Below, one piece after another: positions 1 to 64,000 of a DNA stretch of 64,000 nt. The notes under the pieces were generated by a model. The model was not told where the DNA came from. It searched no databases and was given only the letters and a program-made list of their open reading frames with translations. Every line of letters starts with the position of its first letter. Position 1 is the stretch's first letter. The DNA lies in NCBI GenBank assembly GCA_963722385.1, contig CAVRKK010000002.1, positions 448,001 to 512,000 on the forward strand, given 5' to 3'. The stretch is from an uncultured bacterium. Lineage in GTDB: Bacteria > Babelota > Babeliae > Babelales > Babelaceae. Position numbers and translations under genes: made by a program.

Positions 1-469
1 TAAATTTGTGGTGCATAATGCCAGCTGCTTTATTCTTATTGTTTTTGCCTTGATCGCGTGTTTTAGAATTATAGAGCCACACTGGCAAGCCGCTATCGAT
101 CAAGTCGCCTACTTTACTATAGGTTCCCTCGCTATTCTCTTGATCAGCAACAAGCTCTACCTTAACCCCACGCTTATGCGCCTCACGCAATGCCCCCGCT
201 ATATGTCTATTCGTTAATGAAAAGGCAGCCACTGCTATAGATTCTTTTTCTTCTTGTATAAGCGTAATCAGAATATCCTGTACATTATCATCAGGCGAGA
301 AGAGGGCGCGTTTTATTATGTTATTGTCCCCGCTTGCTGCTAATACCGCAAGCGTGCGATGCGACGCGCTGCCATGCTCCTTTACTTTCCAAGCAGCAAA
401 GAAAAAGGCGGCGTTAATTGCGCAAAAAACAGCAACCATTGCGCAACGTTGCAAAAAGTGGCGCATCAT
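1..469 (-). CDS. Phospholipase D-superfamily nuclease (Nuc-like, single HKD), 3'-truncated by window edge
   Basis: Not in the ORF track; manual translation gives MMRHFLQRCAMVAVFCAINAAFFFAAW...RALFSPDDNVQDILITLIQEEKESIAVAAFSLTNRHIAGALREAHKRGVKVELVAD...AAGIMHHKF. FSP, AAFSLT, RGVKV and the start of the HxK motif are typical; AGGA lies upstream. Confidence 0.85.
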   Translation of the reverse strand, partial: MMRHFLQRCAMVAVFCAINAAFFFAAWKVKEHGSASHRTLAVLAASGDNNIIKRALFSPDDNVQDILITLIQEEKESIAVAAFSLTNRHIAGALREAHKRGVKVELVADQENSEGTYSKVGDLIDSGLPVWLYNSKTRDQGKNNKNKAAGIMHHKF

Positions 470-606
470 ATACTTATTCCTATATAGAATTCGTTTTAAT
501 TAGTGATTAGTATACAAAATTAAGAGCGTTTCTCAACGTCCTTGATTGGGTGGTATTTTGGTCCTCGCAAATTCCGCCAACCTTTAAAGACGATTGCCTT
601 AAATTG

Positions 607-1027
607 AATTGAATCGCCTGCGCGGCGAGCGCCAAAGGGGGTGCCGCCTCCGCTGATCGCTTTTTTACAAAAAGCTGCTACGGACAAGCGTTGCGCTACT
701 CCGCATCGCTATGTCCTTTGGGATCCCGTAGCGTTGTTGCTTACAAGCTTGGTGTGTGTAGTTATCGTACGCAAAAGCGTACGATAACTTACGCCATTAT
801 CATGTTCGCTACACTCCATGATAAAAATTTAATATCGCTTTCTATTTTCCGTCAGGAAAATTGCGTTTGCCGTAATCATGCGCCCCGCATGGTTATGGCA
901 TGAAAAGAGATAAAAGATATAGCAAGTACCGTGAAGCATCAATGGGTGCAGGGCCGCCGCCCTGCTGCCCGCCGCATAGGCGCGCCCGCTGCGTAAGCGT
1001 TCCCGTCATAGCCTTGCCAAAGCCGGC
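607..1027 (+). repeat. Modular hairpin-rich intergenic element, copy A
   Basis: Reverse-complement homolog of 15351-15801 over its length and of 25166-25354 over its right half; contains several stem-loops (760-789, 844-861, 868-900). Confidence 0.9.
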
Positions 1028-1065
1028 TGCGTAGTCACGCCTGCTGCGTCAGCACTTCAAATTTA

Positions 1066-3840
1066 TTAAGCATGTCCCCGCGCGCCAAAATCTCCCCAGG
1101 CTAGCCAAACACCAGAGACAGGCTCACGAACAACCTGGCCAATGCTCGTGGCGCCCTTAAGATTGAGCACGGTATGCGCTTTATTGAAATATAATTCACC
1201 GTGCGTTTCTGCATCTAGGCGTAAAACCTCAACGGCAGGCTCCTCTCGGACAAACGAGGATCCCGTCAAGAAAGCAACCGCACCATCTGTCGCAAAAAAG
1301 CTTCGATAAAATCCTATATTGAGAAAAAAAGACCTCCCTGCCTTATGAGTAAAATTATCAGGCAGCAGCACTAATGGCTCACGAGCATCCTTATCAAAAA
1401 AATATCGATAGATACGGGCCTGATCATTGGATGCCGACCCACTCACCAGATACACGTTGCCGCCAAACGCAGCATCAAAAGCATACCCCGAAGGCCCAAG
1501 CGCAAACATTCTCGTAACCGCACCAGCACTCGATGGTATGCGTACCTCTTTCCAGTCAGTATTCTTGATATCGTAATCGCATGCCTTACGTGAATAAAAC
1601 AGCCCAGCATCCGTTGCCAATAAAACAATACCATCAGAAACTAACGCATCAAGAAAATACGTATGCTCCCCAAGCTCCTTAGGCCGAACGACCGTTCTAC
1701 CCTTCGCCCGCTTGCCAGACCTCACCGTCTCGGGCGTAAGCTCTATAACCGCACATGCGGTAGGCGTTATTATAATAAGCTTGCCTTGATCAGCACATAC
1801 TGTATGCACGTGCTCATAAGTACCGAGCTTGATAAATTTCATACGCTGGGAAAACCCACTAAAGCCTGATCTTAGGCCTGCTTGCGCGGACCACCCGGTG
1901 CCATCAGGATTCGCCAATACCGCAACGCCACCCGAACCAGCAACAACCAGCCAGCCATATTCCCGATTGGTCACGATGGTAGAAGCAACTATCGGGCCAA
2001 GCTCATTTAATACCCCACCCGTTAAAGAAATTGAATCAACCCCTTCCCTAAAGCCGGCAAGCGACCCTTTGCCTGATTCAAAAAGCCCATTAAACTCTCT
2101 AATCGGCTCAAATAAACCGTGACGGTCATTACCAGTCTCAACCAAAACGACTCGCCGAAATCCTGTCGCTACCAGGAGCGACAGTTGGGTCTCCGCCACC
2201 GTTGAAAACCCAGGGGTTATGGATGAGTATACACGTAAATCTTGAACTTGCGAGGGTACCTGATCGAAAAGTCTGCTTACCCGCTTGGCCAGCGGAAAAT
2301 TCTCATCTTGGCGATTCATAGTATCCCATTGCGAGCGCAGGATATCATATGCCTGCCCATCATCGCCATGCCGCATCTGCCAAAAGCTGCCAGAGATCGG
2401 CTCCAAAGCAAAACCGGCAAGCAATTTATCGGTCCTTAAGGCCGGCTGCCAGCGCGTCCATTGGCTAACCTTCCCTTCGGGGTCAAAGAGTGCCTGAGAA
2501 TGGAAAATACCAGCCTGACCCTCAACGAGAGCAAACACCGCATCCCCTTGCACCGTGAGTTGTATGACCTGACCGGGTAAGCCGCCTTGCCCTACCTGAA
2601 CCTCAGGATCAGCTGGGCATGGCATATGCTCCGGCTTGGTCGCAGGCTCAGTAAAAGCGCGACTTATGAAGGTAAATGGCTCCTGGGAATCATAAAAATC
2701 GACGGGTAGCTGGTCTTTTTTTGCAATCGTCCCCGTCAGGTGCTCTTCAGCACTTTCAACTAGTGGCAACGCCGACACCCTGTAGGCAATAGCGTCATCA
2801 GGGCCAACACCACCAACAACAATCAAATAAGGCAGCCCGGTGGTCGTTCGCATAGACTGGGCACCGTGTATTGCTACGCGAACCGCTGAACCACGGGCAC
2901 CAATGATTCCATTGTCGCTCAGAGCGTCAACAGGAGCAATAGGATAAAATTCAAGCATTCTATTTTTTACGCAACCAACAACAAGAGCGCGGGCTCCATC
3001 ACGTTCATCATCACCACCGACAACATCAAGCGGCACATACAAGCGCTTAACCGGCTCATGCCACAATAAAGGCACCTGATGTGATCCTAAGCTTACCACG
3101 GGGGAACCTATCCTGATGTTGCTGTTTTGGGCATCTAAACGAACAGCCTTATTTTCGCCGATCGCACCCGTGGCTGCATTAAGAAGATTGAGCTTGGGAT
3201 GCTTGACCTTTTTGTCCACAGCCGCTGGCTCGCGATTATAAAAGTAGGCAAGAGCAATATCAAGTGCCGTATCAGCAAGTGCTTGATCATGGGGCCTCAC
3301 ACATGCAAAAACATACGGGTCAGCAGCGGCAATCCCTAAAATCTCCGACGACGCTTGCTGATCGGCATCACGTATCACGGGCGTTTCATACATCCGCATA
3401 GTGGTAATGGTAATTTTGTGATGTTTTTTATCATGTAGGCCGCTATACTCATCAATAAGGCAAAACTTCGCTGGGGCAGCCTTTGTAACGGCGACGGGAT
3501 AATTTTCCATGAAGCACAGATGTTTCATGGCGGCACCTGTTAACGGGTTGGGTTGTTTCTCTTTACCGTTAAGAATTACCTGATTAATCCCGAGAGCACC
3601 AAAGCTTGGCAGGGATTTCCCATCAAATACAAACCCGGCACAGGCAAGAGAATACTCATTGCCTGGAACCTCTTGCTTGGCGCCTACCAACAGCCTTCCC
3701 TGATTTGGCGCAAAAGCAAGCGCCTCAAGCGGAAAGTTAAAAGTGGTTGTTGCGCCATTGCCCTCAAACCGCTGACTGGCAATAAGGCAAATTTGGAACG
3801 CAAGAGAATACAGGAGAATAAATAAAGAAATAATACGCAT
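1066..3840 (-). CDS. Large secreted hypothetical protein (beta-rich, possibly beta-propeller)
   Basis: 924-aa ORF with N-terminal signal peptide; no motif recognised. Confidence 0.75.
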   Translation of the reverse strand: MRIISLFILLYSLAFQICLIASQRFEGNGATTTFNFPLEALAFAPNQGRLLVGAKQEVPGNEYSLACAGFVFDGKSLPSFGALGINQVILNGKEKQPNPLTGAAMKHLCFMENYPVAVTKAAPAKFCLIDEYSGLHDKKHHKITITTMRMYETPVIRDADQQASSEILGIAAADPYVFACVRPHDQALADTALDIALAYFYNREPAAVDKKVKHPKLNLLNAATGAIGENKAVRLDAQNSNIRIGSPVVSLGSHQVPLLWHEPVKRLYVPLDVVGGDDERDGARALVVGCVKNRMLEFYPIAPVDALSDNGIIGARGSAVRVAIHGAQSMRTTTGLPYLIVVGGVGPDDAIAYRVSALPLVESAEEHLTGTIAKKDQLPVDFYDSQEPFTFISRAFTEPATKPEHMPCPADPEVQVGQGGLPGQVIQLTVQGDAVFALVEGQAGIFHSQALFDPEGKVSQWTRWQPALRTDKLLAGFALEPISGSFWQMRHGDDGQAYDILRSQWDTMNRQDENFPLAKRVSRLFDQVPSQVQDLRVYSSITPGFSTVAETQLSLLVATGFRRVVLVETGNDRHGLFEPIREFNGLFESGKGSLAGFREGVDSISLTGGVLNELGPIVASTIVTNREYGWLVVAGSGGVAVLANPDGTGWSAQAGLRSGFSGFSQRMKFIKLGTYEHVHTVCADQGKLIIITPTACAVIELTPETVRSGKRAKGRTVVRPKELGEHTYFLDALVSDGIVLLATDAGLFYSRKACDYDIKNTDWKEVRIPSSAGAVTRMFALGPSGYAFDAAFGGNVYLVSGSASNDQARIYRYFFDKDAREPLVLLPDNFTHKAGRSFFLNIGFYRSFFATDGAVAFLTGSSFVREEPAVEVLRLDAETHGELYFNKAHTVLNLKGATSIGQVVREPVSGVWLAWGDFGARGHA

Positions 3841-4041
3841 GGCTGATATCCTAGAAAAAACCTAGATTGTTTTTGTCTTAAGAATAGCGGAAATTAAAAA
3901 TTTGACCATGCTCCTTACAAAAATTTTTGTTTACCTTTTTTCTCGCTTGTCTATTATGGGTTTGTTTGCTTACTTTAATATTACCCCATTTACACAAATA
4001 ATTCTGCACATTTTAATGGTGATAGAATAATGATTACGTAT

Positions 4042-4978
4042 ATGAAACTGATAGTATTAATATTAATAGGATATTTCTTGATTATGCCTGTTTATGGGAT
4101 GGAAGGACCGAGAAGGAATAAGCTTGGGGAGCTCAAAAAAGAGAAGGAGAACGAAAATCTTCCAAATCAATCCACTCAAGAAGAGCTTAACAAGAGGTTA
4201 TTCGATGCTGCTAAAACTGGCAGTTTATATAAGGTAAAGAGTTTAATTAATCAAGGTGCTGATGTTAATGCCCAAAATAATAACGGCACGCAGCCTCTTA
4301 ATTTGGCTGCTCAAGAGGGACATTTAGAAGTAGTTAAATGGCTTGTTGAGCATGGTGCCCAGATAAATGAAGAACACAAGGATCAACCTATTATAGCCCA
4401 GTTATTAAAGGGCGAGGATGTACAGCAGAACCAGAATGTAGTCTTTAGAATGATTGCATTAGGAAATAACGATACAGCAAAGAGCGCACTAGCTGAAATA
4501 AGCCACTCAATAAGAAATGATGCGGTATTCTTTAGAGGTAGCAGCAGCTACTAACAATCTATGTATGCTTGAGGAACTTTATACAAGAGCAAGCAATTCT
4601 CCTGGTATTGAGCGAGACCAATTTACAGATATGATTGAGAATACGCTGTATTGGGCAGTAATAGGAAGAAATGAGGAAATAGTAGGCTTTATTCTAGAAA
4701 GAGCTTTTGCATATGCATATGCAAAAGCTCCCGAGCTTAATGTAGAGAGAGTAGGCAGCTTAGCTTTATCACTTACTGCTCGTGCAAGTACACCAGAAGA
4801 TAGATTGGTTTTCGTAAGGATACGAGAAAACTTGGCAACGATTCCTCGATTACTTGTTGCAACTTCTCGTTCACACATGCGAGAAGCACTTAGTAGGCTT
4901 GCATCTATCCTACCACTGCCTACTGAAATAATAGCTCTTATACTCAGCTTTGTTTTAAGGCACAAAAATATTATTTAA
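4042..4978 (+). pseudogene. Secreted ankyrin-repeat protein with C-terminal F-box-like motif, split by a frameshift near 4500-4530
   Basis: ORF 4030-4554 has a signal peptide (..PVYG-MEG) and ANK repeats (GADVNAQNNNGTQPLNLAAQEGHLEVVKWL). Overlapping +1-frame ORF 4517-4978 continues and ends LPLPTEIIALILSF. Confidence 0.75.
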
Positions 4979-5880
4979 CGCGAATTCGATCTAAGCCGGT
5001 AAACCAAAAAAAAGAAAATCGGCTGCAAGAGAGGGCTTTTTTTGCCTAAATGAGTAAGCAATTAAGGCAGAAAAGATGGAGGACAAAAAATTAATTGGGC
5101 TTCTATGTCTGGTATGCTCAATAGAAATAGATGATTTAAGGATGCCGATAGCAGATTCAGCCAACCCGCTCTTTTTAAGCAACAATTTGTCAAAAATATT
5201 CATCAGTATATTCTTCATATTAGTGCGTATTTTGGTAACAAAGTGAACTCCTTTATCATAAAATTCTTGAAATGTATCAGACTTAAGAATATATCCTTTG
5301 TCACCAAAAAGCTTGCCAGTTATTTGCTTTGTTAAGCTATTAAGCACATCATAATTATTATCAGCAATATTGCCTTGAGTTAACAAAAAATCAACAATCT
5401 CGCCAAAATGGTTGAAAACAAGGTGTAATTTAAAACCAAAGAACCAATCAATGCTTGTTTTCCCTCTTTTCGCTATCCCTTTAAAAACTTTGTTGCTGTG
5501 AATTCTTTTGTTGTGGCATACTTTTAGAGACGAGCTGTCTATAAAGGAAATACCCGTGCATTTTCCCAGACATTTCATTCTTAAAAATAGGCTAGAGTGA
5601 GCAATGCGTATTTCATGAGCTCTACGAATCTGTTGTAACTTACTAATTGCTTAAATTCTCCTGTTAACTGTACCAATACATGCTTACAATAATAATCTTT
5701 AAATGTTTTATACCCAGAGCAATGATAATAAATCATAATGGTCATAATCTCACAGAGTTGCAGCCTGCTCTTTCTTTTCCTCTTTTTTCACCTTGCAGAC
5801 AAGCCAGGCATCCACTTTTTTCAACGTCTTCGCAAAAATTCGCAACGTGGTAAAATAGAGTAACGAGCAAAGTACTATCC
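4978..5880 (-). mobile_element. IS982-family element, degenerate (transposase with two frameshifts)
   Basis: ORF 4991-5578 has FIDSSSLKVCHNKRI, GWFFGFKLHL-like and GDKGY motifs. Upstream frames give RLQLCEIMTIMIYYHCSGYKTFKDYY...VSYNRFVEL. An end-like sequence ACGCGAATTCGAT sits at 4978-4990; the other end was not found. Confidence 0.85.
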
Positions 5881-5888
5881 TTAGAATA

Positions 5889-6335
5889 TCAACGTGCTAA
5901 TATTCTATTTTCGCCGCCAGAAACCATCGAGGTTTCTCTTCCTTTTGGATTTTGCGCTTTCACCTTTTTTACGTTTCTTGATTTAACAGCCTCATGTACT
6001 ATTTTTGCAATAGTCTTTAGCGTGGGATTTCCTTTTTTAGAGAAGGCATTATGTACTGTGGCGCGAGCAATATCAGCGCTCTCGGCAACACGCTTCTTAT
6101 TTACCGCAATGAATGAATCGAGAATATTCATAAAATTCTCTGGATCATTATCAATAAGGCATTCCAAAAGCACTTTACCTACAAGCTCTGTATCCCTAAA
6201 TGAGCTTTTCGTATCTACTTCGGGAAGAGATCGAGCAAGCGCTTTGCCAGCGTCACTCCACTTAATTTCCTCCAAATCCTCTAACGAGAAACCGCGCTTT
6301 GTTAATATTCTTTTTTTGCTCATTTTTATGTCCAC
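5889..6335 (-). CDS. Addiction-module antitoxin (HTH, HI1420-like)
   Basis: VAESADIARATVHNAFSKKGNPTLKTIAKI HTH; overlaps the upstream toxin gene; start could be 6323. Confidence 0.8.
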   Translation of the reverse strand: MDIKMSKKRILTKRGFSLEDLEEIKWSDAGKALARSLPEVDTKSSFRDTELVGKVLLECLIDNDPENFMNILDSFIAVNKKRVAESADIARATVHNAFSKKGNPTLKTIAKIVHEAVKSRNVKKVKAQNPKGRETSMVSGGENRILAR

Positions 6336-6555
6336 CCAATAATAAGATTATCCCTTTTCTATCAGCATCTTTTATAAAATAAACTCGCCAACCATTTCTC
6401 CAACGCAATTCATACAAACCATTGTTTAGTGATTCTACATCACCTAAATAATTTAAATCTTCTATGCGCCGCATACGGTCTTCAATAATAAGCTGCTCTT
6501 TGCTGGTAAGTTTTTCAAACCATTGCGTATAGCCGGTTTCTTTTTTGATCCTCAC
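6262..6555 (-). CDS. RelE/ParE-family toxin (addiction-module killer, HI1419-like)
   Basis: LGDVESLNNGLYELRWRNGWRVYF...IILLLGGHKNEQKKNI signature; toxin-first order. Confidence 0.85.
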   Translation of the reverse strand: MRIKKETGYTQWFEKLTSKEQLIIEDRMRRIEDLNYLGDVESLNNGLYELRWRNGWRVYFIKDADRKGIILLLGGHKNEQKKNINKARFLVRGFGGN

Positions 6556-6750
6556 GTTTAGCCTATTGCTGCATCATCATGAATTTCACCAATTTGTGTA
6601 TAATATATTATACACATTTCATAGCACAAGGCAACAAGCAAAAAGAACAAACCCGCTTCGAGGTCAGCTATGCGGAACTCCTGTGAGAGTTATGTTTTTT
6701 TATTGTAAGCGGGACAGTAGCAACCACCCCGCTTTATGCTCATTAAAAAC

Positions 6751-7674
6751 CTACCAGTCAAGATTTGCCTCATAACCGAGATCAATCAGGAGCTGGCCCG
6801 CAATCTCTTTGAATTTTTCTTTATGCTCAGGCTTAAAGTGCCTCTTCCAGCTGCCTATTTGCCCCTTTCTAAAGGTTGCGGTGCCGCCAAATAAACTTTT
6901 TGAGCACCTTTTGAGCTTGTCTACCCGCCGCGATACATTAAGGTGCTTTGCAATGTTATAAAGCTCTTTGAATTGCAGGCTTTGCTTGCCGCCCCCTCGA
7001 GCACCCACCAAGTTTTCAAAGCGCACCGTATAAAAGCGAGGATGGCTCAGCCATGGCAAGAATGGTTGATAATAATCTTTGATGCCTTTAATGCGCTCCA
7101 TAAGCACCTCATTAAAGTAAGACGGATCAGCCTTATAGCGAGCTGCCTCTTCTGGATGCGCCTCCGGGCGCAATACGATCCAGTAGGTCATTGACACCAG
7201 TTGGTCGCGTGGATCCCGCATCATAAGCAAGCCCTTGAACTTATTATTGCTAAAAAATTCCCCGGCTTGCGGCGTATGCCGTATATGTCCACGGTATATT
7301 TCGTGATGCTGATTACGTGGCAATGCTGCAGCACCCACGTCGGTAAATTCACTCACATTGATAATGTCTCTCCCCGTCAAATGTCTTAAGCACTTAGCCA
7401 TCATATGAGTCCCCGATTTAGGAATAGTTACCGCAAAGATGTCTTTCATCGGCAACTTTTTCTGAGGCTTATTTGGCATATGCTTTTTAATGATACGCGG
7501 TTGCTTAACAAGTGGCGGCTTATAAGTCTTTTTTTTCGGCTTCTGGTTGATAGGCTTTTTACCGTTGGCCTGCACCGTAGACTTCTTTTTATTCAGCTTG
7601 TTTACTTTGACTGGCACGGCACCAAGTGAGCCAACACCACCAACAAGCACTATCAGTAGAGCTTTCCTGAACAT
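6751..7674 (-). CDS. Secreted sulfotransferase-domain protein
   Basis: PAPS-binding motifs TIPKSGT, RDPRD and FRKGQIGSWK; signal peptide from MFRKALL with GGGGG RBS; Lys-rich linker. Confidence 0.85.
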   Translation of the reverse strand: MFRKALLIVLVGGVGSLGAVPVKVNKLNKKKSTVQANGKKPINQKPKKKTYKPPLVKQPRIIKKHMPNKPQKKLPMKDIFAVTIPKSGTHMMAKCLRHLTGRDIINVSEFTDVGAAALPRNQHHEIYRGHIRHTPQAGEFFSNNKFKGLLMMRDPRDQLVSMTYWIVLRPEAHPEEAARYKADPSYFNEVLMERIKGIKDYYQPFLPWLSHPRFYTVRFENLVGARGGGKQSLQFKELYNIAKHLNVSRRVDKLKRCSKSLFGGTATFRKGQIGSWKRHFKPEHKEKFKEIAGQLLIDLGYEANLDW

Positions 7675-7983
7675 AAGATTTCCCCCCTTGTGTTCTCTGT
7701 GATTCTTATTACTGATAGCATAACTCTTTGGATTAAATAAAAGCAATCTTTTAAATACAAATTACACTTAAACAAGCCTATAAGCACTATTTTCCGCGCA
7801 ATCGAACATCTATATACAAATTTTCAACTTGCCAATTAAGCGATGGCGCAACCTGCGCTTGTTTCAGAAAATTAGCGCCAAGCTGTGCATCCAGCCGGCA
7901 AGGAAAGAATAATCAGAAATGTTGACGGAGAGAAAATTATATTTTAAGATCTTATTAATTTTTGAACATAAGGATGTTGAGCG

Positions 7984-10275
7984 ATGATAAAAATCTTATT
8001 AGTTTTACTGAATTGCCTACTACCCTTTCTTGTAAGCTTAAAATTTTATGCTACCTGCACTGTGAAATCAGCTACTTCGTATGCTTTACCTTCTGGTTCT
8101 ACAGCTCCCGTTTCTTTAGCTTATTCACCAAATGGTTCATATCTTGCTACTGCGAACTCTAGCTCAAACAATGTAACAATATTTCAGGTAGGGCCAGGAA
8201 GCACTTTGAGTGGAATATCATATCCTTTACCCTCTGGTTCTACCCTTTGTGATGGAGGAATTTTTTCTTTTTCGGGAGCCTACTTTGCTACGGCTAATTA
8301 TGGCTCAAATAATGTAACTCTTTTTACCGTGGGATTGGATGGAAGCTTAAATTCTGGTAGTTCTACAAGTTTACCTTCTGGCTCTACTGCCACTGATAAT
8401 ATAGCGTTTTCACCTGATGATCAATATTTAGCTTCTTCTAATACAGATTCAAATAATGTAACAATATTTACGGTGGAAGCAGGAGGAACATTAAGTGCTG
8501 GTACTTCTTATCCCTTGCCATCTGGTTCTACATCCCCCTATCCAATAATTTTCACACCTTCTGGTACTTACCTAATTGTTGCTAATAGTGGTTCAAATGA
8601 TGTAACAGTATTTACGGTGGAAGCAGGAGGAACATTAAGTGCTGGCACTTCCTATCCTTTGCCATCTGGTTCTAGCGATCCTATTACCATGGTGTTATCA
8701 TCTGATGGTAATTATCTAGCTATTTCTAATCAAGGTTCAAGTGATGTAACGATATTTCAAGTAGAGGCAGGAGGAATATTAAGTGGTGGTGTTTCCTATC
8801 CCCTGCCTGCTGGTTCTACAGGTTGTGATGCCTTAGCATTCTCACCAGACGGTTCTTATCTTGTTACGTCCAACAACAGCTCAAATAATATTACTATATT
8901 CCAAGTAGGGACAGGAGGAGCGTTATCAGGAGCAATTTCATATGCATTACCAAGTGGATCTACAGGGCCTGCTTCAGTAGCATTTTCACCAAACGGCTTC
9001 TATTTTGCTACTGCTAACACGGGGTTATCGAATGATGTTACTGTTTTTAGCGTTCTCAATTGTTCTACAAGCTTAGCAGAACCGGCAACTTCTTATCTTT
9101 TACCAGCTGGATCACGTGAGCCGGATTCAGTAACTTTTTCAAGAGATGGATTACATCTAGCAACAGCCAACTATAACACGAGTGATGTAACGCTCTTTAA
9201 GGTAGACTCGATGGGTATACTCAACAATCAAACAACGTTTCCATTACCATCTGGCTCGCTATCCCCAACGAGTCTCGCTTTTTCGTTTAATACTCTATAC
9301 CTAGCAACCACTAATAGTAAATCCAATGATGTTACTCTCTTTAAAGTAGAAGAGGGACAATTGGTAGGAGATATTTCGTATGCCTTGCCTGCAAACTCTA
9401 CTCAGCCCACTTCGTTAAGTTTTGCACCTGATGATGCATATTTGGCAGTTGTAAATAGCGAATCGAACGATATAACCATGTTTAATGTAACAATGGAAGG
9501 GCTGACAAACGCCCTTTCTTATGCGTTACCGATAGGGTCTTTAATGCCAGTAGCTGTGGCCTTTTCCCCGGATGGTTCCTATCTTGCGACAGCAAACATC
9601 GGTTCAAATGATGTAGCACTTTTTAATATAACAAATGGAATGTTGAGCGCTACATCCATTCAGGCGCTTCCGACAACTTCTACGAAACCTCGTTCACTCG
9701 TTTTTATCTCTTCAAGTGGAAATTTATTTATTGCTACCGTTAATAGTGATTCAAACGATATAACAATCTTTCCTATTAAAGCTAAAGCAGGAATAGTAGA
9801 CGCAGGTACATCATATCCGCTACCTGTAGCAAATGTTAACCCTCTTTTTATCGCAGCATCAACTAATGGTGCATATCTTGCTACTGCTAATAGTGGGTCA
9901 AATACTATTACCGTGTTCACGGTTACAAATGGTGTTTTAGATCAGGGTACCTCTTATGCACTACCTGCTCAGTCAAGCACAGATGTGGCAATAGCGTTTT
10001 CGTCAGTGTCTTTAAGCAATGGCAATACTTTAGCCGCTACGGCTAACAGCGAATCAAACGACGTATCAGTTTTTTCGCTTATAAATACTTCGGGAGACGG
10101 TGGTAGCAGCCTACCCTTAGGCGTTATTATAGGAACTACGGTAGGAATTCCTGTAGGTTGTGCTACGCTAACAGCGATAGTTGCTATAGGATTTTTATTA
10201 TATAGGTACCTCCATACGTATAAAGGTAGAGCAAGCGTTAATTTTAGCGATAAAGAACCAGCAGATAATCTTTGA
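7984..10275 (+). CDS. Beta-propeller repeat (lactonase/WD40-like) membrane-anchored surface protein
   Basis: About 14 repeats of ~48 aa (SYPLPSGS..P..LAFSPDG.YLATAN..SNDVTIF); signal peptide; C-terminal TM helix and short tail. Confidence 0.85.
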   Translation: MIKILLVLLNCLLPFLVSLKFYATCTVKSATSYALPSGSTAPVSLAYSPNGSYLATANSSSNNVTIFQVGPGSTLSGISYPLPSGSTLCDGGIFSFSGAYFATANYGSNNVTLFTVGLDGSLNSGSSTSLPSGSTATDNIAFSPDDQYLASSNTDSNNVTIFTVEAGGTLSAGTSYPLPSGSTSPYPIIFTPSGTYLIVANSGSNDVTVFTVEAGGTLSAGTSYPLPSGSSDPITMVLSSDGNYLAISNQGSSDVTIFQVEAGGILSGGVSYPLPAGSTGCDALAFSPDGSYLVTSNNSSNNITIFQVGTGGALSGAISYALPSGSTGPASVAFSPNGFYFATANTGLSNDVTVFSVLNCSTSLAEPATSYLLPAGSREPDSVTFSRDGLHLATANYNTSDVTLFKVDSMGILNNQTTFPLPSGSLSPTSLAFSFNTLYLATTNSKSNDVTLFKVEEGQLVGDISYALPANSTQPTSLSFAPDDAYLAVVNSESNDITMFNVTMEGLTNALSYALPIGSLMPVAVAFSPDGSYLATANIGSNDVALFNITNGMLSATSIQALPTTSTKPRSLVFISSSGNLFIATVNSDSNDITIFPIKAKAGIVDAGTSYPLPVANVNPLFIAASTNGAYLATANSGSNTITVFTVTNGVLDQGTSYALPAQSSTDVAIAFSSVSLSNGNTLAATANSESNDVSVFSLINTSGDGGSSLPLGVIIGTTVGIPVGCATLTAIVAIGFLLYRYLHTYKGRASVNFSDKEPADNL

Positions 10276-10459
10276 GTAAAGGAATTAGTCTTGCTATCTG
10301 TCCTTCACTTGTACAATCTCTAAAACCAATATTTACGGTCAAATACCAGCGCTTTTTATAAAGCAAAACAGGTTAGCAATCAACTAACCATTGCTTTTGA
10401 GCAGCATGCAGCTTATTATACTTAAAATAGGAACATACGCTTTATAAAAGGGCAGTAGT

Positions 10460-10666
10460 ATGACAAGCCATGAACTCCAAACGCAAAGAATTCGCGGTAT
10501 TCTTTTTGTTATCGGCGGCGGCCTTCTTTTACTTTATAGCCTCGGCTATATCCAAAAATTCGGTTCAACGGTATTGATGATTTTATCCCTTTGCTTGATA
10601 GTCGGTGGCTTCATAGAAGCCGGATTCTATCGCTTTTTTCTACCCACTAATAAGCCCGCTCAGTAA
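10460..10666 (+). CDS. Small two-TM membrane protein
   Basis: 68 aa, two hydrophobic segments; paralog of 10751-11014 (RGILFVIGGGLLLLYSL vs RGTLIMIAGGALLLHTL). Confidence 0.7.
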   Translation: MTSHELQTQRIRGILFVIGGGLLLLYSLGYIQKFGSTVLMILSLCLIVGGFIEAGFYRFFLPTNKPAQ

Positions 10667-10750
10667 TTCCTATTGAAAAATATAGAATATCTTGTATGAC
10701 TTTGATTATACTATAAGAGTATATTTCATAATCAAGAAAGGAGATCATGT

Positions 10751-11014
10751 ATGCTCGATAACGGAAACAACGCGCGGACCTTGCGAGGGACGCTGATTAT
10801 GATTGCTGGTGGAGCTCTCTTGCTCCATACGCTTGATTTAATTCAGGCCGGCCTCTCTTTTGTACTCATTGTGGTGGCTGTTTCTGCCATTGTGTATGGT
10901 GCCTATATATCAGGACTCTATACTTTTGTGAGAAATTTTATAAGCAAGCGAGGCCATCTGAAGCCCACAATGACGCCCGAGCAATCAAAAGAACCGAGCG
11001 AAAAACAACATTAA
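10751..11014 (+). CDS. Small two-TM membrane protein
   Basis: AAGGAG RBS; paralog of the preceding ORF. Confidence 0.75.
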   Translation: MLDNGNNARTLRGTLIMIAGGALLLHTLDLIQAGLSFVLIVVAVSAIVYGAYISGLYTFVRNFISKRGHLKPTMTPEQSKEPSEKQH

Positions 11015-11020
11015 TAATCA

Positions 11021-14000
11021 TCAGAAGGGCGGCGCCTGTTGAGAATTTGTTTCTTGCTGATTAAGCTTAATAATACGAGTGGGCACCGCAACTCGAATAC
11101 CCGCTTGGCGCAGTGCGCGCACGATTTCTAAGCGTACCACCGATGCGATTTCCCACTGTTCGAGCACCTTGTCACCTGTCAAGTAAGCACGAATCATGAA
11201 CTGGAAGCCATTATCCACAAAGTCCCACAAAAACACCAACGGCACCGGTGTCTTAAGAACATTGATATTGGCATCTAACACTTTCGTAATAAGTGCCCGG
11301 ACTTGGTCAGGGTCTGCTCCATAAGGAACCGTCAGCATAATATCGTTAAGCGCAAAGAACGTTGGCGAATAACTCCAGTTGATCACTGGCCGCGTAATAA
11401 TCTGGGCATTCGGCACAATAATAGTAACACTGTTTTTTCTGCGTAAAACAACTGAGCGTGGCGTAATATGGCGGACAACCCCCGTCGTATTTTCGTCCAA
11501 CATAATTAAGTCGCCAATCTTGATAGGGCGCTGCACCAAAATAATAAAATAGGAGAAGAAATCAAGCAAGGGATCCTTTACGGCAAATCCCAATGCACCC
11601 AGCAACAATACAAACTGCGAAGCAAATGATTGAAGGCCTACCGATTTAAAGCCTACCAGAAGTGCTATAAAGATGACGGCGTAACGCGTAAAGGTGAATA
11701 CGGTATTCTGAATGCCTGAGCTTACCAAAAGTGGATCAAATATACGGCGCAGCAAAATATTATTAACGATATAGGCGATGACCAAGCCTGTTATGAAAAA
11801 GAGAATGACCCTTAAGAAGGCAAGAGGCGTCACCGATAACCGGCGTCCCATTTCATCAGCTCCAGGACTGTAGAGTTCATAATGTAGCCAACCCAAGATA
11901 TCGCCGATACCAAAGGCATAGCCAAGAACTTTGGCTCCCAAAATGATACCGAGCAGGGTAAACGCACAGAATATGGCAACGACAAAAAAGCCATACCACG
12001 TTCTTGCGGCATTAAAGCGTTCCAATACTTTTTCACCATCACCATAATAAAAGAAAAGATCGGCCGAAACGCGCCTAATGCGCGTATAGATATACGATAG
12101 CACGGGGATAAGCAGGGCGATAATAATGAGGCGTGAAAGAACGAACAAGACCTGCTTGCCATAGCCCACGTAGGGATTGGCCATAACAATAATAGTAATA
12201 AGCAAGAGCCATAAGAAATAGTAATAGTGACTAACGTGATCGTATACCCACTCCCATAAAGGGGTAGTACGAGGAATAAGGCTTAAAATCCACTCTTTGC
12301 TAATCAGGCTCATAAGAGCAAGCTGCAGTGCGATATAATTAATTGCCAATAAGATGGCAGGCACCGCCGATGCATGATAGTTGCCCGTGATAAACGCTTG
12401 CCTGAAAAAGAAGAGCATAATCGTGATATAAACAAATGGGGGAATAACCAATAAAAAGCGCGACTTGTAAGAGTCGCTCACAAAGGGTTGGTTGAGGCGA
12501 TCGTTGGCAACCATCAACTCGGCCAAGAAGCGGTATGCGATATAAAGCATGTAGGGAATAGAGGCTAAATAAAAAAGCGCCGCAAGATAGACGTTGGTAA
12601 TAACTTCGTAATAAACCAACGCATACAGAATAAACCACAGATATATGCTTATGAGATGCTCATTTACAAAACCACCTATAAACGAGCCAAGCAAGCGTAC
12701 GCTCGACCGCATAAAATAGCCGCCTGGGGCACGCGCCAAGTAATCTCTCAGCTCGGGCAAGTAAATACGAAGTATCCAAAATACAAGCAGCGCAATCAAT
12801 ATTCTTAGTACCAACAACAAGAGCAGAGAAGGGTGCTGGTATTTGGCCATCCACTGGTACAACGGGATAAGACTCATGGTGCGCCAGTACGTCACCAGCC
12901 CCGTCCAGATATCTTCAATAAACCGCTTGATATCGGGGAAAAAGTTCGTGAGTTCCGGCCAGGTAATTGACAAGGATGATCGGCGCCAAAAACTCTTCGT
13001 TCCCACTTCTAAGATAACATTATCAATACGCTTAATTGTATCCTCGAGAACCGCAATGCTGGTCGAATAAACTTCGATTAATTTTGCGGTTAAATACATC
13101 CTACGCCTAATTTGCTCTTCGGCGTCATGCATGCGTTGTACGCATGTCGCATATTGCTCGCCATGATCTTTAAAGTCTTCCTGAATATTTTTGAGGGAAT
13201 CGGAAAGCTTTTTAATGCGATCCAGCATGGTATTGAGTTCTTGAAGAAGCGACAGCGCGCGGGTACGCTTTTCAGTCAGGAGCGCAAGATCGCTTTGAAT
13301 TTCGGCTTTTGGCGTCTCGTATGACTTAACCTGCTGCTCGAGAACGTTCGCGCTAAATCCCAACCGACGCGTCGTTAACGTATGCCAAGAGCGAATAATA
13401 GATGTTTGGATTTCCTCCTGGCGTAATTTTGCTTTTTCAAGCTCTATTTTTGCTTCTTTATTTTCACGCTCTACATCAACAACAGCTTCTTCCAGGCCTG
13501 TATACCCAAGGGTGCAGAGAGCAGTCCATTCCTGCATCGAGCGGGGCGTCTTTTCCCAATCGCTCACGGCGGTAAACTCAGGCGCTGCTAACCCAAGCTT
13601 TTCAGCAGTTTCAGCAGCTTTTTTGCGTATCTCGCTTTTCGTAAAGTCGATGGCTCGAATTTCTCCTGTGAGCTGCTCTCGAACCGATGCTGCCTCATTA
13701 CGCTTGCGCTCCAGTTCAGCTTCGGCCTTGCGCACCGACGCATCATCGACGTAGAGAGAACGCTTAATAGTATCATAAGAAGCTCTTATTTTTGCTAGTT
13801 GAGCGCGAACAATCATTATGTTGGTATCAAGAAATCCTATACGTTGCTCAGCCTCTTTTACTTTAGCTTCTGCTAAAATTTTTTTATCGGCGATCAGGCG
13901 CTTCTGCAAGTCAATCAACTCGCCTTGTTGCTCGTGACTCATGCCACCAAGCGATTGAGCACGAACAAACTCTTCTTGCTGTCGTGTTTTTTCTTGGTAA

Positions 14001-14548
14001 TCCTCTTCAAGCATGGCGCGTGCGCGCTTGCGCTTATGAGCATCATCGTAGGCCGCAATTCTACTTTTTTCAAGATCAGCTAAGCGGGTTTTTATCGAGA
14101 GCAAGCGCCTGCCAAACTCCTCAAATTCGTCAAAGCTATAAAAAGCTTTAACCTGTATACTGAGCTTGGAGAAATCAGGGTCGCTTTTGTATTCATAAAG
14201 CTGCTTAAGGTGCTCCTCAAGCAAGATATTATATTGTTGGCGCGCATGCTCGATTTCACTTAAAATCTGATAATCCTGCGTAATGAGCGATATTTTTTTA
14301 TTTAAAAATTCATGCTCAGTCCCTGTTGTTTGAGCAAGCTGGGCCCTCAATACTTTGAGCTCAGCACTCCGAGCCGCGAGCTCGGCAGCCTCTGACGGTA
14401 TTCTGCCAGATTCAGCCTTTTCTCGTTCAAGAGCTGCCAGCTGCTTTTCGATAGAATTGATCGACAAAAGCTGGGCTTGCGGCTGAATACCCACTAAACC
14501 CTTAAAGGCGCATAACATTATTACAAGGATACATCTGGTAAAATTCAT
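11021..14548 (-). CDS. MscS-family mechanosensitive channel with long periplasmic coiled coil (MscK-like)
   Basis: C-terminal MscS core (LGALGFAVKD..RPIKIGDLI..IIVPNAQII..VINWS..VPYGAD); multiple TMs; N-terminal coiled coil. Confidence 0.9.
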   Translation of the reverse strand: MNFTRCILVIMLCAFKGLVGIQPQAQLLSINSIEKQLAALEREKAESGRIPSEAAELAARSAELKVLRAQLAQTTGTEHEFLNKKISLITQDYQILSEIEHARQQYNILLEEHLKQLYEYKSDPDFSKLSIQVKAFYSFDEFEEFGRRLLSIKTRLADLEKSRIAAYDDAHKRKRARAMLEEDYQEKTRQQEEFVRAQSLGGMSHEQQGELIDLQKRLIADKKILAEAKVKEAEQRIGFLDTNIMIVRAQLAKIRASYDTIKRSLYVDDASVRKAEAELERKRNEAASVREQLTGEIRAIDFTKSEIRKKAAETAEKLGLAAPEFTAVSDWEKTPRSMQEWTALCTLGYTGLEEAVVDVERENKEAKIELEKAKLRQEEIQTSIIRSWHTLTTRRLGFSANVLEQQVKSYETPKAEIQSDLALLTEKRTRALSLLQELNTMLDRIKKLSDSLKNIQEDFKDHGEQYATCVQRMHDAEEQIRRRMYLTAKLIEVYSTSIAVLEDTIKRIDNVILEVGTKSFWRRSSLSITWPELTNFFPDIKRFIEDIWTGLVTYWRTMSLIPLYQWMAKYQHPSLLLLLVLRILIALLVFWILRIYLPELRDYLARAPGGYFMRSSVRLLGSFIGGFVNEHLISIYLWFILYALVYYEVITNVYLAALFYLASIPYMLYIAYRFLAELMVANDRLNQPFVSDSYKSRFLLVIPPFVYITIMLFFFRQAFITGNYHASAVPAILLAINYIALQLALMSLISKEWILSLIPRTTPLWEWVYDHVSHYYYFLWLLLITIIVMANPYVGYGKQVLFVLSRLIIIALLIPVLSYIYTRIRRVSADLFFYYGDGEKVLERFNAARTWYGFFVVAIFCAFTLLGIILGAKVLGYAFGIGDILGWLHYELYSPGADEMGRRLSVTPLAFLRVILFFITGLVIAYIVNNILLRRIFDPLLVSSGIQNTVFTFTRYAVIFIALLVGFKSVGLQSFASQFVLLLGALGFAVKDPLLDFFSYFIILVQRPIKIGDLIMLDENTTGVVRHITPRSVVLRRKNSVTIIVPNAQIITRPVINWSYSPTFFALNDIMLTVPYGADPDQVRALITKVLDANINVLKTPVPLVFLWDFVDNGFQFMIRAYLTGDKVLEQWEIASVVRLEIVRALRQAGIRVAVPTRIIKLNQQETNSQQAPPF

Positions 14549-15156
14549 AAGATAACATCCGAATGCTTGGCAAAGGAAAACGTTTTTAAGCGAGCATTGT
14601 TGTTCAGGGAAGCGAGCGTATCAGCAAGCCACTGAGTAAGCTTGCCCTCACACTCAGCATTCATATGTATATCAAGCACACTGGTATCACTGCGAGAGAT
14701 GAGATTAAATAAGCGGGCGTCATATGCTTCTTCGCATGGATACAGGCCCAATATAAATAACATTTTACAAAGAAAAATAGTTTTAAAAAGTGATGCATTT
14801 ACGGGAGCTTTTAAAGCAGTATACAAAGGAGAAAAGAGCCGAAAGAATGTTTCTGGCTCATGCCCATAGGGTACATAAGAAGCGCAAACCTCGAGCACAC
14901 GATGGAGAAATAATATGTCTTCACTGACCCATCCAACGGGCAAGGCGAGCGGCTCAACATGATTAATAACAAACATATCACGCCAATTTTCAAGGTCATA
15001 TTGAACAAACATGCCGTGGGCGACCTGAGCAAGCTGTTCACGCTTTTCTGGCACACACATAATCTTACCTCGTACATGATCAAGCATCAGCACCCTACGC
15101 TTGGGCAACCAAGCGCGAAGAATGATGCCCTGTGAAGATTGCAAAACGTTACGCAT
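14545..15156 (-). CDS. recO: Probable DNA repair protein RecO
   Basis: N-terminal OB-like GIILR..MLDHVRGKI, helical region, FLCKMLFILGLYP and terminal LKTFSF resemble RecO; divergent. Confidence 0.55.
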   Translation of the reverse strand: MRNVLQSSQGIILRAWLPKRRVLMLDHVRGKIMCVPEKREQLAQVAHGMFVQYDLENWRDMFVINHVEPLALPVGWVSEDILFLHRVLEVCASYVPYGHEPETFFRLFSPLYTALKAPVNASLFKTIFLCKMLFILGLYPCEEAYDARLFNLISRSDTSVLDIHMNAECEGKLTQWLADTLASLNNNARLKTFSFAKHSDVIL

Positions 15157-15350
15157 GGTTGTATAAGCAAAAAACCCTAGACTACATCACAGTTTATAAC
15201 TTTAGCAAATTTTTTCGAAAATGGCTATTACCTTAAATTCGCCACTTTTCTGTGGACAGCCCAAAAAAACATTGCTCATGCTCAAATTTCAGAAAGCTCC
15301 CCAATGGTTGCACATTTGTCGAGCGTATGGGGATGAATATCGCCTATGTG

Positions 15351-15801
15351 GCCGACTTCGCCAAGGCTACGATGGGAACGCTTACGCAGCGGGCGCGCCT
15401 GTGCGGCGTGCAGCAGGGCGGCGGCCCTGCCCCGTTGCCTAATTTATTTTTCTCTACATGCCTGTCTTTTATTTTTCCATGCTATAACCATGCGTGGCGC
15501 ATGCTTATAGCTATCGCAATTCTCCTAACGGAGAATAGAAAATATGGGTTTTTTATCATGAAGCGCAGCGTACATGATAATGGCGTAAGTTATCGTCTGC
15601 TTTTGCAGACGATAACTACTCACCAAGCTTATAAGCACGTCGCATCGGGATCCCAAAGGACATATCGATGCGGAGTAGCGCAACGCTTGTCCGTAGCAGC
15701 TTTTTGTAAAAAAAACGATCAGCGGAGGCGGGACCCCCTTTGGCGCTAGCCGCCACAGCCCTGCGAAGCGTTTGCGCGAAGAAGAGGCAGGCGATTCAAT
15801 T
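15351..15801 (-). repeat. Modular hairpin-rich intergenic element, copy B
   Basis: Reverse complement aligns with 607-1027, with an extra ~35-bp insert near 15755-15787. Confidence 0.9.
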
Positions 15802-15988
15802 TGCTGCTTAACGCTTCCCTGCTATTTCGCTTATCGCTTCATTAATTTTGTTGAAAAGAGCACGCCATAAGATTACTATTAAGAGTAATAGAGTCCCCTT
15901 TACCGCATGCTTAAGCGTTTTTGCAATTCTGGCCATGGTGCTTTTGCAAAGGCTGGCGAAGTGCATGAGCTACGAGACAATTTGTATT

Positions 15989-17179
15989 ATGAATAGAGAG
16001 CAACCGAATCTTAGCTTATCGCCCGCGCTTACCATCAATGTACCTACAGACATATCGGCGCGTGCGTGGTGCCAAATAAGCGCCTCAGCTTTTGCTCACA
16101 ATATTACCGTTATCAAGCAAGCGCTTGGTCAGAACGCACTGGCTATGGTTATTAAATCTAATGCCTATGGGCATGGCTTAGAGCTTATGGCAACCTTGGC
16201 AAACAGCAACCCATCAATCGCAATGCTGTGCACAACATCTTTGGCCGAAGCAGAGCAATTAATAACCTATGGTGTCAACAAGCCGATTTTGGCGCTCTAT
16301 GATCCATTTTTCTCATTATCGAGCCTGCAACATAGTAATGTGCGTCTAGGAGTCTATAGCTACGCAATGCTCGATAAAGTTGCTCACGCAGCTCGACTTT
16401 TAGGCAAAAAGATACCAATACACCTCAAGATCGATACGGGTATGACGCGCTATGGCATTTCGGCCGAAAGCATTCATCACTTTCTAGCTCATGCTGCCAA
16501 GCTGCCTATCATCCTTGAGGGCCTCTTTACCCACCTCGCCGACAAGAGCACTGACGATGACACCATTTCTTGCAAGCAACTTGAGCTTTTTGAGAAAGTT
16601 GTTCGCACATTTAAATCGCACGGCTACGAGATCCCCTTTGTTCATGCGCTTTCTTCTGGCGCCTTACATATGGGCGCAGATTATCCCTTTTTGACCATGG
16701 CGCGCGTTGGAAGTCACTGTTACGGGTTAGTCTATGACGAGCTCGACAATAAGCGTATGTATCACCAGAACCCCTCATGGCGACTTAAGCCACTCCTTGC
16801 CTGGAAGGCGAAGCTCGCCGGCATAAAAAAAGTCCCCGCTGGCGCAGCCATTAGTTATAATAGAACCTATATTGCACAAGCACCCATGACCATCGGTATG
16901 CTGCCCATCGGTTACGCCGACGGACTACCACGGTCGCTGAGCAACAAAAGCTTCGTTATCATTAACCACAAAAAGGCTCCTCTTGTTGGGCTGATCAGCA
17001 TGAACCTCGCAAGCATCGATCTCACCCATATCCCCGAAGCTTCACTCAATGATGAAGTTCTCGTCATGGGACCGCATACTGGCATCACCGCGCATGATAG
17101 GGCACAACAATGCTCAACGCTTCCCATCGATATAACGACAGCAATTAATCCCGCCTTATTGCGCACCTTAGCCGATTAA
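15989..17179 (+). CDS. alr: Alanine racemase
   Basis: VIKSNAYGHG PLP-lysine motif, HLKIDTGMTRYG, ISYNRTY, PIGYADG; start codon uncertain. Confidence 0.93.
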   Translation: MNREQPNLSLSPALTINVPTDISARAWCQISASAFAHNITVIKQALGQNALAMVIKSNAYGHGLELMATLANSNPSIAMLCTTSLAEAEQLITYGVNKPILALYDPFFSLSSLQHSNVRLGVYSYAMLDKVAHAARLLGKKIPIHLKIDTGMTRYGISAESIHHFLAHAAKLPIILEGLFTHLADKSTDDDTISCKQLELFEKVVRTFKSHGYEIPFVHALSSGALHMGADYPFLTMARVGSHCYGLVYDELDNKRMYHQNPSWRLKPLLAWKAKLAGIKKVPAGAAISYNRTYIAQAPMTIGMLPIGYADGLPRSLSNKSFVIINHKKAPLVGLISMNLASIDLTHIPEASLNDEVLVMGPHTGITAHDRAQQCSTLPIDITTAINPALLRTLAD

Positions 17180-17196
17180 GCAAAAATAAGTCAGAA

Positions 17197-17883
17197 TTAT
17201 TTCTTCTCTTTTTGATGGTACTGTTCGATCAGAGAAGCATGGTCTACTGTTTTCTTAAGCCAGGTATACCATATATCCAGCATTTCATCATCACTCATAC
17301 GCCATGGCAAGGAGGATGCATGCAACCGTGTCACAACATCATAGAGACAAATAGCAACGCTGGCCGCTACATTAAAGCTCTGGGTTAATCCGTACATAGG
17401 AATGGCCACATAGGCGTCCGCGTTATTTTGCGCATAGCCGCTAATCCCATTACTTTCTGATCCGAAAACAAGCGCTATTTTTTTGTCGAGAGAAAGCTGC
17501 CCGATAAACTGCCCTTGCGCATGGGGCATGGTGGCAACTATCTGATAGCCCTTAGCCTTCAGGGCATCAAAGCACCGCTGGGTTGCCTCCCCTTCTATGC
17601 CACGAAAGCGCGTGATCGTTAGCCACTGGTCTGAACCCTTCGTGACGCTGCGCCTGACCCGGTTGGGATCAGCAAAAGAGTCTACAATATAGGCATCCTG
17701 CACCCCAAAACACTCGATCGAGCGCAGTGCAGCACTCATATTAAGCTCTTGATGAATATTTTCAAGCACAACGGTCACATAGCGCGTGCGATCACGCGCA
17801 ATACGTTGGAGCTTTTCCCACTTTTCAGCCGTTACGTACCGCGACAACGAGCATATAAGTTCACGTTTTTCGTTAATGTCCAT
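17197..17883 (-). CDS. trmH: tRNA (guanosine-2'-O)-methyltransferase, SpoU/TrmH family
   Basis: VVLENIHQELNMSAALRSIECFG, ALVFGSESNG and IPMYGLTQSFNVAAS SPOUT motifs. Confidence 0.88.
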   Translation of the reverse strand: MDINEKRELICSLSRYVTAEKWEKLQRIARDRTRYVTVVLENIHQELNMSAALRSIECFGVQDAYIVDSFADPNRVRRSVTKGSDQWLTITRFRGIEGEATQRCFDALKAKGYQIVATMPHAQGQFIGQLSLDKKIALVFGSESNGISGYAQNNADAYVAIPMYGLTQSFNVAASVAICLYDVVTRLHASSLPWRMSDDEMLDIWYTWLKKTVDHASLIEQYHQKEKK

Positions 17884-17895
17884 AAAACCTAATAA

Positions 17896-19464
17896 TTACA
17901 ATAAACTAAAACCAAAAGGCATATACGAAAGGACCGTACCAACATCATCATCGTCAAAGCGGAAACCAGCTCCTAAAAAGAAATTGCTGTTATGCCTGCT
18001 TACAAAATCATCGGCGCCAAAGACAAAATAAAGATTAGGACCAAAAAAGACACGGTTGATCCACTTAAGATGGGGTCGGTCATCATTAATGCGCAAGCGG
18101 CCCCTAAAATCCCAAGCCTCAAACGAGCTGACCCAGCCAAAAATATCATTCCTGATTGGTATTTGTACATCAAGCGCCACGCCAAATGTGCTTTCAAAAA
18201 GCCCCCCGCGCAGGCCATAGTCGCCAAAAATTTTTCCGAACTGCAAATTCCATAACCATTGATCGAATATCCGTGCTTGCTCAAACCGTGGAAAGCGAGA
18301 ATGGCGCTTGCCCCGCTGCTCTTTGTGGCGATGACCGGGGAGACCATAAAATTCTTCGCGGGCGATAAAGCCTGTTTGGCGGTATACAAGGCCACCAAGG
18401 TAAAAATAGTCGGGCGCTGGGTACATACGCGCATCGAAGTAAGCCTTAAATTCGTTAAAATTCGTATGTTCGGCGCGGCCAAGCATAGACTCGATATGGT
18501 TGTCGCTCATAAATCGCATGTTATACCATGAGGAAAGCGTGTCCTTAACGTTGCCGATAGTCCCTTTAACACCCTCGCCAAGCTCCTCATCATTGATAAG
18601 TTGGCTCAACGCCCCCTTGCCTTCGTTAATCTTGCGTGCTACCTGCTCAACCTGCTGGCTAGCGCGAGTACACTGTTGACTGACATTGGTTATGTGCGAA
18701 TCAAGTGATTGTGCAAGATTATTAATAGTCTGCTCAACTGCTGGCACAACATGGCCCGAAAGCCGTTGCGTTAGCTCTTGTACTCCTTGCATTATTACCG
18801 GCAATTGCTTGCTCAAGTCACTGACTACTGCCGCTAAATTATGCACTGCCTTATCAACAGATTCCTCATGACGTGCCACGAATGCGTTAATCGACTGTGT
18901 AGCCTCAGTAAGACTGCGTGCCGCATCAATTAACTGCCTCATCATTTCTTGAGCAGTTGCACCATTTTGCGCTGTGCAGAATGTTTGGTGGGCAGTTGAC
19001 GCGAGGGTGGAAATTTGGGTAATACTTGTCTGCATTTGACCAAGCAGCGCGTCCAAAGACGCTACATCAGGAGCTCCCTGTATAACCGCGCCCTCCTCAA
19101 GAATAGCATGCCCCGGCGTCCCGGGAATAACCTCCAAATACTTTTCACCTAATATGCCATCTTGCCGTATCACACCGGTGGCATCACGGCGAAGCATGCA
19201 CTCTTTTAATATCATGATCATTGCGCAAACACGATGCTGATCAGGAACTAAGGTAATCGAATCAACCCAACCCACCTTCATGCCAAATGCTTTGACGTCA
19301 GCTTTTTTATGAAGACCAGCAGCATCGGTAAAGCAAATAGAATAATTCCTATACTTGCTGCGATCTAAGCGAAAAAAACCAATTTGAAATGTCATGTAAA
19401 AAAAGGTAGCAAAAGCTATGGCCATGAAAAGGCCAACGGCGGTTTCAGTTTTAAAATTGAACAT
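17896..19464 (-). CDS. MlaD/MCE-domain protein with long helical region and beta-rich C-terminus
   Basis: N-terminal TM; FTDAAGL..VKAFGMKVGWV..GILGEKYLEVIPG MCE domain. Confidence 0.88.
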   Translation of the reverse strand: MFNFKTETAVGLFMAIAFATFFYMTFQIGFFRLDRSKYRNYSICFTDAAGLHKKADVKAFGMKVGWVDSITLVPDQHRVCAMIMILKECMLRRDATGVIRQDGILGEKYLEVIPGTPGHAILEEGAVIQGAPDVASLDALLGQMQTSITQISTLASTAHQTFCTAQNGATAQEMMRQLIDAARSLTEATQSINAFVARHEESVDKAVHNLAAVVSDLSKQLPVIMQGVQELTQRLSGHVVPAVEQTINNLAQSLDSHITNVSQQCTRASQQVEQVARKINEGKGALSQLINDEELGEGVKGTIGNVKDTLSSWYNMRFMSDNHIESMLGRAEHTNFNEFKAYFDARMYPAPDYFYLGGLVYRQTGFIAREEFYGLPGHRHKEQRGKRHSRFPRFEQARIFDQWLWNLQFGKIFGDYGLRGGLFESTFGVALDVQIPIRNDIFGWVSSFEAWDFRGRLRINDDRPHLKWINRVFFGPNLYFVFGADDFVSRHNSNFFLGAGFRFDDDDVGTVLSYMPFGFSLL

Positions 19465-19482
19465 ATACCATGATTTTCAAGC

Positions 19483-20574
19483 TTAGAGCCAATAGAGCTT
19501 TTTCAGTAAAAAAGGATGACTTTTATCTGCTGCATTCTTGTTCTTTTCTATGAGCGCGCACACTTTTTGTGTCACCGAGCCCACTTTTCCATAGGATACC
19601 ACAGAAAAGGCCTTTGCTTCAAATCGGCTTGTAAAAAGCTGCCTGAACGGCTCGGGTACCGCGCGGTACTTCATGCCCAGAATTGCCGCTAACGGCTCAC
19701 CCCAAGACTCTTGCCACTCAATTTTAGGCGATTTTAACAGGTTTACGAGTAAAGAGACCGGCGGCTTCTCTATGTTTTGGCCAGCAAGGAGGCGCAAGCC
19801 TATAACGCGGCTCACTGCTCGCGAAAGGAGCAAGGGGTTAATAGTCGGCTCGTTGGTCGAGACGGTAAACAGGTCTGAAAGAAATAGTTTATCGCTGGTG
19901 TCAGGACTCATAAAGAACTGTTCTTGTACCTGGGCAATCTCAGGCACGCTTAAAAGCTGGCTTACGTCGTCGAGCGGCTGGGGATGCTTGCTAAAATAGC
20001 GCGAAAGCGCCCGCTCGAGCGCAACAGGCTTTTGCTGAGCGCGTTCGAAATACCCTTTAAGCCCCTCGGTCATAAGCTGCAGGAGTTGCTTCGTCTGAAT
20101 GGGGGCTTGTGCTACAAATTTCTTCTCTTTAAAATCATAGAGCTTATTGAGGTTGATTTTGCCTTCCTCGCAACTTATATAGATGCTACATTGACCATCA
20201 ATACCATCGACCGCTTGAGTAAAATTAAACGTCTGCCACTGATTGAGCACCTTGAGCAGAACATCCACGGCTGCTTTCTCTTTTTCTTCGCTTGAGTCGC
20301 CTTTTTGCTCTTTTTGCTCAGCTGATTGCTTATCGCTCGGCTCGGCCGATTTTTTTTCCTGGCCTGCTTTAAGATCGAGCTGCGCCAGACGGCTCATGGC
20401 AATCTCAACCCCTCCCCGAGCAATCAAGCGCGCTTTTTCAACATCGATCCATACCTTGCTCAAGTGCCGATAAGCGCTTACCCGGTTAATCACCAAGGAG
20501 ATCAACAAAGCGCTTGTAGCAATGACCATCATGGTCAAAATAAGAACGAAGCCCTGTAATCGGCCGGTAGCCAT
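19483..20574 (-). CDS. gspK: Type II secretion minor pseudopilin GspK
   Basis: QG|FVLILTM prepilin site lacking Glu5; ARLIARGGVE; EEGKINLN; operon position. Confidence 0.85.
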   Translation of the reverse strand: MATGRLQGFVLILTMMVIATSALLISLVINRVSAYRHLSKVWIDVEKARLIARGGVEIAMSRLAQLDLKAGQEKKSAEPSDKQSAEQKEQKGDSSEEKEKAAVDVLLKVLNQWQTFNFTQAVDGIDGQCSIYISCEEGKINLNKLYDFKEKKFVAQAPIQTKQLLQLMTEGLKGYFERAQQKPVALERALSRYFSKHPQPLDDVSQLLSVPEIAQVQEQFFMSPDTSDKLFLSDLFTVSTNEPTINPLLLSRAVSRVIGLRLLAGQNIEKPPVSLLVNLLKSPKIEWQESWGEPLAAILGMKYRAVPEPFRQLFTSRFEAKAFSVVSYGKVGSVTQKVCALIEKNKNAADKSHPFLLKKLYWL

Positions 20575-20577
20575 CTC

Positions 20578-21510
20578 TTACCCCTTTGCTGCTGAGTCGA
20601 CCTTCAGTGATTTTGCTGCTTGTTGAAGAGCCTGTTCAGGCGCTGGTTTACTTTCTTCTTGCACTTGCATAAGCGGCCCTGCCGCGATAGGTATCAGCAA
20701 CTTAAAAGGAGATTCTCGCTTGTGCCGGCTATCGAGTATTACCCCTTTGACCTCAACGTATTCGGGGATAAGGCTCTTTTTGCTTTTCACGCGCTCTTGG
20801 TCATGCCAGCTCGTTAAGCGTTCGTACTCTTTTGGCTTCGGCTTTTCTTCTTTTTGTTGCTTGCCTGCTGGCACGCTTTGCTTTTTTTCCTCTTTCTTTT
20901 CTTCAGCCTTCGACACAATACACGTAACGCTAAAAGCTTGTATGTTCTGCAGTATCGTATACCCTGTCAGCTTATTTTTTCTTCGAGCCTCGTTAAATTT
21001 TTTGAAATCAAGCTCAGGAGACTCATAACGCTTGAGCTGCCAGAGCTTAGAGCCCGTAGGACGCTCCAAGCTATACGTGATACGTACCACGCGTGGCGTC
21101 GTTTCACCATAGATCACAAGTGGGTTAGTGCTCACAAATGAAAAGAGCGGCTTGGTCGTTGCAGGTGCAGCAGCGCGCGCAATATTGTCCAATCCTTCGA
21201 CCATAAATATATTTTTAAGTCGCTTTTTTTCTTGCTCTTCTTTCTTTTTTGGTTGCTCGCTTTTGGCTGTTTGCTTGGCGTCCGCCTGCTCAGTTTTCTG
21301 AGGAATTGCTTGCAGCGGGACAAAAGCACCGCTTACATCTTTAGTAAGACGATCACCAAAAAACACGAGCTGGGTTTGCGTTTCAATCAACGAATCAATA
21401 ACGCGTACGGTCTGATTCGCTTGATACAGCGACCGATAGAGCAAAACTGATAAAATACTTGCAATGGCCAACCCTACAACAAGGTCAAGCAGGCTTATCC
21501 CGGGTCTCAT
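20578..21510 (-). CDS. gspJ: Type II secretion minor pseudopilin GspJ
   Basis: PG|ISLLDLVVGLAI (Asp at +5); position between gspI and gspK. Confidence 0.75.
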   Translation of the reverse strand: MRPGISLLDLVVGLAIASILSVLLYRSLYQANQTVRVIDSLIETQTQLVFFGDRLTKDVSGAFVPLQAIPQKTEQADAKQTAKSEQPKKKEEQEKKRLKNIFMVEGLDNIARAAAPATTKPLFSFVSTNPLVIYGETTPRVVRITYSLERPTGSKLWQLKRYESPELDFKKFNEARRKNKLTGYTILQNIQAFSVTCIVSKAEEKKEEKKQSVPAGKQQKEEKPKPKEYERLTSWHDQERVKSKKSLIPEYVEVKGVILDSRHKRESPFKLLIPIAAGPLMQVQEESKPAPEQALQQAAKSLKVDSAAKG

Positions 21511-21907
21511 CTTTCAACTCTGGCTTATATATAAATGTTACAAATCGGTCCTGCATGCTCGTTCGAGCACGCGCTTTCGGGCCACGCCCCTCCCATTGGG
21601 CACTCACGCGCTCGATCATGAGATCTTTGAGCTTAAAGAGCGAAGATTCTTTTGGGGGACGCTTGTGCTCATAGGTGAGCTTAAGGTTGAGCTCTTTATT
21701 TTCGGAGATAACTTTTTTGCCGGTTTCGGGCTCTTTCACGCGGGCCTCATTAAAAAATGCCACCACCTCACGTATACGTTTCAAGCGCTCACTGCTTTGA
21801 ACGGCAGTACGCATCAGCCCTATTTGAAGCCCCGATAAAGCAGTCAGCACGAGGCCGATAATGGCCAAAGAAATCATCACCTCAATTAACGTAAAGCCCT
21901 GTTTCAT
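21485..21907 (-). CDS. gspI: Type II secretion minor pseudopilin GspI
   Basis: QG|FTLIEVMISLAI N-methylation motif; size and position. Confidence 0.8.
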   Translation of the reverse strand: MKQGFTLIEVMISLAIIGLVLTALSGLQIGLMRTAVQSSERLKRIREVVAFFNEARVKEPETGKKVISENKELNLKLTYEHKRPPKESSLFKLKDLMIERVSAQWEGRGPKARARTSMQDRFVTFIYKPELKDETRDKPA

Positions 21908-22428
21908 GATACACTAAATTGCGCCGTAAAAGGGTTGAGTACAAAGGAATAAACACGCGGGCGATCACGTTCGCGCATCGTGATCGTAACTTCTTGAGCA
22001 AGCCCCTCGGGAACTATATAAAACCAGGCGCTCGTTGACCGAATCCCCTCGCCCTCCGTAATAAGATTTTTACCCTTAATAAAAAACTGGTCAACCGTTA
22101 CGCCGGGCTCAATCGAAAACTGTGTTTTAGCGTAAGGCACCGAGACTGCTTTAAATTGAATAACGCCGCGTGAGTCACGCTTGCCCGAGTCTACCTCAAG
22201 AGCGACCAGCGCTCGTTTAAAATCGAAAATAATACGGTGCAACTTGCCCGTGACGAGGGCATCAACCTGCGCTATGCGCATCAGGCCATTCAATTGCTGC
22301 ACCACTTTTTTATCAAGGGGAACAGGGCGTCGGCGCAGTCGAGGTACCGTGATGGCTGCCACAATCGCCAAAATGCCCAGGACAACCATCAACTCAAGCA
22401 ATGAAAAGCCGCTATTCCTCTTGTGCAT
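21904..22428 (-). CDS. gspH: Type II secretion minor pseudopilin GspH
   Basis: Start reassigned to MHKRNSG|FSLLELMVVL; overlaps the gspG stop. Confidence 0.8.
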   Translation of the reverse strand: MHKRNSGFSLLELMVVLGILAIVAAITVPRLRRRPVPLDKKVVQQLNGLMRIAQVDALVTGKLHRIIFDFKRALVALEVDSGKRDSRGVIQFKAVSVPYAKTQFSIEPGVTVDQFFIKGKNLITEGEGIRSTSAWFYIVPEGLAQEVTITMRERDRPRVYSFVLNPFTAQFSVS

Positions 22429-22834
22429 AAATCCATTCTTCTTGCGGGCTTCCTTCGCCGTGCGGGCCCCAAGAGTAAAGCTCATAAGGCGGTTGCGTGC
22501 CCTTTGGATGCAGGTTATATACGAGCTCGTTTTTCCAACCATCAAGCGGCTCTCTCGTAAGATAAGGGCCTTCCCAACGCCTAGCCAGTTTTTCATCGGC
22601 TGGCGGGGTCTTGAGCTCGTTGAGTGCTGCTGGATAGGCACTCACGTCAGCATGGAATGAATGGATAGCGTTTTGCACCGTATTAAGCGTCGTTTTAGTA
22701 GCTTGTTTTCGTGCTTTACTCATATAGCTCGTAATATTAGGCACCACGAGAGCTGCTAAAATACCCATAATAGTAACCGCGATAATAATTTCGATAAGCG
22801 TAAAGCCATCGTGTGCAGCGCGTAACATTCTCAT
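22412..22834 (-). CDS. gspG: Type II secretion major pseudopilin GspG
   Basis: G|FTLIEIIIAVTIMGILAALVVP; WEGPYL..PLDGWKNE..Y; YELYSWGPHG. Confidence 0.93.
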   Translation of the reverse strand: MRMLRAAHDGFTLIEIIIAVTIMGILAALVVPNITSYMSKARKQATKTTLNTVQNAIHSFHADVSAYPAALNELKTPPADEKLARRWEGPYLTREPLDGWKNELVYNLHPKGTQPPYELYSWGPHGEGSPQEEWIYAQEE

Positions 22835-22860
22835 AAATACTCCTTATCATACGTAATTGT

Positions 22861-24078
22861 TTAAACACCTTCTGCAAGCGTGCCCGCTTTTATCAGCGGT
22901 AGCACTATCGATATTACAATAAATCCAACGATAAGCGCCATAACCACGGTCATGAGTGGGCCGAGCTTACTTGAGAGGCTATCTGAAAAGTCGGTCAATT
23001 CGCGCTCATAGTACTCGGCAACGGTGGTAAGCATGGTATCAAGCTGGCCACTTTGCTCACCCGTGCTAATCAAATAAATGGCGACGGGTGGGAAAAGATT
23101 TGTCTTCTTTAGGTATTCAGCAATACGTCCTTGCTTAATAATATTTTCTCGTGCTTCATTAAGCGTACGGGCCAATATCTTATTGTCGACGATCTTGCTC
23201 ACGATAGCCAGCGCTTCGGCAAGATTGACGCCGCCTTCGATCAACATACCTAGGGTTCGGCTGAATTGTACCACAGCGCCCATTTTGGCAAAATAGCGAA
23301 CGATGGGGATTTTCAGCTTAAGCGTATCAATAACACGCCGGCCAACTTCTGTCGAGCGCCACCAACGCAGCAAGAAAAAGAGCCCTACAACGCCCCCAAT
23401 AAGCAGAAGGTAATAGGTCCTCATGAGCCAAGAGAGCCACAGAAGCATGCGGGTCGGCAAAGGAAGTTGGACGTTTTCGCTGGCAAACGTTTCGGCAATA
23501 CGGGGCACCACAAAATTGAGGAGTCCTATCACAATCAGCATGATAAAGCCGAGCTGAAAAAGAGGGTAGCTTAACGCTCCGCGGACGCGGCGGGTAACAT
23601 CTTCTCGGCGTTCCAGATACGTCGTCAATCTATTGAGGATAGTTTCAAGCTTGCCGGAAGCCTCGCCAGCACGTACAAGCTGGGTATAGGTAGCATCAAA
23701 TACCTGGGGGTATGCCTCGAGTGAATCGGCAAGCGTGCGCCCCTCTTTAATATTATCACGTAACGCTATAACAATGGTGCGCAAGGAGCCCTCGGTTTGA
23801 TCTACCAAGAGGTCGAGTGCCTGAAGCAGCGGAACTCCAGACTTGAGCAAGAGAGCGAGCTGTTTAGTAAAAAATATTTTGTCGCGTATGCTCACGCGAC
23901 GGACAAACAATAACCGCCAGGACCAACGGCCACCAGCGCTTGTCATGGGGCTAATTTTAACCGGGTACAAGCCCATCTTGACGAGGTTCGTACGCGCGGC
24001 GTTCGGAGAAGCAGCATCAACGTTGCCGCTTACTCTTTTGCCATCTTTTGACAGCGCTTGGTAGGAATATAATGCCAT
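22861..24078 (-). CDS. gspF: Type II secretion inner-membrane platform protein GspF
   Basis: FTKQLALLLKSGVPL, AGEASGKL and GEQSGQL duplicated T2SSF domains. Confidence 0.93.
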   Translation of the reverse strand: MALYSYQALSKDGKRVSGNVDAASPNAARTNLVKMGLYPVKISPMTSAGGRWSWRLLFVRRVSIRDKIFFTKQLALLLKSGVPLLQALDLLVDQTEGSLRTIVIALRDNIKEGRTLADSLEAYPQVFDATYTQLVRAGEASGKLETILNRLTTYLERREDVTRRVRGALSYPLFQLGFIMLIVIGLLNFVVPRIAETFASENVQLPLPTRMLLWLSWLMRTYYLLLIGGVVGLFFLLRWWRSTEVGRRVIDTLKLKIPIVRYFAKMGAVVQFSRTLGMLIEGGVNLAEALAIVSKIVDNKILARTLNEARENIIKQGRIAEYLKKTNLFPPVAIYLISTGEQSGQLDTMLTTVAEYYERELTDFSDSLSSKLGPLMTVVMALIVGFIVISIVLPLIKAGTLAEGV

Positions 24079-24174
24079 GCCAAGCCTCTCTTAATGTATT
24101 ACAAGAACAGCTTGTAAGATTCTTTCTTTATGATACCATTTTTTATAGTTCGTTTACTAGAGGGGTAAAATCAC

Positions 24175-25116
24175 ATGAGATATACGCGCTGGGTCTTATT
24201 GTTGTGTATAATCCCTTTTCAGGCAATTTCCCGAGTACTCGATCCTGAGCAAGACCCTGACATAACGCCCTTTCTGAGGCCTATCGAATTGACCACTGAG
24301 GGCATTACTCATTTTTGGGCATGTTATAACGACCCTTTCTATAGCATGGTGCTCCCGCGCTCAAGTATTAACCTGATGGACCTGCTCACTTACCTGAAAG
24401 GCCAAGATGATCCCCACAGCTTTGGATATACGATTCTTGAGCTTTTTCACCTTAAGTGGAAAGAGTGCCGCTGGCATAATGCGACTGCTTTAGCACAACT
24501 TCTTGATCAGCTGCCGGTACTCATCGGCGACCTTTTCGCCAAAAAGCGGGATGAGAAAGAGCTTTTAAATAATTACCTGCACGAGCGTTTTTATGGCCCC
24601 CATGGACCGCAAGATCTGTCTATTCCAGCGCGTGACCTTAAGGAATTTCTTGCCCAGCTTACTGATGATATGTATGAGAAAGTATTCCGTCCCGCGCTTA
24701 CCGCTCACGAGCTTGGGCAGCTCGTTGTACGATTTCTAGAAAGTATAACTGAAAAAGTTATTTGGAATGCGCAAGATGGTATACGTTCGTGGAAGACGTT
24801 CAAGCTTATAGGGTATCAACTTGAAAAGCTTTACGAAGGCGGCATTGTTCCTACCTTAGATATACTTAACCATGTGATCTGGTCGCTTGTTCATCGCTAC
24901 TGTTATTTTATTGAGCTTTCTGGCTCAGCGCTGCCGCTTGCTTGCTATATTGAAATGCAAAAAGAGCTTGAGGAGGGCGGGGCAGACTTCTTGAATTACG
25001 AAGATAATGATAAAAATATCAGGCCTAAAAGAGAAGTTCTTACTAAAGCACTACTCGCCGGACAAGCAAAGTCACTCGCCTATACAAAAAACATTCTCAC
25101 TGATGCCGTAATCTAG
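24175..25116 (+). CDS. Secreted hypothetical protein
   Basis: 313-aa ORF, signal peptide, GAGGGG RBS. Confidence 0.75.
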   Translation: MRYTRWVLLLCIIPFQAISRVLDPEQDPDITPFLRPIELTTEGITHFWACYNDPFYSMVLPRSSINLMDLLTYLKGQDDPHSFGYTILELFHLKWKECRWHNATALAQLLDQLPVLIGDLFAKKRDEKELLNNYLHERFYGPHGPQDLSIPARDLKEFLAQLTDDMYEKVFRPALTAHELGQLVVRFLESITEKVIWNAQDGIRSWKTFKLIGYQLEKLYEGGIVPTLDILNHVIWSLVHRYCYFIELSGSALPLACYIEMQKELEEGGADFLNYEDNDKNIRPKREVLTKALLAGQAKSLAYTKNILTDAVI

Positions 25117-25165
25117 CTCCCTAATGGCAACACATTCATCGACCGAGCAGCAAATCGCTTGCGCG

Positions 25166-25577
25166 GCCGACTTCTTCGCCAAGCTACGACGGGGACGCTT
25201 ACGCAGCGGGCGCGCCTGTGCGGCGTGCAGCAGGGCGGCGGCCCTGCACCCACACCAGAGGGATTTTTGCTTTACAGCCTACCTTCGCGTGCCTAATGCC
25301 ATAACCATGCGGGGCGCATGATTATGGCAAACGCAATTTTCCTGACGGAAAATAAATTCTTTTGTGCAGTAAACCTCTCTACCAAAATATTTAATAAATA
25401 AAAGTCTGATGAGGCCCTCCGTAGTTGCTCGGCGCGTCCTTCGAGGACGCAAGATGCACGAGTAGGGCCGCTTGAAAGGGTCCAGGGGGAACCCTTGGCG
25501 CACGGGATGCAAGGGGGTTTGCGAGAACCCCACTTGCCGCCGACCGCGGAGGTCATTTGCTGCCCGCCGCATAGGCG
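25166..25577 (-). repeat. Modular hairpin-rich intergenic element, copy C (shared half plus different GC-rich hairpin modules)
   Basis: 25166-25354 matches copies A and B; 25405-25577 has other stem-loops; 18/20 inverted repeat between 25213-25232 and 25558-25577. Confidence 0.85.
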
Positions 25578-25791
25578 TTAACTCCAAGGAACCGCTGGTG
25601 CACCGAATGCAAATGTGATTCTATCCTAGCCTGCATCAGCATTCGCGCTTTCTTTGTTATTTGCCTAACTAAAATATTTTGAGTATTCTTACCACAATTT
25701 AATTTTTATAATGGCTGTAGCTCTAGACCTCATAACAAGATCATACGTTAACATAAGAAATAGGCTGCATAAATTCTTAAGGTCGGGAATC

Positions 25792-26975
25792 ATGTATAGC
25801 ACCCTTCTCAAAAAACTTAACCTTGTCTTCTCGTTCACGTTACTGTTTTCTTCGCTTTTGGCAAATCACGGTTTTCCTCGTGAGACACTCGTGCAAACAA
25901 TAGCGGGGTCTCGACCAATCGAGGAGCTAGGGTACAGCCATACCATAATGTGCTTTGATTTCGAGGATGTCCATAGAAGCAGCGTTATCAAGAGACATAC
26001 TGATACTGAGCTTTCACTTACCGTCGCTGTTATTGTAGAAGACTTTAAAACACGGGAAACCGTTGAGATGATTCACTGTGGCTACCAACAAAAATTTTAT
26101 TCTGCCAGCCGTAACCGCTGGGTAGAGGCTCAAAATTTATGTCAGGATGATATATTAGTGAGCAGTACTCATGGGCTCATGCGTTGTAATGGTATTTGGG
26201 TTTTTTCTAGTGGTAGACGCCATTTAATGTCACTTGAGATAGAGAACTGGCATAATTTTTTCGTTGGCAAGCATAGCATTCTGGTGCACAATTATATGCC
26301 AGCGCCTTCGGTCGTTGTGCGTGTAGCCTGGTTGTTCGGTGGTTCAGTAGCTACCGGAACCCTTTCTTGGAATGTAGGAATCGGCATTGGCATTCTTGGT
26401 CTTGCTGGCTTAGGCTTTGGATATTTCATGTCAGGCGAAGAAGCAAAAAATGGACCGTATGCCGAATTCGACGCTGACAGGTTTGGCCAGCAATTCAATA
26501 AAAAGCCCGAATACCATCATGAAAATTTTGCGGGATCATCTCAAAATACTTATGCTGGCTTCGGCAATGACGAATCAACGACTGAAGAGCCAGGTAGCGA
26601 AGAATATGAGCATACCGAGGAAACTACTTCGCAATCATTTGCCAGCACCGCTGCAGGTGGCGAAGACCTGAACATGATCCAAGAAGAAAAAGAAACCATA
26701 CACCACAACCTCCTAAGCAAACAAATTTAAGCCAACAGTCTAAGTTAGAACTCGGAAGATCAATACGTAGCTTTCAAAGACTCATAAAAGAACATGAACA
26801 AAAATTAGAAGCATATAAAAAGAATCCTTATGAACATGACAATGAGGGATACTTAAAAAATGCACCATCAAATGAAATAAGGAAAAAAATTATTAAAAGA
26901 AGAATCGAAATCTTAGGAGAACAGATTACAAATTTTCATAAGGATATAGCGAAGGCAGTCGATGAATTAGCTTGA
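25792..26975 (+). CDS. Hint-domain polymorphic toxin precursor (signal peptide, Hint, TM, linker, helical C-terminal domain), frameshifted at 26667-26668
   Basis: GFPRETLV...LEIENWHNFFVGKHSILVHN Hint signature. The paralog at 32349 shows a missing C (GACCTG vs GACCCTG); restoring it reads through to ..RSIRSFQRLIKEHEQKLEAYKKNPYEHDNEGYLKNAPSNEIRKKIIKRRIEIL..DELA*. Confidence 0.8.
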
Positions 26976-26985
26976 AGAGGATAGC

Positions 26986-27615
26986 ATGAAGCTAACAATT
27001 GACGAATTAGAGCATATTTTTGATCTGACCATCGAATATTATAAACAGCGGGATATTAGAAAGATCTCTTTCCCTAGCCATGATTATTACCCGCGAGTTT
27101 TGTTTAAAAATTTAGACTTTGATAATCCTGAATTTTTGAAATGTCCGCACATAGGACTTGGCTCCCTAATGGATGATTTAGAGGCATGGAAAAATATTTT
27201 AAGCGATATTGACAGACTGCCCTGTATGGTAGATGTCGATAGCCTGGGCGCTATATTAACAGCATTTGCCCAAGTTGCCTACACTAATGAACAGCCATCA
27301 ACAAGAAAAATACCCATGCCTACACTCACCATTGGTGAACTAGAAGAGATCTTCGTCATATTAATACGGTATCTCAAGCAGTGGAGTTATGAAGAAATAT
27401 CTTTTAACGACCCTCGTTATATTAAGATATCGCTCAAAAACGAATACATTTACCTCGATTGTCCACCTTATACCATAGGCTCTTTAGATAACTGTATTCA
27501 AGCCTGGAAAAAGATTTTGGCAGGTAAATCTAAATCATCCATGAATGATATCGAAATGCTTGGCGATATCTTAACAGGCATAGCACAAAATGCGTTTTAT
27601 CATGCATGTCATTAA
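26986..27615 (+). CDS. Putative immunity protein, internally duplicated domain
   Basis: Starts 10 bp after the toxin stop; two ~100-aa repeats (LTIDELEHIF..GSL.D..AWKNIL..LGAILT / LTIGELEEIF..GSLD..AWKKIL..LGDILT). Confidence 0.7.
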   Translation: MKLTIDELEHIFDLTIEYYKQRDIRKISFPSHDYYPRVLFKNLDFDNPEFLKCPHIGLGSLMDDLEAWKNILSDIDRLPCMVDVDSLGAILTAFAQVAYTNEQPSTRKIPMPTLTIGELEEIFVILIRYLKQWSYEEISFNDPRYIKISLKNEYIYLDCPPYTIGSLDNCIQAWKKILAGKSKSSMNDIEMLGDILTGIAQNAFYHACH

Positions 27616-27625
27616 GAGCATAGAC

Positions 27626-27835
27626 ATGGGACTAACAGTCGTTCAGCTGGAGCAAGCTTTTGCTTTGATTATCGCTTACTTTAGACAAAAAGATATCAAA
27701 AAGATCGCTTTTCCTAGCCATGATTATTACCCCGAAGTTTGGCATGAAGATCTGGATTTTGATAATCCCGAATTTCTCAAATGTCCAGACGCGGGCTGGA
27801 AAAAGATTTTAAGTAAGGTTTTTATCAAAACTTAG
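27626..27835 (+). pseudogene. Truncated third copy of the immunity domain
   Basis: FPSHDYYP..LDFDNPEFLKCP nearly identical to the 26986 ORF, followed by an internal deletion. Confidence 0.7.
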
Positions 27836-27968
27836 AAACCTTAAAAACGGAACTTTTTATTTTCCCAAGCTTTAAAAATTCTTAGTTGACAACTATTTGT
27901 ATTATACGTACGCTAGGACTTATAAATACGCTCTTTATTATCGAAAAAAAGTGTTGAAGGATCCGTAT

Positions 27969-30173
27969 ATGGAAGTATTTACTATCAAAGGCTTCCCGAC
28001 TAAGGTCGGTCTCAGCATATTGCTTTTGTTTACTCCTTCATTCACCATTGGTATGGAATGGACGAATTCTCGCAGGTCAACCAGTCCAAGCATTTTAAGA
28101 AAGCGGGAGGAAGCGACAACGCTTCTGTGGAATGCCGCAGCAAGTGGCGACATAGCAGCAGCAAAAAGTGCTTTAAAGAAGGGAGCTTGCATTACGAATA
28201 CTGATCATTTGCAAAGGCAAGCCTTACACCTTGCTGTTGCCAACGGCCATTTACGGTTTGTTAAGTGGCTTTTTTCAAAAGGTGCCAACATTGAAGAACC
28301 TGGCACTCAAGGGCGCAGGCCGCTTCATATAGCTGCTGCGGGTGACCACAAGGATATTGTTAGTTGGTTGCTTGAGCACGGAGCTAAAGTCAATTATTGG
28401 GACTATGACGGTTTACAGCCTATACATTGTGCTGCATCACAAGGTCATTTAGATATCATCAAACTGCTTAAAGAACATGGCGCTCAGATTAATCCAAATA
28501 CAGATCAAACACATATTAAAACACCACTTCATGAAGCAGCGCGAGCTGGTAACAAAGAAATAGTGCAATGGCTACTCGATAACGGTGCTTTTGTGAGCGC
28601 TTGGGATGAACAAGGAAGAGAGCCTCTTCATTTAGCAGCAGGAAGTGACCAAGAAGCTATCGTAAAGCTCCTTGTAATAAAAGGTGCTCATGTTAATGCG
28701 CAAGATAGCGAAGGCAAATCGCCAACCCATTATGCAGCAGAAATAGGAAGCTTAAAAATGCTCCAATTGCTCAGAGGTCTTGGTGCCAGTATTGATGTTG
28801 GCACAAGATCGGGTAAACAGCCAATTCATAGCGCTGCAGCAAATGGCCATCTTGAGGTTGTCCAATGGCTTCTCAAACAAGGAATCGTCAACATTAATGC
28901 TCAAACTGAATATGGTTTGACACCTCTTGATTATGCTGTTATGGAAGCCCGTTTGCCGGTAGTTGTGTGGCTTCTTGAGCAAAATGCCAGTAAAGAAAGC
29001 ACTGCTTTTCCTCTCCATGAAGCTATTTCTAAAAGAAGAGGGGATATAACCAAAATCATTGAATGTCTCCTTAATCATGGATTTGATATTAATAGCGTGG
29101 ATGATAAAGGGAGAACGTTAGTGCATAGGGCTGCTGTTGTGGGCGACCTTGATATGATTATATGGCTTAAGCAGCACGGGGCGTGCATTACTATTCAAGA
29201 TACAGCAGGTTTACAACCTCTTCATTACGCTGCTCAAGGAAAGCGATTGGCGATTGCGCAATGGCTCGTTGAGCATGATGCTGATCTTAATACACAGGAC
29301 ATGTATGGTTGGAGTCCGCTTTGTCATGCAGTGTCAGTAGGCAATATGGAGCTTGTTATGCTTCTTTTAGCGCGTGGTGCACGTATTGATTTGACGGATA
29401 TTTTGCGGCGAAAGCCTTTAGATATAGCTCAAGAAAAGGGGCGTCGCGAGATTATTGACCTGCTTATTTATTATACTGAGTTTGCCCCGGGCAACAGTGA
29501 AGCAAACTCAGAGCGAAAGAAAGAAAAAGAGCTCGAAGAAGTTCCAACAAGCCGAGAAAAAATGAACAATGAGCTCTTCGAAAACATACGCCGGGGGCAA
29601 CTAGAGCTTGTTGAAGTAGCCTTACGTGCTAGAGCTGAAGTTACTATTTATAATGAAAGTGGTTTTTTGCCCATACATGTTGCAGTAGAGGGGGGAAATC
29701 TTGCTATTGTACGTTGTCTTTACCAGTATGGAGCTGACTTGCGTGCTGAAAGCCGTGACGGCCAACAGCCTATCCATATTGCTTCGCGCGCAGGCCACGC
29801 TGAAATAGTACAGTTTCTGCTTAATCAACAGATCAAAGTTGATGTTTGTACGAGGGATGGAAAGCAGCCGATTCACTGCGCTGCAGAGGGAGGATCGGTA
29901 AGCGTTATAGCAGAGCTTATCGAACGAGGAGCTGCGCTCGATTCATGCGATAATCAGCAATTTCAGCCGTTACACAGCGCTGCCCGGCATGGACATTGTG
30001 ATGCAGTTCGCTACCTTGTAGGCTGTGGTGCAGATGTCAATGCCCGAGATGGAAGAGGCTTAAGAGCAGAACTTATCGCTGCCCAAAATGGACATTACAG
30101 CATAGCTGCATTCTTGGCTCAAAATGGAAGAGCCACTTCTTCTCGCTCGGTGAGAAATCTAGCCTCTTTTTAA
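27969..30173 (+). CDS. Secreted ankyrin-repeat protein (about 18 repeats)
   Basis: Numerous PLH.AA..G...IV..LL..GA.VN repeats; signal ..PSFTIG-MEW; start uncertain. Confidence 0.92.
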   Translation: MEVFTIKGFPTKVGLSILLLFTPSFTIGMEWTNSRRSTSPSILRKREEATTLLWNAAASGDIAAAKSALKKGACITNTDHLQRQALHLAVANGHLRFVKWLFSKGANIEEPGTQGRRPLHIAAAGDHKDIVSWLLEHGAKVNYWDYDGLQPIHCAASQGHLDIIKLLKEHGAQINPNTDQTHIKTPLHEAARAGNKEIVQWLLDNGAFVSAWDEQGREPLHLAAGSDQEAIVKLLVIKGAHVNAQDSEGKSPTHYAAEIGSLKMLQLLRGLGASIDVGTRSGKQPIHSAAANGHLEVVQWLLKQGIVNINAQTEYGLTPLDYAVMEARLPVVVWLLEQNASKESTAFPLHEAISKRRGDITKIIECLLNHGFDINSVDDKGRTLVHRAAVVGDLDMIIWLKQHGACITIQDTAGLQPLHYAAQGKRLAIAQWLVEHDADLNTQDMYGWSPLCHAVSVGNMELVMLLLARGARIDLTDILRRKPLDIAQEKGRREIIDLLIYYTEFAPGNSEANSERKKEKELEEVPTSREKMNNELFENIRRGQLELVEVALRARAEVTIYNESGFLPIHVAVEGGNLAIVRCLYQYGADLRAESRDGQQPIHIASRAGHAEIVQFLLNQQIKVDVCTRDGKQPIHCAAEGGSVSVIAELIERGAALDSCDNQQFQPLHSAARHGHCDAVRYLVGCGADVNARDGRGLRAELIAAQNGHYSIAAFLAQNGRATSSRSVRNLASF

Positions 30174-30284
30174 AAGAGGAATGTCAACCAATTAGCTGCA
30201 TATGTTAGGCAAGACCTCTCCTCGATCAGCGAAGCTTTGCGTCATAATTTATCGTGCTTAATAGCTCGTAAGAAAGCCGCTCTT

Positions 30285-31655
30285 CTAGAAACCATACCTA
30301 CTGCCCAAGAAAGGTACGCTTCTAATTTGAGCTGTCCTTATCTCAGGTGAGCTTGGTTGGAACGGTAATTGTGCTGTTTGTTGAGGATTGAGATAGCGCC
30401 TGAGAATATTTCGAATTCTTTCAGCGCGACTTGAAGTCCTGAGGTTTTGAAATAGGTTGTGGTGAAATTGCATTATGGGAGCTGCATCAAGAGGCACTAT
30501 TTGCTGAGCCTGTGTCATCTTATATGCTAGTCTGAGGATAAAGCTGAGGATATCCGGACTTAAGAGCGCGACAGAAATTTTCAGGCTGGTGGTAAAAACA
30601 GAGCACCATTCTGAACCAGATAATTCCGTTAAATCAAACATAGCAAGCGCTTCCATATCACCTTGTTTAACAGCGGTGAGGAATGCCCTATATAAAGTTT
30701 CTGGAGTCAGATATGCAAAGGCTAAAGGCTGAAAGAAAAAGCGCAGGGTGATTTTGCTTTGGGTAGCTACCGCTAGGTTGAATGCATCATTTAGTTTAGT
30801 GATTATGGATTTACGATCTTCTTGCCTTAATTCCTTATCTAATTCGATGACGTATTGCTTAAGAATCTCCAGCGTTTCTTTTATGTTACCCAAAATGAGA
30901 GATTGAGATAAGGAGGGAACCTTTAGCTTAAAGAGCCCTGTAGAAAAATCGGGCATTGTGTAGATACCCGTGTTAAAGAGATCACCTAAAAGGTGAGAGC
31001 TTTCAGATCCAGGGGCAAAATGATAGTGTGTTAAAAGCCAGATAATCAATTGGGAGCTGCGTTGGGCTTCTACCGTGCGGGGTTGAGTTTGCTGGTGAAT
31101 GCTTATTACTTTTTTCAATATTAATGGAGCAAAGATTTTGAAATTAAAATATTCAGCCAGAAGTTCGAAAGCGCTTAAATCCATAACCTTGAATAAGGTA
31201 ATCCAATCAGATTTTGAAATACTTGCCCCAAATTCTAAGAGTAGCCGGACTGTAGCTAAATCTTTGCGAATTAAGGCCCAGCTAAGTGGCGTGGAACGTT
31301 CGGTAAAGACATTGGGATTGGCGCCTCGTTCGAGCGTATTTCGTAATTTTTCTAGCTTTTCTTCGGCCAAAACTGAAGAATCATTGATTAACGCAATTTC
31401 AAATTCTGTTTGCGCTTCCTTGGGTGGTAATTGATAGGGAATAGCTAATCCTTGCGACTCTCTTTGGCTACCGACAGAATTTTTTAATGCCGACGTTTCT
31501 TGGTGTTCTTGTCGAGAACCAAGATATTGCTGTAGGTTTTTATTAAGCTTCCGACATTTCTCGTGGCGTCGTTTTTTGGATTGTTGCTGTTCTTTCTCCA
31601 TAGCAATATTGTTAAAACAAACGCTTACAATTATCAAAAAAATGAATTTTTTCAT
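30285..31655 (-). CDS. Secreted ankyrin-repeat/helical protein
   Basis: MKKFIFLIIVSVCFNNIA-MEK; GANPN..TPLSWAL..VRLLLEFGA. Confidence 0.82.
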   Translation of the reverse strand: MKKFIFLIIVSVCFNNIAMEKEQQQSKKRRHEKCRKLNKNLQQYLGSRQEHQETSALKNSVGSQRESQGLAIPYQLPPKEAQTEFEIALINDSSVLAEEKLEKLRNTLERGANPNVFTERSTPLSWALIRKDLATVRLLLEFGASISKSDWITLFKVMDLSAFELLAEYFNFKIFAPLILKKVISIHQQTQPRTVEAQRSSQLIIWLLTHYHFAPGSESSHLLGDLFNTGIYTMPDFSTGLFKLKVPSLSQSLILGNIKETLEILKQYVIELDKELRQEDRKSIITKLNDAFNLAVATQSKITLRFFFQPLAFAYLTPETLYRAFLTAVKQGDMEALAMFDLTELSGSEWCSVFTTSLKISVALLSPDILSFILRLAYKMTQAQQIVPLDAAPIMQFHHNLFQNLRTSSRAERIRNILRRYLNPQQTAQLPFQPSSPEIRTAQIRSVPFLGSRYGF

Positions 31656-31714
31656 CGAAGTCTCCAAATATTCAAAAATTTGACTCTGCAATAAGAAATA
31701 AAGGGGTCTTTAAA

Positions 31715-32200
31715 TTATTCCTGAAAAAAGTGTGTAAGTAAAGAATTGAGGTCACTAAATAGCGGCTTACCAAGTAAGTCCAAGTTGGAATAATAGTTAG
31801 GATTATAGATTAACGTTAAATGTATTAATTCCTGAATAGTATTGTATCTTTCTTGCATCACAGGAGGAAGAGCTTTATGTCGAAATAAGTTATGGAAAAA
31901 ATCTAATGCAGAAAGTATATCAAATTAATCCATTCGACCGCTACTAACTAAAGAAGTGACGAAATCTAAGATATTCTTAGTAGCATCTGTATTTAAGAGA
32001 GCGATACTAGTTCTTAGACCTTTGTCGAGAATTTGTTGCCAATCGCAATCTATTTTAGAATAATAAAATTTTTCAAGCAGCTCAAGCATTTGCCAATCAT
32101 CCTGCTTAACCGCTATTTGAAAAGCATCAGCTAAAGTTGATGCGGCAAGCCCATTATATGAAAGGAAAATAGAGGTAACGAAATAGTTTTGATTTGCCAA
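31715..32200 (-). pseudogene. 3' remnant of a paralog of the 30285-31655 protein
   Basis: AFQIAVKQDD..GLRTSIALL matches AFLTAVKQGD..SLKISVALL; continues in another frame as FHNLFRH..RYNTIQEL..FFQE*; truncated at the 32201 duplication junction. Confidence 0.7.
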
Positions 32201-32834
32201 CTTTCTTTGTTATTTGCCTAATTAAAACATTTTGAGTATTCTTACCACAATTTAACTTTTATAATGGCCGCAGCTCTAGCTCTCATAAAAAGATCGTACA
32301 CTTGCACAAGAAATAGGGCTGCATCAATTTCGTAAACGGCTTGGAATCATGTATAATACTCTTCTCAAAAAACTTAATCTTGTCTTCTCGTTCACGTTAC
32401 TGTTTTCTTCGCTCTTGGGTGAAGAAGCGAAAAATGGACCGTATGCCGAATTCGATGCTGACAGGTTTGGCCAGCAATTCAATAAAAAGCCTGAATACCA
32501 TCATGAAAATTTTGCGGGATCATCTCAAAATACTTATTCCGGATTTGACAATGACGAATCAACGACTGATGAGCCAGGTAGCGAAGAATATGAGCATAAC
32601 GAGGAAAATGCTTCGCAATCATTTACCAGCACCGCTGCAGGTGGCGAAGACCCTGAAAATGATCCACGAAGAAAAAGAAACCAACATACAACATACCCTC
32701 CCGAGCCAACAAATTTAGGCGAACAGACTAACTTACAACTTGGAAGAGGAATACGTAAACTGCAAAGAAGAATGAAGGAACATGAAGAAAAATTGGAAGT
32801 ATATAAAAAGAATCCTTTCGATGCCAAACGCTAA
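32201..32834 (+). pseudogene. Duplicate of the toxin locus (promoter plus CDS 32349-32834) lacking Hint/TM and toxin C-terminus
   Basis: 32201-32418 matches ~25648-25860, then joins in frame to the GEEAKNGPY linker; stops at KKNPFDAKR*. Confidence 0.8.
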
Positions 32835-33304
32835 AAGCATGGTCTGAATATTGCTTAACATAAAGCTTAAATCAATTCTACCTTTTCTGAGTATGTTGTC
32901 CAAATCGACTACAAGATTTCTCTAAATATCTACCAGCCTTTACAAGCACTCGGAGCTGAATCAGGCGCTTTGCACGCCATCCCCTTAGCTACGCCAAATT
33001 TTTTTCAAATGAGCTTCATCTTCAGGTTCTTTATAGCGAGGTATCCATTTACCGATTTTTTAGGTCCATAATGAGCGTCTTATTTTCATCAAGCGTGCAA
33101 CCATCTCATCTGTTTTAGCCTCCAGCTCACTGCTGGGAACAAGGTGGGACACTAGCCAGTATCGCATATCTTCAAGGCGCTTTTTAATGCGGTAAAATTT
33201 GCCCATTCTATATCCTCATAGTTATCCTGCATTTCGCTTTAAACGCTTTTCTTTAGGCTTTATAGTTTCTTTGCCTAGGCTTCTTTCGTATTTATTAGAG
33301 CTTC

Positions 33305-33529
33305 TTACAAAAAGCACTGATATTTAACCTTGAATATGGCTGCAAGTTTTTGGGCCGTCTTTTTACCAATAGGACGTTTGCCTCGTTCCATTGAAGAAAT
33401 ATTGTTTGCCGATGTGCCAATTAATTGAGATAGATGTGCTTGCGTATATTCTTTGCGCAATCGAAGGTCTTTAAGAAAACGTCCCGGCTCTAAGTCAGCA
33501 TTGAGCTGATCTGTTAATTGCTTACTCAT
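33305..33529 (-). CDS. XRE-family HTH regulator (HigA-like)
   Basis: LRLRKEYTQAHLSQLIGTSANNISSMERGKRPI. Confidence 0.85.
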   Translation of the reverse strand: MSKQLTDQLNADLEPGRFLKDLRLRKEYTQAHLSQLIGTSANNISSMERGKRPIGKKTAQKLAAIFKVKYQCFL

Positions 33530-33538
33530 AATTCTGCT

Positions 33539-33817
33539 TTATCTTGCTAGTTTCTCTATGATAAGTGAATTAAAGCTTATGCCGCATTCAGAAGCTTCTT
33601 CCTGCAATCTTCTGTGAAGGCCGGATGGAATTTCAATACTTAAAGGCACATGAACTTTGTTTAAGGTTTTTTTGCTTGTCGAAGAATCGCGTCTCTTTTT
33701 GGGCTTAGATGCGATATCAGAAATTTCGATGGTTGTTGTGCGTAGGTCTAGCTTGTTCTTTTTATGAGCAGCGATATCTTCCAGGCCCTTCATAAGTTTC
33801 TCGAAAAGTTTGCTCAT
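33539..33817 (-). CDS. Antitoxin-like protein: HigA-type N-terminus plus HicB-type ribbon-helix-helix C-terminus
   Basis: MSKLFEKLMKGLEDIAAH..; C-terminal LSIEIPSGLHRRLQEEASECGISFNSLIIEKL; overlaps the toxin stop. Confidence 0.72.
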   Translation of the reverse strand: MSKLFEKLMKGLEDIAAHKKNKLDLRTTTIEISDIASKPKKRRDSSTSKKTLNKVHVPLSIEIPSGLHRRLQEEASECGISFNSLIIEKLAR

Positions 33818-34149
33818 AGCAATTCCTTTATGGTCTTTTTTAAGATACTTTTTTCTTGAGCTGTAATACTTTCTTGTTCGCTCTTTGGATGCAGCCATAA
33901 TAGCCATATCGTTTTATTATTAGCATCATCGTAATAGTAGATCCTGAATCCGCCACTTTTACCTTTGTCGGGGGCTTTCAACCTTATTTTTCTAAGACCT
34001 CCTGTACCTCTGATCAAATCGCCTTCTGTGGGATTTTGAGCAAGATAGTTTTTCAAGGTCCCAAAATCGCTATTTATGAGCTTTTTCTTTTCAATGAGAC
34101 CGTCTATTTCTTTCATAAATTCTCTGGTCTCAATTATTTGTCTTTTCAT
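33814..34149 (-). CDS. RelE/HigB-2-family toxin
   Basis: NPTEGDLIRGTGGLRKIR..KGKSGGFRIYYY signature. Confidence 0.88.
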   Translation of the reverse strand: MKRQIIETREFMKEIDGLIEKKKLINSDFGTLKNYLAQNPTEGDLIRGTGGLRKIRLKAPDKGKSGGFRIYYYDDANNKTIWLLWLHPKSEQESITAQEKSILKKTIKELL

Positions 34150-34832
34150 GGAGCTACTTAAACCAATCTTTATATATTTAGATAGTATCAAATTTTGAGA
34201 GGTTATACAAGATATTGTTGTTTAACCCCCGTCCGACCCGGCGTCAATGGACATTGAAAAAGGCGATTAGTGTTCATAGGCAATAAATTTTAGTTTTTGA
34301 TTCAAAAGAACACAAAGATTTTTAAGGCTTGTACATTAACTAGGCCGCAACTGGAGGCCGACTTACCTCCTAGTTAAATATTTACAGGACTTCCGCAAAA
34401 AAGTGAAAGATCTGAACAGATTTGACTTTTAAGAAAATAAGAGCTCCAATAATGTTACTACAACAAAAAAAGGAGCTCTTAATGTTGCTTATAGGCTGCA
34501 ACCAACAGTGTGCATCACGCAATTCTTAGTTGCCTACGCGATGCCTAGCGTTGAAAAATCGGTCTGAATGAGGCTTAACGTAAAATTTAGGTTGATTTCA
34601 CCATTTCTGAACATGGCCGGAAGTCGATAAGCAATCTTCTTTCTTCCATTTCTGAACACAAGAAAAGTTCACATGCTTTAGTTCGAAGTCGACACTTTAC
34701 CGGTTCCATCGCTATCTTTCGGTTGGCTAAGATGAGATTCACTTCAATAAGTTGATCACGAGGACGAGTGTAAATCTGTCATAGATAGTAGTTATTTTTT
34801 ATGCTCAGTGTAAAGCCAAAGCGCTTATTCTG

Positions 34833-36081
34833 CAGGGCCGGCTCATCTAAATTTGATTGACAATTAATTCCAAAGTGCTAGGTTGCCAGCAAGACAGCTT
34901 TCGAAGACATTTGATACTGATGTACTTATCAACCAATGGCTGGGCTCGTTTGAGCAAGTTAAGCGCCAAACTTTTGATGGTCGCTACATTTTGAGGAGCA
35001 TTACCTTTTCGAATTCTCGATTGATCATCATTAAAGCAAACATCGAGTACCCAATGCATCGAATTCTCTATTAACCAGTGACTTCTTGCGGCGCGCAATA
35101 TTCTTTCTGCTGATGCAGGAATACTTGTTATGTAGTAACGTTTTTCTATAGTCTTATTCTTACCAATCAATCGCTCTGATTGTATACAGGCAATGCTCTT
35201 TAGTGAGACCCAATCATTCTTTTTAGAAATCCAGCCTATTTGATCGGTTGTTGTACAAGTCCTAATCTCAATTCGACCATGCCCTTTTTCTGTTTCTGAA
35301 AATGTATCATGCTTAATATTGATATATTTTGATTCGCTTTCTATTTCAAAGAAAGTTTTTATTTCTTCAAGAAGATCACCTTGATTGCCCTTTACATTAA
35401 GCAAATAATCCCCTTTTTTGTCAATAATCTTTTGAGCAATTTTTTTCTGGGTCCCTATTGCATCAATCGTCACTATCGCACCGCAGATATCAATTAAGTC
35501 CAAGAGCTGCGGGATAGCCGTTATTTCATTCGATTTTCCTTCTACCTTTTTTTGACAAAGGACCATTCTAACATCTGTCGCAAATGCATTGACTAGATAA
35601 AGAGGCTCTTTATCTTCTGTTTCACCCTGATCAAAGCTTCTTTTTGTCACTTTCCCATCTATGGCTACTGTTCTTGCATCATCAGTGTCTCTGTTATCCC
35701 TTACTGATGCTACTAAATCGCTTACCCATTTTACAAATATTTTAGAAAACTCATTAGGATCAAGTGCTCTAAAAAATCTCCTTAACGTATCATCGCTTGG
35801 TACCCCATTTTCAAATGGTAGATACTTTTTAAGTACGTCTAATCGAGCTTTTCCGTAGTATTCGATATCTTTCCAACCCTCGCACCCACTTATAACCCCT
35901 ACCAGAGTTAAAAAAAGAATATCTGCCATTGAATGCAGTTTTCCTCTTTCAATTCTTGGGTCTTCTAGTTCACCTATATAATCCAAAAAACTAATATTTC
36001 TGTCTTCCATCTTGGTTCTCCCGGTTTTTTTTGAGAACCATTATATCTTAGTTTTTTAATTTTTTAAGTGAGCCGGCCCTG
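34833..36081 (-). mobile_element. Intact ISAs1-family insertion sequence
   Basis: Terminal inverted repeats CAGGGCCGGCTCA / TGAGCCGGCCCTG; 10-bp direct repeat GCTTATTCTG at 34823-34832 and 36082-36091. Confidence 0.95.
34847..36010 (-). CDS. ISAs1-family transposase
   Basis: LEDPR, PSDDT, AIDGK, KSNEITAIP, VTIDA, VKGNQ, GHGRIE, RSHWLIENSMHWVLDV. Confidence 0.95.
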   Translation of the reverse strand: MEDRNISFLDYIGELEDPRIERGKLHSMADILFLTLVGVISGCEGWKDIEYYGKARLDVLKKYLPFENGVPSDDTLRRFFRALDPNEFSKIFVKWVSDLVASVRDNRDTDDARTVAIDGKVTKRSFDQGETEDKEPLYLVNAFATDVRMVLCQKKVEGKSNEITAIPQLLDLIDICGAIVTIDAIGTQKKIAQKIIDKKGDYLLNVKGNQGDLLEEIKTFFEIESESKYINIKHDTFSETEKGHGRIEIRTCTTTDQIGWISKKNDWVSLKSIACIQSERLIGKNKTIEKRYYITSIPASAERILRAARSHWLIENSMHWVLDVCFNDDQSRIRKGNAPQNVATIKSLALNLLKRAQPLVDKYISIKCLRKLSCWQPSTLELIVNQI

Positions 36082-36213
36082 GCTTATTCTGCAGCCCCTC
36101 CCCTTTTGGAAATTAAACTTCTAAAATAATGTAGCTTTTAATAGTATTAATTTGCCTGATTGCCTTCCTCGTGGTATGGTAAAATATATAAAAAGCTATA
36201 ATTGAGATTTCAA

Positions 36214-37698
36214 ATGAAATTTTTAACACTGTTATTTGGACTATTTTCGTTCAGTTTATTTATACCAAACTATGCTATGGAAGGCGGCAAAAGACCTCAC
36301 CCGGAAGAGAAAAAAGGCGAAGAGGCCGATAAGCATCTGAACTTAAAAAAACGGCGCAATAACGAAGAAGAGCGGGAAAGAAAACAACAAGCAACATTGG
36401 CACTTTTTGCAGCGGCACAAGCCGGCAATATTGAGGATGCTCGCCATGCCCTTGAAGAAAATGCTAACTTTGCCTTTACCAATGAACATAATCAAACATT
36501 GGCTCAAATTGCGCGCGAGCATGGACATGAGGGGTTTGCCTCATGGCTTGAAGAGACTATCGCAGACATAATAAAATCTAACCAACTAAAGCTCAGTAGT
36601 GCCATACAAGATGAGGACCTTGACGCTATAGATCGAGCGGCAGCGGACATGAACCCCGCTTTTATTTCTGTTTCTTTATTAGAAGCTATAGGAAATGAAA
36701 AGGAAAGGCAAAAAGTAGTCGCGCTTCTTCTTGCTCGTGGCGCATATGTTAATGTCTGCGATCATAGAGGTGCCCAGGCGATCCATGAAGCGGTAGCACG
36801 AGGCCATTTTACCACGGTCATTACTCTATTAGCTCATGGAGCCAACCTCAATGCCCAAGATGAGCAAGGATTCACGCCTTTCGATTATGTGCTTCAAGAC
36901 AATGGTTTGTATTGTCACCGTGATGAACGAGGCATAGGCGCCCTCTTCTTGCTGGGAGCTTTAGCACGTACACAGAGCACCCGTATGCTTCGTTTCCTCG
37001 AGACATGGCCGTTAATTATTCGTGATTTCTTTCAAGATAAGGCCAAATTTCAATTGCGCTTAGATGAACTTGCTATGTTAGCACAAATAACAGCCCCATG
37101 CGCTGAGGAAGTCAGCGAGATAACTAGGGCCTTTATCCTAGCGGCTGCATGGGATGACGATAACGACATTTTTCAAACTTTTATTCAGCGTTTCCAACAA
37201 AACATTGATCCCGTGACCTGCAACTTAGCTGGTGCAGCCACGGCATTTCACGGCCATAGTGCCACTCTGGCCACTTTATGCACATTTGTTTTTGAGCGAC
37301 ACGTTGAGCATACAAAACGCTTTCTTAATACTGCTTTTATTATAGCAGTTGCGCAAGGCCACATTGCTTTGGTCCAGCAGCTCATTAACTTCGATATAGG
37401 AGCGACTGCTTGCTCCCAATATTTTAACACAAGCCAAAGCAACTTAGACCTACAACTTGCACTCCAACGCTTAAAACTTCTTTTGCGCAATAAGCTTTTA
37501 TCAGATTCTTTAAAGAATCGTTACGAAATTATTGAACAGCTACTAAGAGATTATGTCAAGACGCGTGTTGCTCGCGTTCTTATAGAATGCGCAGCGCAGC
37601 GGCAACCGCATGGGCCACCACCACCAAGCCAGCCTCGACCCTCTTTACTCGGCTTACCGCCAGATCTTAGAATACTTATTATGCGCCACGCAACCTAA
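36214..37698 (+). CDS. Secreted ankyrin-repeat protein with C-terminal F-box-like motif
   Basis: ..IPNYA-MEG; ANK repeats (GANLNAQDEQGFTPF); ends PSLLGLPPDLRILIMRHAT. Confidence 0.85.
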   Translation: MKFLTLLFGLFSFSLFIPNYAMEGGKRPHPEEKKGEEADKHLNLKKRRNNEEERERKQQATLALFAAAQAGNIEDARHALEENANFAFTNEHNQTLAQIAREHGHEGFASWLEETIADIIKSNQLKLSSAIQDEDLDAIDRAAADMNPAFISVSLLEAIGNEKERQKVVALLLARGAYVNVCDHRGAQAIHEAVARGHFTTVITLLAHGANLNAQDEQGFTPFDYVLQDNGLYCHRDERGIGALFLLGALARTQSTRMLRFLETWPLIIRDFFQDKAKFQLRLDELAMLAQITAPCAEEVSEITRAFILAAAWDDDNDIFQTFIQRFQQNIDPVTCNLAGAATAFHGHSATLATLCTFVFERHVEHTKRFLNTAFIIAVAQGHIALVQQLINFDIGATACSQYFNTSQSNLDLQLALQRLKLLLRNKLLSDSLKNRYEIIEQLLRDYVKTRVARVLIECAAQRQPHGPPPPSQPRPSLLGLPPDLRILIMRHAT

Positions 37699-38079
37699 AG
37701 GCTGTTTCTAAAATAAAATATCTTGCTTGCAATATAGCTTTTAAAGCTACAAGCTAGCTGATTTTTATGCCTTAACTTTTTGCTGTCTACTCGATATAGG
37801 GCGTTGAAAGCTATCTAAATGTGCTTAACGTAAAACTTCGCTCAAAGAGTTGCAAATCTAAATTAGTTGTTAAAATTATTATTATTTGAGTTGCATAATT
37901 TATATTTTGCGAAAGACTAATAAATGAAAATTGCAAATAATAGAGCCAAATTACTACTAATATGTGAGCGCGATGTTGAGCATCTCGACATTTATTGTTT
38001 ATGGAATGGAAGATCCATCTGATTCTAATACTTCGAACGAGGAAGAGAAAGCAAAGATCAATGGATGGGAGGATAATGC

Positions 38080-38924
38080 GCCGTAACTCTAATGATGTCA
38101 CCCTTTTTAATTTTGTAACCGGAACTCTCAGTAACCCTCGGTCGTATCCTTTACCAGCCAATTCAACCAAACCAGTGGTAACGTTCACACCGGATGATAA
38201 CTATCTTGTTACAGCAAATGCTAAATCATATGATGTAACTCTTTTTAAGGTAGCAAGCGGTGTACTAAGTGGTAGCATGTCCAAACCGCTTCCAAAAGGA
38301 TCATCAGTTCCTAATGCTGTTGTCTCTTTCTCAGATAATCAGGAAGAGATTGTTATTATTACTGCTAACAATGGTTCTGATGATATTACGCTATTTGCTA
38401 TTATAAATGGCGCTTTATCCGAAGGACAATCACGCCAAATTGCCCAAGGTAATGCGCAGCCAGGATCTATAGGCCTGTCGGCCGATGGTGCTTTCTTAGC
38501 AGCAAGTAACAGCGGTTCTGATACAATAGCTATCATTGAGTTTTCAAAAGAAGCTATTTTGGGAAATCGTACTACACACATTTTGCCTGACAACTCTACA
38601 TACTGTGTATCAATAGCTTTCTCTCCTATTTTTTCGAGCACAGGAAGTTCTCTGCTTGCTACAGCTAATTTTTATTCCGATGATGTATCCATTTCACAAA
38701 TATTTGGAACAAGCAGCGAAGGAGGATCTTCAAGTAATGGCGATGAGAGCTCTACCAATATCGGTATTATTGTAGGGCCTATAATGGGTGGAGTTGGCGC
38801 TCTGACAGGTATTGTTGTAGTTGGTATAGTTGCTTATTTTGCTTGGAAATATTTTGCGCGTTATCGTGGTTCAGGCGCTGTTAACTACTCACCGGAAGAG
38901 GTAGCTGAAGTACAAGCGCTCTAA
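38080..38924 (+). pseudogene. 5'-truncated paralog of the beta-propeller membrane protein
   Basis: NSNDVTLF..SYPLPANST repeats and C-terminal TM plus tail; no signal peptide; the N-terminus of ORF 37995 is unrelated. Confidence 0.75.
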
Positions 38925-39017
38925 ATTTCTAGAAAGTAAGCATTTGCTCCTCATGCAAATATGAAAGTGGCTTGTGTGGAATGTGGAATTTGTACCATTA
39001 ATCCCTACACCAGATGG

Positions 39018-39055
39018 TTTGGCGTTGCTGCACTCAAGACATCAGCAACGCCAAA
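39018..39055. terminator. Perfect 13-bp stem-loop
   Basis: TTTGGCGTTGCTG-N12-CAGCAACGCCAAA; terminator role is inferred. Confidence 0.45.
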
Positions 39056-39079
39056 ACTCACGAGTACTTATCTACACAA

Positions 39080-39311
39080 AAAAGAGCGCCCGAAGCGAAA
39101 AATTAAATCTCTAAGCATAGAAACCAAGGGATTAAAGATTGATCGAGAGAAATTAAATGTCCATAGGCGATACAAATATTTTGATCTATCTCTTTTCGTC
39201 GGATTGTGCTGAAAAGAGAGTGACCGTTGAACGTATTTTACGTCAAGCCGGGGAGTCTATATTAGTATTCAGGTAATTAACGAATGTGTTCGAGTATTGC
39301 ATGAAAGATAA
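39080..39311 (+). pseudogene. vapBC toxin-antitoxin remnant (antitoxin tail plus PIN N-terminus)
   Basis: SLSIETKGLKIDREKLN overlapping ATG 39157 MSIGDTNILIYLFSSD..EKR, then frameshifted SIQVINE. Confidence 0.62.
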
Positions 39312-39326
39312 AAGCAATCATATAAG

Positions 39327-40556
39327 CTATTCTTCCCATACTAAATTAATAGGAAGCGCATATAAATTATTACCAAAGGGAACTGTCTGGTTACCAGTGT
39401 ATATAACAAAGCCTTTTAAAAACTTGCGGCCAGCTTTACGCTGCAAATAACTCAGTCCTTTAAAATCGTCTGGTGTTACCCTTGAGCTACTTTTTACTTC
39501 TATGCCGACTATATTGCCTAAGCGATCTTCTAAAACCAGATCCACCTCTTGGCCATCCGTTGTCCTAAAATGATATAAACTAACTCGAGTATGACTCCAT
39601 GTTGCTTGCTTTCTTAATTCCTCGATAACAAAATTCTCAACCACTCTGCCCATGATTACGTTATCTTCTAATGCTCTATTGAGATTAAAGCCTAAAAGAT
39701 AGCCTTGGAGGCCAGTATCATTTATGTATAATTTGGGGGATTTTGTAAATCTTAACGTCGAATTCGCGCTCCAAGCTAATTGAAGATGAATAATAAAAAT
39801 AGTTTTTAATAGCGCAATATACCGCTCTACAGTTTTGGCGACAAGCTTAGCATCACGTGCTACCTCAGCTATGTTTAATAAGTTAGAACTTCTAAAAGCA
39901 AGAATCTGTAATAGTTTGGGCATTTCAGTTAGCTTTTCAATAGCTGCTAAATCTTTAATGTCTCTTTGAAGTAAAAGGTTTAGGTAATTTCGCATCCAAG
40001 CCTGATGTGCTTCAGCATTCATAGATTGGACAGAAGGATAGCCGCCCACCATAGCGCGCCGGTAGAGTTCTTCTTTTATTAAAGGATTCTTTGGATTGGC
40101 AAACTGATGATTGCTGAATGCTAAGTCAATAAAGTCTATTTTTTTATTGTAAATCTCTCCTTGCGATAAAGTCATAAGATCAATAATTTCCATTCTTCCA
40201 ACCAGAGAGTCGCCTAGTTTCGGTATGAGGAGCGGATTTGCCGAACCAGTGAGTAGATATCTCGCAGGAATACGATGTTTATCGACATCTCGTTTGATAG
40301 CCAGAAAGATCTCAGGAACCCGTTGAACTTCATCAATAATCATAGGTTTTCTTGCATCCTCGATAAATCCCTGAGGATTTGCTTTCGCGGCTAAGTAAAC
40401 TACCTCATCATCAAAAGTTATGTAGTTATAAGAATCTTGTTCCGCTAGATGAAGCGCTAAAGTTGTCTTACCCACTTGTCGTGCACCATTGAGAAGAACA
40501 ACGGGGCTCCTTTGGAGTGCTTTCTGCAAGAATGGCTCTATTTTTCTTATAAACAT
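39327..40556 (-). CDS. AAA+ ATPase with DUF4143 / PD-(D/E)xK-like C-terminus
   Basis: GARQVGKT, IIDEVQ, LTGS, GGYP, KSPKLY, EVDLVLE..GIEVK. Confidence 0.9.
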   Translation of the reverse strand: MFIRKIEPFLQKALQRSPVVLLNGARQVGKTTLALHLAEQDSYNYITFDDEVVYLAAKANPQGFIEDARKPMIIDEVQRVPEIFLAIKRDVDKHRIPARYLLTGSANPLLIPKLGDSLVGRMEIIDLMTLSQGEIYNKKIDFIDLAFSNHQFANPKNPLIKEELYRRAMVGGYPSVQSMNAEAHQAWMRNYLNLLLQRDIKDLAAIEKLTEMPKLLQILAFRSSNLLNIAEVARDAKLVAKTVERYIALLKTIFIIHLQLAWSANSTLRFTKSPKLYINDTGLQGYLLGFNLNRALEDNVIMGRVVENFVIEELRKQATWSHTRVSLYHFRTTDGQEVDLVLEDRLGNIVGIEVKSSSRVTPDDFKGLSYLQRKAGRKFLKGFVIYTGNQTVPFGNNLYALPINLVWEE

Positions 40557-40992
40557 AGGCTTTTTCTTAAAAAAAGACAGTATCTGTCTTATATTATGGC
40601 GTGACTTGTCTTTTTTGCAAACTCAGCCTAACTATTCTTGCATAATCCTTCTTTTGCCATTGCTATTTCTTATAATATTACTCAAACCGATCTATATATA
40701 AAAACCGCTGGATAGCGAGGATAGCTTAGTAATAACCTTAAGGTAGCTTATGAGTTCCAGGAAGCCGTCTTTTGTAGTTCACGTATAAAGTAGTTGCCAA
40801 TAGAAATAAGGCCTGCCTCATAAGGGTCCTTTGCATTTGTAGTCTTATTTTTGCTTTTTTCGTTTTTTTAGGTTTGTCTCTCGTTTTGTAATCGACTATC
40901 AACAATTATAAGCAATCTAACAAATGAATCAACCTAAGTTTAATGTGGTTCAATTTCATGTGGAGGCAAATGAAAATGAAGCAGCAGAACAA

Positions 40993-41190
40993 TCATGTAT
41001 ATGAACATTCGGTAGTATATGGATGCCAATACCGTATTACTGTTTTGTCCTGAATATGTCGACCTATAGGATACTCGCTCGTGAGAACGACGGTCTCCTC
41101 AAGCTCATCATTCCCCAACTGTGCAAAGCTCTCCAAAAGGTGAAAATTATATTTTTTCTGAAGTGATAGCGAGTGAGCAATGAAATCCAT
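40993..41190 (-). CDS. Small hypothetical protein or gene fragment
   Basis: 65-aa ORF starting 2 bp after the ATPase stop; no motif recognised. Confidence 0.35.
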   Translation of the reverse strand: MDFIAHSLSLQKKYNFHLLESFAQLGNDELEETVVLTSEYPIGRHIQDKTVIRYWHPYTTECSYT

Positions 41191-41192
41191 TT

Positions 41193-42524
41193 TTATTGAG
41201 GGATGCTTCCTAGTTTTGCCACAGCATATAAAGGGTATGAGTGAATTTTTTTTCCTGCAATAGATCCGGCAACAGCGTAGTTACTTGGTGCAACCTTAAT
41301 TCCATGGGGGGAATGAGGGTGGGTTTCTAAAAACAGCTTCATACTCTGTAATGCTGACCCTGAACCACTTTTAACTTCTATTGGTATAACGTTTTCGTTT
41401 ATTTGAATCAAGTAATCGATTTCGGCACTGCTCGTTCTCTCTTCTCTTCGCCAGTAGTACAAGTTTCGTTCTTTAAAAGGGTTAGAATAAGCAAGGAGCT
41501 CTTGTCCAACAAAAGCTTCACTAAACTCCCCTTTATTAACAAACTGGCTCATTGGATCTATAATCCATGGCCCTATGTCAGCTCCGAGGACTACCTGGCT
41601 CAGAGCAACGTCCAGAAAGATAACCTTAAAATCTTCGACATCCATTTGTGCTCCCAAAGGAATTCCTTGTCCAGCAGTTTTAAAAATTTTTGTTACTATG
41701 CCTGCCATTGAAAGGAGGGTAAGCGCTGGCTCAAGCTCTCTTTTTTTGTAATCGTTGCCAACCTCGCTATATTTAAATTTTCTTCCTAGACGCTTTGGTA
41801 TATGCTCAAAGAGCAAGTTCAGATACTTAATCTGCGAACGCTTCGCATATTTGTCAAAATCTTTTCTATAGGTATTCACTACTGCCCGTAGAATTTTGCC
41901 ACACCTAAACATATCTTTGGTTTCTCTCCAGCATCCTACTGCAGCTGGCATGCCTCCAATCGCAAGATATTCTCCTAGGAAAGTAAGAGCAGTCTGATGT
42001 GCTGTTTCGCTTATTGGCTCATCTGACTTATGATGTAAAATAGCTTCGGCTAACATATTTTGATTAAGAGCATACAGAAATTCAATAAATGACATTGGAT
42101 ACATATAAAGCCAATCAATACGTCCTACAGCCATACCAATTTTCTCAATTTGAAAATCCAAAAGTGAGCCGGCAGCTAGTACATGAAGCTCAGGCATTTC
42201 TTCATAAAAGTAGCGTAATGACTTAAAAGCTTTCTCTGATTCCTGAATTTCGTCAAAAAACAATAAGGTTTTACCGGGAGTGATCGGTTTGCCAATCATA
42301 AAAGCAAGGTCTCTTATAATTCTATCGGGTGCAAGATCCTTTTCGAAAGCAATCGAAAACCGTGGATTGCGCTCAAAATTGATTTGAACAAAGTCCTCAA
42401 ATGCCTTGCCTAAATTTATCGCAGCATAGGTTTTTCCTACTTGCCGAGCACCTCGAATGAGCAGGGGCATTCTAAAGGTACTTTCTTTCCATTCTAAGAG
42501 ATATTTATCAATTGATCGCTTCAT
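41193..42524 (-). CDS. AAA+ ATPase with DUF4143 / PD-(D/E)xK-like C-terminus
   Basis: GARQVGKT, FFDEIQ, AAGSLL, GGMP, AEIDYL..IPIEVK. Confidence 0.9.
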   Translation of the reverse strand: MKRSIDKYLLEWKESTFRMPLLIRGARQVGKTYAAINLGKAFEDFVQINFERNPRFSIAFEKDLAPDRIIRDLAFMIGKPITPGKTLLFFDEIQESEKAFKSLRYFYEEMPELHVLAAGSLLDFQIEKIGMAVGRIDWLYMYPMSFIEFLYALNQNMLAEAILHHKSDEPISETAHQTALTFLGEYLAIGGMPAAVGCWRETKDMFRCGKILRAVVNTYRKDFDKYAKRSQIKYLNLLFEHIPKRLGRKFKYSEVGNDYKKRELEPALTLLSMAGIVTKIFKTAGQGIPLGAQMDVEDFKVIFLDVALSQVVLGADIGPWIIDPMSQFVNKGEFSEAFVGQELLAYSNPFKERNLYYWRREERTSSAEIDYLIQINENVIPIEVKSGSGSALQSMKLFLETHPHSPHGIKVAPSNYAVAGSIAGKKIHSYPLYAVAKLGSIPQ

Positions 42525-42546
42525 GCTTGCTTTTCCTCAAGAAGAT

Positions 42547-42630
42547 GTTCAAAAATCCATCCTAGATTATAACATTTTTGTTCAAAAATCCACCCTAAAT
42601 TTGACCTATTTTGGCCAAAAATCCACCCAA
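42547..42630. promoter_or_regulatory. Three direct repeats CAAAAATCCAYCC with exact 33-bp period upstream of the ATPase
   Basis: Repeat C at 42550, 42583 and 42616; operator role is inferred. Confidence 0.6.
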
Positions 42631-42631
42631 G

Positions 42632-42945
42632 CCCACATCTTATTTTTTGCCAAACAATTCTTCGGATTGTGTAGCAATAAAATTCTCACCCTCATTGCCA
42701 GGGACGAGTAACTCACTACTTGCCACTGCCAATTTCTACTCAAGCGACGTCTCTATTTCAGAGATTTTCGGATCAAGCAGCTCAGGCCAGTATGAAGGTG
42801 ATGGCGGCAGCTCCATCGATGTTGCCATTATTGCAGGGCCGATCGTTAGCGGGGTTGCTGCTCTTACTGGCTTAGTTATCGCAGGCATTATTACCTACGT
42901 TGCCCTCGCCATCGTGGCACTGGCTCTGTTAATTATACACCGTCA
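42632..42945 (+). pseudogene. C-terminal fragment of another beta-propeller membrane paralog
   Basis: LPNNSSDCVAIKFSP..LLATANFYSSDVSISEIFG..IIAGPIVSGVAALTG matches the 38580-38830 region. Confidence 0.75.
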
Positions 42946-43534
42946 GCTCAAAGCGAACTCTGAGTCGTATCAAATCAGGCAGGGGAAAAGGTCGATAGTA
43001 CTTGAGCTCAGAAGACTTTCAAATTCACCCCAGCTGGGCCATATTGAGCAAGCAGAAAAAGCACTTTCATTGGATGATTTGGCATGCTTTCTCTTTGGTT
43101 CAGATAGAACCCATCGATAGGCTTTGTATAAAAATAATATTGCCATAAAATAAGGGCGCTTATAGCTCGGTTAAAATTCAGAACCTAATCTAAGCAATGC
43201 CTATGGCGGCAAATCCTAAATGATGCTCCTGTTCTTATTATCCAGCACAAACGCGGCTTTGGATGACCGCGACTCTCAGAACTGCTGCCTTTCAAGCCGA
43301 CCTTATTCAGATATTATCTATGGCGCAAAAAGGCGATAACAGGCTGAATATGTAACGTGGTAAATGATACATCGCCACATATTTGCTCATAATACAAAAA
43401 ACATATAAAGAGACATAATATAATCAATCTTTCTTGTGCGATGATTGATAATGCGATATATCTTGAAAAAAATCTGTTATTTGCCTATCATTCAAGAAAG
43501 TAGACAAGAAATAACTTGTTTCAAGTACATCTGA

Positions 43535-44623
<1,089 letters not shown>

Positions 44624-44655
44624 CGTTAGTGCAAGGAAGCGTTAGGTTTACTCAT

Positions 44656-44841
44656 TTAATCAATATTGGCTATATCAACGCAGGTGGGTACCTTCACGCC
44701 TTTCTCCAGTGCTTCCTCTATGAGCCTCATGCCCTGATTAAACACATACCTTCGGCACCCTGCTGATCGCCTTATCAAGTTTTCTTGCTTAACTGTAGGT
44801 TCCAGCCTATAGCTAAACGTCTTCTTTATCTCCTTTTTCAT
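44656..44841 (-). pseudogene. tnpB: tnpB 5' remnant (IS200/IS605 OrfB HTH)
   Basis: AAGGAG RBS; KTFSYRLEPTVKQENLIRRSAGCRRYVFN; stops after 61 aa. Confidence 0.8.
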
Positions 44842-45037
44842 GCTCCTTAAAATACCAGCTTTTTCTTTTTTGATAAGCTTCAAGCTTTTGTTGCAAACGC
44901 TATCATGCGCCAATTGTTTATGCGAAAAGCAGGAGTAATATTGCTGTCCCCTGCTAAAATGAGTCATTGTAAGCAGTTGACTTTTAGCCCAATAATTTAT
45001 TACTATTACAGAAACAAGGAAAACTAAGGAAATAGGT

Positions 45038-47344
45038 ATGAAATTAGTAAAATTCATTTTTCTTATGGGTCTTTTGCACGTGGCCCATAGCTCACTTTAT
45101 GCCATGAATGAAAAAGCTAATAATACGTTATGGGATAAAGTTTTCTTTTTCAAAAAAGCGTTAAAAGCACTTCAGGAAGGCGCTGATGCTAATTATACGC
45201 GTAACGGTATACCCGTAATAGTGCGGGTTGCTGCGTTTTCCAAGCTTAAGCAGATTAAGTTGTTGCTTGCATATGGTGCGGATATCAATAGCGCGAGTAC
45301 TGCCGAAAACAAAATTGGGCGTCTCAGATATCCAATTGGTACGACTCCTCTTTACGCTGCTACGCGTGAGACCTTTGATCCAGAGCTATCTGAAGAACTT
45401 CTTATGAATGGAGCGCATATAAATATTGGTCCTGAGCTCACGGGCGCAGCCTTTATTATGTTAGATGCACGTATAAAGGGAAAGGAAATAGCAGAGCGGC
45501 AGGATGAGGCAATGCGATGGTTCTTAGAGCACGGTTTGAGGCTAACAGAGGCCGATTTGCAACAATTACCTATAGTTAATCAGGTAAAGAAGATCTATAA
45601 TAAGCAACTGCTTCTTCAAGCAATTGTCTTTCGTGGAAATGTAGGGGATTTAATTGCGGCAATGAAAAAATATTCGGAGCAGGAAGCATTATCTGATGAT
45701 ATTATTAACGAGCTTAATCAGGCATTTGTCTTAGGTGCGGCACAAGAGAGTCCCGCTTTAGTAGATATATTTGAGGCACCTCAATTGCTCAATCTTATTT
45801 TGCCCCAAACATTTCGAGCAGCAATGGAACGTGCAGCACTGATTGGAGATTTATCAATGGTAAAGAGAATTGTTCAACATGCCCAAAAGCATGGGCATAT
45901 TGAGGAAGAACGGTCTCAGTGGGCAGAAGCACTTCGAAAGGCTTACCTCTATGCTCATGGTCAAGGACATCAGCAGGTTGTTGCGTTTTTAAAGGAATAT
46001 AATGAGATCCTACATCTTGATGTTGATTTTTCTCAACAGCACGAGGAGTCACGACAACCGAGCGATATTTTACCAGATAATAGCAAAGAAAAAGAGAAGG
46101 AAAAAGAAAAAGAAGAAGATTCTCAACAACCGCCGAAGCAGGTCAAACGTAAGGAACTCGGAGCGGAGCTTATTCAAGCAATTAAATACCAAAAGAACGA
46201 TCTTGTTAAGCAATTACTAGAAGCTGGTGTTGACCCTAACGTTGATGGAGCGGACGGATGTTCAGCATTGATAATAGCGGGGCTTTATGGCAATTTTGAT
46301 GCGCTAAAACTTCTTGTTGAGCATGGTGCTAATCTCGATGCGCTCATTCCTGATACGTTAGATATAGAAGACCTGCCTGTTGCTTATATTGGGAGATCAT
46401 CTTCTTTTATGATTGGTGGAAACATTATCTGGGCCGTAGTTGATTATCTGAGGCGCTTTTCAACTGTTAATATAAGCCCTATTTTAACATGGCTTGAAAC
46501 ACACGGTGCTGATCTAAATCAGCTAAACAGCACGGGACAATCTGTTGTTATGCTTGTTGCCCCTGCTAATGGAGAGCTTTTGCGGTGGTTGTTTGAGGCA
46601 GGTGTTGGGATTCCAGAAGCAAATTTTGTCGGTAAAGATGAGCGCGAAACAGTTATTCAGCAAGTAGATAACGCTTATCCTCGAGATCATGATCCAGTCG
46701 CTCATATGATTTTACTCTACCGAGCTGGCGTATATGGTAATGAACAAGAAACCTTTGAGCTTATTAAGGACAAGATTAATAGACACGCTCTGCATAAGGG
46801 AACAAGAGGTAAATGGCTTATAATGGCTATAGCTCAAAGGATGTCATATAAACAGTTAGAGTTTATTAAGTTTACTACGATGACTGCGTATCCAAAAGAC
46901 CTGCAACGAGCGCTCATTGTTGCAGTTCGTTTGGGCAATCATGGAGCTGCTTCCGCCCTTATAGAATATAATCAAGCAGCTATAGATAGTGATGAAGCTA
47001 ATTGGCACGAGGCAGTTATAAAAGCATTAAATCTTGCAGTAAAATATGGTAGAGCAAATATAATATCTCTGCTTTTAAATGCATTGTCGCTGTCAGTTAT
47101 TGGTAGTGTTATCGCAGATATACGGAAAGCTATAGAAGATTCGCCGGAAATAAAAGAAGAGGATCGGCGATCTCTGCTTAAACAAATAGAAAATGCTCTG
47201 GCTCAAAGCTCAAAAGAAACTGGTCATCTCTCGCGTACAGGATCAGCTGCATTAAGTAGGCTTATTGTTGGTTTACCATCAGGTTTGATTGCGGGCATTC
47301 TAACGGTATTATCCGGTATATGGCAACATTCTAGTAACCAATAA
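45038..47344 (+). CDS. Secreted ankyrin-repeat protein with two ANK/helical modules
   Basis: ..SSLYA-MNEK; GADIN, GVDPN and GANLD repeats; KEKEKEKE linker; ends LIVGLPSGLIAGIL. Confidence 0.85.
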   Translation: MKLVKFIFLMGLLHVAHSSLYAMNEKANNTLWDKVFFFKKALKALQEGADANYTRNGIPVIVRVAAFSKLKQIKLLLAYGADINSASTAENKIGRLRYPIGTTPLYAATRETFDPELSEELLMNGAHINIGPELTGAAFIMLDARIKGKEIAERQDEAMRWFLEHGLRLTEADLQQLPIVNQVKKIYNKQLLLQAIVFRGNVGDLIAAMKKYSEQEALSDDIINELNQAFVLGAAQESPALVDIFEAPQLLNLILPQTFRAAMERAALIGDLSMVKRIVQHAQKHGHIEEERSQWAEALRKAYLYAHGQGHQQVVAFLKEYNEILHLDVDFSQQHEESRQPSDILPDNSKEKEKEKEKEEDSQQPPKQVKRKELGAELIQAIKYQKNDLVKQLLEAGVDPNVDGADGCSALIIAGLYGNFDALKLLVEHGANLDALIPDTLDIEDLPVAYIGRSSSFMIGGNIIWAVVDYLRRFSTVNISPILTWLETHGADLNQLNSTGQSVVMLVAPANGELLRWLFEAGVGIPEANFVGKDERETVIQQVDNAYPRDHDPVAHMILLYRAGVYGNEQETFELIKDKINRHALHKGTRGKWLIMAIAQRMSYKQLEFIKFTTMTAYPKDLQRALIVAVRLGNHGAASALIEYNQAAIDSDEANWHEAVIKALNLAVKYGRANIISLLLNALSLSVIGSVIADIRKAIEDSPEIKEEDRRSLLKQIENALAQSSKETGHLSRTGSAALSRLIVGLPSGLIAGILTVLSGIWQHSSNQ

Positions 47345-47489
47345 GATAATTAATTTCGGTGTAAGCGAGCAGCTATTTGGATTTTTTATTAAAAACTGTT
47401 GATATTTATATTTTAATTTTATTATTATTTTATTAAGGTTAGTTCTAAGAGATAGCGATGTAATTATTATTTATAACAAAGGAGAAACC

Positions 47490-47636
47490 ATGTCAGATCA
47501 TAAACAAGCCGGTAAACCTGAGCATAAACAAACTGAAACCGGATCAAACGTATCTCAAGCAAAATCAACTAAAGAATCAAAAGAGGGCAAAGAGACATCC
47601 GGTAGCAATAAAAGCAGCTCTTGCTGCAGCTGTTAA
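47490..47636 (+). CDS. 48-aa hydrophilic peptide ending SSSCCSC
   Basis: Below the ORF-track cutoff; AAGGAG RBS 5 nt upstream; AT-rich promoter region; downstream hairpin. Confidence 0.72.
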   Translation: MSDHKQAGKPEHKQTETGSNVSQAKSTKESKEGKETSGSNKSSSCCSC

Positions 47637-47653
47637 AAAAGGGCATCCTATTT

Positions 47654-47688
47654 TTAAGTTCGTGATGTCACAAGATGCGCGAACTTAA
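47654..47688 (+). terminator. Stem-loop after the small peptide gene
   Basis: TTAAGTTCG(T)G..C(G)CGAACTTAA; lies between convergent genes. Confidence 0.5.
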
Positions 47689-47745
47689 TCTTAACGATGC
47701 CAGCACCATTGAATCAAGCCGGGGAATATGTCAACTGTAAATACA

Positions 47746-48197
47746 TCATATCGTATTTTGTTTGTTTCGTTCTCTATCTTGCCATTTCTGAATTGCTTGC
47801 CGATCGCTATCCGTTAAATGGTAATCTCTTAAATTTTCAGGATCGATCCATATATGATGGTCATGTTCAGAACTCCGAGTAACCGAAGTTGATGTGGTTT
47901 TACATGCAAAGAAAACTGCAACAATTTGATTTGCTATGCCTTTAATAACCGGAAACCATTCACTTACAAAAATTGGATCGCCAACTATTACGCTTAGCCC
48001 GGTTTCTTCATTAATTTCGCGCTTTAACCCATCAAGTACCTTTCTCCAATTTCGATGCGGCCTCCAGGCAAAAGATACTTACCAATGTTGGTCCCTTGGC
48101 CATAAGACTTGGCTTCGCGCAAAACTAATACTTCATTTTTTTCGTTAGCAATAACGGCCTTTGCTGCAATACATTGTACATCAATTTTTTTTTGCAT
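47746..48197 (-). pseudogene. NUDIX hydrolase, frameshifted inside the Nudix box (~48040)
   Basis: LPGGRIEIGE followed in the next frame by VLDGLKREINEETGL...SEHDHHIWI. Confidence 0.8.
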
Positions 48198-48526
48198 AGA
48201 AACCCTTTGATTGGATATCAACCTCATTTAAGTAATATACCATAAAACGCCCTCACGAGTTCACCTGCGAATAAAAGAGACTCGACAGCGTCTACGCGGA
48301 GGTAGAGATGAACTTTTTGCCGTAGCTAAAGATGCTAAGGCGTTATGAGCAAAGAAACAAATTCAAGAAGCCCAGATTAAATCAGCAGTTTCTGTAAGTA
48401 AAGTGATAACAAAAAACCCTTAGTATGATTTCAACTGATATGGAGAGGATCCAAAGTTAAATACTTTTCCTCGCGGAACAGGAGGAAGGCGGGCATAGGA
48501 ATGCTAATGCCTGAGGATATTCGTAG

Positions 48527-49471
48527 CTACACTATTACGTTAGCGCTGGGGCTTACAAGATCTTCTATGGCTATCGATGAGTTATGGTGAGCATATCCCA
48601 TTTTTTGGCGTAAGGTTGGGAAAAATCTACTAATTGGCCGCTCAAGATCCTCAAGATCATTTCCTACATTAAGCCAGAAATCAATCTGCATTTGCGATAG
48701 CTTAGAATTCGTGCCTTTTTCTTTTTTCTGGAGCTTTGATTCATAAAAATAATCGATGGTACGACTAATATAATGATTAAGCCGCAGTTCACTTTTGTCG
48801 AGCCCCACACCACCTTGCTGGTTCTTATAGGAACACCTATGGGCTGGCCACACAAATTTGTCAAAGAGTTTCGGCTTAAGAATGGTTTTGATAACATTTT
48901 GATTGAGATCATGATCAGGCGGTGCAATTCGGTGAAGGGCTTCGATGAGTAACGTGTTTTCTGGTATTGTTTTTAAACCTGAAGTTCCGTAGACTTGCCA
49001 CCAAACGTGGATACCCGGTGCCGAATCATGCGCTTCCAAGACTTCCAATACCGAATTTGCTTTTGGTGCCACCAAAAACTCATCTATATCAATGAGCGCA
49101 AGCCACTTCGTTTCATCCTGTGAAGATTGGCACATATGCTCGTAAGCTGGCACTTGCGTGGCAACGACCCATGCATAGGGTCCTGTTGGATCAGCAGGAA
49201 CACGATCAGGCCAATCAATAAGTGAAACAATGTTTTGCTCAATATATGGGCGAAGAACACTCATATAATCATCATCGCTGCCATTGTTATAAAGATAAAA
49301 ATGCTCGACACCAACCAAAAGGTGATATTCAATCCACTCTTTGAAATATGGTGCCTCGTTATTGAAAATTGCTCCAACAGAAAGCTGATATTTAAAATCT
49401 GCAGCATTATGGTTACCAAATAAGCAGTTTACAAGCAGTAAAAGAGCGCTAAAATAATATTTGTATCTCAT
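48527..49471 (-). CDS. Glycosyltransferase family 92 / GT-A fold protein
   Basis: NEAPYFKEWIEYHLLVGVEHFYLYNNGSDD; WLALIDIDEF DxD motif; signal peptide. Confidence 0.88.
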   Translation of the reverse strand: MRYKYYFSALLLLVNCLFGNHNAADFKYQLSVGAIFNNEAPYFKEWIEYHLLVGVEHFYLYNNGSDDDYMSVLRPYIEQNIVSLIDWPDRVPADPTGPYAWVVATQVPAYEHMCQSSQDETKWLALIDIDEFLVAPKANSVLEVLEAHDSAPGIHVWWQVYGTSGLKTIPENTLLIEALHRIAPPDHDLNQNVIKTILKPKLFDKFVWPAHRCSYKNQQGGVGLDKSELRLNHYISRTIDYFYESKLQKKEKGTNSKLSQMQIDFWLNVGNDLEDLERPISRFFPTLRQKMGYAHHNSSIAIEDLVSPSANVIV

Positions 49472-49673
49472 GCATAACAACCCCAAATAAATGATTGAGA
49501 ACAATATAACGCAATCTCTGCGAAAAACAAGATTGCACTCAAGCAATCGTTGCTACGAAGCTCTTCAAGCAAAAGAAAAAACACCCCTTATTTTTCTTGC
49601 TTTCGGCTCGCCCTAGATGTTACTATTAGAATAAAAGAATCGAAATACAAGAAACGTATTGAAGGGTCATATT

Positions 49674-50546
49674 ATGAATAAAATGCGATTTTTAATACTT
49701 ATAGTAGGCGCCGTTTCATGGTCTCTCCAGGCAGCAGGCCCCGTAACGCACGTTATCCTTGCGCAGAAATGGCTCGATACATGCGAAAAGCAGTATACTC
49801 CTGCCGATCGCAAAAACTTTATCATCGGTACGCTCTTTCCTGATGTCCGCTATTTAGCAGATTTGCCGCGTGAAAAAACCCACGCAGCGCATATAACCCT
49901 TGAGCAGATTGGTAGCGAAACAAATGCTTTCACCGCCGGGTCTTTGTTTCACTCCTGGGTTGATAACGTACGCGAATATTATCTTAAAGATAAAAAAGGC
50001 AAAATACTCCCTCGTCTCAAATCCGTATGCAGTCTTCTTGCTTCAAATTATCTCAAGTTTTTAGAAGATCAGATCTATTTTGTACCTGGTTCATGGGATG
50101 ACGTAAAAGAAGACCTCAAGACCATAACGGATGACGAACGAAAGTCAGATATATCAACGGCAATGATTGAGGAATGGCATCATGACCTTATAACTCAACT
50201 TTCCTATCCACCAAGCGGTTATTTTGGTCAAATGGCGCAGCAACACAAGCGTTATTACGAATTGCCACCTGATGTTGTCGTTTCGTGGTCGCTCAGTCTT
50301 CCGAAAAATGCGGCTGAACCATTCTTTAAGAATTATGCTAAGGAACTTATGGCATTCTTCGATCAACAACTTGCCAACTGCGCAAGCACGAGCACATACC
50401 CCTATGAAAAAGCACCCGAAAGCATCTGGAGCCTGAAAGGTGCCACTAAATGGGTTACGCGCGTTGGTCAGCAATATGTTTGGCCTCTTTTTTCACAGCA
50501 AGCAAAAGATGAATATTTAGAAGAACAGTGTGGTCTGCTCTCGTAA
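49674..50546 (+). CDS. Secreted protein, possible zinc-dependent phospholipase C-like fold
   Basis: AGPVTHVILA..FIIGTLFPD..TH..FHSWVD metal-ligand pattern. Confidence 0.6.
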   Translation: MNKMRFLILIVGAVSWSLQAAGPVTHVILAQKWLDTCEKQYTPADRKNFIIGTLFPDVRYLADLPREKTHAAHITLEQIGSETNAFTAGSLFHSWVDNVREYYLKDKKGKILPRLKSVCSLLASNYLKFLEDQIYFVPGSWDDVKEDLKTITDDERKSDISTAMIEEWHHDLITQLSYPPSGYFGQMAQQHKRYYELPPDVVVSWSLSLPKNAAEPFFKNYAKELMAFFDQQLANCASTSTYPYEKAPESIWSLKGATKWVTRVGQQYVWPLFSQQAKDEYLEEQCGLLS

Positions 50547-50720
50547 CTCACGAAGTAATCGCCGGCGATGCTCATAGTCGCCGGCATCAACTCGGTCGCT
50601 TTCTAGAAAAAGCAGCTCATTGCCTCACCATGATGGCGCTGCTCACTCAGATTTGCCAAGCAAAGTCAAGATGTGTATTCTTAATTTAGAATTTTAATAC
50701 TCTTTACCTAAAGTGGGTTT

Positions 50721-51548
50721 ATGGAATACACGGTACATGCTAAGGAAAAACTATACTTCATGCTCTTGGCCACAATAAGTCTTGCGATCTATGTAGGCTG
50801 GGTCGCTGCCGCTTATTTTATCCCCCAGAATATTCTTGGAGGGACCATTTTTTCCGTTATTTTTCTCTTATTTAACCTATTTGCCCACACGTACCTCATA
50901 GGCTACCTTAAGGGAAATGCTATCAAGATAAACCACCAACAATTTCCTGAAATTTATGAAATTTTAACGCAACAGTCCCATAAGCTTGGCTTAAAGACAG
51001 TACCTTCTGCTTACCTTTTGCAAGGCCATGGCATGATGAATGCCTTTGCAACGCGCTTTGCGAAAAAAAATTACGTCGTGCTTTACTCTGATGTCCTGGC
51101 GCATGCCTACCAAGAAGGAAAATCTGCTGTTGAATTTATTATCGGCCATGAACTTGGTCATATCACCAGAAACCATCTTGGTGCCTTGAAATCTTTATTT
51201 TTAGCGCCAGCGCGAATGATTCCTCTTTTGGGCGCCGCTTATTCTCGAGGCTGCGAATATACCTGCGATAATATTGGGTATCATTTGGCACCTGAAGGTG
51301 CTGAAAAAGGCATCTTGATTCTTGCAGCAGGGAAATATCTGTACAAAAAAGTCAATGTTCCCGAAATGCTCGCAACCGCCAAACAAGAGCAAGGTTTTGC
51401 CACCTGGCTGGCCGAAATTTTTGCAACACACCCTCACCTTGTTAAGAGAATCGCCGCAATTAATCAGCTCAATCAAGATAACCAAGGTCTTGATTCCTTT
51501 ATAATTCCCGGCAACAAAGCAACTTTATCACAGCTTGATGTTCATTAA
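50721..51548 (+). CDS. M48-family zinc metallopeptidase (HtpX-like)
   Basis: Two TMs; NAFA; GHELGH; EYTCD; ATHP..KRI. Confidence 0.9.
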   Translation: MEYTVHAKEKLYFMLLATISLAIYVGWVAAAYFIPQNILGGTIFSVIFLLFNLFAHTYLIGYLKGNAIKINHQQFPEIYEILTQQSHKLGLKTVPSAYLLQGHGMMNAFATRFAKKNYVVLYSDVLAHAYQEGKSAVEFIIGHELGHITRNHLGALKSLFLAPARMIPLLGAAYSRGCEYTCDNIGYHLAPEGAEKGILILAAGKYLYKKVNVPEMLATAKQEQGFATWLAEIFATHPHLVKRIAAINQLNQDNQGLDSFIIPGNKATLSQLDVH

Positions 51549-51664
51549 TGTTTTTTATGTTACCTCGTAGTATGCTAAAACTAATGCGCCAACTGCTTGA
51601 CAGGGCATGTGAAGCATATTAATATTAGATTTACGTTTTTATTATAGAAATAAAGAGTGAGAAT

Positions 51665-53121
51665 ATGTTAATAAAATCCATTATTGTAATTCTTTTAGCT
51701 GTAACGGGATTTTCTTCTTTCGGCATGGAAGACAGAGCACTTGAACAAAAAAAAGAGCCCTTAAACTTAACCATCAGCTTATTTCTGCTATTAAGCAGGG
51801 CGATCTTGCAGCAACTCAAGCAGCTGTTGATCAGGGAGCCGATATCGAAACACTTGAGACGTATTACTTGCCCCCTTTACATCTTGCTGTTAGTAAGAAT
51901 TACGAAGCAATAATTACTTACCTCATTAAACAAGGTGCTAACGTTAATGCGGAAGATAAGCGTGGCTATCGACCTTTGCACCTTGCCGCATTGAGTGGCA
52001 ACCTAGACATATTTCAGTTGCTGATCAATAATGGAGCAGAACTAAATGCTCGGTCATCAAGCAGTTTTCGCCTAAGCGCTTTTGATGCGGCTCAAGATGG
52101 CGAACATCACCATATTATGGAATGGATCATACAGAATGGGGGAGTTAACTCTAGGCAAAGGAACAATCTAAGTCAAGAACAACTTGATCAAGGGCTTATG
52201 TCAGGCGTTCGGGCCGGTATTTGGGCGCACGCAAATGCATTTTTTAGAGAAGGTGGCGACATTAATGCACGCCATAATCAGGATAGACAACCCATGCATC
52301 AAGCTGCAAAGAAAGGAAAGCAAGAAATTCTTGAATGGCTCATTCAAAATGGTGCTCTGGTAGACAGTCGATCAAGCAAATCGTTAAAGTTTAATTTTCA
52401 ATTTTGGTCAAATAATCTTAAGATTAAGCATTTTAACAAAATTTTAAATGGCAATAAATCCGCTGCAGATATTGTTAAAGATATCATTCGATTTCTCGTC
52501 GAGATTGAATTTTACTCTGCTCTTGCTGAGATGATTCGCTTAAAAATATGTAAAAATTGGCGGCCTTTACACAGTGCGGCAATAAAAGGACATAGAGATA
52601 TGATGGACTTGTTGATAAAGAGTGGCGCCTGTATAAATGATAATCATGCTGTAGGTGACGATATATCTAATGAGACGATTTTAGGTGATGAAGATGATAT
52701 ATCTGATGAGATGCTGTGGGAGATAGTTTCTAGCTTGTGTATAATGCGTGGACACGTTGAAGTGATAGAATGGCTGATTAGCAATCTGCCGAATATAAAA
52801 AATAAAATTAAAAGAATGTTTAATAAATTTATATTTATCGCTCTACACACGGAAGCAGACAATTTTGAAGTTGAAGAACAGGTGGTTGAAACCTTTGTTA
52901 ATTGGGGATTTGACATTAATACACAGCTTCGTATCGGTCCCAATTCAGAATGCGACAGCGCCACAGCCCTGATCTTGGCTGCTTCCTATGGAAAAATCGA
53001 TGTGGTCAAGCTGCTTATACGACAAGGTGCTGATCGATCTATAAGAGATAGCCTTGGCGGTTCAGCTAGAGATGCAGCAGACTTCAAAGGCCATAAAAAC
53101 ATCGTAGCCCTGCTACCTTAA
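51665..53121 (+). pseudogene. Secreted ankyrin-repeat protein, frameshifted at A8 run 51747-51754
   Basis: Signal ..FSSFG-MEDR in one frame; adding one A joins it to RALKLNHQLISAIKQGDL..GADIE..PPLHLAV and ORF 51868-53121. Confidence 0.82.
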
Positions 53122-53259
53122 TACCTATTTATAGAAACTGCCCTAGTTTTGCGCATTTTGGCGTTAAGAACAAACCATAGAAGCACTGCCGACAATTACG
53201 GAATAGTACATCTATTTCTTGAAAACAATTAACGCGGTTATCAAGTATCGTAAACGTGA

Positions 53260-53480
53260 TCACGTCAAAAATTGCTCTCCTTTAAGCTCGGCTTCTATCG
53301 GACCGAGCATTGGCTTATGCTTTATTCCCCTTGGGGATAACCGTTCCTTGTCCTTCATCGAGCTTAATTGGCCCTTGCTCGGCATCAATCGTAACCGATC
53401 CTTTGACGCGACTGCTCTCGGCACCCAATCATTAACTTGCGTAATGGCTACCGGCGACAATATTTTTCTCAAAAAACGAG
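53260..53480 (-). pseudogene. Cupin-domain gene remnant
   Basis: Across frames: SPVAITQVNDWV, VKGSVTIDAEQGPIKLDEGQGTVIPKG, IKHKP. Confidence 0.5.
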
Positions 53481-53586
53481 GTATGCAAAGATGAAACTAA
53501 CGAAACGGAAAACATTTTTACATTTTTGCTTACTTTTTCTATACTAAAAGATTAAGAGATCGCCGCTAGCTAAGAAAGGGACATCT

Positions 53587-54156
53587 GTGATTGCTGCTTC
53601 AGATTTTAGAAAAGGAAGTAAAATACTTTATAAAGGTGAACCTTATTCGGTTACAGACTTTCAGCACGTCAAACCGGGCAAGGGAGGCGCGTTTATACGT
53701 ACAAAAATGAAAAATCTTATAACAGGCCTTGTCCATGAAGATACTTTCCGGGCTGAAGAAAAGCTTCCTTCCCCTGACTTAGAGTATCACACCATGCGGT
53801 ATCTTTATGAGGAAGGTGGCTTGTTTAATTTTATGGATGAGGATAGTTACGAACAAGTTGCTCTTAATAAAGACCAAGTCAGCGATGTTGCCAAGCTGCT
53901 TAAAGAGCAGGCTGTCTATACGGTTCTGTTTTTTAATGGGAGGCCTATTGCGGTCACCCCATCCTTGTTTATGGAGCTTACCGTCACGGAAACCGTCCCT
54001 GGAGTACGAGGAGATACGGCGCAAGGAGCGGCCACCAAGCCAGCAACGCTTGAAACAGGCCTTGTCATACAGATACCTCTTTTCGTTAATGAAGGAGATG
54101 TGATTAAGCTTGATACGCGTGACGAGCGCTATATAGAACGCGTTTCTAAAAAATAA
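53587..54156 (+). CDS. efp: Elongation factor P
   Basis: HVKPGKGGAF; PGVRGDTA; KPATLETG..PLFVNEGD. Confidence 0.97.
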   Translation: MIAASDFRKGSKILYKGEPYSVTDFQHVKPGKGGAFIRTKMKNLITGLVHEDTFRAEEKLPSPDLEYHTMRYLYEEGGLFNFMDEDSYEQVALNKDQVSDVAKLLKEQAVYTVLFFNGRPIAVTPSLFMELTVTETVPGVRGDTAQGAATKPATLETGLVIQIPLFVNEGDVIKLDTRDERYIERVSKK

Positions 54157-54182
54157 CAAAGCAGACGAGAGGGATACACGCA

Positions 54183-54701
54183 ATGCTCGATGCTTCACAC
54201 GGCGATCAGTACGACCCCCAAGAAAACTGGAGCGATGAGGAAATCTCATCCGATGAGCTATCGCAGCGAGATGCGCGCTCGCTCGTGTTTCATCTCCTGT
54301 ATGCCATGGAAGCCTTCGATTATGAGGTAAGCCTCGAATCTATCGCTGATAACTTCGGTCGGGGATTTCATATCGTTATCAATCCCCAGGGCGACGTCTT
54401 TAAAAAGGCCGCATCAATCATTGCCGAGCGAGAAGAGCTTGATCGACAGATCAAACCACTACTAGCTAATTGGCGCCTTGAGCGGCTCGGCTATAGCACG
54501 CGACTCATTCTCCGCCTGGCACTTTGGGAATTTACTCATACGGATCTTGCCCCATCAATCATCATTAACGAAGCAGTCGAGCTTGCAAAATGCTTCGCTG
54601 AACATGATGCCTATAAGTTTGTCAATGGCGTTCTTGACGAGTGGCTCAAAAAAAATAGACCAGCACCACCTGATGCAGCACTTAATGGATCACCCTCATA
54701 A
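54183..54701 (+). CDS. nusB: Transcription antitermination factor NusB
   Basis: ILRLALWE..IINEAVELAK..KFVNGVLD. Confidence 0.95.
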   Translation: MLDASHGDQYDPQENWSDEEISSDELSQRDARSLVFHLLYAMEAFDYEVSLESIADNFGRGFHIVINPQGDVFKKAASIIAEREELDRQIKPLLANWRLERLGYSTRLILRLALWEFTHTDLAPSIIINEAVELAKCFAEHDAYKFVNGVLDEWLKKNRPAPPDAALNGSPS

Positions 54702-54739
54702 AAATAGTGGACAAGCATATGGACTTATCAAAAAAGCAG

Positions 54740-55252
54740 TCAATGACAGGCTTTTAAAGCGCATTCGGCGGCATCCACGATAAGCTTATTGACTAAGGCA
54801 GGATCTTCACTAAAAGACTCCAGCACATAATCGGAGACATCTTCTTTGTGCTCGGGGCGACCTATGCCGCAGCGAATTCGGTGAAAGTCAGGCCCACAAG
54901 CGGCTATGATCGACTTGAGCCCATTGTGCCCGCGAGCGCTACCTCCCGTTTTAAAAGTTACTTTACCGAAAGGAAGCTCAAGCTCATCATGCACAACAAG
55001 AATTTCCGCTGGGCGAATATGGCGACCAAGCGAGCCCAAAACGGCACCTGAGGCATTCATAAATGTTTGAGGCTTGATGAGCATAATATCGTGGCCAAAG
55101 GGACTTATGCATGCCGCTTCGCGATTTGCATGCATCCGCCAGTGACCCTGGTATCCATCAGCTAGATGATCAACAACACGAAACCCGATATTATGCCTCG
55201 TATAATAATAGCGGGCGCCAGGATTGCCCAAGCCTATAATAATCTTGATCAT
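54740..55252 (-). CDS. pth: Peptidyl-tRNA hydrolase
   Basis: GLGNPG..TRHNIGF; KPQTFMNASG; VVHDEL; GHNGLKS. Confidence 0.97.
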   Translation of the reverse strand: MIKIIIGLGNPGARYYYTRHNIGFRVVDHLADGYQGHWRMHANREAACISPFGHDIMLIKPQTFMNASGAVLGSLGRHIRPAEILVVHDELELPFGKVTFKTGGSARGHNGLKSIIAACGPDFHRIRCGIGRPEHKEDVSDYVLESFSEDPALVNKLIVDAAECALKACH

Positions 55253-55264
55253 AGCTCTTACTCA

Positions 55265-55294
55265 AAGAAGGCCCAGCGGTTGCTGGGCCTTCTT
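55265..55294 (-). terminator. Intrinsic terminator after skp
   Basis: AAGAAGGCCCAGC-GGTT-GCTGGGCCTTCTT perfect stem. Confidence 0.75.
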
Positions 55295-55317
55295 ATATGA
55301 TACTAATAAAACAACCA

Positions 55318-56004
55318 TTACTTCTTGGCAGCTGCTGTTTTTGCTGCTTCAGAAGCCGGCTTTGCTTCAACCGCCTTTGCTTTTTTTGCGTGTGCTTCAT
55401 CGTACTCTTTATTAAGCAGCGCAATCAAATCATCAGTAACATCAACGTTTTCACGTACATAAACAGCGCCAGCATAGAGAATAAGATCAAACTCTTTGCC
55501 TGGGCGCACCGCAAGATCTTTTGCCGCTTTTTCGACTTTTGCAAAAATTTCGCGTTGAAGCATGCCAAGTGCCTGCTCGCGGTCAGCGTTCAATGCTTCG
55601 ACGTCAGCTGCCAAATCACGGCTTCGCTTGCCAAGTTGCCTGTCTTGTTCCTGACGAGCTTTTTCATCCATCAACTTGCTCTTGCGCACCAGCTCAGCCT
55701 CATCGTCCTTAATTTTTTGATGAACAGCCGCTAATTTGGCATAGCGTCCTTCCATATCAGATTGAAGCTCTTTGACGCGGTCTCGCCATTCGTGATACGA
55801 AGCCTGACTCAAATCAGGCGTGATAATTTTCTCAACACGAATATACCCAATTTTGCTGGCGTTTTTTGGCATACCAGGCACTACCACTTGAGCGGCTGGC
55901 TGCGGTAAAATCTGCTTGCTATCGGCAGCTGCACGAGCAGAGCAGGCAAAAAGTATGACACCGAATCCTGCGAGCACATTTTTTATCATCATGCTGTTTT
56001 TCAT
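55318..56004 (-). CDS. skp: OmpH/Skp periplasmic chaperone
   Basis: Signal peptide; KIGYI; coiled coil; FDLIL..AVYV..VDVTDDLIALLN. Confidence 0.85.
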   Translation of the reverse strand: MKNSMMIKNVLAGFGVILFACSARAAADSKQILPQPAAQVVVPGMPKNASKIGYIRVEKIITPDLSQASYHEWRDRVKELQSDMEGRYAKLAAVHQKIKDDEAELVRKSKLMDEKARQEQDRQLGKRSRDLAADVEALNADREQALGMLQREIFAKVEKAAKDLAVRPGKEFDLILYAGAVYVRENVDVTDDLIALLNKEYDEAHAKKAKAVEAKPASEAAKTAAAKK

Positions 56005-56100
56005 AAAAGCCACTCCTTGCTCATAAAAATAATTAATTACACTAAAAGTACCCGGATTTAGCCCAGGAGTCAAACAGAGAATAGACCAATATTCGCAATA

Positions 56101-58752
56101 TCAGGTCTCTCGATAAAGCAACCGCACGAAGCGCTTGCGCAGTTCTTCAATCAGAATAATCGATGAGGCAAGGCCGAGCACACTCAGCCACTGAACCAGC
56201 GTCAAGGGCACCGTTTTAAAGAGCCCTTGCAAAAAAGGTACATAAATAACCGCCACTTGCAAAGCAAACACAAGCGCCGTAGCACCAATCAGCCACCGAT
56301 TGGCAAAAATTCCCCGCTCAAGAATCGATTCTTTCTCTGAGCGGCAGTTCCATGCATTAAACCATTGGAACATAGCGAGCGTCAAGAGAACCATCGTTCG
56401 CGCAACAGCAAGATCAACTCTATACCAGCTATAAAATACAAAAAGAGACCCCGCCGTCATAACCAGAGCATCAAGCGCAACCTTGGTTATTAAAGAAGGA
56501 TCGAATAGCCGCCTATATGCCGTGCGCTTTTCAAGAAGCTTTTTCTCATAGGGCTCTTGAGCAAGCGCAATATCCAAAAAACCGTCAGTCACCACGTTCA
56601 ACCATAAGATCTGCGCAGCTCCCAAGGGCAGGGGCATTCTCATCATAAATGCATAAACGACAAGAGCAACCTCACTAAGGTTCGTTGAAAAGAAATACCA
56701 AATTACACGCCTCAGCGTTGCAAAAATATGTCGCCCTTCCCGCAAGCCAGAAACGATGCTTAAAAAGCTGTCATCAAGTAAAATTATATCAGCGGCCTCT
56801 TTGGCAACATCGGTTCCGATAAGGCCCATCGCAATACCAACATCAGCAGCAACAAGGGAAGGAACATCATTAACGCCATCACCCGTCATCGCCACCATTT
56901 TTCCGCGCTTGTGCAAAAGATTGACAATTTTGAGCTTGTCTTCAGGTGTTACGCGCGCAAATACTTTTATCCGATCAAGGTCAAGAAGCTCAAGCTGCTC
57001 AGGGCTCAACAGGCTAAGCTCCTGGCCATCCATACTTCCATCTGACCCAATCAAGATACCCGTTTGCCGAGCAATATGTACTGCCGTAGCCTTATGGTCA
57101 CCCGTTGCCATAATCACGTCAACGCCCGCTTCACGCGTTTTAAGGATCACGTCGCGCACCTCTGCACGTAGAGCATCCTGAATACCCACAAGGCCAAGCA
57201 CATCAAATCGCCCTTTATGTGCTTGATAATACGCCAGCCAATCGTTCGTCTCAGCCTGCTGTGCATGCCGGTAGTACGCAAAAGCAACGGTACGTAATCC
57301 TTGTGCAAGAAAACGATCAAGTGCTTCCCGCGCCTCGACAGGCACTTGCTTACAAATCGCAAATACAGCTTCAGCAGCTCCTGCAACCAGTATAACAAGC
57401 TCGTTTTCGTGCTCAAAAAATCCGATGTGAAGCCTCGTGGTAAAATCAAAAGGGATATCGTGCAACCGAGCATAGCCCTTGCCCGATGCGCCAAGCTTGC
57501 GCGCGAATACTCCCAAAGCAGCTTCTGTCGGCTCTCCCTTGACCTGATAAGTCTTCGTTGCTTCAAGGTATTTTATCTCAGAGTTATCGAGTAGTGACGC
57601 TGCGTCAGCCAAAGCCTTAAGAACAGGATAGCTGCTCGCATCTATAACCTGCCCATGGTGCGTGACATGTCCAGCAACTTGATACCCCTCCCCCGATACG
57701 GTGTAGGTTTCGTCGCCGGTGTACACTGCCCGCACAACCATCTCATTGAGCGTCAGCGTTCCTGTCTTGTCAATAACGATGACATCAACACGCCCAAGCG
57801 CTTCCGTTGCGTCGAGCCGCTTAACTAAGACATGCTGACGCGCTAAGCGGCGAGCTCCCGCTACGAGAGTAAGCGCAAACACAACCGGCAAGCCCTCAGG
57901 AACCATGCCAATAAACATTGCAATCAATAAGGAGAAAAGTTCTTTGAGCGAATGCCCTGTTGCCAGACCAACCACCAGCAATACACTACAAAGAATGAGC
58001 GCTACCATGACAATCAGGTGAGACAAGCGGCTGAGCTCGCGCTGTAACGGGCTCGGGGTAGCGCTTTCTTGGGCAGCTACCTGAATCTTACCAATCTGTG
58101 TTTGTGTACCAATAGCAGCCACGACCGCATAGGCTTGCCCTGCCGTAATGGTCGTTGATTTAAACAGCATATTCTGCTGCTCAAAAAGAGACTTTTGGCC
58201 ATTACGTAAAGCGTCTTCGTTCTTCCCTATCGGCGTAGATTCACCGGTAAGCACTGATTCGTTAACACGCAGGTTCTGAGATTTTATGATACGCGCATCA
58301 GCGGGCACCTGATCGCCAGCCTGCAAGAAAATTAAATCACCCGGTACGAGCTCGGTAGCATCAATGATCATCTTCTGGCCTCGAATGACCAGGACTGAAA
58401 CATTGATCAAGCTTTTTAATCGCTCAAGAGTTCGTTGCGCATTTTTTTCATGAAGCGTTCCCATACAAGCATTAAATAAGACGACAATAAGCGTGACGAT
58501 AGCATCGCTATAGCTCCCTATTGCCATAATAATAGCTGCGGCGATCAATAAAAAATAAATGAGAGGATCGGCGAATTGCCTTACGAAAATCTGAACAAGC
58601 GTGCGCCGCTTTGCTTCAGGCACTTTGTTAAGGCCATAGATAGCACGTCGGTGATCCACTTGTTCGGCAGTAAGACCCGTCTGATCATCAGTGTTCAAAA
58701 AATTAACGACCTCATGGGGCGTCATCTCGTAGATGTTTACCATACTCATCAA
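56101..58752 (-). CDS. Cation-transporting P-type ATPase (type IIA, Ca2+-like)
   Basis: LTGES, PEGL, DKTGTLT, TGDH, GDGVND, ILWLNVVTDG. Confidence 0.95.
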   Translation of the reverse strand: MMSMVNIYEMTPHEVVNFLNTDDQTGLTAEQVDHRRAIYGLNKVPEAKRRTLVQIFVRQFADPLIYFLLIAAAIIMAIGSYSDAIVTLIVVLFNACMGTLHEKNAQRTLERLKSLINVSVLVIRGQKMIIDATELVPGDLIFLQAGDQVPADARIIKSQNLRVNESVLTGESTPIGKNEDALRNGQKSLFEQQNMLFKSTTITAGQAYAVVAAIGTQTQIGKIQVAAQESATPSPLQRELSRLSHLIVMVALILCSVLLVVGLATGHSLKELFSLLIAMFIGMVPEGLPVVFALTLVAGARRLARQHVLVKRLDATEALGRVDVIVIDKTGTLTLNEMVVRAVYTGDETYTVSGEGYQVAGHVTHHGQVIDASSYPVLKALADAASLLDNSEIKYLEATKTYQVKGEPTEAALGVFARKLGASGKGYARLHDIPFDFTTRLHIGFFEHENELVILVAGAAEAVFAICKQVPVEAREALDRFLAQGLRTVAFAYYRHAQQAETNDWLAYYQAHKGRFDVLGLVGIQDALRAEVRDVILKTREAGVDVIMATGDHKATAVHIARQTGILIGSDGSMDGQELSLLSPEQLELLDLDRIKVFARVTPEDKLKIVNLLHKRGKMVAMTGDGVNDVPSLVAADVGIAMGLIGTDVAKEAADIILLDDSFLSIVSGLREGRHIFATLRRVIWYFFSTNLSEVALVVYAFMMRMPLPLGAAQILWLNVVTDGFLDIALAQEPYEKKLLEKRTAYRRLFDPSLITKVALDALVMTAGSLFVFYSWYRVDLAVARTMVLLTLAMFQWFNAWNCRSEKESILERGIFANRWLIGATALVFALQVAVIYVPFLQGLFKTVPLTLVQWLSVLGLASSIILIEELRKRFVRLLYRET

Positions 58753-59531
58753 GCATTGTCAGGTATTTCTTGATCAGGGTGAACTTTTTGGCCCGCTAGA
58801 TTTTCCATCTTTACAAAACCTAAAGCACTTTGGGCATGGTCAAATTCAAACTCTGATACACCGCAATTTGGAATAGGATGATGGGGACAACCAAGGCTCA
58901 TAATAATAGTGTCAATAACACCGGAGTGCGTTACTACAACAACGGTTTGTCCTGGATTATCGCGAGCAATTTTGTGCAGACATGGCATGACGCGCTTTAA
59001 AAGGTCGTGCTTGGTCTCGCCTTCAGGCCAATCAGGAAAGTGCCAACGACTCTCAAGATCTGGATAAGCTTTATCGAGCTGATCTTTCCACGGCCGATAC
59101 CATTTTTTCCGCACTTCATACGACATTCCTTCAACCGCACCAGAGGAAAGTTCTCCCAGATCTGCCAATGCTGTTACCTTTTTACCTAGAGCTGACCCCA
59201 CTTTTTGAGCGGTTATGAATGCTCGCTGCAAATCGGAACTGTAGATATTTGCGATGACGCGCCCTTTCAAGCGATGAGCAAGAGCTTCTGCCTCGAGCAG
59301 TCCTTCATCATTAAGCGGGACGTCCACCTGGCCATGTACGATTTTTTGCTTATTCCAGGCTGTCTGGCCATGACGGACAAGCAAAAGCACCGTTTTTTCG
59401 CAAACGTGAGAACGGCGAGCACTATTAACTGAGGGGGGAGCGATTGGTTTAGAGCACAGTGGCTCATAGGCCACCGCGATGGTGGATGCGGCGATTGCCA
59501 CGAAAGCACCTAATTTTAAGGGGAAGTTCAT
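58749..59531 (-). CDS. Histidine phosphatase (phosphoglycerate mutase family), secreted
   Basis: LVRHGQT; YSSDLQRA; VVTHSG; signal peptide. Confidence 0.9.
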   Translation of the reverse strand: MNFPLKLGAFVAIAASTIAVAYEPLCSKPIAPPSVNSARRSHVCEKTVLLLVRHGQTAWNKQKIVHGQVDVPLNDEGLLEAEALAHRLKGRVIANIYSSDLQRAFITAQKVGSALGKKVTALADLGELSSGAVEGMSYEVRKKWYRPWKDQLDKAYPDLESRWHFPDWPEGETKHDLLKRVMPCLHKIARDNPGQTVVVVTHSGVIDTIIMSLGCPHHPIPNCGVSEFEFDHAQSALGFVKMENLAGQKVHPDQEIPDNA

Positions 59532-59969
59532 AAGCGGTTCCTTTATTAATAAAAAAAATAGCCTTCGCTGAACACTTAAGTATCACGTTTGATCACTTTT
59601 TTGCTCAGCGAAGTCTTTATTACGGTTGCAGCTTATCACATCATACAGATTTGTCAAAACGACCGCTCTTTTAGGGCGACCAAGCCTACGCCCTTTTAGG
59701 CGACAAATCCAGCCTGCCAAAAACAACCTCTTCTGTATTGATTACAGTCCAATTACTCCACGTTCGGCAAACCCGGCGATCTGTCTCAGTATATCTGGGC
59801 GCAATTAACTTCCTGAGAATGCGGCCTCTTGTGCGTCAGGTGCTAAGTTCAAACCGTGCAAATGTCAATGCCAAATGGAGGCTGGGAGCGTTGCACAACC
59901 CCTGTACGATTATCTGCCATTTTCTCCAAAACCTACCCCTGCCGTAATTCTTGAAAAAGCTCGCAAACC

Positions 59970-60005
59970 GTGGGAGTATGGCACCCCTCAGCGTCATACT
60001 CCCAC
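59970..60005 (-). terminator. Stem-loop 3' of the protease gene
   Basis: GTGGGAGTATG(G)C..G(T)CATACTCCCAC just past the 60024 stop. Confidence 0.5.
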
Positions 60006-60023
60006 CCGCATATTTATTCCATG

Positions 60024-62303
60024 CTACTTCCAGAAAGTCAGCTTCCAGAACAGTTCAGAACTCCAAAGAATATTGAACAAAACTCTTATGTCGCTGAGGT
60101 GAAAAGGAGCAATACGCCCCTCAGGGGCTGGCAAGTAACAGATTCGCACATCGTCCGCGATGACCTTAGCTCCTTTTAACATATACGGATAGATCATCTT
60201 GCTCCAAAACGCATCCTTCAACATTTTTGCGCCTTCTTTGCTGCAAATCCCCGCGCTCGTCAGCCTTACCATTTGGTATACTATATTGGTTACCACCAAT
60301 CTCAAAAGAGCATATTTACTACGTGATAGTCTCGCTCCTATATCATTTACCAATGATTGGAATAGTGTCTCTGCCACGATATCAGCGCTTATTTGCTTAC
60401 TCGCAAGTGTTTTCTTGCCAGTGGCGCCTTCCTTGCTCGCCGCGTTCTGCTGTTTCTTGTCTTTCTCTCGAGCAGAATTCTCTTGGCTTAGCGTGTCCCC
60501 AAAGACCGAGGAACTACCGCTATTCATTACTTGAGCATGCTCATTGGGTACTAGCCCACAATCACCATAGGTTTCGGATTCTGCAAATCCCTTTTCCTTC
60601 TCTTCGGTGAACATCCCATTTCTTCCTAAGATGAAACAATCATCAGCAGGTTTCTTGACTGCGGCTGGAATTTCATTGGGGCTCACACTATTTATTATTC
60701 GCGCATGCTCCTTGCGCAACTCTTGCGCTGATATCTCGGTGTTATTACGAACGGGGAGGTCTCTCGCACGATTAACGAGGTTATCAACCAACCAAGCGCC
60801 ACAATCAGCATACCAAGCTTGTTGTTGTTGCGTATGCAACAACCAAGCGCCACAATCAGCAAAAGCTGGTTGGTGCGTATGCAGCAAGCGGCTCGTAATC
60901 TGTATTCCTTGAATGCAGGCAACATCAGCGATTATAGCGTCTATATCCTTGAGCGTTGTATAGAGTTCATCATCGAGCAATGCCTTGAGATCCGTATCTT
61001 CATCAGGCACCCTCCAGGAATCTAGGTACTCAACAACATACCCACCATCGTCCCCACGGCGAATAACAAGCCCTATCCAATAGTAGCCTGTTGGTCTATT
61101 CCCATAATCGACTATTTCTCGTGTTTTGTTAACAGGAATTACGGTAGGAACAGCAGCAGTAAATGCCCATATTAACTGGTCGACAAAAGTGTTTCTAGCT
61201 TGTTCTTGCATGCTTCCTTGAATTAAGGGGCTTGCAGCAGCCAACACTTGCGCCTGAAATTCACCGTCGCTTTCTTCCAAGTAATAGCGCAACAAACGGT
61301 CAATGTCATAATCTTCATAAGAATACTCAGCATCAGTAAGATCACGGATTTGGGATGTGGATATCAAAGAAGAGTCGTCTGTTGCTTGCACTCCTTGGGG
61401 CAAGTTCCCACCATTATTCGCTATGACATCGCCGGCAGGTGTTTTTGTGGCGACTGTAACTTCATTAGGCTCTCCCTTATTCTCTTCGCTTTTTATTTGC
61501 CCCGAAGAACTACCGTTATTCATTACTTGAGCGTGCTCATTACGTAACTTTTGCCCTGATGTCTCGGTGTTATTGCGTACGGGGCGGTTGCGAGCACGGT
61601 TAACGAGGTTATCAACCAACCAAACCCCACAATCAACATCCCCTGCTTGTTGGCGCGTATGCAACACTCTACTTGTAATCTGTATTCCTCGGGCATGTGC
61701 AAAATCAGCGATTATCGCGTCTATATCCTTGTGTGCCGCATAATGTCCATCATCAAGTAATTCCTTGAGATCCATATCTTTATCGGGTGCAACCGAGGAA
61801 TCTAAGTACTCAACAACATACCCACCATCGTCCCCACGGCGAATAACAAGCCCTATCCAATGGATGCCTCCTCGTGTTCCGCTATTCCCATAACCACCAA
61901 CACTTGCTCGTGTTATATTAACAGGAATTACGGTAACATCAGCTGTAAATGCCCATGTTAACTGGTCGGCAAAAGTTTCTTTCGCTCCCTCTTGCATGCT
62001 TCCTTGAATTAAGGGGCTCGCAGCAGCCAACACTTGCGCCTGAAATTCACCGTCGCCTGCTTCCAAGTAATAGCGCAACAAACGGTCAATTTCGTTATCT
62101 TCATAAGAGTACTCAGCATCAGTAAGATCACGGGTTTGGGATATGAAAGAAGAGGCTCCTCCCGTGCGCTGCTCAATGGTGTTTTTGATTTCCTCTGGAG
62201 CTTTTTCCTGTTCTTTATCATCTTTCTCCATAGCACGGAGTGCCCCCGATGATACAAGCACTATACCGCACAAAATGGATGCAAAAATCAGTTTTCTTTT
62301 CAC
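60024..62303 (-). CDS. Secreted protein with two tandem Ulp1/CE-clan cysteine protease-like domains
   Basis: GIHWIGLVI..EYLDS..QQAGDVDCGVWL in domain 1; near-identical domain 2 about 260 aa later; signal ..GALRA-MEK. Confidence 0.8.
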   Translation of the reverse strand: MKRKLIFASILCGIVLVSSGALRAMEKDDKEQEKAPEEIKNTIEQRTGGASSFISQTRDLTDAEYSYEDNEIDRLLRYYLEAGDGEFQAQVLAAASPLIQGSMQEGAKETFADQLTWAFTADVTVIPVNITRASVGGYGNSGTRGGIHWIGLVIRRGDDGGYVVEYLDSSVAPDKDMDLKELLDDGHYAAHKDIDAIIADFAHARGIQITSRVLHTRQQAGDVDCGVWLVDNLVNRARNRPVRNNTETSGQKLRNEHAQVMNNGSSSGQIKSEENKGEPNEVTVATKTPAGDVIANNGGNLPQGVQATDDSSLISTSQIRDLTDAEYSYEDYDIDRLLRYYLEESDGEFQAQVLAAASPLIQGSMQEQARNTFVDQLIWAFTAAVPTVIPVNKTREIVDYGNRPTGYYWIGLVIRRGDDGGYVVEYLDSWRVPDEDTDLKALLDDELYTTLKDIDAIIADVACIQGIQITSRLLHTHQPAFADCGAWLLHTQQQQAWYADCGAWLVDNLVNRARDLPVRNNTEISAQELRKEHARIINSVSPNEIPAAVKKPADDCFILGRNGMFTEEKEKGFAESETYGDCGLVPNEHAQVMNSGSSSVFGDTLSQENSAREKDKKQQNAASKEGATGKKTLASKQISADIVAETLFQSLVNDIGARLSRSKYALLRLVVTNIVYQMVRLTSAGICSKEGAKMLKDAFWSKMIYPYMLKGAKVIADDVRICYLPAPEGRIAPFHLSDIRVLFNILWSSELFWKLTFWK

Positions 62304-62584
62304 GAAATGTAGCCCTTTCTTAAATCACTTTAGTAATAATTATATAATTAAAAACAATAACGCAATTTAAAGAAAAGTCTATATTTTTACAAAATTTCTA
62401 TATAAAACGATTTCCCCAAAAGATACGGGGCGATGTATCAGCTACGTGTAGCCTATAGCGAAATTCTTTAAGTGATGCACGAATATGGCATTATAGCTTT
62501 GTGCTGAGATCAAAATGCTCGGCATAGTGAGCATGGCCTAATGCATTACGCTATACCTAGCTCTAGCCTTCACTGAACTTTTGT

Positions 62585-63154
62585 TTACATCTCTTGTGCT
62601 TGTTCGTTGTCGAGAAACCGCTTAAGCTCTTTTAAAGCTTTAATACGTTGATTCCAATGTAGTTTTTCGTTATAGGACATCTCAGCATAGGTTTTTAAGC
62701 AGTTATCTGGCTGGAATGTGGCTGCCCAGCCAAAGCCAAGCTCCCCGCGCGGCTCAACGATTCTGCCACCGGTGGAACCTTTAAAATAATTAACCTCGCC
62801 GCCGCTTCTTACGTAAGCGACAATGGTCTCGGCCTGCGCAGCACCGTTGCCCATGCAGCAGGCAAGCTTATAAAGGCCTGCTACCTCAAGCTCGGCAAGA
62901 AACCATTTGACAAGCGGGCCGGGCAAGCGATTAAGCCCATCAATATAGAGCGATGTGTCCTCGAGCATGAAATTTTTAAACCCATGCTTGATCGCTTGGT
63001 CAACCTTAAACTGAATGATTTTAAAAGCATCTACCTCTTGAATTTCTTCAAGATCAAGAGCGGCTTGTTCAACAACAAGCTCCTCGCTGCTCAGGAATCG
63101 TTTGATTTCCTCAAATTTTCCCTGATTGCTCGTAACAACTGAAAGTATTTTCAT
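62585..63154 (-). CDS. Non-canonical purine NTP pyrophosphatase (Ham1/ITPase family)
   Basis: VTSNQGKFEE; LEEIQ; EDTSL; LPGPLVKWF; GFGW..F.P..KTYAEM. Confidence 0.9.
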   Translation of the reverse strand: MKILSVVTSNQGKFEEIKRFLSSEELVVEQAALDLEEIQEVDAFKIIQFKVDQAIKHGFKNFMLEDTSLYIDGLNRLPGPLVKWFLAELEVAGLYKLACCMGNGAAQAETIVAYVRSGGEVNYFKGSTGGRIVEPRGELGFGWAATFQPDNCLKTYAEMSYNEKLHWNQRIKALKELKRFLDNEQAQEM

Positions 63155-63185
63155 GATAAAGAAATAAATAGGGGATTAGAAAAAA

Positions 63186-63542
63186 TGGTGGAGGCGATGG
63201 GAGTCGAACCCATGTCCGTCATATCGCAACCCTCAAGCACTCCATGTTCAGTCTTTGCTTATACTTCGCGTACCCTCCAAAGACAAAGATTATACGCAAA
63301 TGTTCGTTTCGTATATTGTCAAGCTACTCAACGAAGAAGCCTTACTTGACAGTCCCATCTTGTTTATACGTGCTAGCCCAATTGGTGGGCACATCAAGCT
63401 AGCAAGCGCTCATTGCCCTTAGGCAAAAGCTGGACGAGTTGTTTCGCCGTTTATTGTTTTCGATTCTTTTTTAACGAGCACTGAATCAAAGCTCGACATG
63501 CACTCAAAGATCTTAATACCACGTCGAAGCCATTACGCCCCC
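63186..63542 (-). ncRNA. ssrA: tmRNA
   Basis: 5' GGGGGCGTAATGGCTTCGAC; 3' GGGTTCGACTCCCATCGCCTCCACCA; G3-U acceptor pair; directly downstream of smpB; tag frame 63419-63448 reads GETTRPAFA*. Confidence 0.95.
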
Positions 63543-63602
63543 GGTATCTCAATAATTAGTAATTTCAATATACCCCAATCGAGCCAATTTGTCAATATTT
63601 GC

Positions 63603-64000
63603 CTAGTATCGATACTTATCCTTGAGCTCGCGCCTGGTCTCACGCTGAATATCGCGCTCCTTGATCTCGGCCTTCCGGTCATGGGCCTTTTTATGCTTAC
63701 CGATTCCCAGTTCAACCTTAACATACCCCTTTTTATTCAGATAAATCTTCAGTGGCACGAGGGTAACGCCTTTGCGCGAAATTTCTCCCACGAGACGGTT
63801 CAGCTCGCGCCCATGCACTAAGAGCTTGCGAGTACGATTTGATTCCTCAGGCTTCTGGTACGCATTGGCGTAAGCACTGATATGGGCATTCACCAGATAC
63901 AGCTCACCCTCGCGAACGTGAGCAAACGCACCGGTCAAATTCATCTGGCCGGCACGTATCGATTTGACCTCGTCCCCCGTTAGCACAATCCCCGCTTCGA
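63603..64000 (-). CDS. smpB: SsrA-binding protein SmpB (5' part outside window)
   Basis: EAGIVLTGDEVKSIRAG..RTRKLL..LVPLKIY..GKHKKAHDRK. Confidence 0.97.
   Translation of the reverse strand, partial: EAGIVLTGDEVKSIRAGQMNLTGAFAHVREGELYLVNAHISAYANAYQKPEESNRTRKLLVHGRELNRLVGEISRKGVTLVPLKIYLNKKGYVKVELGIGKHKKAHDRKAEIKERDIQRETRRELKDKYRY

Follow-up and report, generated by a model that had tools for sequence, protein, structure and literature searches.

Does the branched intergenic element at the start of this window act as an RNA, or is it a piece of mobile DNA? The window is the whole stretch of 64,000 nucleotides that was analysed (C2:448001-512000 of a 1.6-Mb genome with 43% GC and an ankyrin-rich gene set). 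A preliminary description had proposed three copies of the element here, the third as one half only, and had left both answers open. All three are present, copy A at 607-1027 on the + strand and copies B and C on the - strand (Table 1), but they are a small part of the family: a BLAST search of the genome with the element returned 50 loci, and HMMs of its modules found 54, all of them intergenic and none enclosing an ORF. Left arm and right end were matched together in 34 of the 54 HMM loci. Moreover, copy C is not a half but a full element with a second class of left arm. Two left-arm classes (A and C) occur in the family, with H3, H4 and the right end common to both.

Each end of the element, read outward, consists of a larger hairpin, a mini-hairpin with a 4-bp stem and a ragged pyrimidine-rich tail. 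The mini-hairpin has a five-base loop (G, C, purine, any, A) of the GNRNA type, which is familiar from RNA. This loop is carried by the top strand at the right end and by the bottom strand at the left, so that the two signals are inverted and point outward. Mini-hairpins are often arranged in tandem with a 17-base period. A perfect stem closes 90 of 3697 intergenic matches to this loop, as against 23 of 4027 matches in a control with pyrimidine loops. Between the ends lie the hairpins H1 to H4 and an A-rich spacer; the stems of the left arms differ here from that of the right end. A second class of small repeats has its modules inserted in the loops of the element, and the one nested in the left arm of copy A is missing in 18 of 20 aligned copies. 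It is this nested class, and not the element ends, that resembles tagged REPs; hairpins flanking a small GIY-YIG gene elsewhere in the genome (L019, G000:C1:296557-296762) look by eye like the nested modules. At G000:C2:439081-439900 the remnant of an IS3-like transposase interrupts the element after H1, and split loci such as C2:439081, considered as autonomous elements, were rejected as interrupted by an IS. A hammerhead-like word in class C was also set aside, the remainder of the hammerhead core being absent by eye.

Table 1. Parts of the three elements and other features observed in the window; part coordinates were taken by eye from the sequence.
Feature	Position	Strand	Remark
Copy A, ragged pentamer-repeat tail	604..614	+	outside the left end
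Copy A, left mini-hairpin	615..627	-	4-bp stem, loop G-C-purine-any-A, outward on the bottom strand
Copy A, class-A left-arm hairpin	632..721	-	loop broken by a nested second-class module at about 647-714
Copy A, H1	760..789	+	12-13 bp
Copy A, H2	797..824	+	invariant 8-bp stem, variable loop
Copy A, H3	844..861	+	7 bp; 18 haplotypes in 45 matches
Copy A, H4	869..899	+	14 bp; 25 haplotypes in 35 matches
Copy A, spacer	900..943	+	A-rich, weakly conserved
Copy A, right-end G-rich hairpin	944..965	+	part common to other phyla, ssDNA viruses and RRS
Copy A, two tandem mini-hairpins	970..999	+	970-982 and 987-999; 17-base period
Copy A, added small REP-like module and third mini-hairpin	1009..1036	+	third mini-hairpin degenerate
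Copy B, full class-A element	15351..15801	-	nested modules; between divergent genes
Copy C, full element	25166..25577	-	about 410 bp, limits approximate; class-C left arm, H3, H4, right end
Short DDE transposase gene	4991..5578	-	DDE_Tnp_1_3 type
Duplicated gene pieces	25648..26829 and 32201..32817		79-94% identity; start adjoining copy C
DDE transposase gene	34847..36010	-	ISAs1-type
RickCE-like/Ulp1 peptidase domain protein	60024..62303	-	long internal repeats, effector-like

The preliminary description had started from paired changes in the stems, and these are indeed in the sequence: the swap of two adjacent pairs in H1 (760-789 against the reverse complement of 15588-15617), the change of H3 from ATTTTCC-GTCA-GGAAAAT (844-861) to ATTCTCC-GTTA-GGAGAAT (15519-15536, reverse complement), and that of H4 from GCCGTAA..TTATGGC (869-899) to GCTATAA..TTATAGC. 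In an alignment of 20 class-A copies, both partners had changed in 21 of 67 pairs, where shuffling gave 8.9 +/- 1.7; none of 500 shuffles reached 21, a count not to be read as a probability, since the structure was taken from one row and the copies are related. Counted as cells of the alignment, 71 stem changes were two-sided and 11 one-sided. Relative to shuffled sequences, copy A folds as RNA with z scores of -9.3 (+) and -5.5 (-), and as DNA with -5.6 and -5.4, equally on the two strands.

Such a pattern could mean that the family consists of structured non-coding RNAs or cis-acting RNA elements whose fold is under selection. The strong RNA fold of the + strand, in which the ends are paired, and the covariation itself speak for an RNA role, as do the wobbles of the right mini-hairpin, which fall on the loop-bearing strand in 8 matches against no A-C pair, and one copy in a same-genus genome (G001, median protein identity 56%) that has H3/H4-like stems of different sequence. 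Nevertheless, this role appears quite improbable. No Rfam family was recognized on 20 loci, either at gathering level or in E-value mode, and in the whole window Rfam matched only the tmRNA at 63186-63542 (-). Orientation towards genes is random, the element being sense 11 times and antisense 9 times between co-directional genes, which weakens the earlier argument from its antisense position, and an excess of copies lies between convergent genes (18 of 47, compared with 155 of 845 gaps). Interiors can be inverted and are unrelated between lineages that keep the ends. The claim that G-T wobbles favour the + strand is likewise weak: DNA folds equally well on both strands, interior wobbles show no clear preference for the loop-bearing strand and wobble intermediates are few. 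Of 17 left-arm hairpins, 2 have top-strand A-C pairs, equivalent to bottom-strand wobbles, and three independent A-C haplotypes of the long interior stem exist alongside G-T ones.

Template switching within DNA hairpins, known as quasi-palindrome mutagenesis, offers another source of paired changes. Because wobble intermediates are scarce, loops have been flipped, and neither an orientation bias nor an Rfam match was found, the covariation reads as DNA hairpin self-correction combined with mosaic recombination, rather than as RNA selection. Flipped loops were seen in 1 of 25 H1 and at least 2 of 35 H4 hairpins, one H4 mismatch has been perfected in several different ways across copies, and the distances between modules are nearly uncorrelated (rho -0.23 to 0.40). 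We infer that two-sided changes, flipped loops and uncorrelated modules together form the pattern expected of template switching and inter-copy recombination. Most of the compensatory changes can arise by hairpin-templated correction, selection not being required. The earlier view that structure rather than sequence is selected is correct only in part, the sequence of the end signal being kept across phyla. More generally, strong covariation in DNA repeats should be read with caution, as it is possible without any RNA function.

The other proposal of the preliminary description, a non-autonomous mobile element with single-stranded hairpins, gained support from some 50 intergenic copies, inverted ends on opposite strands, empty sites and a patchy distribution. 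We consider it probable that the element is non-autonomous and is dealt with as single-stranded DNA. BLAST against 40 relatives matched the element in a single genome, and there only by its end. That genome, G001, has a family of its own, of about 21 copies, with like ends, an unrelated interior and two outer arms, which are related to each other, measure about 38 bp and terminate in a short palindromic word. Relative to these fixed arms, the interior lies one way in 12 and is inverted in 7 of 19 copies (e.g. L285, L289, L292). Empty orthologous sites, for which the preliminary description had advised a search, do exist: only 6 of the 54 loci had adjacent orthologous neighbours in G001, and four of these six gaps are short and empty, including the site of copy B (692 bp here, 152 bp in G001), while the other two are occupied by other sequence. 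Within the phylum, the mini-hairpin word was matched 86, 26 and 19 times in three of 251 genomes and 0-6 times elsewhere; in another phylum, an expansion was seen in 1 of 61 genomes. Neither a target-site duplication nor a fixed end is visible in this genome or in the inverted doublets of other phyla described below, and G001 is too distant to fix the junctions. DNA contigs from four runs, with fragmentary coverage, contained no joint skipping copy A or B among the matches listed.

The end signal extends over about 40 bases and is shared by six phyla, counting that of the host. An exact right-end pattern was matched in at least 125 metagenome and at least 127 genome stretches. By record title, its carriers include Binatus/Binataceae, Clostridia, Planctomycetota, Chloroflexaceae and Acidiferrales, a spread over Binatia, Clostridia, Planctomycetota, Chloroflexota and Acidobacteriota, with unrelated interiors. 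The mini-stem is perfect in 261 of 269 pattern matches, though the pattern did not require it. Foreign occurrences comprise many single ends, inverted doublets and tandem arrays. Twenty of the 24 inverted doublets are spaced by 62-196 bases, and those of a Chloroflexaceae genome measure 300-420 bp. At L295 (G255), L229/L265 (Clostridiaceae) and L472 the end signal is repeated in tandem, the units measuring 25, 39-40 and about 44 bases; in G040 (L301, L302, L454) the same mini-hairpin terminates a distinct structured repeat of about 230 bp that has one such end only.

Single-strand initiation signals also include the complementary-strand origins of ssDNA phages. Viral contigs all but lack the full end signal (one match), which was not found in the plasmids searched either; the large end hairpin alone is common in viral contigs. 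Among 36 matches to narrow patterns were five ssDNA-virus contigs, and all five carry the motif on their gene strand. With a pattern of about 16 bases, widened following the first matches, 32 of 70 distinct viral loci carried Zot (29) or microvirus Rep (3), families that were confirmed, against none of 69 loci for a complement control pattern; flanks were present for 80 loci in each set, out of at least 142 for the test and at least 120 for the control pattern. The nearest motif lies on the gene strand in 31 of these 32 loci. Independent cases are few, because most matches are related inoviruses of the xanthomonad type with a variant stem, and the mini-hairpin occurs in none of the matches listed. 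The independent cases are two Zot groups, microviruses and one CRESS-like contig, in which the large hairpin adjoins the origin stem-loop. A variant of the large hairpin is also found in the plasmid Col(MG828), beside an oriT-like stretch. Eight inovirus-like contigs (L556, L560, L567, L574, L590, L592, L600, L610) carry the large hairpin as an inverted pair 0.7-1 kb apart, which encloses an inverted duplication of a small gene. The available text on Xanthomonas phages places their mapped origin and packaging hairpins within the Rep gene, and these differ in sequence from the large end hairpin (10.1101/2023.12.30.573655). Our literature search brought up no report of the large end hairpin priming DNA synthesis.

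Because part of the end signal lies on the packaged strand of ssDNA viruses, the family is likely to have spread as ssDNA. Our preferred reading, which we hold tentatively, is that of a REPIN-like, gene-less element spread as ssDNA, the end hairpins being putative second-strand priming signals for host enzymes, which alone may possibly suffice for its spread. In this view the element consists of exchangeable hairpins enclosed by two inverted occurrences of a single cross-phylum end signal. As a signal is near the 3' end of each strand, priming at the ends would let second-strand synthesis cross the entire element from either strand. Once exposed, the hairpins would template their own repair, leaving two-sided stem changes and flipped loops; they would also invite recombination, giving module swaps, interior inversion and tandem ends, and take up other small repeats. 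Priming leaves strand release and reinsertion unexplained, and a like hairpin of Escherichia coli is reported, in the accessible text, as a polymerase block (PMC13308219; 10.1101/2023.10.01.560376), which speaks against this reading. So do the unlike stems of left arm and right end in this genome, the many single-ended copies elsewhere, the scarcity of the full end signal in viral contigs and a loop of a type familiar from RNA. Should the hairpin prove to be a priming signal, the copying of orphan repeats would have a possible route, many inoviruses and microviruses not yet characterised would gain a candidate origin for their second strand, and the E. coli repeats termed replication risk sequences (RRS) could be read otherwise than as a G-quadruplex. 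One could go further and propose a cross-phylum class of transposase-free mobile DNA, in which two single-strand priming signals, set back to back and derived from ssDNA viruses or plasmids, are copied by the primase or primosome of the host and spread through recombination; RRS would then be a domesticated relative with a single end, its 'G4' tract forming one arm of this hairpin. Such an extension is unlikely.

A dedicated HUH nuclease, similar to RAYT or TIRYT, could instead cut and paste REPIN-like doublets as single strands, the enzyme having been lost, left unassembled or diverged too far. REPINs have a comparable doublet anatomy, variable hairpin spacers and tandem forms (PMC3337134, available text), RAYT-like genes can be flanked by inverted repeats without GTAG (PMC3733652, available text), and an end sequence conserved across phyla implies a protein that reads it. 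However, no cognate enzyme emerged from Y1, GIY-YIG, Rep_trans and reverse transcriptase searches or from two screens of neighbouring genes, in MAGs whose incompleteness limits such searches and from which divergent enzymes could escape. The preliminary description had suggested looking for RAYT/Y1 or GIY-YIG genes beside the ends, and none was found next to them in this genome, where the Y1 genes are plain IS200 with other ends. The end signal is absent from all 10 Y1_Tnp loci of 16 other motif-bearing genomes, and no Y1 match was obtained in G001. Small GIY-YIG genes, at 30 loci in 20 motif-bearing genomes, are flanked by other REP types, and a single locus (L406) has the end signal on one side. 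Rep_trans was found in none of five genomes, and reverse transcriptase only as a fragment in the genome studied here, with none in G001, G255 or G040. Clusters of 2730 ORFs near the motif belong to housekeeping families. The 271 ORFs on the interior side came to 180 without duplicates and homologues from this genome, and the 129 screened against NCBIfam, at E 1e-12 only, included no mobile enzyme. Eighteen proteins with a His-x-His word shared with G001, considered as candidates, turned out to be ordinary proteins. A dedicated nuclease of this kind is somewhat unlikely.

Movement as double-stranded DNA, with the family as a MITE of an IS630- or IS5-like DDE transposase, would suit the inverted ends, the several DDE families of this genome and the related outer arms of G001, whose short terminal palindromic word is what a DDE target would be expected to leave. 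On the other side, no target duplication or fixed end is visible in this genome or the foreign doublets, the G001 arms are absent from this genome and never occur alone, and G001 has no multi-copy transposase. Recognition of a duplex also makes little sense of strand-specific loops. We regard a DDE mechanism as rather unlikely.

RRS are described, in the available text of the papers, as two conditionally essential copies of 222 bp that keep both sequence and position, lie on the lagging template and cause lagging-strand gaps through a G4 blocking lagging-strand synthesis (10.1101/2023.10.01.560376; PMC13308219; PMC10287960). Both copies in MG1655 end in a hairpin of the right-end form, of which the 5' arm is the reported G4 tract; this tract is predicted as one arm of a 12-14 bp hairpin (L793:3691 (+), L794:3213 (-)). 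The elements studied here could be imagined as domesticated triggers of replication gaps, retained for chromosome topology, in view of the GC-rich, multi-branched form that RRS share with them, the like G-run hairpin that closes both and the gaps that RRS are reported to produce. This is very improbable. The family occupies about 50 unconserved sites, whereas RRS are two fixed, single-ended copies without the mini-hairpin, their similarity confined to the hairpin and without HMM or BLAST score against the family. Of 45 right ends, only 15 fall on the lagging template, the G-rich strand (p 0.036), a weak hint of better tolerance on the other strand; in G044, where the skew is unclear, the count was 8 of 21. 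No description of the family was found in the literature search, supplements being outside its scope, and the supplementary alignments of RRS may bear on this comparison.

Among other repeats, those of the REPIN/TIR type are close in their inverted short palindromic ends, variable hairpin-forming spacers, intergenic position, patchy distribution and tandem variants, as far as the available descriptions go. In our family, inverted palindromic ends likewise surround a hairpin-forming spacer. We did not file it among REPINs or TIR repeats because inspection of the ends showed no GTAG or CGTC tag at the palindrome end and no Y1 (RAYT/TIRYT) gene flanked by the same repeat was found in MAGs that are incomplete and in which a divergent Y1 could be missed. 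It further differs in its two-hairpin end, its branched interiors of 60-490 bp and an end common to six phyla. According to the available text, many bacterial repeat families, such as CGTC REPs, have no known mobilising enzyme (PMC3733652). Structured MITEs form a further group for comparison.

Bacterial MITEs of this kind include Correia, RUP, BOX and ERIC. They are similar to the family in size, modular interiors, terminal inverted repeats and inter-copy recombination. The family has terminal inverted repeats as DDE-type MITEs do, but neither a target duplication nor a partner transposase, that is an autonomous IS with the same ends, was found, and its ends are cross-phylum. Finally, the ColE1 sites ssiA and ssiB (n'-pas) load PriA on ssDNA according to the available text (PMC3167613), and the hairpins of the family would, like them, act on one exposed strand. 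It is the large hairpin alone that is found on the exposed strand of ssDNA replicons, and the signal of the family differs from ssi in being doubled, inverted, dispersed over the chromosome and combined with a mini-hairpin. For the family itself, our analysis adds an end signal that crosses phyla and a link to ssDNA viruses.
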